Position numbers and translations under genes: made by a program. From Trichlorobacter lovleyi SZ (GTDB lineage Bacteria > Desulfobacterota > Desulfuromonadia > Geobacterales > Pseudopelobacteraceae): a stretch of 32,000 nucleotides of DNA. The stretch spans positions 1,680,001 to 1,712,000 of the forward strand of contig NC_010814.1 of the NCBI RefSeq assembly GCF_000020385.1. The letters are read 5' to 3'. Shown one piece after another: positions 1 to 32,000 of the stretch. The notes under the pieces were generated by a model. The model had not been told where the DNA came from and did not search any database. It saw only the letters and a program-made list of their open reading frames with translations. How positions within the stretch are numbered: position 1 is the first letter of the stretch; each line of letters begins with the position of its first letter.

Positions 1-1685
1 CCGGACGGCTTTCGATTCCGGTGGATGAACGGGGTCAGATGCTGCTCAGCTACAACGGCGGCTTTGGCAGTTTTTCCACCTATTCCTTCTTTGATGTGGC
101 AGCAGGTAGTGTTAAACCGGAAACCTTCAAGGGCAAGATCGTCCTGATCGGTCCGGTAGCCACCGGCATTGCCGGTTTTGCGGTAACTCCCTTCCAATCC
201 ACTTATCCCGGTATTGAGGTGATAGCCACTGCCATTGAAAACCTGCTGAACAACAATGTGATTGCCCGCCCGGATTGGGCACGCTGGGCCGAGTTAGGGG
301 TCATGCTGTTGTTTGGCCTGTTCCTGGCCCTGGCGTTGCCACGGCTTAAGGCAGGCATGAGTGCCGCCATTGCCGCCGGTCTGCTGCTGATCTGGAACGG
401 TGCGGCGGTCTGGTTATTTGCCGGGCAGGGGATCTGGCTGGGCATGGTGGGGCCGACACTGCTCTTGGCCATCGGTTACACGGCACTGGTCTCCATGCGC
501 TACCGGATGACCGAACAACGCAACGAGCTGGTGGAGAGCGACAGCATTGAGACTAACAAGATGCTGGGGCTGTCGTTTCAGGGCCAGGGATTGCTGGACC
601 TGGCCTTTGAGAAGTTCCGCAAGTGCCCGATTGAAGACGATACCATCAAGGATCTGCTCTACAATCTGGCCCTTGATTTTGAACGCAAGCGGATGTTCAA
701 CAAGGCCGCTGCCGTGTACGAACATATCCTGACCGTGGGTGATTACAAGGATATCAAGGAGCGGATCGCCACCATGAAGGTGGCGGGCGAGACCATGATC
801 TTTGGCGGCGGCGGACGGCGTGAAGGCACCATCATTGCCGGTCCCGGCGGGGTAATTGTCTCTGCCCCGACCATCGGGCGCTATGAGATTCAGAAAGAGC
901 TTGGCCGGGGCGCCATGGGGGTGGTCTATCTGGGCAAAGACCCCAAGATAAACCGGCTGGTGGCAATCAAGACCGTGCGATTTGAAGAGGTGGATCCGGA
1001 TCTGCTGGAGGAGACCAAGAAACGTTTCTTCCGCGAGGCCGAGGCGGCCGGTACCCTCAATCACCCCAATATTGTGACGATTTATGATGTGGGCGAAGAA
1101 GAAGATCTGGCCTACGTGGCGATGGAACTGCTGGAAGGTTCCGACCTGACTCCTTATATCAAGAAGGAAAAGCTGCTGCCTGCCAAGACCCTGCTGAAGA
1201 TCATCGGCAGCGTGGCCGAGGGGCTGGCCTTTGCCCATGAGAAGGGGATCGTGCACCGCGATATCAAACCGGCCAACATCATGCTATTGAAGGACGGTAC
1301 GGTCAAGATCGCCGACTTCGGTATCGCCCGTATCACCACCTCATCAGCCACCCAGACCGGTACGGTACTGGGTACCCCCAGCTACATGTCGCCGGAACAG
1401 GTGGCAGGCCAGAAGGTGGATGGCAGATCTGACCTGTTTTCGCTGGGTGTGGCGATGTATGAACTGCTTTGCGGCCAGAAACCATTCAGCGGTGACAGTA
1501 TTGCAGCGTTGATGTACGCCATTGCCAACAAGCCGCCGCTGTTGATTACCCAGATCGATCCGAATATTCCGCAGTGCTGCGCCTATATTGCCCACCGCCT
1601 GATCACCAAGGATCTGACCAAGCGCTACCAGAATGCGCGGGAAGTGGTGGAGCATGTCAAGATGTGCCTGCATAAATTGGGGTAA
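1..1685 (+). CDS. CHASE2 sensor domain / transmembrane / Ser-Thr protein kinase (Hanks type). 5' end lies outside the window.
   Basis: The reading frame is open from base 3, so the GTG at 21 is probably internal. The N-terminal part (PGIEVIATAIENLLNN...) is CHASE2-like and is followed by about 3 hydrophobic helices (aa ~90-160 of the track ORF). The kinase motifs are intact: G-loop GRGAMGVV, VAIK, HRDIKPANIML, DFGIA, GTPSYMSPE. Stop TAA at 1683-1685. Confidence 0.85.
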   Translation, partial: GRLSIPVDERGQMLLSYNGGFGSFSTYSFFDVAAGSVKPETFKGKIVLIGPVATGIAGFAVTPFQSTYPGIEVIATAIENLLNNNVIARPDWARWAELGVMLLFGLFLALALPRLKAGMSAAIAAGLLLIWNGAAVWLFAGQGIWLGMVGPTLLLAIGYTALVSMRYRMTEQRNELVESDSIETNKMLGLSFQGQGLLDLAFEKFRKCPIEDDTIKDLLYNLALDFERKRMFNKAAAVYEHILTVGDYKDIKERIATMKVAGETMIFGGGGRREGTIIAGPGGVIVSAPTIGRYEIQKELGRGAMGVVYLGKDPKINRLVAIKTVRFEEVDPDLLEETKKRFFREAEAAGTLNHPNIVTIYDVGEEEDLAYVAMELLEGSDLTPYIKKEKLLPAKTLLKIIGSVAEGLAFAHEKGIVHRDIKPANIMLLKDGTVKIADFGIARITTSSATQTGTVLGTPSYMSPEQVAGQKVDGRSDLFSLGVAMYELLCGQKPFSGDSIAALMYAIANKPPLLITQIDPNIPQCCAYIAHRLITKDLTKRYQNAREVVEHVKMCLHKLG

Positions 1686-1688
1686 GCT

Positions 1689-2492
1689 ATGGAATTAACC
1701 GCCTTTGGACAGACCGACGTGGGTCAGGTGCGCCCCCATAACGAAGACTCGATCCTGCTGGAGCCTTCCCTGCAGCTGTATGCCGTGGCCGATGGCATGG
1801 GGGGGCACAAGGGGGGCGAATGTGCCAGCCGGATCTGTCTGGATACCCTGCGGGATTATCTGCAAATGGCAGCCAGGGGGCATGCGCCGTTGGTGGGTGA
1901 GGCGGATACAGCCCATTCAGAGGCGGCCAACCTGCTGGGCTCTGCGGTCCGTTTTGCCAACCGGGCGGTATTTGAGGCGGCGTTTTCCAAGCCGGAGTGG
2001 CGTGGCATGGGCACGACCATCGTGGCCCTGACCGTTGCAGACAACAGGGTGGCGATCGCCCATGTGGGGGACAGCCGGGCCTATCTCCTGCGTCAGGGGA
2101 AATTTCAACAGTTGACTCAGGATCATTCCTGGATTGAAGAGCAGGTACGGGCCGGCTTGATGAGCCGTGATGAGGCGCTGTTTGCCAAGGGGCGCAATGT
2201 TCTGACCCGGGCTATCGGGCAGGAAGAAACGGTACAGGTGGATCTGGACGAACTGGAACTGCAGACGGGAGACACTCTGCTGCTCTGCTCCGATGGTCTG
2301 TTCGGCATGGTGGCGGATGAGGAGATTGCTGCGTTGATCGGGGTGGCCAGGAACCCTGAGGAGGCCTGCCGGGAGCTGGTGGCCTGTGCCAATGGCCGTG
2401 GCGGACGTGACAATATCTCGGTCATTCTGCTGACTGCCGGAGAGGGAAAGGGGCTGCTGGCCGGGATGAGGCGGCTGTTTACGAAAGGTTGA
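1689..2492 (+). CDS. PP2C-family Ser/Thr protein phosphatase (Stp-like)
   Basis: ATG lies 3 nt after the kinase stop. Motifs present: RPHNEDS, ADGMGGH, GDSRAYL, LLLCSDGL, GGRDNISVIL (metal-binding Asp residues present). Confidence 0.9.
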   Translation: MELTAFGQTDVGQVRPHNEDSILLEPSLQLYAVADGMGGHKGGECASRICLDTLRDYLQMAARGHAPLVGEADTAHSEAANLLGSAVRFANRAVFEAAFSKPEWRGMGTTIVALTVADNRVAIAHVGDSRAYLLRQGKFQQLTQDHSWIEEQVRAGLMSRDEALFAKGRNVLTRAIGQEETVQVDLDELELQTGDTLLLCSDGLFGMVADEEIAALIGVARNPEEACRELVACANGRGGRDNISVILLTAGEGKGLLAGMRRLFTKG

Positions 2493-3486
2493 GGGTGCTT
2501 ACCAGCAGTACGGTCTGACCGATGCCGATCCGGTCCCCCTGCTTCAACTCCCGCTGGGTGATTGTTTCGTTGTTGAGGGTGGTTCCGTTGGTGCTGTGCA
2601 GGTCGATCAGCAGCAGTTTGCCGTTGATGATCTGGATGGCTGCGTGGCGCTTGGAAACCATCGGGTCATTGATGATGATGTCGGCATCTTTTCTGCCCAG
2701 TACGCAGGGGAGTGAACCGCCCAGCTCGCTGCCGGCCTGGGTTCCTTCAAGCACCTTCAGCCGCAACTGGTCGTGGTGCTGAACGGTCAGCTTGCCGGGG
2801 GCAATGGTCTGCTCGGTATCTTCGACTGCAGCAAACAAGCGTACCAGCCCCTCCAACGAGATATTGGAAGAGTCTTTGGACTGCATGGTGTTAAGGGTCT
2901 GGTAGATGGTGGCGCTGACCGGAACAGTTGTCTCCTGATAGGCGTACAGCAGCATCTGCTCATCCACTGACAGGCCGTCCTGTCCCCCCGCCAGTCCGTC
3001 AGACCAGTAGGCAGCGGTCTTGCTGCCATCCAGAAAGAAGAAAAAGTTGCAACAGCCTTCCTTTTCCAGAATCACCAGGGCATCAGCGGCGTTAGCCTGG
3101 ATCTGGCGTACCATCCTCTCCAGATTGATCAGGTTGACCGGTCCTTTGGCAGCCGGTTCATCCTGGATAAAGACCAGCAGGCACTTCAGCAGCACCGGAT
3201 CGGTTGCATGCAGCGAGATGGTTCCGTCACCATCATGGAGAGTTGCCACCTGGGCACAGAAATTGGTGATGGTCAGCGGGGTTGTTTTTTCGCCAACGGC
3301 AAGTCCGGCCGAGTAGGGTGCGCCCTGGAAGATGAACAGCAGGAAAAGACGATCATTGCTGGTAATGGCAAGGTAGCCGGTGAACGAGGAACCTGACAGA
3401 CCTTTCAACTGCTCAACCATGGTTTCACGGCTGTAGGTTGCTGTTGTCGCTTGAATCGTTCCTATGGGCAGGGTCAAGGCTGTCAT
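2479..3486 (-). CDS. FHA-domain protein with an internally duplicated N-terminal region of unknown function
   Basis: The C-terminal FHA motif is present: LGRKDADIIINDPMVSKRHAAI...LIDLHSTNGTTLN. I chose the ATG at 3486 (MTALTLP...) rather than the track start at 3576, because the longer form would run over the aroC start region. The 3' end overlaps the convergent PP2C gene by 14 nt. Confidence 0.75.
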   Translation of the reverse strand: MTALTLPIGTIQATTATYSRETMVEQLKGLSGSSFTGYLAITSNDRLFLLFIFQGAPYSAGLAVGEKTTPLTITNFCAQVATLHDGDGTISLHATDPVLLKCLLVFIQDEPAAKGPVNLINLERMVRQIQANAADALVILEKEGCCNFFFFLDGSKTAAYWSDGLAGGQDGLSVDEQMLLYAYQETTVPVSATIYQTLNTMQSKDSSNISLEGLVRLFAAVEDTEQTIAPGKLTVQHHDQLRLKVLEGTQAGSELGGSLPCVLGRKDADIIINDPMVSKRHAAIQIINGKLLLIDLHSTNGTTLNNETITQRELKQGDRIGIGQTVLLVSTLNLS

Positions 3487-3538
3487 GTCCGGAACTATAC
3501 GGTGAGGTTGCTCTGCTGTCAAGTTACAGGGGTTTTGC

Positions 3539-3567
3539 TTGCCCTTGACCGGCTGGAATGGTAATCT
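3539..3567 (+). promoter_or_regulatory. Putative sigma70 promoter for the aro operon (TTGCCC - 17 nt - TGgTAATCT, extended -10)
   Basis: Hexamers read by eye in the 115-nt divergent spacer between the FHA gene and aroC. The -10 TAATCT lies at 3562-3567, preceded by TGg. An AGGAGA RBS precedes the aroC ATG. Confidence 0.3.
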
Positions 3568-3601
3568 TCCGCGCATTATCTCACAGCAGGAGACGGTTTT
3601 T

Positions 3602-4780
3602 ATGCGCTATATTACCGCTGGCGAGTCCCACGGACCCCAGTTGACTGCCATTATTGAAGGTCTACCCGCCGGTCTGGAGATCTCTCCGGAGATGCTTGAT
3701 CTGCAGCTTGCCCGCCGTCAGCAGGGCTATGGCCGGGGTGACCGGATGAAGATTGAGCGGGACCGGGCCGATATCCTGTCCGGTGTTCGCTGGGGCAAGA
3801 CCCTGGGGTCCCCTGTGACACTGGTGGTCAAGAACCGGGATTGGGAAAACTGGCTGGAGAAGATGTCTCCCCTGGCCGAGCATGAAGGCCAGGCAGAGGC
3901 GGTGACCCGTCCCCGCCCGGGGCATGCCGACCTGTGCGGTGCCATGAAGTACGGTCATCGTGATGTGCGCAATATTCTGGAACGCTCCAGTGCCCGTGAG
4001 ACCGCTGTGCGGGTGGCGGTAGGCGCGGTGGCCCGTGGGCTGCTGCATGCCCTGGATATCCGGATTGGCGGTGTGGTGGTGGAGGTTGGCGGCGTGGCGG
4101 CGAAGCCTTCTGCGGAACCGTATCCGCAACAGTGGGCGCAGGCTGCTGCTTCAGAAATGTTCTGCTGTGATCCGGCTGCCGAGCTGGATATGAAGCGGCT
4201 GATTGATCACACCAAATCAATTGGTGATACCCTGGGTGGTGTGGTTGAAGTCCAGGTGCTGGGGCTGCCACCCGGTCTGGGGAGCCATGTGCAGTGGGAT
4301 CGCAAGCTGGATGCCCGTCTGGCCATGGCGCTGATGAGTATCCAGGCCATCAAAGGGGTGGAGATCGGTCTGGGGTTTGAGGCTGCCCGCCGTCCCGGCT
4401 CCAAGGTGCATGACGAGATCACCTGGAATCCGGCCCGGCTGCAGCAGGGTGAGTTGACTCCGTACCAGCGCCCCAGTAACCATGCCGGCGGACTGGAAGG
4501 CGGTATGACCAATGGTGAGCCGCTGGTGGTGCGGGCTGCCATGAAACCGATCCCAACCCTGTACACACCGTTGCAGTCAGTGGATATCGCCACCCATGAA
4601 CCGTATGAGGCGTCGGTGGAACGCTCCGACACCTGTGCCGTGCCGGCAGCCCTGGTGGTGGCCGAGGCGGTGGTGGCGATTGAGCTGGCCCAGGCCCTGC
4701 TGGAAAAGTTCGGTGGCGATTCGCTGGATGAGATCCGCCGTAACCGTGACAACTATCTGGCTGGACTGCGGGACTTCTGA
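3602..4780 (+). CDS. aroC: Chorismate synthase
   Basis: N-terminus [24 protein letters not shown] is the hallmark AroC start. AGGAGA RBS lies upstream. The track ORF begins earlier (3539), but that extension has no homology-like sequence. Confidence 0.93.
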
Positions 4781-5307
4781 TGCCTGAGTCGATCATCCTG
4801 ACCGGCCCGATGGGGAGTGGCAAGACCAGTGTGGGGCAGTTGCTGGCTGCGCGGCTGGGCTACCGGTTTCAGGATCTTGATGCCCTGCTGGTTGAGCAGG
4901 CAGGCAAGAGTATCAATCAGATCTTTGCTGACGAGGGCGAGGCTGCCTTCCGGGAGCGTGAGACCGCGCTGCTGGCAACGCTGGTCGGCCAACACGGCAT
5001 CATACTTTCAACCGGTGGCGGTGTGGTGATCCGCGAGGCCAACCGCAGGTTGTTGCATGCCGGCGGTCTGGTGGTAAACCTGACCGCAACGGTGCCGGTG
5101 CTGGCCGGGCGTTTGGCCCTGGCTGATGACCGGCCTCTGTTGAAGGGGGATGAAGCGCTTGAGGCACGGATTGAGCGGATTATGACGGAACGTGAGCCGT
5201 TTTATGCCGATGCCGACATAAGAATTGACACCACCGGTAAAACATTGGAAGATGTTGCCGCTGAAATCCTTGCAGTTTACGCTGAAAAGCGTTCAGGAGC
5301 ATTGTGA
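4780..5307 (+). CDS. aroK: Shikimate kinase
   Basis: Walker [12 protein letters not shown], about 175 aa. The ATG overlaps the aroC TGA (TGATG). Confidence 0.9.
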
Positions 5308-6383
5308 AAACCATCACGATCCAGCTTGATTCACATTCCTACGATATCGGCATCGGCGAAGGCCTGCTGTCCGGCATCGGTGCTGCCTGCAAGGCCGTGG
5401 GACTGGCAGGGGCTGCTGCCGTGGTGACCAATCCAACGGTTGCCCCGCTGTATGCCGGGGTGGTTACCGGTTCGCTGCAACAGGCCGGTTTTACTCCGGT
5501 GGTGATAGAGATCCCTGACGGTGAAGAGTTCAAGACCGGCGAAACCCTCAACAGTGTCTATGACCGGCTGCTTGAGGCTGGCCTGGACCGCCGTTCCTTT
5601 ATAGTTGCCCTTGGTGGTGGGGTTGTCGGTGATCTGGCCGGGTTTGCTGCGGCCACCTTTCTGCGCGGCATCCCGTTTGTGCAGGTGCCTACCACGTTGC
5701 TGGCCCAGGTGGACAGCAGTGTTGGCGGCAAGACCGGTATTGACCACCCTCTAGGCAAGAATCTGATCGGTGCCTTTTATCAGCCCCACCTGGTTCTGTC
5801 CGATGTCAGTACCCTGAAGACCCTGTCTGAACGCCACTACCGGGCCGGACTGGCCGAGGTGATCAAGTATGGCGCCGTGCTTGATGCGGAACTGTTTGCG
5901 CTGCTGGAGGCAAAGGTGGATGGCTTGCTGAAACGCGATCCGCAGCTTCTGGGACGGGTGATTGCCCGCTGTTGCGAAATCAAGGCCTGGGTGGTTGAAC
6001 AGGATGAGCGCGAAGGCGGTCTGCGGGCCGTGCTGAACTACGGCCATACCCTGGGACATGCCTTTGAAACCCTGTCCGGCTACCGCGATCTGGTGCATGG
6101 CGAGGCGGTTGCCATCGGTATGGTGCAGGCGGCACAGCTGTCACAGCGTGAAGGCTACTGCAGCGTCGGTGACGTCGAGCGGATTACCACACTGGTACAG
6201 CAGGTCGGCTTGCCGTCAGATGCCCCGGTCGTGGCCACAGAAGATCTGATTACATCCCTTGCCAAAGACAAGAAGAACCGTTCCGGTACCCTGCAGTATG
6301 TCTGCAATCGCGGTATCGGCTCCTATGTATTCCATCAGTTTACCCCGGCCCAGTTGGCCGAAGCCTGTTGCTCAGGGAGGTAA
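5304..6383 (+). CDS. aroB: 3-dehydroquinate synthase
   Basis: Motifs [41 protein letters not shown]. The GTG start overlaps the aroK stop (GTGA). Confidence 0.92.
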
Positions 6384-6391
6384 AGGCGCCT

Positions 6392-7354
6392 ATGCAGTCG
6401 TCAACGGAGTCCTTCTGGAGTGAGATCAAGAGGTATGAGGAACGCTTGAAGAGCGACCCGGCCTCATACTGTTTTGCCCCCCTTGCCGAGGTCTATCTGC
6501 GGGCCGGTCTGCTTGATGATGCCCTAGCGGTTTCACGGGCCGGTGTTGCCAGATATCCCGGTTATGTGGCCGGACAGATGGCGCTGGCGCGGGCCTGCCA
6601 TCAGAAGGGGCTGGTTGATGAATGCCGGCGCGCCCTTGAAGCGGTTGCGTCTGCGGTGCCGGATCATGCCGAAGCACAACGTCTGCTGGCACGGCTCTAC
6701 GCCGAATCGGGGCAGGTGCAGGCAGCCTGCCAGGCACTTCAGACTCTGCTTGACTTCTGCCCGGGTGAAGAGACGGCACGTATTGAGCTTGAATCGTTGC
6801 AGCGCAGGCTGGTTGAGCTGCCCCATGATGATGAGCTTGAACTGATTGAACTGACTGAGGCGGATATTCTTGAGGAGCTGGAGGAGGACGGTCAGCCGGT
6901 TGTCCCGGCCATGCCGGCTGCTGCTGTTGTGGAAAACCCCTGGTCGGGTGTACCGGATGCACTACAGCCAACGTCGGAACTGGAGGCGGTCTGGGCACTG
7001 CCTGAACAGAAACTTGCTGCAGCGGTTACACCGCCTGCAGAACAGGACCCGCTGACTACAGCAACCTTGGCAGAGCTGTACGTTTCACAGGGCTTTACTG
7101 ACAAGGCCGTTGAGATCTATCGCAGGATTGTTAGCGCCGATCCCGGGAACCGGGAGGCAGCCGACCGGCTTGCGGAGTTGGAACGTGTGGAAGCGGCTGC
7201 TGAAGCAGAAGTCGGCCAGGCCGCCGTTGTGGCCGCCGATCTGACCCCTGCACCGGTAAATCTGCCGTCAGAAGGCGCTGCAGATCAGCAGGCCGTAGTC
7301 ACAGTTCTGGAAGGATGGCTTGAGAACATCCGGAGGTTACGGGTATGTCGTTAA
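6392..7354 (+). CDS. Tetratricopeptide-repeat (TPR) protein with an acidic/Ala-rich middle and C-terminal region
   Basis: ATG at 6392 is preceded by GGGAGG inside the aroB 3' end. TPR-like helices are visible: LAEVYLRAGLLDDALAVSRAGVARYPGY, LARLYAESGQVQAA, LAELYVSQGFTDKAVEIYRRIVSADPGN. Confidence 0.7.
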   Translation: MQSSTESFWSEIKRYEERLKSDPASYCFAPLAEVYLRAGLLDDALAVSRAGVARYPGYVAGQMALARACHQKGLVDECRRALEAVASAVPDHAEAQRLLARLYAESGQVQAACQALQTLLDFCPGEETARIELESLQRRLVELPHDDELELIELTEADILEELEEDGQPVVPAMPAAAVVENPWSGVPDALQPTSELEAVWALPEQKLAAAVTPPAEQDPLTTATLAELYVSQGFTDKAVEIYRRIVSADPGNREAADRLAELERVEAAAEAEVGQAAVVAADLTPAPVNLPSEGAADQQAVVTVLEGWLENIRRLRVCR

Positions 7355-7707
7355 GAGAACAGTTAACCTCGATGCTGGAGCAGGTTGAAGGTGCCTTCGC
7401 CGTGATGCTGATGGGGTACGACTGCATTGCCATCGATGAGGTGCAGCAGGGAGCAGCCGGCTTTGATGTCCAGACCATGGCGGTTGAGTATGGCACGGTC
7501 ATCAAGGAGATCCGTCGCACCATTGAGGTGGTGGGGGCAGGGGAGATGGAGGAGATCACCATTACCACCGCCAACTCACGCATGATCATCCGGGTGTTGA
7601 ATGACGAGTTTTTTGCCGCCTTTGTGCTGTCCAAGGAGGGGAATCTTGGCAAGGCACGCTATCTGTTGCGCGCCAAGGCACTGGAGCTGGTTGAGGCGGT
7701 GGGGTAG
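7345..7707 (+). CDS. Roadblock/LC7 (MglB-like) domain protein
   Basis: 120 aa. The pattern [23 protein letters not shown]...[25 protein letters not shown] is typical of Roadblock/LC7 proteins. Overlaps the TPR gene by 10 nt. Confidence 0.65.
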
Positions 7708-7709
7708 CC

Positions 7710-8144
7710 ATGCGGATTCTGGTGTTGCACGGTCCGAACCTGAACCTGCTGGGTAAGCGGGAGCCTGAAATATACGGTACCCTTTCCCTGGATGATATCA
7801 ACGGGGCGCTGGAGGCGCTGGGGGCTGAATTTGAATCGGACCTCGGCTTTTTTCAGTCAAACAGTGAGGGTGCCCTGGTGGATGCGATTCAGCAGGCACC
7901 GGAAAACTATGACGGCATTCTGATCAATCCGGCTGCCTACACCCATACCAGTGTTGCCTTGCGTGATGCCTTGGCGGCAATCGGACTTCCCTTTGTGGAG
8001 GTCCACCTTTCCAATATTCACCGCAGGGAAGAGTTCCGCCACCATAGTTATCTGGCCCCCCTTGCCCTGGGCCAGATCTGCGGTTTTGGACTGGACAGTT
8101 ATCTGCTTGGTCTGCGCGCGCTTTTTAATCATATTAAAAATTAG
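7710..8144 (+). CDS. aroQ: Type II 3-dehydroquinate dehydratase
   Basis: [52 protein letters not shown]. Starts 2 nt after the Roadblock stop. Confidence 0.93.
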
Positions 8145-8207
8145 TCTAGGGAACTCTTGGAAACTTGCCTACTTCGTGAGAATTCGGTTGAGGGGTCGCT
8201 TTCAGTT

Positions 8208-9275
8208 ATGCTAAAAAGCAGACGCCAAAGACTGCTGCCGTTCTTTGAAACCCATGATCTTGACCTGCTGCTGATTGAACATCCGGTCAACCTGCGCTAT
8301 CTGTCCGGTTTCAGCGGTTCGGAAGGTGCATTGCTTCTTTCACCGGAGCGGGGCTGGTTTCTTTGCGATTCCCGCTATACCGTGCAGGCAGCTCAGGAGG
8401 TTGGCGACCTGTGTGTGATTGAGCAGGCGCAGCGCCAGGAGGGAGTTGCAGAGTTGGTGCGTCAGGCCGGGGGATGCCGGCTTGGCTTTGAAGCCTCCCA
8501 CACCACGGTCTCCAACCACCAGGGGTTGGCAGCGCGATTGCCGGGTGTGACCCTGGTGGGGCTTGGTCCTGAGCTTGATGCAGTACGTATCTGCAAAGAT
8601 GCCAGTGAGCTGGGGTTGTTGGAGCAGGTTGCCGGTCTGGCTTCCGCTTCGCTTGAGTCTGTGTTGCCGTTGCTACAGCCAGGTGTCAGGGAAGATGAGT
8701 TTGCTCTGAAGCTTGAGTTTGAGATGCGTCGTCGGGGCGCAGACGGACGCGGTTTTGATTTCATCGTGGCATCCGGCGTGCGGGGGGCGATGCCCCATGG
8801 ACGGGCCTCGGACAAGGCCATTCAGGTCGGTGAACTGGTAACCATTGACTTCGGTGCCGTGCAAAACGGCTACCATTCGGATGAGACGGTGACAGTTGCC
8901 GTTAGGACGATTGACGAACGGCAACAGCGGATCTATCAGGCTGTCCTGGAGGCCCATGATCGTGCCATTGCCGCGGTCAAGCCGGGGATTAGCTGCCGGG
9001 AGCTTGATGCGCAGGCCCGTGATCATATCAAAGAACAGGGGTTTGGTGACTATTTCGGTCATGGACTGGGACATGGCCTCGGGCTTGATGTCCATGAAAA
9101 ACCGGTTGTCTCACCACGCAGCGAAGCCGTTTTGGAGGAAGGGATGGTCATAACTATTGAACCGGGCATCTACATTCCCGGTTTTGGAGGCGTACGGATT
9201 GAAGACACGGTGGCGGTTACGGCGGATGGCTGCCGCTTGCTGACCAAGGTTTCAAAACAGCTTGTCATTATGTAA
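8208..9275 (+). CDS. M24-family Xaa-Pro aminopeptidase/dipeptidase
   Basis: Creatinase-like N-terminal region plus M24 metal ligands: DFGAV, HGLGHGLGLDVHE, TIEPGIY, RIEDTV. I chose the start at ATG 8208 (MLKSRRQRL...). Confidence 0.85.
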   Translation: MLKSRRQRLLPFFETHDLDLLLIEHPVNLRYLSGFSGSEGALLLSPERGWFLCDSRYTVQAAQEVGDLCVIEQAQRQEGVAELVRQAGGCRLGFEASHTTVSNHQGLAARLPGVTLVGLGPELDAVRICKDASELGLLEQVAGLASASLESVLPLLQPGVREDEFALKLEFEMRRRGADGRGFDFIVASGVRGAMPHGRASDKAIQVGELVTIDFGAVQNGYHSDETVTVAVRTIDERQQRIYQAVLEAHDRAIAAVKPGISCRELDAQARDHIKEQGFGDYFGHGLGHGLGLDVHEKPVVSPRSEAVLEEGMVITIEPGIYIPGFGGVRIEDTVAVTADGCRLLTKVSKQLVIM

Positions 9276-9314
9276 AACTAATTTATTGCAGATACCAAGA
9301 GAAGGAGAATTGAC

Positions 9315-9785
9315 ATGGAAGTGAAAGACCTGAAGCAGCTGATAAAGATGATCACCGAGACCGACATTACTGAATTTGAGATGGACAACGCTGAAGAGAA
9401 GATCGTGATCAAACGCGGCCAGCGGACCGAGATCGTACAGATGGCTGCTGCCCCTGCCTATATGCCTGCTCCTGCAGCCATGGCTGCTCCGGCTCCTGCT
9501 GTTGCGGGCGCTGTTCCTGCTGCTGCACCGGTTGCAGAGCTGGCTGGAGAGACCATCAACTCACCGATAGTTGGCACCTTCTACCGTGCAGCCTCTCCTG
9601 AGGCAGCGCCGTTTGTTGAAGCGGGGCAGGTTGTCGAGAAGGGACATGTACTCTGTCTGGTTGAGGCGATGAAGCTGTTCAACGAGATTGAGGCTGAATT
9701 TAAGTGTAAGATCGTCAAGGTCTGTGTTGAGAACGCACAGCCGGTTGAGTTTGGTCAGCCCCTCTTTGTTATTGAAAAGATCTAG
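9315..9785 (+). CDS. accB: Acetyl-CoA carboxylase biotin carboxyl carrier protein
   Basis: Ala/Pro-rich linker, then the biotinylation motif EAMKLF (Lys120, nt 9672-9674). Strong RBS GAAGGAGA. Confidence 0.92.
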   Translation: MEVKDLKQLIKMITETDITEFEMDNAEEKIVIKRGQRTEIVQMAAAPAYMPAPAAMAAPAPAVAGAVPAAAPVAELAGETINSPIVGTFYRAASPEAAPFVEAGQVVEKGHVLCLVEAMKLFNEIEAEFKCKIVKVCVENAQPVEFGQPLFVIEKI

Positions 9786-9794
9786 GAGTAGGTA

Positions 9795-11135
9795 ATGTTC
9801 CATAAAATACTCATCGCCAATCGCGGCGAGATCGCCATTCGGGTTATCCGGGCCTGTAAGGAACTGGGGATCAAGACGGTAGCGGTCTACTCCACTGCCG
9901 ATGCTGATTCATTGCATGTCAAGCTGGCGGATGAATCGGTCTGTATCGGTCCGGCACCCAGCAGCCAGAGCTACCTGAATATCAATGCCATCATCAGCGC
10001 TGCTGAACTGACCGATGCCGAGGCAATCCACCCCGGCTACGGTTTTCTGTCTGAAAACGCCAAGTTTGCCGAGATTTGCGAGCAGTGCGGCATTACCTTT
10101 ATCGGTCCCTCCGCTGAGAGTATGCGGGTCATGGGTGATAAAATCTCGGCCCGTCAGGCAGTGATCGAGCATGGTGTGCCGATTCTCCCCGGCACCAAGG
10201 AAAATGTAAAGACGGTTGACGAAGCAGTCAAAATTGCCAAGCAGATCGGCTTTCCGGTTATCATCAAGGCCACTGCCGGTGGCGGCGGGCGGGGCATGAA
10301 GATTGTCCATTCCCAAGCCACCCTTGCCAACGCCTATGCCACGGCCAAGGCAGAGGCGCAGGCAGGCTTCGGCAATCCTGATGTCTATATTGAAAAATAC
10401 TGTGTTGAGCCACGTCACGTAGAAATTCAGGTGCTGGCTGACAAGCACGGTAACTGCATTCACCTGGGGGAGCGGGATTGCTCCATCCAGCGCCGCCACC
10501 AGAAGATCATTGAAGAGGCTCCCTGTCCGGTCTTGACTCCCGAGACCCGTAAGGCGATGGGGGATGCAGCGATCAAGGCTGCCAAGGCGGTCAACTATTC
10601 CAGTGTCGGTACGGTCGAGTTCCTGCTGGACAAGAGCGGCGAGTTTTATTTCATGGAGATGAACACCCGGATCCAGGTGGAGCACCCGGTCACCGAGATG
10701 ATCACCGGGGTTGACCTGATCCGTGAACAGATCCGTTCTGCTGCCGGTCTGCCGCTACGTTACAAGCAAGAGGATATCAAGATTACCGGCCATGCCATCG
10801 AGTGCCGGATTAATGCTGAAGATCCCTTCAAATTCACTCCCTGTCCCGGCAAAATCACCGCCTACCACCAGCCTGGCGGTCTTGGAGTGCGGGTGGATTC
10901 ATTTGTGTATGATCAGTACACCGTGGTTCCCCACTATGACTCAATGATCGGCAAGCTGATTGTGCATGCCGAGACCCGCGAAGATGCGATCCGTCGTATG
11001 GCCCGAGCATTGGACGAGTATATCATTGAGGGGATCAAGACCACGATCTTCTTCCATAAACGGATTATGACCAACAAGGATTTTATCGAGGGTAATGTTG
11101 ATACGTCATTCCTTGACAGGATCGTGCTGGAGTAG
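9795..11135 (+). CDS. accC: Biotin carboxylase
   Basis: [54 protein letters not shown]. 446 aa. Confidence 0.95.
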
Positions 11136-11138
11136 GGT

Positions 11139-11528
11139 ATGGAATTTCCGGAAGAACTGAAATATTCCAAGGAACATGTCTGGCTGAGGATTGAAGGAAA
11201 CCGGGCCGTGGTGGGGATTACCGACTTTGCCCAGGAAGAGCTGGGCACCATTGCCGCAGTAGAGCTGCCGGACGAAGGTGATCAGGTGGAGCAGGAAGAC
11301 TCGATGGGCTCCATTGAGGCCCGCAAGACCGTGGCGGAACTGTATGCTCCTGTAACCGGCACGGTGCTGGCGGTGAATGAAGAGGCTGTGGATACCCCTT
11401 CGTTGTTGAATGATGATCCCTATGACGGCGGCTGGCTGCTGGAACTGGAGCTGGAGGACCGGGATGAGCTGAAGGCTCTGATGTCGGCTGATGATTACGC
11501 TGACTATGTCGAAGACAAGGATGTATAA
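11139..11528 (+). CDS. gcvH: Glycine-cleavage H-protein family lipoyl carrier (no gcvT/gcvP in the window)
   Basis: YSKEHVWLRIEGNRAVVGITDFAQEELG; lipoyl-Lys context IEARKTVAELYAPVTG (Lys63, nt 11325-11327). Starts 3 nt after the accC stop. Confidence 0.85.
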   Translation: MEFPEELKYSKEHVWLRIEGNRAVVGITDFAQEELGTIAAVELPDEGDQVEQEDSMGSIEARKTVAELYAPVTGTVLAVNEEAVDTPSLLNDDPYDGGWLLELELEDRDELKALMSADDYADYVEDKDV

Positions 11529-11552
11529 AACAACTTTCAGGTATGCTATAAG

Positions 11553-11587
11553 AAGGGCGGGATGACTATCCCGCCCTTTTGCGTTTT
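11553..11587 (+). terminator. Rho-independent terminator after gcvH
   Basis: Stem AAGGGCGGGA / TCCCGCCCTT with a 6-nt loop, followed by TTTTGCGTTTT. Confidence 0.8.
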
Positions 11588-11751
11588 ATTCCGATTTTAT
11601 TTAAAGATCCTATCTTTGTTGGTTCGTTTTGGGCTCCTCAACGCGCCGGTTGTACGCCTGCGTCGCCAAAAAAAACTTGCCGCCTTGATATCATCCTCGA
11701 ACTGAATGGGAATTGCAGGGCGACACGTTGAGAGTAGTGTGAGGTGCGGTT

Positions 11752-13251
11752 GTGAAGAATCTTCTGGTGGTTGTGCTGATATTGGGTTTCGGTGCGGTTA
11801 CTGAACTACAGGCTGAACCGGTTCGGTTGACCATGGCTGATGCCGTAAAAATGGCAGTTGAAAAAAATCTTGATCTGCGGGTGGAGTTATACAACCCTGC
11901 CCAACAGGAGGCTGAGTATCAGAAAAGCCGCGGGATCTACAATCCGACCCTTACCCTGCAGGCAAGTTATAATGATACAACATCCTACTCTGCCAGCCGG
12001 CCATCAGGCAGATACTGGAATAATAACAGCCAGCTGAACGCCGGTATCAGCCAGCTGCTGCCCAGTGGTGCCACTGCTGCACTGGGATTCAATAACAGCT
12101 ATCTTTCCTCCGACGTAACCTCAACCTCAAGCGGATTATCATCCTACTGGCAGTCAAGTCTGGGGGTGACCCTGAACCAGCCACTGCTGAGAAACTTTGG
12201 CCGTGAACCCACCGAACTGACGATTGATACTGCTCGTTTGACTAAAGAAGCCTCCCTTGAAAAGTTGAGTAGCAAGCTGATCAGCGTCGTGGCTCAGGTA
12301 CGGACCGAGTACTATAAGCTCTACAGTCTGCGGGAGGAGTTGAGCGTCAGGAAAGTCTCCCTTGAACTGGCTCGCCGTGTTCTGAGTGAGACCCAGGCCA
12401 GGGTCAAGGCCGGTGTCATGCCTGCCATGGAGACCCTGAATGCTGAATTCGGTATGGCCAGTCGTGAGAAAGAGCTGATTGACGCTGAGCGGGCAGTGCA
12501 GGATCAGGTTGATGTGCTGGTGCAGTTGCTGCAGCTGCAGCCGGCACAGGGGCAGGACGTTGAAACCGTTGAAGTTCCCTCAAAGGGGCGCTATGAAGTA
12601 TCGGAGCAGGCGGAGATCAAGCGTGCCCTGAGTAACCGGCCGGAGCTGAAGGAGCTGAAGCGCAATCTGGAGCTGCTTGAACTGCAAACCAGGGTGTCCG
12701 GCAACAGGACCCGTCCGGACCTGTTGCTTTCTGCCTCTGCAGCAACAGCCGGTCTTGGTGATACCTATCCTCGGGATCTGGATCGTCTTTCTTCAGGCAC
12801 TTATCCGGCTTGGGGAGTCGGGCTGAGTTTCAGCTATCCCTTGGGAAACCAGGCCGCAGAGAATGACTATCGCAAAAATCGTTTGAAGCTTGATCAGTCG
12901 GCCCTGCAGATCCGAAACCAGGAAGAGTTGATCGCCAATGAGGTCCGCTCGGCAGTGCGGGCGATTGAGGCGAACTACAAGCAGCTTGATGTGGCAGACC
13001 GTGGACGGGCCTTTGCCGAAGAACGGTTGCGGGCCTTTGTACGCAAGGCAGAGGTCGGGCTTGCCACAACCAAGGATGTGCTTGATGTGGAGAACGACCT
13101 GGCTACCGCCAAAAATAACCAGATCAAGGCGCAGGTCGCCTATGCCAATGCCATCACCCAGCTCTGGAAGGCAACCGGCGAGATCCTTGCCAAAGAACAG
13201 GTCCGGATGGTAACCCTTGATCCGGACTCACTTTACAAAGGTATGAACTGA
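11752..13251 (+). CDS. TolC-family outer-membrane efflux protein
   Basis: GTG start with a GAGGTG RBS. Signal peptide MKNLLVVVLILGFGAVTELQA. Two OEP-type repeats are present (LTMADAVKMAVEKNLDLR...; ALSNRPELKELKRNLELLELQ...). Confidence 0.85.
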   Translation: MKNLLVVVLILGFGAVTELQAEPVRLTMADAVKMAVEKNLDLRVELYNPAQQEAEYQKSRGIYNPTLTLQASYNDTTSYSASRPSGRYWNNNSQLNAGISQLLPSGATAALGFNNSYLSSDVTSTSSGLSSYWQSSLGVTLNQPLLRNFGREPTELTIDTARLTKEASLEKLSSKLISVVAQVRTEYYKLYSLREELSVRKVSLELARRVLSETQARVKAGVMPAMETLNAEFGMASREKELIDAERAVQDQVDVLVQLLQLQPAQGQDVETVEVPSKGRYEVSEQAEIKRALSNRPELKELKRNLELLELQTRVSGNRTRPDLLLSASAATAGLGDTYPRDLDRLSSGTYPAWGVGLSFSYPLGNQAAENDYRKNRLKLDQSALQIRNQEELIANEVRSAVRAIEANYKQLDVADRGRAFAEERLRAFVRKAEVGLATTKDVLDVENDLATAKNNQIKAQVAYANAITQLWKATGEILAKEQVRMVTLDPDSLYKGMN

Positions 13252-14078
13252 TGTTGAGAATCGGACGGATAGACTATGCCAACTGCACGCCGCTTTTTAT
13301 GCAGCTGGAAGATAAACTGCCGGGCGAGACAACGGCTATTGTGCATGGTGTGCCGGCAACGCTGAATGCCAGGCTGGCAAAAGGAGAGATTGATATCTGT
13401 ATCTCTTCTTCAATCGAATTTTCCCGTCATGCAGATGACTATGCCATCCTGCCGGGGCACTGTATCGGTTCCGTTGGTGCGGTAAAAAGCGTGTTGCTGT
13501 TTACCAACCGCCCGGTGGAAGAGCTGTCTGGCGAACAACTGCTGGTGACCAGCGAATCGGCAACGTCGGTTATCCTGCTGCAGATTCTGCTGGCAAAGCG
13601 TTGGGGGCTGTCCGGCTGTTCTTTGCAAACCAGCTCCATGACGTGGCAGGAGGCGTTGCAGCAGTCTCCGGGGCTGTTACTGATCGGCGACCGTGCTTTG
13701 CAGGCTGCATCCGACAGAGCAGCTGTCCACTGTTATGACCTGGGACAGGAGTGGAAGGATTTGACCGGCCTGCCTTTTGTCTTTGCCCTCTGGTTAATCA
13801 ACCGGACTTCAGCCAGGGGAAAGGAGCGTGCGTTGACTCACTTCAGCCAGCTGCTGGAGCAGGCCCGTGAGCGGATTGAGCCGGATGCCGAGCTGCTTGC
13901 TGCACGGGCGCCGGAATCCGCCTGGGTCGGCGTGCAGCCGTTGGCGGAGTACTGGCGTCATGCAATTACCTATCAGCTTGATGCGGCTCATCTGGCCGGA
14001 CTCGAACGTTTTTACGCCTTTGCAGCTGAGCTTGGACTGATCCCTGCTGCCCCCCAACCGGTATTTTATCCATTATGA
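13251..14078 (+). CDS. mqnA: MqnA-like (DUF178/VitK2 biosynthesis family; chorismate dehydratase of the futalosine pathway) protein
   Basis: MLRIGRIDYANCTPLF..., about 275 aa, no signal peptide. This fits the MqnA/MqnD periplasmic-binding-protein-like family as I remember it. The ATG overlaps the tolC-like TGA by 1 nt. Confidence 0.55.
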   Translation: MLRIGRIDYANCTPLFMQLEDKLPGETTAIVHGVPATLNARLAKGEIDICISSSIEFSRHADDYAILPGHCIGSVGAVKSVLLFTNRPVEELSGEQLLVTSESATSVILLQILLAKRWGLSGCSLQTSSMTWQEALQQSPGLLLIGDRALQAASDRAAVHCYDLGQEWKDLTGLPFVFALWLINRTSARGKERALTHFSQLLEQARERIEPDAELLAARAPESAWVGVQPLAEYWRHAITYQLDAAHLAGLERFYAFAAELGLIPAAPQPVFYPL

Positions 14079-16492
14079 CCCCCGTACCTTCTCAGGAACA
14101 ATCTTCTCAGCCCAGCTCAGCCTGGTTTGATTCACTGTCAAGGCTGATTCAGCCGGATGCACGGAATCGCTCCATTGGAGAACGGCTGGTGGAGCAGTGT
14201 GTCAGGGTATCATTAATGGTCAAACTGCGCTGGGCCATGCTGGCGGCATTATTCTGTTACGTGCTGCTGGCAGAACTGTTCCTGGCGCCGGACATTGACC
14301 TGCCGATCTTCCATATTGAACAATGGAGCCTTTCGCTCAAGGCTACGGCAATCTTCTTTGCCGTTGCCTTCCCACTGGTATCGCTCCCCTGCAGCGTCTG
14401 GAGAAACTGTCGCTTGGTGATCTATCTGCAGGTGCTGCTTGATCTCTTGTTTGTGACGGCTGCAATACACTGGAGCGGAGGTGTTGTCAGTTGGCTTTGG
14501 CCGGCTTACCTGCTGATTTCGCTGGAGTCTGCCTTCCTGTTTGAGAAGAAGCGGGAGGTCTGGGGTATCGGCATGATCGGCGCAGCACTTTATGGGGTGC
14601 TGCTTGCGGCTGAACAACTTGATTTTATCGCAACGGTCAGAATGCCGTTTATGGAGGAGGAAAGTCCCAGTATCCTGTTTGAGCTGTTGATGTGGCTCTG
14701 GGTTGCCGGGGTTAATACGGTGGTTTCATTCTTTGGTGCCTTTCTGATGGATAAAATCCGCTCAGATCATCAGAAGGTCCAGCAAAGTCAAGAGGCCTTG
14801 ACCGGCTTTATTGCCACAGCCCACGATCTGATTTTCTGCTGCCGTCAGGATGGGACCCTGCTGTATCTGAATCAGGTCGGGCAGGATATGATCGGACCAC
14901 TGGAAGGGGAGGGCGGTGATATCAGTCTGTTCAACCTGACTGATGAGGAAGGTAAGGGGCTGTTGGCACGCCAGTTTGAAAAAGTGACACGACGGATAGA
15001 TGCCGGTCATTTCGAAATGCGCCTGCTTTCTCCAGCCGTTGGCAGGATACTGGATCTGGAGGTGAGCCTCTCCACCTGCTGTAATGACGTGCCGGATCAG
15101 GTGATCTGGGGGGTCTGCCACGATATTACGGAACGTAATCTGGCCCAGCGTGAACTGATCAAGTTGGCCCATCACGACGTGCTGACTGGCTTGCCCAACC
15201 GGATACTGCTGCATGATCGTCTGCAGCAGGCCCGTGCCTTTGCCCACCGGATGAACTCCCGCTTTGCGCTGCTGTTTCTTGATATGGACCGCTTCAAGAT
15301 TATCAACGATACACTGGGCCATGCGGTGGGGGATGACCTGCTCAGGATGATTGCCCAGCGTCTGAAGGCCTGTTTTCGTGAGACCGATACCGTTGCCAGA
15401 ATCGGTGGTGATGAATTTGTTGTGCTGATGCTGAATGTTACTGATCGAACCGATATCTGTACTTTGAATGACAAGCTGCTCCAGGAGCTCGCCCAGCCGT
15501 TTATGATCCGTGGCCATGAACTGTTTGTAACCACCAGCGGCGGTGTCTGTACCTATCCCGATGATGAGGATGATGTCGAGATCATGATGCAGAAGGCGGA
15601 TATTGCCATGTACCATGCCAAGGCGCTGGGACGGAACAATATCCAGTTCTATAATGACGGCATGGATCAGAACTCGTCCCGCCGCTTTACCATTGCCAAC
15701 TCCATGCGGCGTGGCCTGGATCGTGGAGAGTTCCGGCTCTATTACCAACCCAAGCTGGATGTCTCAAGCGACTGCATTGTTGCCACTGAAGCACTGGTGC
15801 GCTGGCAGCATCCCGAGCTTGGCCTGCTGGCCCCGACAGAGTTTATTCAGCTGGCCGAGGAAAGTGGTTTGATTGTCGAACTTGGTGAATGGGTGCTACG
15901 GGAGGCCTGTCGCCAAAACATGGTCTGGCGGCAGGAAGGGATGCGCGGTCTGCGGGTGGCGGTTAATCTCTCCGGCTATCAGTTGCAACACAGTCGCCTG
16001 GTGGAAACGGTCCGCAAGGTCCTTGATGAGACAGGTATGCCGGGCGAACTGCTTGAGTTTGAGATCACCGAGAGCGTGATCATGCAGAACCCTGACTATG
16101 CGGTGGAGGTGCTGAATGAGATCACCAACCTCGGCATTCATATCTCGATTGATGATTTTGGTACCGGCTATTCATCCCTTGCGCACCTGAAACGCTTCAG
16201 CGTGAATACCTTGAAAATAGACAAGTCATTTGTGCGCGACGTGGAGAACAACACCACCGACGCGGCAATTGCCTCTGCCATTATTGCCATGGGAAGCAGT
16301 CTGAACCTGAAGGTGATTGCTGAAGGGGTTGAGACAGAACAACAGATGGACTTCTTGAGGGATAATAACTGCGATCAGGTTCAGGGCTTTCTGATCAGTC
16401 GTCCGCTCCCTGCCGATCAGGCCTTGAAGGTGTTACGTCAGAAATGTATTGGTGAGCTGGCGCAAGGGCGTGAAGCTCTGAAGGAACGGTAA
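14075..16492 (+). CDS. Membrane-anchored PAS-GGDEF-EAL c-di-GMP turnover protein
   Basis: About 6 N-terminal TM helices and a PAS-like segment. GGDEF is intact (RIGGDEFVV) with an RxxD I-site (RETD) 5 aa upstream. EAL motifs are intact: EALVRW, NLS, EITES, DDFGTGYSS, KIDKSF, EGVE, QGF. ATGA overlap with the upstream gene. Confidence 0.92.
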   Translation: MTPVPSQEQSSQPSSAWFDSLSRLIQPDARNRSIGERLVEQCVRVSLMVKLRWAMLAALFCYVLLAELFLAPDIDLPIFHIEQWSLSLKATAIFFAVAFPLVSLPCSVWRNCRLVIYLQVLLDLLFVTAAIHWSGGVVSWLWPAYLLISLESAFLFEKKREVWGIGMIGAALYGVLLAAEQLDFIATVRMPFMEEESPSILFELLMWLWVAGVNTVVSFFGAFLMDKIRSDHQKVQQSQEALTGFIATAHDLIFCCRQDGTLLYLNQVGQDMIGPLEGEGGDISLFNLTDEEGKGLLARQFEKVTRRIDAGHFEMRLLSPAVGRILDLEVSLSTCCNDVPDQVIWGVCHDITERNLAQRELIKLAHHDVLTGLPNRILLHDRLQQARAFAHRMNSRFALLFLDMDRFKIINDTLGHAVGDDLLRMIAQRLKACFRETDTVARIGGDEFVVLMLNVTDRTDICTLNDKLLQELAQPFMIRGHELFVTTSGGVCTYPDDEDDVEIMMQKADIAMYHAKALGRNNIQFYNDGMDQNSSRRFTIANSMRRGLDRGEFRLYYQPKLDVSSDCIVATEALVRWQHPELGLLAPTEFIQLAEESGLIVELGEWVLREACRQNMVWRQEGMRGLRVAVNLSGYQLQHSRLVETVRKVLDETGMPGELLEFEITESVIMQNPDYAVEVLNEITNLGIHISIDDFGTGYSSLAHLKRFSVNTLKIDKSFVRDVENNTTDAAIASAIIAMGSSLNLKVIAEGVETEQQMDFLRDNNCDQVQGFLISRPLPADQALKVLRQKCIGELAQGREALKER

Positions 16493-16911
16493 TCTGCCAA
16501 AATTCCGGCATGGTCAAAGCAAAGCGGAGAGGGTAACGTGTCAGGCAGGAACAGATCCAGATCCGCAGCGTCGTCAGCTGCCTGGGGAACCCCGCTTGCC
16601 TGAGCAATAAAAACGGTTGTGATGGTATGCATCCGTTCGTCCCGGGCCGGATCGGAGTAGCAGCCGAGCAGATGCAGGTTGTGGATTGACAGTCCGGTCT
16701 CTTCCTGAGCCTCCCGAATTGCAGCAGCCTCAAGAGATTCACCATAATCCACAAATCCACCCGGCAGAGCCCAGCCGTGAGGTGGATTTTTACGTTTGAT
16801 CAGGACGATTCTGGTGTCCAGTTCAATGATGATGTCCACCGTGGGAAGCGGGTTGCGGTATTGTTTAACCGCTGCTCCGCAGGATGGGCAGGTGAGGCTG
16901 CTGAAGGACAT
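16438..16911 (-). CDS. NUDIX hydrolase with an N-terminal zinc-ribbon-like CxxC
   Basis: The Nudix box GFVDYGESLEAAAIREAQEETGL matches Gx5Ex7REUxEExGU. AGGAGA RBS. The 3' end overlaps the convergent GGDEF-EAL gene by 55 nt. Confidence 0.88.
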   Translation of the reverse strand: MSFSSLTCPSCGAAVKQYRNPLPTVDIIIELDTRIVLIKRKNPPHGWALPGGFVDYGESLEAAAIREAQEETGLSIHNLHLLGCYSDPARDERMHTITTVFIAQASGVPQAADDAADLDLFLPDTLPSPLCFDHAGILADYRSFRASRPCASSPIHF

Positions 16912-16993
16912 GGTTGTCTCCTGACGTCATTCCGTTACATCAAAGGGCTGAAGACGAGCCAACGAAGATTACGCCTTGAAATGGAATCGGGGT

Positions 16994-17028
16994 TACAAAA
17001 AAAGGGAAGCATTGAGCTTCCCTTTTTA
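16994..17028 (-). terminator. Rho-independent terminator after the PxxKW gene (A-tract on the other side, so possibly bidirectional)
   Basis: Read on the - strand: AAAAAGGGAAGC-TCAAT-GCTTCCC followed by TTTTTTT. Confidence 0.8.
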
Positions 17029-17046
17029 GTGCCTGTATGGATGAAG

Positions 17047-17337
17047 TTACTTCTTCTTGCCGCCAGAGGCCTTCTTGGAGGCTTTGAGCGGGTTGACCTT
17101 GAGGTCTTCCACCTTGATTTCAACCTTGACGTGTGTAGCAAAGTTGCAGATGCCGTTGGCCCACTTCTTTGCAGGTGCCGGATATGCGCCGCAAACCTGG
17201 CCGATGCTACCATCAACAATACGTTCACATCCTTCACAATTTTCTACTACGGTCTGGCAGGAACCATCAGGGAATACACATCCGCTCTTTGCCATGAAGG
17301 TACACTCGGTACCGGGAAGCACGGTTTGACACTGCAT
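17047..17337 (-). CDS. PxxKW-family cysteine-rich small protein
   Basis: 96 aa with 8 Cys, including CEGC. Contains the motif PAKKW (PxxKW) and a Lys-rich tail KASKKASGGKKK. Strong RBS GAGGAGGA. Confidence 0.75.
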   Translation of the reverse strand: MQCQTVLPGTECTFMAKSGCVFPDGSCQTVVENCEGCERIVDGSIGQVCGAYPAPAKKWANGICNFATHVKVEIKVEDLKVNPLKASKKASGGKKK

Positions 17338-17378
17338 ACTTCATCCTCCTCAAAGTGATTCAGCTCAACTGGAATTAA

Positions 17379-17408
17379 ACTGTAGCAATTATGAAAAGAA
17401 AAAGTCAA
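17379..17408 (-). promoter_or_regulatory. Putative sigma70 promoter for the PxxKW gene (TTGACT - 18 nt - TACAGT on the - strand)
   Basis: Hexamers read by eye in the AT-rich divergent spacer 17338-17545. Confidence 0.4.
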
Positions 17409-17468
17409 TACCAAAAACTGCACCAACTGTCTATAAAAATATATCAGGTTGCCGTTTTGGGGCGCCGT

Positions 17469-17497
17469 TTGACTTGACGCTGGTCCTGCACTATAGT
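17469..17497 (+). promoter_or_regulatory. Putative sigma70 promoter for the phosphohexomutase gene (TTGACT - 17 nt - TATAGT)
   Basis: Near-consensus hexamers with optimal 17-nt spacing, about 48 nt upstream of the ATG at 17546. Confidence 0.55.
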
Positions 17498-17545
17498 AGC
17501 CTAACAAGATAAAAGCTGTCTTATATTCTCTTGCAGGGAGGGATC

Positions 17546-18964
17546 ATGGCTCACATCACATTCGGCACTTCCGGGTGGCGGGGAATCTTGTGCGAAGATT
17601 TTACCTTTGAGAATGTCAAGATTGTAACTCAGGCCATTGCCGATTACCTGAAGGAATCTGGCGAAGCTGCGAACGGTGTGATTGTCGGCTGTGATACCCG
17701 CTTTATGGGCAAACGATTCACGGAAGAAGCCGCTGCGGTGCTGGCAGGTGCCGGGATCAAGGCGCTGCTGTGCAGCCGGGATGTCCCTACTCCGGTGATT
17801 GCATTTGAAATCCTGCGGCGTGGTGCTGCAGGCGGGATTAACTTTACGGCCAGCCATAATCCACCTGAATATAATGGTATTAAATTTTCTCCTTCCTGGG
17901 GAGGGCCGGCCCTGCCTGAGACCACCAGGCAGATTGAACGACGTGCCAATGAGATGATGGGGGACTTCTGCTACAGCGAGCTATCCCTCGAAGAGGCAAA
18001 ACGGCGTAACCTGTTAGAGGTGATAGATCCCCATTGCGCTTATCTTGCCGCACTTGAGCAGAAGGTTGATTTTGACGCCCTCAAGACCATCGGCAAGCTG
18101 GGATTGAACCCGCTCTATGGCACGGCCCGCGGCTATCTGGATGCGCCGCTCAAGGCCCTTGGCATCCCTTATGCCATTATCAATGACCATCTTGATCCGT
18201 ATTTTGGCGGGCAACCACCGGAGCCGTCCGAGGCACATATCCCTGACTTTATCTCGCTGGTGAAGAATGATCCCACCATCCGTCTGGGACTGGCCACTGA
18301 CGGGGATGCTGATCGTTTCGGTATTCTGGATGCTGACGGCACTTACATTGAGCCTAACTATATTATTGCCCTGCTGCTGGACTATCTGATCCGTGTCCGC
18401 AAGCTTTCCGGCGGTGTGGCCCGCAGTGTGGCAACTTCTCATTTTGTTGATGCAGTGGCAAAAAAACATGGTGTGCCCGTTTATGAGACACCGGTTGGCT
18501 TTAAATATATCGGCGAATTGATTGCCCAGGACAAGATTGTAATTGGTGGTGAAGAAAGCGCCGGACTCACCATAAAAGGGCATGTACCTGAGAAAGATGG
18601 TATTCTGGCCTGCTTCCTGGTGGCTGAGATGGTGGCCCGTGAGGGCAAGACGGTACGGGAATTGCTTGAGCGGATGTATGCTGATGTTGGCCGGTTTGTC
18701 ACCCGCCGTGATAACCTGAAGCTCTCGCCGGAACTGGAGGCTGCCTATCCCGCTAAGGTGGCAGCAGTACCCAAAGAGATTGCCGGCGCTGCAGTAACAG
18801 ATGTCAGTACCCTCGATGGGGTCAAGTTGGTCCTGTCGGATGGTTCCTGGATGCTGTTCCGTAAATCCGGTACTGAGCCGGTGGTACGGCTCTATGGCGA
18901 GGCCTCTTCCGAGGCGCGTCTGTCAGAGGTGATGGCAGCCGGCCGCAGTTTTATTCTTGGCTGA
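17546..18964 (+). CDS. Phosphoglucomutase/phosphomannomutase-family protein (alpha-D-phosphohexomutase)
   Basis: Catalytic Ser loop TASHNPPEYNGIK, Mg loop ATDGDADRFG, sugar loop GGEESAG, phosphate loop RKSGTEP. ATG at 17546 with a GGGAGGGA RBS. Confidence 0.9.
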   Translation: MAHITFGTSGWRGILCEDFTFENVKIVTQAIADYLKESGEAANGVIVGCDTRFMGKRFTEEAAAVLAGAGIKALLCSRDVPTPVIAFEILRRGAAGGINFTASHNPPEYNGIKFSPSWGGPALPETTRQIERRANEMMGDFCYSELSLEEAKRRNLLEVIDPHCAYLAALEQKVDFDALKTIGKLGLNPLYGTARGYLDAPLKALGIPYAIINDHLDPYFGGQPPEPSEAHIPDFISLVKNDPTIRLGLATDGDADRFGILDADGTYIEPNYIIALLLDYLIRVRKLSGGVARSVATSHFVDAVAKKHGVPVYETPVGFKYIGELIAQDKIVIGGEESAGLTIKGHVPEKDGILACFLVAEMVAREGKTVRELLERMYADVGRFVTRRDNLKLSPELEAAYPAKVAAVPKEIAGAAVTDVSTLDGVKLVLSDGSWMLFRKSGTEPVVRLYGEASSEARLSEVMAAGRSFILG

Positions 18965-19075
18965 TTTTGAACAAAATTGATGCAGGACAAACCCTGCATA
19001 CTTCTGGCCTGTTATGATCAGGTCAGCGTCGTAGCTATAAACAGATAACATATTAAGCACTCTAATGGAGGAACT

Positions 19076-19942
19076 ATGTGGGATTACACACCAAAAGTAA
19101 AAGATCATTTCTTGAACCCCCGCAATGTGGGAGATATAGCTGATGCTGATGCTGTGGGCGAAGTAGGCAGTCTGGCCTGTGGTGATGCCTTGAAGCTGTA
19201 TCTGAAGCTGGATGAGAACAAGGAGAAGATTGTTGACGCAAAATTTCAGACCTTTGGCTGTGCCAGTGCCATTGCTTCTTCCTCGGCCCTGACCGAGATG
19301 GTGAAAGGCAAGACCCTGGATGAGGCGTTGGCGGTCAGCAATCAGGATATTGCCGAATTTTTGGGCGGCCTGCCTGAGGAGAAGATGCATTGCTCGGTGA
19401 TGGGGCAGGAAGCGCTTGAGGTCGCCATCTTCAAATACCGCGGCCTTGAAGTGCCTGATCATGATGCCGAGCATGACCATGGTCATGCCTATCCCGACTA
19501 CGAGGGGACACTGGTCTGCAAATGCTTTGGTATCACTGATACCTTCCTGAAGAAGGTGATTGCCGACAACCACCTGACCACCTCGGAACAGGTCACCAAC
19601 TTCACCAAGGCCGGCGGGGCCTGCGGTAGCTGTATCCCCAAGATCAAGGAGCTGATTGCCGAGGTGTTGGGGCAGGCCAAAGAGGCCGCTGCCAAGCCCA
19701 AACTCTCCAACCTGAAGAAGATGCAACTGGTGCAGGAAGTGCTGGAGCGGGATATCCGTCCCATGTTGCGTGCTGATGGCGGTGACCTCGAGCTGATTGA
19801 TATTGATGGTGACCATGTCCAGATCGCCTTCCGCAAGGCCTGTGCCGGTTGTGCCTCCTCAGGCAATACCGCCAAGTTTGTGGAGATGAAGCTGCGTGAA
19901 CTGGTCTATGAAGGGTTGCATGTGCAGGAGGTCTCGGCATGA
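19076..19942 (+). CDS. nifU: Full-length NifU Fe-S scaffold (IscU-like N-domain, central 2Fe-2S BFD-like domain, C-terminal Nfu domain)
   Basis: GSLACGDALKLYL, FGCASAIASSSA, KMHCSVMG; central CKCFG...GGACGSCIP; C-terminal CAGCASS. Confidence 0.92.
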   Translation: MWDYTPKVKDHFLNPRNVGDIADADAVGEVGSLACGDALKLYLKLDENKEKIVDAKFQTFGCASAIASSSALTEMVKGKTLDEALAVSNQDIAEFLGGLPEEKMHCSVMGQEALEVAIFKYRGLEVPDHDAEHDHGHAYPDYEGTLVCKCFGITDTFLKKVIADNHLTTSEQVTNFTKAGGACGSCIPKIKELIAEVLGQAKEAAAKPKLSNLKKMQLVQEVLERDIRPMLRADGGDLELIDIDGDHVQIAFRKACAGCASSGNTAKFVEMKLRELVYEGLHVQEVSA

Positions 19943-21105
19943 AAGAGATCTATCTGGACAATAACGCCACCACCAAGGTGGATGAAGCGGTCTTTGAGGA
20001 GATGAAGCCGTACTTCTGCGAGCTGTATGGTAACCCCAGCTCCATGCACTACTTCGGCGGACAGGTGCAGAGCAAGGTGACCGAGGCTCGTAAACGTGTG
20101 GCTGACCTGCTGGGGGCCTCGCCGGGGGAGATCATCTTTACCGCCTGCGGCACCGAGAGTGATAATACCGCGATCCGTTCTGCCCTTGAGGTGCTGCCGG
20201 ACCGTCGTCATATCATCACCAGCCGGGTCGAACATCCGGCTGTGCTGACCCAATGCCGCAACCTGACTGCCAAAGGCTACCGGGTTACCGAGATCGGGGT
20301 GGATGGCGCAGGCCGTCTGGACATGGATGAATACAGGAAGGCGATTGACGACGATACCGCGATTGTTTCCTTTATGTGGGCCAACAACGAGACCGGTGTC
20401 ATCTTTCCGGTTGAAGAGGCGGCTGCCATTGCCAAGAAAAACGGCGCCCAGTTTCACACCGATGCAGTCCAGGCAGTGGGTAAGATCCCGATCAACATGG
20501 CTGAGTCAAAGATTGACATGCTCTCCCTGTCCGGACACAAACTGCATGCTCCCAAGGGGATCGGGGCACTGTATGTCCGTAAAGGCACACCGTTTCGCCC
20601 GTTGATGGTTGGCGGCCACCAGGAAAAAAGCCGCCGTGCCGGTACCGAGAACGCCGCTGCCATCATTGCGCTGGGTAAGGCCTGCCAGCTGGCCGGTGAG
20701 TTTATGGAGGCGGAGAACACGACGGTCAAGGCCAAGTGTGAACGTCTGGAAAACGCGCTGATGGCTGCCGTTCCCCATGCCCGTATTAACGGCGGCGGTG
20801 CAGAGCGTCTACCGAATACCACGTCGATCGCCTTTGAATTTGTGGAAGGTGAGGCGATTCTGCTGCTCCTGTCAGAGTTGGGAATTTGCGCCTCTTCCGG
20901 CAGCGCCTGTACCTCCGGTTCTCTGGAGCCGTCCCACGTGCTGCGCGCCATGGGAGTGCCATTTACCTGCGCTCACGGTTCAATCCGCTTTTCGCTTTCA
21001 CGCTACACCACCGATGCCGAGATTGATGCTGTTATTAAAGAGATGCCGCCGATTATTGCCCGTCTGCGGCAGATGTCTCCATTTGGACGGGAGTTTCTCA
21101 AGTAG
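19939..21105 (+). CDS. nifS: Cysteine desulfurase NifS
   Basis: PLP-Lys motif SLSGHKLHAPKG, catalytic Cys loop SSGSACTSG. ATGA overlap with nifU. Confidence 0.93.
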   Translation: MKEIYLDNNATTKVDEAVFEEMKPYFCELYGNPSSMHYFGGQVQSKVTEARKRVADLLGASPGEIIFTACGTESDNTAIRSALEVLPDRRHIITSRVEHPAVLTQCRNLTAKGYRVTEIGVDGAGRLDMDEYRKAIDDDTAIVSFMWANNETGVIFPVEEAAAIAKKNGAQFHTDAVQAVGKIPINMAESKIDMLSLSGHKLHAPKGIGALYVRKGTPFRPLMVGGHQEKSRRAGTENAAAIIALGKACQLAGEFMEAENTTVKAKCERLENALMAAVPHARINGGGAERLPNTTSIAFEFVEGEAILLLLSELGICASSGSACTSGSLEPSHVLRAMGVPFTCAHGSIRFSLSRYTTDAEIDAVIKEMPPIIARLRQMSPFGREFLK

Positions 21106-21136
21106 GCCGCCTGTTGGCATATTGCGATCAGATCAT

Positions 21137-21172
21137 GAAAAAGCGGAGCCCTGTGCTCCGCTTTTTCATTTC
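21137..21172 (+). terminator. Rho-independent terminator after nifS
   Basis: 13-bp stem GAAAAAGCGGAGC / GCTCCGCTTTTTC with loop CCTGT and a T-rich tail. Confidence 0.85.
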
Positions 21173-21197
21173 TGGCTGCTGCAATCACTGCTGAAAC

Positions 21198-21206
21198 TGG
21201 TATACT
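21198..21206 (+). promoter_or_regulatory. Putative extended -10 promoter (TGgTATACT) upstream of the WD40-caspase gene
   Basis: TGG-TATACT lies at 21198-21206, 40 nt upstream of the ATG at 21246. No good -35 is present. GGGGAG RBS at 21235-21240. Confidence 0.4.
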
Positions 21207-21245
21207 GTCTGCCAGTTAGTATGAGACCTCTACCGGGGAGTTCGG

Positions 21246-24200
21246 ATGAACCGCCTGCTTATTCTGCTGATATGCTTCTGTGCCGCGCTGCCCCGGATAC
21301 CGGTCCATGCAGGACAGCCTCCGCTTACGCCAACCATCAGGATTCAGACTGATCTGCACAGCGCCAAAATTATGGACGCATCTGCCAGTGGTGATGGCGC
21401 CCTGCTGGCCACCGCCTCGGCTGACAAGACGGTAAAACTCTGGGAAACTGCCAGCGGCAGATTGCTCAGGACCATCAGGCCGCCAATTGCAGCAGGGAGC
21501 GAGGGAATGCTGCATGCCGTTGCCCTTAGCCCCGATGGCAGGCTGGTTGCTGCTGCCGGCTGGACCGGAGTAAGCTGGGACGGCAGTTACTCGGTCTATC
21601 TGTTTGATACCTCCAGTGGCGAGATGCGTCAGCGGCTAACCGGTTTTCCCAAACCGCTCAAGCGACTTGCGTTCTCGCCGGACGGCAAAAAACTGGCAGT
21701 CGGTCTGCATAGCTCAGGCGGTGTCTATCTGGTCAGGGTGTCAGACGGTAAGCGGCTGATGTTTGATGCATCCCTTAACGGCACCTGTTTTGGTCTGGTT
21801 TTTGACCAAAAGGGGGGGCTGCTGGCCGGTAGCGACCAGGGGCAGCTCTGCCGCTATACTCCAGATGGTGCACGGGTGTATGTCGTGCAGACCGAGGAAC
21901 GGACTAAACTACTCTCCATGGCTCTTTCACCTGATAGCAGGTATCTGGCCTTGGTTTACGGCGATGGTCATCAAGTTGAACTGCGTACAGCGGCAGACGG
22001 CAGGTTTGAGAGCGTACTGCAACGTCCCGGTGGACGTTTCTTCAGTGTGGCCTGGTCCCGTGACGGCAAACAGATTCTGGCTGCCGGCAACCTCAAGGCC
22101 GAGGATGGGCGCAAGCTGCTGGTAACCTGGTCCGCTGAACAGCGTCGCCCTCAGGAGTTGGTGCTGTTGCCGAGCAAGAGCGGCATTACCCAACTACTTC
22201 CGTTGCAGAATGGAGCACTGGCCGTTGTCTCCCGCTTGACCGGTTTCGGGCTGCTGACTCCTGAGGGCAGTACCACGGTTCTGTCTGCAACAGAGGCGGG
22301 ACGGGGGAAAAAGCCGGGACTGCGTAATCTTGCAGTATTGGAACGCCAGCCGGCTTATTTTCATCTTCTGGCAACGGCGGATTTTCAGAAGAACCATGAC
22401 CTGTTCCGGATTACGGCCGATGCGGCTTCCGTGCTGTTCAGCTACGAACGCAACGGTCAGGCACCAGCCAGGTTTGACCTGAAAAAGAGGCGTCTGGTGG
22501 CAGTAAGCCCTTCGATGGAAAACCTGATGCCTCACCGCTTTACTGCGGAGGGGCTTGATGTCCAGCACTGGCAGGGAGGGGCTCAGCCGTTACTGAATCG
22601 TGTCCCCCTGACTGGTTTCATACCTCTTGAACGTAGCCAGAGTCTGGCAATCCGTCATGACGACAAAGGGTTTGTTCTGGGTACCAGTCACTTCATCCGC
22701 GCCTATTCTGCCAAGGGAGCACTCCTTTGGAAGAGCAGGACGCCGTTTACGGTCTGGGACGTTGCCTTGTCGGCCGATGACAGTATGTTGGTTGCGGCAC
22801 TGGATGATGGCAGTATCCGTTGGTTTCGCATGCTGGACGGCAAAGAACGTTTTGCCCTATTTCCGCATCCGGACAGAAAACGCTGGATTCTCTGGACCCC
22901 GGACGGTTTTTTTGATCATGGCGATGGTTCGGAGAACTTGATCGGCTTCCAGATGAACCGTGGCGCTGAGCAGGCTGCGGTCATGGTCGGCGCAGAGCGT
23001 ATGTTTGATCTGCTGTATCGGCCTGATCTGCTGGACAGGGCAATTGCCGGTGAAGACCTTAGCCCGTACCTGCAACGCTTGCAGATACGGGCCGACGGCC
23101 GGATGGCCCTGGCTGTGCCTGACAGTCACATGGTGCCGGTCGCGGCCCAGAAAAAACAGACAGATCAGGGAACGCGGACCGGGGGACAGCAGGACGCTCA
23201 GGAACGGCAAGTCAGGCCGGCTCAGGAGCAGGCGGCTGCAGAGCAGAAGGGGCTCTTGGCTGCTGAAACGGCACGTACCGGCATGCAACAGGGGGATGCC
23301 GGGCAACTGCCGCAACAACAGGCAGAACCGCTTGACGAAACGGAGCAGGAAACTGAACTGCCGCCGACTGTGGAGACCGAAGCGGAGCAGGCCGAACCGA
23401 AGACGGCGTTGGCCAGTCTGGTCACGGCGGCAACAATGCCGCCCAAGGTAAGGTTTTTAACGGCATCAGGCGTAACCGGCCTGCGTGACATGCGGTTGCA
23501 GGCAGAGCTGTGTGATGCCGGTGGCGGTCTTGGTGATGTAACCCTTTATCTCAACAAGATGCCGATCGTCTTTGAACAGTCACACCGGGGTCTGGTTGCG
23601 CTCGAGAAAGGCCGGAAAGGTGACTGCATCAGTTTTGAGCGGGTCGTTACCCTGACTGCCGGTGAGAATCAGATTGAGCTGATGGCGTTTAATCGGGCCA
23701 ACAGCATTGAGTCTGAACGCAGCCGGATTGTCGTGCGCTATAATGCGCCGGAACCGGCTAAACCAAGGCTGCATCTGCTTACCATTGCGATTAACAGCTA
23801 TCAGGAAAGGACACTGGGGCTTAAGTACTCGGTCAATGATGCAGATAACGTGGCAAAACTGGTTGCCGAAAAGGCCCAGAAACTCTTTGCCGGAGTTGCT
23901 GTCTATCGCCTCTCTGACCAGCAGGTGACCAGACAGGGCTTGGAGCAGGTCTTTGCAGAGATCAGCGTCAAGGTAGAGCGGGGAGATGTGTTTGTGCTCT
24001 TTCTGGCCGGTCATGGCCTGACTGATGAGCTTGACGGCATGTACTATTTTCTTCCGGCAGATTTCCGTCTCAATAATGGAGTGTCTCTTGCCCGCCAAGG
24101 GATATCAATGCATGATTTCAAACAGTACATCAGTTCGATCAAGGCCACGAGGAGTCTGTTCCTGATCGATACCTGCAGCAGCGGGGCATTCAGTGAAGGG

Positions 24201-24512
24201 ATGGCGGGGCAGACCACCGCTGAACACGCTGCCCTGAACAAGCTGGCTCGCAGTGTTGGCAGGGCGACTTTGGCTGCCAGTTCCCGCGATCAGGTTGCCC
24301 TGGAAGGACATCAGGGACACGGAGTCTTCAGCTATACCCTGCTGCAGGGACTGCAGGGGGCAGCGGCCAACAAATCAGGGCGTATTACCATCACCAACCT
24401 GGCCCTGTTCGTGGAAGAAACCCTGCCGGAGCTAACCATGAAAAAGTGGGGTTATGAACAGATGCCGCAAAAGGCTCTGATCGGTTCAGACTTTCCAATC
24501 GGGATAAAGTGA
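21246..24512 (+). CDS. Secreted multidomain protein: signal peptide, WD40-like beta-propeller region, Q/E-rich linker, beta-sandwich-like region, caspase-like peptidase C14 domain
   Basis: Signal peptide MNRLLILLICFCAALPRIPVHA|G. WD40-like repeats: LATASADKTVKLWETASGRLL, LSPDGRLVAAAG, FSPDGKKLAVG, LSPDSRYLALV, WSRDGKQILAAG, VAALDDGSIRWFRMLDGKE, WILWTPDGFFD. C14 domain from about aa 840 (LHLLTIAINSY...NDADNV...). Catalytic His is in FLAGHG (His923, nt 24012-24014) and catalytic Cys in LIDTCSSG (Cys977, nt 24174-24176). GHGVFSYTLLQGLQG follows. Confidence 0.85.
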   Translation: MNRLLILLICFCAALPRIPVHAGQPPLTPTIRIQTDLHSAKIMDASASGDGALLATASADKTVKLWETASGRLLRTIRPPIAAGSEGMLHAVALSPDGRLVAAAGWTGVSWDGSYSVYLFDTSSGEMRQRLTGFPKPLKRLAFSPDGKKLAVGLHSSGGVYLVRVSDGKRLMFDASLNGTCFGLVFDQKGGLLAGSDQGQLCRYTPDGARVYVVQTEERTKLLSMALSPDSRYLALVYGDGHQVELRTAADGRFESVLQRPGGRFFSVAWSRDGKQILAAGNLKAEDGRKLLVTWSAEQRRPQELVLLPSKSGITQLLPLQNGALAVVSRLTGFGLLTPEGSTTVLSATEAGRGKKPGLRNLAVLERQPAYFHLLATADFQKNHDLFRITADAASVLFSYERNGQAPARFDLKKRRLVAVSPSMENLMPHRFTAEGLDVQHWQGGAQPLLNRVPLTGFIPLERSQSLAIRHDDKGFVLGTSHFIRAYSAKGALLWKSRTPFTVWDVALSADDSMLVAALDDGSIRWFRMLDGKERFALFPHPDRKRWILWTPDGFFDHGDGSENLIGFQMNRGAEQAAVMVGAERMFDLLYRPDLLDRAIAGEDLSPYLQRLQIRADGRMALAVPDSHMVPVAAQKKQTDQGTRTGGQQDAQERQVRPAQEQAAAEQKGLLAAETARTGMQQGDAGQLPQQQAEPLDETEQETELPPTVETEAEQAEPKTALASLVTAATMPPKVRFLTASGVTGLRDMRLQAELCDAGGGLGDVTLYLNKMPIVFEQSHRGLVALEKGRKGDCISFERVVTLTAGENQIELMAFNRANSIESERSRIVVRYNAPEPAKPRLHLLTIAINSYQERTLGLKYSVNDADNVAKLVAEKAQKLFAGVAVYRLSDQQVTRQGLEQVFAEISVKVERGDVFVLFLAGHGLTDELDGMYYFLPADFRLNNGVSLARQGISMHDFKQYISSIKATRSLFLIDTCSSGAFSEGMAGQTTAEHAALNKLARSVGRATLAASSRDQVALEGHQGHGVFSYTLLQGLQGAAANKSGRITITNLALFVEETLPELTMKKWGYEQMPQKALIGSDFPIGIK

Positions 24513-24519
24513 GGCGTAC

Positions 24520-25938
24520 ATGACACATAATTACTTATTGACAGTTATCCTCTTTGTCTGGTGTTTGCTGATTCCGCTTCAGTCCCATGCCTTCTGGTCC
24601 ACAGAACCCGGCTCATTGAAGGAGTTGGCAGCCGGTGTGGCAACTGAGTTGAAGGAAAAGTCCGGTTCAGCCGGGAAGAAGCTGTATCTGGATAAGGCCA
24701 ATGTCAAGGATAGTGTCAGTGGCGAGACGTCAAACCTCTCTGCCTTTCTGGTCAATGAGCTGGAAAGTGCCCTTTCGTCCGCCGGCTTCAGCTTTACTGA
24801 TTTTATGGAGCAGGCGGATCAGGTGGTGGGAGCCAGTTATCAGCGTGACGGCGACCGTTTGCGAATCTTCATAAAATACTGCCCGGCAAAAGACAGTAGC
24901 AACTGCAAGAGCCTTGCTGCGGCATTGGAAATGAACAGGCTTCCCAAAGAAAGTTTCAGTGAGTCGATGGACAGCAGATTGAAACGGCTGGTGCAGAAGG
25001 CGGCTGGTAGCAAGAGTGGTCTGAAGGTTTTTATCAGCCCGGTTGTTGAGCGCAGGAACCGTTATGCAAGTGAGTTTTCCGAATATGTGACAGCCAAGGT
25101 CCGAAGCTACCTGGTCAACGGCCAGCAGTTTGAGGTGCTGGAGGAATATCCGGTCACCCGCTCTCTCTCAAATACCCGCGGCTTGGCAGCCAAGGCGAAA
25201 CAGGTACAGAATCTGGAAACCAGCGCAGCCCTGTTCAGCGGTGCTGACGCAGTGCTGGAGGGATACTATCTTGAGGGTACCGGCAGGGTTACTGTTGCCG
25301 TTACCCTCAAAAATCTGAAGGGTGGGGTGCTGGGGAGCGCCGACGAAACCTTTGAACGGAGCATGATCCCTTACAGTACGGCCAACCAGGCCGCCGGTAC
25401 GTTGGCTGCCGTGGCGGATGTAGCTGGCCAGGCCAGCCAGCAGACGGTAAAATTAAATACCACCAAGGGGGATCGCTATCAGGTCTATCGGGTTGGTGAA
25501 AAGGTACAGTTTCTGATGCAGGTCACCAAACCGTTGTATGTCTACCTGTTCGGTATCAACGCCAAAAATGAAGTCAGCCAGCTCTATCCTGGGCCAGGAC
25601 AGCAACAGGTGCCCCTGCAGGCCGGTCTGATTCATACTGTTCCAGGTGATAGGGATAGCTGGGAGATTGTGGTGGAACCCCCCTTTGGCACAGATGTAGT
25701 CAAACTGTTTGCTGCTGAGAAGCCTCTGCCGGTACCGGCTATTTCCAACAAAGTGTCAGCCAGAAGCTTTAGTGATGGTACCCGCTCACTGGCGCGCCGG
25801 GATGTCATCCAGCAGCAGCTGGCGGTACAAAAGACCATCAATGGGTTTGATCTGGTGGATTATTTCAAGGGGGTGGCTGAACAGCAGGGGCTGACACTGT
25901 ATGAAGACAGCCTGTTTGTGCAGACCAGACCGCAGTAG
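24520..25938 (+). CDS. Secreted DUF4384-domain protein with two N-terminal LpoB/CsgG/FlgO-like modules
   Basis: Signal peptide [24 protein letters not shown]|F. The DUF4384-like core is [36 protein letters not shown]...[10 protein letters not shown]. Two upstream modules have the pattern (K)LYL/VFISP...xxS.FS.(F/Y)(L/V)...L......F...(GA(S/D))...(RIF/VTVAV). Starts 7 nt after the caspase gene stop. Confidence 0.7.
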
Positions 25939-25948
25939 GAGCCACACA

Positions 25949-27205
25949 ATGGAGATCCGTATCCCGACAGCAGGTGAGTCTGTGGTTGAGGCGCTGCTGG
26001 CCAAATGGCACAAGCCGGATGGTAGCATGGTTTTGAAGGATGATGCGATTTGTGAGATTGAGACCGATAAGATTACCATGGATATCTATGCAGAGGTTTC
26101 CGGCCGCCTGGTAATTCACGTTCAGGCTGGTACAACCCTGCCGGTGGGCACCGTGGTTGGCCGGATTCTCGAAGCAGATCCGCAGGCAGAGGATCAACTG
26201 GCTGTTACAGCAACAGGGGCGGCTGGATCAGCGGATGCACCAACCTCTCCGGCAGTGCGGCAGGCGTTACGGCAACAAGGTCGAACTGCCGCGCAACTGG
26301 CAGGTAGCGGCCCTGGCGGCCGGATACTGATGAACGATCTGAAACGGACGGATACACCGGAACCTCCAGCGCCAGCGCTTCCGGCTGCTCTGCACGCGAT
26401 GCTGGTTAAGTCTGAGGAAACACCGGTGTATCGGGCTTCAGGCTGCTGGAAACCTGCTCGACCGGCCGGAGATCAAAACACTGAAAAAGCCACAGAAGCC
26501 GGGCCTGATCCACAGGCTGCGCCAGGTGAAGAGCGGATACGGATCTCCCCGCTACGCAAGCGGATCTCTGAGCGGCTGCTGCAGGCTCGTCACCAGACCG
26601 CCACGTTGACCACCTTTAACGAGGTTGATATGGGGGCATTGCAGGCCTTGCGCACAAATTATAAGCTGGCCGGTCAGCCGGTCGGCTTGCTGCCGTTCTT
26701 TGTCAGGGCTACGATTGAGGCATTACAGGCTTATCCGGCAGTTAATGCGCGGATTGATGGTGATGAGATTGTGTATTACCATGTTCAGCATCTGGGTATT
26801 GCTGTCTCCTCTGAAAAAGGGCTGATGGTGCCGGTGCTGCGCGATGCAGGTCAGCTGGGCTTGTGGGAGATTAATGAGGGCATAGCGGGTCTTGTGCAGA
26901 AGATCAGAGCCAACCAGCTGGCCATTGCCGACCTGGAAGGTGGAACCTTTACCATCAGCAATGGCGGCACCTATGGTTCCATGCTCTCGACCCCCCTTAT
27001 TAATCCACCCCAGAGTGGTGTGTTGGGAATGCACGCCATCCAGCACCGGCCGGTGGCACGGAATGGTCAGGTGGTGATACGTCCGATGATGTATCTGGCC
27101 TTGTCCTATGACCATCGCCTGATTGATGGCAGGGAGGCGGTCGGGTTTCTTAAGCTGATCAAGGAGCGGTTGGAGAACACTGGCTGGTTGGCTGGACTAA
27201 ACTGA
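25949..27205 (+). CDS. sucB: Dihydrolipoamide succinyltransferase (E2 of the 2-oxoglutarate dehydrogenase complex)
   Basis: Single lipoyl domain with ETDK (Lys41, nt 26069-26071). E3-binding segment [12 protein letters not shown]...[13 protein letters not shown]. Catalytic core LTTFNEVDM...[13 protein letters not shown]. The AGGAG RBS overlaps the upstream stop codon. Confidence 0.9.
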
Positions 27206-27225
27206 GATTTCAAGGAGAACGGGAT

Positions 27226-32000: not shown

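Follow-up and report, generated by a model that had tools for sequence, protein, structure and literature searches.

A predicted exported WD40-caspase homologue of Trichlorobacter lovleyi and its probable functional link to a neighbouring DUF4384 protein

Introduction

Orthocaspases and metacaspases (MEROPS C14B) have a p20-type fold with a His-Cys dyad and an acidic S1 pocket. They include MaOC1 of Microcystis, Yca1 of yeast (4F6O), MCA2 of T. brucei (4AF8) and GSU0716 of Geobacter sulfurreducens (3BIJ), and those characterised are, to our knowledge, cytoplasmic. Among the accessory domains of the prokaryotic proteins, WD40 is found most often (PMC3501461). Many of these proteins have N-terminal helices described as 'likely signal peptides', and an extracellular localisation was predicted (Asplund-Samuelsson et al. 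2012, PMC3501461). The view of an earlier note on this DNA, that bacterial caspase homologues with WD40 or TPR modules are cytoplasmic, conflicts with this prediction. Its other statement, that it knew of no characterised system of this kind, agrees with our literature search, which found no characterised periplasmic caspase or secreted metacaspase and only 7 papers with DUF4384 in them.

Envelope proteases can also work with a dedicated non-catalytic periplasmic partner, as in NlpI-Prc and LbcA-CtpA. These are serine C-terminal processing proteases, as a rule encoded apart from their partners, and it is the adaptor, not the protease, that varies specificity. In defence operons with gasdermin and caspase-like proteins, a conserved partner gene stands beside variable proteases bearing repeats or sensor domains. 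In the type III-E CRISPR Craspase the clan CD protease Csx29, which is caspase-like, cleaves Csx30, and in one Csx30 group the C-terminal domain is a DUF4384 (bioRxiv 10.1101/2022.08.17.504292).

Here we describe two genes, ORF1 and ORF2, in a window of 32,000 nucleotides from T. lovleyi (Table 1). ORF1 shares the fold, dyad and S1 pocket of the orthocaspases; unlike these, it lies wholly behind a cleavable-type signal peptide, has its sensor domains at the N-terminal side and is accompanied by a conserved exported partner gene. The generic 'caspase' model of PADLOC matches its C14 domain (44 bits), but in contrast to the gasdermin operons there is no gasdermin, ORF2 has an LpoB fold and DUF4384, both proteins are predicted to be exported, and the context is housekeeping. 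The locus also differs from Craspase: it has no CRISPR-Cas, RpoE or Csx31 genes, the protease is of the C14 and not the TPR-CHAT type, and the system appears extracytoplasmic. We consider it highly probable that ORF1 is a C14 protease of the active type which is exported and has a functional link to the DUF4384 protein. Exported prokaryotic caspase homologues have been predicted since 2012, and the WD40-C14 family to which ORF1 belongs has many members.

Table 1. Features of the ORF1-ORF2 locus (positions in the window)
Feature	Positions	Strand	Remarks
Intrinsic terminator hairpin 3' of nifS	21135..21175	+	GCGGAGC-loop-GCTCCGC, A5/U5 flanks
Candidate extended -10, TGgTATACT	21198..21206	+	by-eye reading only; 40 nt 5' of ORF1 start
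Shine-Dalgarno GGGGAG of ORF1	21235..21240	+	5 nt 5' of ATG, from sequence
ORF1, exported WD40-propeller/Ig-like/peptidase C14 (orthocaspase-type) protein, 1088 aa	21246..24512	+	Pfam, AF2
ORF1 predicted signal peptide, residues 1-22	21246..21311	+	MNR / LLILLICFCAAL / PRIPVHA, then G
ORF1 tandem WD40 beta-propellers, residues ~30-600	21333..23045	+	Pfam, AF2, Foldseek
ORF1 Q/E/A-rich variable linker, residues ~601-725	23046..23420	+	disordered, one long helix
ORF1 Ig-like beta-sandwich, residues ~726-837, Cys756/Cys794 pair	23421..23756	+	AF2 all-beta
ORF1 peptidase C14 domain, residues 838-1088	23757..24509	+	PF00656
ORF1 His923 (FLAGHG)	24012-24014	+	catalytic
ORF1 Cys977 (DTCSSG)	24174-24176	+	catalytic
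ORF2, exported LpoB-fold x2/DUF4384/conserved C-terminal-domain protein, 472 aa	24520..25938	+	Pfam, AF2
ORF2 predicted signal peptide, residues 1-24	24520..24591	+	cleavage after QSHA, then F
ORF2 two LpoB-C-terminal-domain-like (TolB-N/CsgG-fold) alpha/beta domains, ~33-137 and 150-280	24616..25359	+	Foldseek
ORF2 DUF4384, residues 322-402, Ig-like beta-sandwich	25483..25725	+	PF14326
ORF2 small C-terminal alpha/beta domain, ~427-470	25798..25929	+	INxxDLVDYxxG...LYEDSxxVxTR
Junction ORF2/2-oxoacid dehydrogenase E2 gene	25935..25952	+	AGGAG Shine-Dalgarno overlaps ORF2 stop

Results and Discussion

The locus and its boundaries

Both ORFs exist as the earlier note had described them (ORF listing). 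A gap of 7 nt separates the ORF1 stop from ORF2, and the GAGG Shine-Dalgarno of ORF2 overlaps this stop. There is no in-frame start of ORF1 farther 5'; its stop-to-stop frame opens at 21225. A terminator-promoter boundary had been proposed on the 5' side, and its first half stands. The hairpin behind nifS (21135-21170) folds with -28.5 kcal/mol (z-score -6.9), an energy as good was reached by 0 of 200 shuffles, and a U-run follows. This terminator closes the upstream pgm-nifU-nifS unit. The promoter half is a by-eye reading, and a sigma-70 consensus scan reported no promoter at 21198-21206.

On the 3' side the E2 gene begins 11 nt past ORF2, with the ATG at 25950 as its likely start. Neither the sequence nor a terminator scan revealed a terminator-like site at this junction, which leaves the pair without a 3' boundary; a similarly tight junction is present in T. 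lovleyi and other Geobacteraceae. The pair is translationally coupled to the E2-lpdA metabolism genes and is not an autonomous unit. The earlier note had not recorded this run into E2-lpdA. The locus surroundings are housekeeping genes (nifUS, E2-lpdA), not a defence island. Such co-oriented coupling to E2-lpdA is unlike a self-contained system and counts against our preferred reading of the pair (see below).

Export signals

The N-terminus of ORF1, MNRLLILLICFCAALPRIPVHA followed by G, shows on direct reading the n/h/c layout of a Sec-type signal, and so does that of ORF2, whose 24 residues are followed by F. Of the homologues, 55 of 64 for ORF1 and 17 of 18 for ORF2 have a hydrophobic core at the N-terminus; in the ORF1 family its position is conserved and its sequence is not. 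Alignments indicate that the mature N-terminus of ORF2 (FWSxxPxSLKEL) is also conserved. No internal transmembrane-like segment occurs among the ORF1 and ORF2 homologues examined. The signal peptides claimed for both proteins are upheld by this layout and by the cores conserved across both families. Furthermore, all neighbouring C14/CHAT genes examined encode an SPI or lipobox N-terminus, and WD40-C14 proteins with a signal (~950-1100 aa) are abundant in metagenomes. From these sequences we infer that ORF1 and ORF2 are periplasmic.

The N-terminal segments might instead remain uncleaved, leaving both proteins bound to the inner membrane with their bulk in the periplasm, or the proteins might reach the surface or the medium; we regard either outcome as very improbable. 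The 2012 survey was unable to separate N-terminal TM helices from signal peptides (PMC3501461). Here, however, the h-regions span only ~12-16 residues, Pro and small-x-small motifs come after them (VHA before G, SHA before F), and the mature N-termini are conserved right past these sites, as is usual for cleaved SPI signals. Nor are there secretion-system genes near the locus.

The C14 protein

ORF1 shares 94% identity with a T. lovleyi 'caspase family protein', and its AlphaFold2 (AF2) model has a mean pLDDT of 83.7. The WD40-like blades claimed for this 1088-aa ORF were recovered by Pfam and AF2 as two tandem propellers. Residues 35-320 match WD40 and beta-propeller families (Pfam), and in the AF2 model propeller strands continue unbroken from ~30 to ~600 in 4-stranded blades, with pLDDT mostly >90. 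The best Foldseek matches of the propellers are double seven-bladed (2ymu, Aip1 1nr0 and Apaf-1). Apaf-1 of the apoptosome shares with ORF1 this double WD40 propeller and the association with caspase-family proteolysis. In contrast, ORF1 has neither an NB-ARC/STAND ATPase nor a CARD, and it unites propellers and protease in a single exported polypeptide; the two are alike in architecture only. The propellers are presumably the ligand- or partner-binding region.

The linker behind the propellers has pLDDT <50 at 621-650 and 676-711 and is unconserved in length and sequence (10-36% identity among homologues that are at most 64% identical overall); in the 90%-identical homologue P0002 it is 73% identical. 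The Ig-like region (~726-837) has no Pfam match. Its two cysteines co-occur perfectly: both are present in 21 homologues, one in none and neither in 45. This covariation is consistent with disulfides, hence with export.

The C14 domain is matched by PF00656 at residues 845-1075 (E 4.8e-15, 56 bits versus a cutoff of 21). His923 and Cys977, together with Asp865 and Asp975 of the S1 pocket, are invariant in 66/66 ORF1 homologues, so that the intact dyad reported earlier is confirmed. A profile search with this domain found the metacaspases Yca1 (1e-11), AtMC4, TbMCA2 and GSU0716 (3bij), and aligned ND and DxC of ORF1 with metacaspase motifs. The nearest solved structures are Arg/Lys-specific metacaspases. 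Because its S1 pocket is acidic, with one Asp in 'ND' and one in 'DxC', ORF1 is predicted to be Arg/Lys-specific. The loop at 988-1004, which is modelled with low confidence, may be an autoprocessing linker.

A constant DUF4384 gene beside a variable protease

In the Geobacteraceae, nifS and lpdA flank a constant DUF4384 gene with a variable slot upstream of it. The arrangement nifS-[X]-DUF4384-lpdA occurs in at least four cassette states plus an empty one. The slot may be filled by the present WD40-caspase, by one 33% identical to it, by shorter, unrelated C14 genes for exported proteins, or by remnants, or it may be vacant (empty slots or C14 remnants in L014, L031, L042, L045, L047 and L048; C14 fragments in L040 and L041). 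Identity is 72-92% for the ORF2 homologues, against 33-94% for the corresponding ORF1 homologues, and DUF4384 identity varies with that of the housekeeping flanks rather than with the type of cassette. Hence the Geobacteraceae protease gene is a dispensable, exchangeable cassette upstream of a constant DUF4384 gene. At 6-7 Geobacteraceae loci and in ~10 other lineages the DUF4384 gene has been retained although no C14 gene adjoins it, which counts against a joint action of the two proteins; therefore it either has its own function or is served in trans. Among the WD40-C14 homologues, those with 31-36% identity have other neighbours and no DUF4384, and one 47%-identical ORF1 homologue also has no DUF4384 neighbour. 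The variable slot and these homologues contradict the dedicated WD40-caspase/DUF4384 module that the earlier note had suggested.

The genetic link between this DUF4384 family and C14 peptidases is nevertheless real, and it extends beyond the Geobacteraceae. An adjacent same-strand C14 gene was found at 19 of 31 non-redundant DUF4384-family loci or groups (at least 3 kb on each side), counts that overstate the number of independent events since many linked Geobacteraceae loci share ancestry; at one further locus, the second gene downstream is a CHAT gene. C14 ORFs are ~26-fold denser at up to 1.5 kb from the DUF gene than in the more distant parts of these loci. The C14 gene may precede or follow the DUF4384 gene (L021, L025, L063); the genomic surroundings are unrelated, the strand is always the same, and a Magnetococcales protein (L027) is a fusion of C14 to the LpoB-like/DUF4384/C-terminal module. 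The survey thus supports the expected C14-DUF4384 association (19-20 of 31 loci), but not the expectation that DUF4384 consistently follows WD40-C14 genes.

These data also bear on whether the two proteins have any functional relation at all. The region between nifS and DUF4384 could be an insertion hotspot, the C14 genes abundant mobile paralogues and ORF2 an independent envelope protein expressed with E2-lpdA. The empty slots and C14 remnants would fit, as would a toxin-antitoxin pair inserted in the L002 slot, the other neighbours beside distant WD40-C14 homologues, and a distant DUF4384 homologue that also adjoins E2-lpdA (L060). However, the toxin-antitoxin pair aside, the slot takes C14 genes only, of at least three unrelated architectures; this, the recurrence of the adjacency in non-syntenic contexts and once as a fusion, and the local C14 enrichment make mere coincidence most unlikely.

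The DUF4384 protein and its possible roles

ORF2 homologues in Geobacteraceae are 65-98% identical, and the AF2 model of ORF2 has a pLDDT of 83.6. The DUF4384-like core claimed for it corresponds to a PF14326 match (E 7e-21, 74.5 bits versus a cutoff of 27), and Pfam therefore returned C14, WD40/propeller families and DUF4384, all as expected. This region is all-beta in the model, with Ig-type Foldseek matches. The two N-terminal domains have the fold of LpoB (the PBP1B activator), the TolB N-terminal domain and CsgG-like and FlgO-like lipoprotein domains, with which ORF2 would also share the periplasmic location. LpoB 4q6z was matched with a Foldseek prob of 1.0 and a target-normalised TM of 0.69 at only 18% identity, and GNA1162 4hrv was a second match; ORF2 itself has no LpoB, CsgG or FlgO HMM match. 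Unlike LpoB, ORF2 has this domain duplicated and joined to DUF4384 and a unique C-terminal domain, and the ORF2 of the window is no lipoprotein. The C-terminal domain has no Pfam match and is the family's most conserved part, with D444, L445 and V446 invariant in the alignments.

Two conserved TR[GSA][LIV] motifs are present in ORF2. One is in a disordered conserved loop (210-222, LSNTRGL; pLDDT <50) of the second LpoB-fold domain, the other (TRSL, R422) is in an interdomain linker before the C-terminal domain. Of 25 ORF2-family sequences, 22 have the Arg at position 220 (R220) and 23 that at position 422. Both positions are Gln solely in the C14-fused protein, an observation from one lineage, and the TR[GS]L motif was defined post hoc, after the data had been seen.

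The earlier note had cast the propeller as sensor and the DUF4384 protein as substrate, inhibitor or anchor, all of which are plausible. As the best overall explanation, which we offer tentatively, a varying set of periplasmic sensor-caspases with Arg/Lys specificity would share one conserved envelope protein, either as their target or as their partner. ORF1 and ORF2 would be two Sec-exported envelope proteins acting together. The slot is taken by various exported C14 proteases, whose binding domains differ, or by none, while ORF2 stays constant; the mechanism we favour is many sensor-proteases and one target. The catalytic domain of ORF1 would hang via the flexible linker and the Ig-like domain from the double propeller as the sensing part. 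A periplasmic ligand would bind the propeller, or another sensor domain, and the caspase domain would then cleave the DUF4384 protein at exposed Thr-Arg-Gly/Ser-Leu sites, after the Arg, in loop 219-222 and linker 421-424. This cleavage would alter the envelope function borne by ORF2. We infer the physical interaction and the cleavage; that ORF2 is the substrate or target of ORF1 seems possible, and the conserved motifs in the disordered loop and the interdomain linker argue for it, with the DUF4384-bearing Csx30 group as a precedent. DUF4384 as a fused binding module fits an anchor or adaptor at least equally well.

As an anchor or adaptor, the DUF4384 protein would be a periplasmic docking platform, itself uncleaved, comparable to the lipoproteins NlpI (for Prc) and LbcA (for CtpA). 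It would bring exported caspases to the cell wall or the outer membrane, or supply them with substrates. We find this role rather doubtful. In its favour, the LpoB/TolB-N/CsgG fold is typical of envelope-docking lipoproteins, many distant ORF2 relatives have a lipobox signal, and longer ones bear CsgG-like, FlgO-like and PG_binding_1 domains (Pfam). DUF4384 is elsewhere a C-terminal module of kinases and other proteases, apparently for binding, and the L027 fusion resembles a protease with a built-in targeting module. In the known pairs, however, the protease is constant and specificity comes from the adaptor, whereas at this locus it is the protease that varies beside an unchanging partner. 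Moreover, an anchor offers no obvious role for the conserved exposed Arg motifs, and the signal of the ORF2 of the window is of the SPI type, not that of a lipoprotein.

An inhibitor or immunity role, in which the DUF4384 protein silences exported caspases in the producer's own envelope, is unlikely; the proteases may in that case act extracellularly or on competitors. Known examples are AprI, which inhibits alkaline protease, and the staphostatins, which inhibit staphopains. Tight coupling of the downstream gene to the protease gene agrees with such a role, as does a partner that is indifferent to the accessory domains of the protease, which is expected if the conserved C14 active site is targeted; the exposed Arg loops could serve as pseudo-substrate loops. 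However, ORF2 has no similarity to known inhibitor families (Pfam/HMM, Foldseek) and, with 450 aa and four domains, is far larger than any dedicated protease inhibitor known to us. In addition, the DUF4384 gene is retained where no protease gene adjoins it, and the gene order is reversed in some lineages.

Two adjacent genes and their boundaries

Both open reading frames proposed in the earlier note are present, just as it gives them. The gap between them is 7 nt, and the stop codon of ORF1 overlaps a GAGG Shine-Dalgarno sequence. Upstream of ORF1, the nifS gene is followed by a strong hairpin with a U-run (-28.5 kcal/mol, z -6.9 by RNA folding). A possible extended -10 element was read by eye 5' of ORF1, but a consensus promoter/terminator scan gave no promoter upstream of this gene; the scan also missed the obvious nifS hairpin. 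The terminator of the terminator-promoter boundary claimed for this side is hence borne out by folding, while the promoter was seen by eye and not by the scan. There is no boundary 3' of ORF2: an AGGAG Shine-Dalgarno sequence overlaps its stop codon and the gene for E2 (2-oxoacid dehydrogenase) begins 11 nt further on, at about 25950, followed by lpdA and aconitase. An Rfam search of 20900-26200 returned no RNA element.

The entire region is syntenic with T. lovleyi CP058409, and ORF1 shares 94% identity with a 'caspase family protein' of T. lovleyi. The listed E2 ORF overlaps ORF2; translation of E2 probably begins at the ATG at 25950, which follows the AGGAG. Identity to the T. lovleyi E2 is only 73%, against 92-100% for every flanking gene. 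Between E2 and lpdA, T. lovleyi carries an additional gene of 204 aa that has no Pfam match and that the window does not contain. Several short ORFs that overlap nifS and ORF1, in different frames or on the opposite strand, are unsupported; presumably they arise by chance from the 56% GC content.

Features of the two genes and of compared loci (window coordinates unless residues or a locus are named; L numbers are genome or metagenome loci)
Feature	Position	Strand	Length	Basis or remark
nifS, 3' end	21105
Possible extended -10 element, TGgTATACT	21198-21206			read by eye
ORF1	21246-24512	+	1088 aa
Signal peptide	ORF1 N-terminal helix			AlphaFold2 model
Continuous four-stranded blades	ORF1 residues 30 to ~600			AlphaFold2 model
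Disordered or coiled linker	ORF1 residues ~601-725			AlphaFold2 model
All-beta Ig-like domain	ORF1 residues ~726-837			AlphaFold2 model
Caspase fold	ORF1 residues 838-1088			AlphaFold2 model; low-confidence loop 988-1004
ORF2	24520-25938	+	472 aa
Two alpha/beta domains	ORF2 residues ~33-137 and ~150-280			AlphaFold2 model
Ig-like DUF4384 domain	ORF2, after LpoB-like domains			AlphaFold2 model
Small C-terminal alpha/beta domain	ORF2 residues 427-470			AlphaFold2 model
E2 gene, ORF as listed	25901-27205 (compared with L001 14701-16576)			start 25901
Overlapping short ORFs	in 21200-24100		90-190 aa
Overlapping short ORF	20777-21352	+
Toxin-antitoxin insertion	L002/L003/L012, about 11465-12099
C14 fragment	L040, upstream of 207		67 aa	directly 5' of DUF4384 gene
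C14 fragment	L041, 7672-7905		78 aa	directly 5' of DUF4384 gene
Shorter paralogue upstream of DUF4384-family gene	L061, 1179-2492; L071, 6591-7790		400-438 aa
OmpA-like and vWA/YfbK neighbours of distant WD40-C14 homologue	L033, 4688-5998 and 8891-10651
Distant WD40-C14 homologue adjoining TIR-TPR protein	L036, 5583-7325			Accumulibacter contig
Run of C14 genes	L034, 1-11487
Distant DUF4384-family gene with E2 and lpdA homologues	L060, 4314-9419

ORF1 is a metacaspase-type protein

The Pfam matches anticipated earlier (C14, WD40-type and DUF4384) were all obtained. Peptidase_C14 (PF00656) covers residues 845-1075 of ORF1 (E 4.8e-15, 56.3 bits vs a cutoff of 21.4), and WD40 and propeller families match its N-terminal third. 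DUF4384 (PF14326) matches residues 322-402 of ORF2 over the full model length (E 7.2e-21, 74.5 bits vs a cutoff of 27). The AlphaFold2 model of ORF1 was built from 66 homologues (mean pLDDT 83.7, pTM 0.78). A Foldseek search with the whole model matched the N-terminal 600 residues to double seven-bladed propellers, namely 2ymu, Aip1 (1nr0) and Apaf-1; it was swamped by WD40 propellers and was uninformative for the Ig-like and C14 domains. Pfam gave no match to the isolated Ig-like domain of ORF1, C-terminal domain of ORF2 or LpoB-like region of ORF2. The ORF1 Ig-like domain is therefore not detectable as a copy of DUF4384.

The claim of an intact catalytic dyad held: His923 (AGHG) and Cys977 (DTCSSG) are invariant in 66/66 aligned homologues, as are Asp865 and Asp975. 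A profile of the C14 domain found in the PDB the metacaspases Yca1 (E 1e-11), Candida MCA1, Arabidopsis MC4 (AtMC4) and T. brucei MCA2 (TbMCA2), as well as Geobacter GSU0716 (3BIJ) and, more weakly, MALT1. Metacaspases were reached only by this multi-family profile; neither the C14 region nor the ORF2 profile matched anything in a direct PDB sequence search. In the alignment, Asp865 and Asp975 fall on the metacaspase S1-pocket aspartates of Yca1, in 'IND' and 'DSCHSG'; at the level of sequence, the acidic pocket leads us to expect a specificity for Arg or Lys at P1. The PF00656 score, the His-Cys dyad and the S1 aspartates argue for placing ORF1 in the metacaspase/orthocaspase branch of peptidase family C14. 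In the model, the low-confidence loop of the caspase domain contains conserved Arg residues (LARSVGR) and is a candidate autoprocessing linker.

PADLOC returned a generic 'caspase' match for ORF1 and none for ORF2, and neither PADLOC nor NCBIfam assigned a system. EACC1-associated caspases are reportedly conflict systems, in the account of Kaur et al. 2020. Their model (NCBIfam NF047832) scores 70.3 bits on ORF1 vs a cutoff of 140, and no EACC1-like TM protein is adjacent, the neighbours being nifS and the DUF4384 gene. Assignment to a bacterial gasdermin-protease defence was likewise rejected: no gasdermin is adjacent, and ORF2 has DUF4384 only, with LpoB-like and Ig-like folds.

ORF2 combines an LpoB-like fold with DUF4384

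In the AlphaFold2 model of ORF2 (pLDDT 83.6), Foldseek recognized the alpha/beta domains as the fold of the LpoB C-terminal domain (4q6z, prob 1.0, TM 0.69) and also matched GNA1162; KaiC-type matches with an rmsd >20 Å were disregarded. The likeness to LpoB is one of fold only. The identity to 4q6z is 18%, there is no LpoB match in Pfam or NCBIfam, and the signal peptide is of the SPI type without a lipobox; membership in LpoB was thus rejected. The most conserved part of the family is the C-terminal domain with the motif INxxDLVDYxxG...LYEDS...TR. An exhaustive profile search with ORF2 gave about 2,800 clusters at E <1e-3, 43 of them at E <1e-30. Longer relatives carry added CsgG-like, FlgO-like and PG_binding_1 domains, and one relative, a kinase-FHA protein, has DUF4384 twice. 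In two loci (L061 and L071) the DUF4384-family gene is immediately preceded by a shorter paralogue, whose match to the family (E ~1e-10) is confined to the N-terminal LpoB-like part.

Both proteins are very likely exported

The N-termini of both proteins have an n/h/c layout, with predicted cleavage between VHA and G in ORF1 and between SHA and F in ORF2. As judged from sequence, both resemble SPI signal peptides: the n-region is charged, the hydrophobic core spans 10-16 residues, the cleavage motif is small-x-small, and neither protein has another TM segment. The hydrophobic core occurs in 55/64 ORF1 homologues and 17/18 ORF2 homologues, conserved in position and not in sequence, in agreement with the signal peptides claimed before; none of these homologues contains an internal TM-like segment. 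Residues directly after the predicted cleavage sites are conserved in both families. Many ORF2 relatives have lipoprotein signals instead of SPI, and all C14 or CHAT proteins encoded beside DUF4384-family genes start with an SPI signal or a lipobox.

Two cysteine pairs covary perfectly, C756/C794 of ORF1 (both present in 21 homologues, one in 0, neither in 45) and C121/C129 of ORF2 (14, 0 and 4). This pattern is as expected for disulfides, though each pair probably goes back to one evolutionary event. A periplasmic location is further suggested by the LpoB/CsgG-type fold and by the relatives with PG-binding domains. Together, these features make it very likely that both proteins are exported, be it to the periplasm, the outer membrane or the surface.

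The DUF4384 gene is constant and the caspase gene is exchanged

We compared 26 genome and 47 metagenome loci containing ORF2 relatives. Six-frame ORFs were searched with C14, propeller, Ig-like and ORF2 profiles, and synteny was determined by tblastn. The Geobacteraceae keep the order pgm-nifU-nifS-[X]-DUF4384-(E2)-lpdA, in which X varies. The C14 fragments found there have the look of a caspase cassette that has since decayed. One Geobacter lineage has an insertion, a PhD/YefM-PIN toxin-antitoxin pair of the VapBC type, at the exact junction of the WD40-caspase and DUF4384 genes. The identity of the DUF4384 protein (72-92%) tracks the housekeeping flanks and not the cassette type, and this protein is consistently better conserved than ORF1.

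Occupants of the slot between nifS and the DUF4384 gene, and C14 or CHAT genes near DUF4384-family genes outside the Geobacteraceae
Arrangement	Loci
Slot: WD40-Ig-C14 gene like ORF1	window, L001/L037, L002, L007, L008, L013, L017, L046
Slot: WD40-C14 gene, only 33-34% identity to ORF1	L010, L039
Slot: unrelated shorter C14 genes, N-terminal caspase domain	L009, L018, L020, L038, second gene in L017
Slot: short C14 fragments	L040, L041
Slot: empty, nifS almost directly into DUF4384 gene	L014, L031, L042, L045, L047, L048
Elsewhere: opposite gene order	L021, L025/L063
Elsewhere: DUF4384 gene between two C14 genes, one C14-PEGA-FGE-sulfatase	L006
Elsewhere: adjoining other C14 genes	L030, L032, L061, L072
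Elsewhere: two genes upstream of CHAT lipoprotein, Desulfovibrio	L026
Elsewhere: DUF4384 module fused to C14, one Magnetococcales protein	L027

The shorter C14 cassette genes encode proteins with the mature N-terminus ADTRGLRVVAKD, and some of them carry Lcl_C or FGE-sulfatase domains. This N-terminus is common to L009, L017, L018 and L020, where it directly follows the predicted signal-peptide cleavage site. Its TRGL tetrapeptide recurs as residues 219-222 of ORF2, where it is conserved in a disordered loop.

Outside the Geobacteraceae, DUF4384-family genes adjoin C14 genes in unrelated contexts. Counted over non-redundant groups with ≥3 kb to either side of the DUF gene, 19 of 31 have an adjacent C14 gene on the same strand, and there is one CHAT case in addition. 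Within the same loci, the density of C14 ORFs is about 26-fold higher at ≤1.5 kb from the DUF gene than farther out. The converse expectation, that WD40-C14 genes are always followed by a DUF4384 gene, was not upheld: at 31-36% identity the neighbours of the homologues are of the OmpA-like/vWA, multi-C14, ABC-transport or TIR-TPR type, and at 47% identity one homologue adjoins a TPR-PDZ-C14 gene and a 153-aa gene of unknown kind. In one locus (L034) five consecutive C14 genes lie on the same strand: a WD40-C14 gene, two C14-FGE-sulfatase genes and two of other kinds. Caspase paralogues, presumably exported, have expanded locally here.

ORF2 as a candidate target of the protease

Two conclusions are robust. 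A predicted exported metacaspase-type protease with intact catalytic residues is genetically coupled to a conserved, predicted exported LpoB-fold/DUF4384 protein, and the DUF4384 partner is the constant element with the protease as an exchangeable accessory. We rank the model in which ORF2 and the ORF1-type proteases have no relation below the one in which the caspase cleaves ORF2. An adaptor or anchor role for ORF2 is also placed lower, since the variable member of known protease-adaptor pairs is the adaptor; variable sensor-proteases with one constant partner fit a common target better. ORF2 contains three [ST]R[GSA][LIV] motifs vs 0.19 expected, the motif having been defined post hoc. Two of these motifs run through the whole family: R220, in a loop with pLDDT <50, is retained in 22/25 sequences, and R422, in the linker before the C-terminal domain, in 23/25; both are Gln only in the protein with C14 fused in cis. 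The number of motifs, the conservation of both arginines and their replacement in the fusion are consistent with ORF2 as a substrate. Against this role, DUF4384 looks like a binding module, given its occurrence on kinases and proteases, and the partner survives without a neighbouring protease. For these reasons the rival models still stand, including the one in which ORF2 is an inhibitor or immunity protein, which we likewise rank below the target model.

Craspase consists of a TPR-CHAT protease encoded with Cas7-11, Csx30, Csx31 and RpoE. Type III-E Craspase (Csx29-Csx30) was rejected as an assignment for ORF1 and ORF2: the syntenic locus has housekeeping neighbours only, and the ORF1 protease is C14, not CHAT. 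The sole link is the DUF4384 domain, reported for some Csx30 proteins. In one group of Csx30, the substrate of the caspase-like Csx29, DUF4384 forms the C-terminal domain, and the authors state that DUF4384 is often fused to proteases (bioRxiv 10.1101/2022.08.17.504292). This gives a precedent for ORF2 as a substrate.

To our knowledge, every bacterial caspase homologue whose function is understood works in the cytoplasm (gasdermin activation, Craspase, cyanobacterial orthocaspase studies). Surveys have long hinted that a large fraction of bacterial caspase homologues carry export signals, and we know of none of these with a known role. In line with the earlier note, literature searches found no characterised periplasmic, secreted or exported bacterial caspase; they also found no description of a gene linkage between C14 and DUF4384 proteins. 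The premise that such homologues are cytoplasmic was too strong: Asplund-Samuelsson et al. 2012 (PMC3501461), in whose survey WD40 is the commonest accessory domain, called many N-terminal helices 'likely signal peptides' and proposed an extracellular localisation. Cyanobacterial reviews describe membrane-bound forms with extracellular WD40 domains. The ORF1/ORF2 pair is uncharacterised, while exported prokaryotic caspase homologues themselves were already predicted.

The locus offers a testable case in the cultivable Trichlorobacter/Geobacter lineage, with a predicted exported, active-type caspase and a candidate partner with candidate cleavage sites. The swapped, fused and empty cassettes are natural 'experiments' from which the constant target can be predicted. 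Should the link hold, DUF4384 and the large LpoB-fold/DUF4384 family would gain a first function, and caspase-type signalling would reach into the bacterial envelope; should the adjacency be a coincidence, the two are uncharacterised but ordinary exported proteins. We consider it unlikely, on present evidence, that the system performs extracytoplasmic surveillance, in which exported caspases with interchangeable binding domains converge on one LpoB-fold/DUF4384 envelope effector. WD40 propellers, C-type-lectin-like Lcl_C, FGE-sulfatase, PEGA and TPR-PDZ would then bind ligands such as phage parts, competitor toxins or signs of envelope damage in the periplasm or at the surface, and the caspases would cleave the effector between TR and G/S. 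Rapid cassette turnover at the nifS-DUF4384 slot would reflect an arms race, and the system would mirror in the periplasm the logic of caspase-gasdermin and Craspase-Csx30 in the cytoplasm.

Other neighbours of the DUF4384 gene

Several Geobacteraceae have no E2 gene, and the DUF4384 gene runs straight into lpdA. In L060, a distant DUF4384-family gene (38% identity) adjoins E2 and lpdA homologues in divergent orientation; this neighbourhood lies outside the Geobacteraceae synteny and is recurrent.
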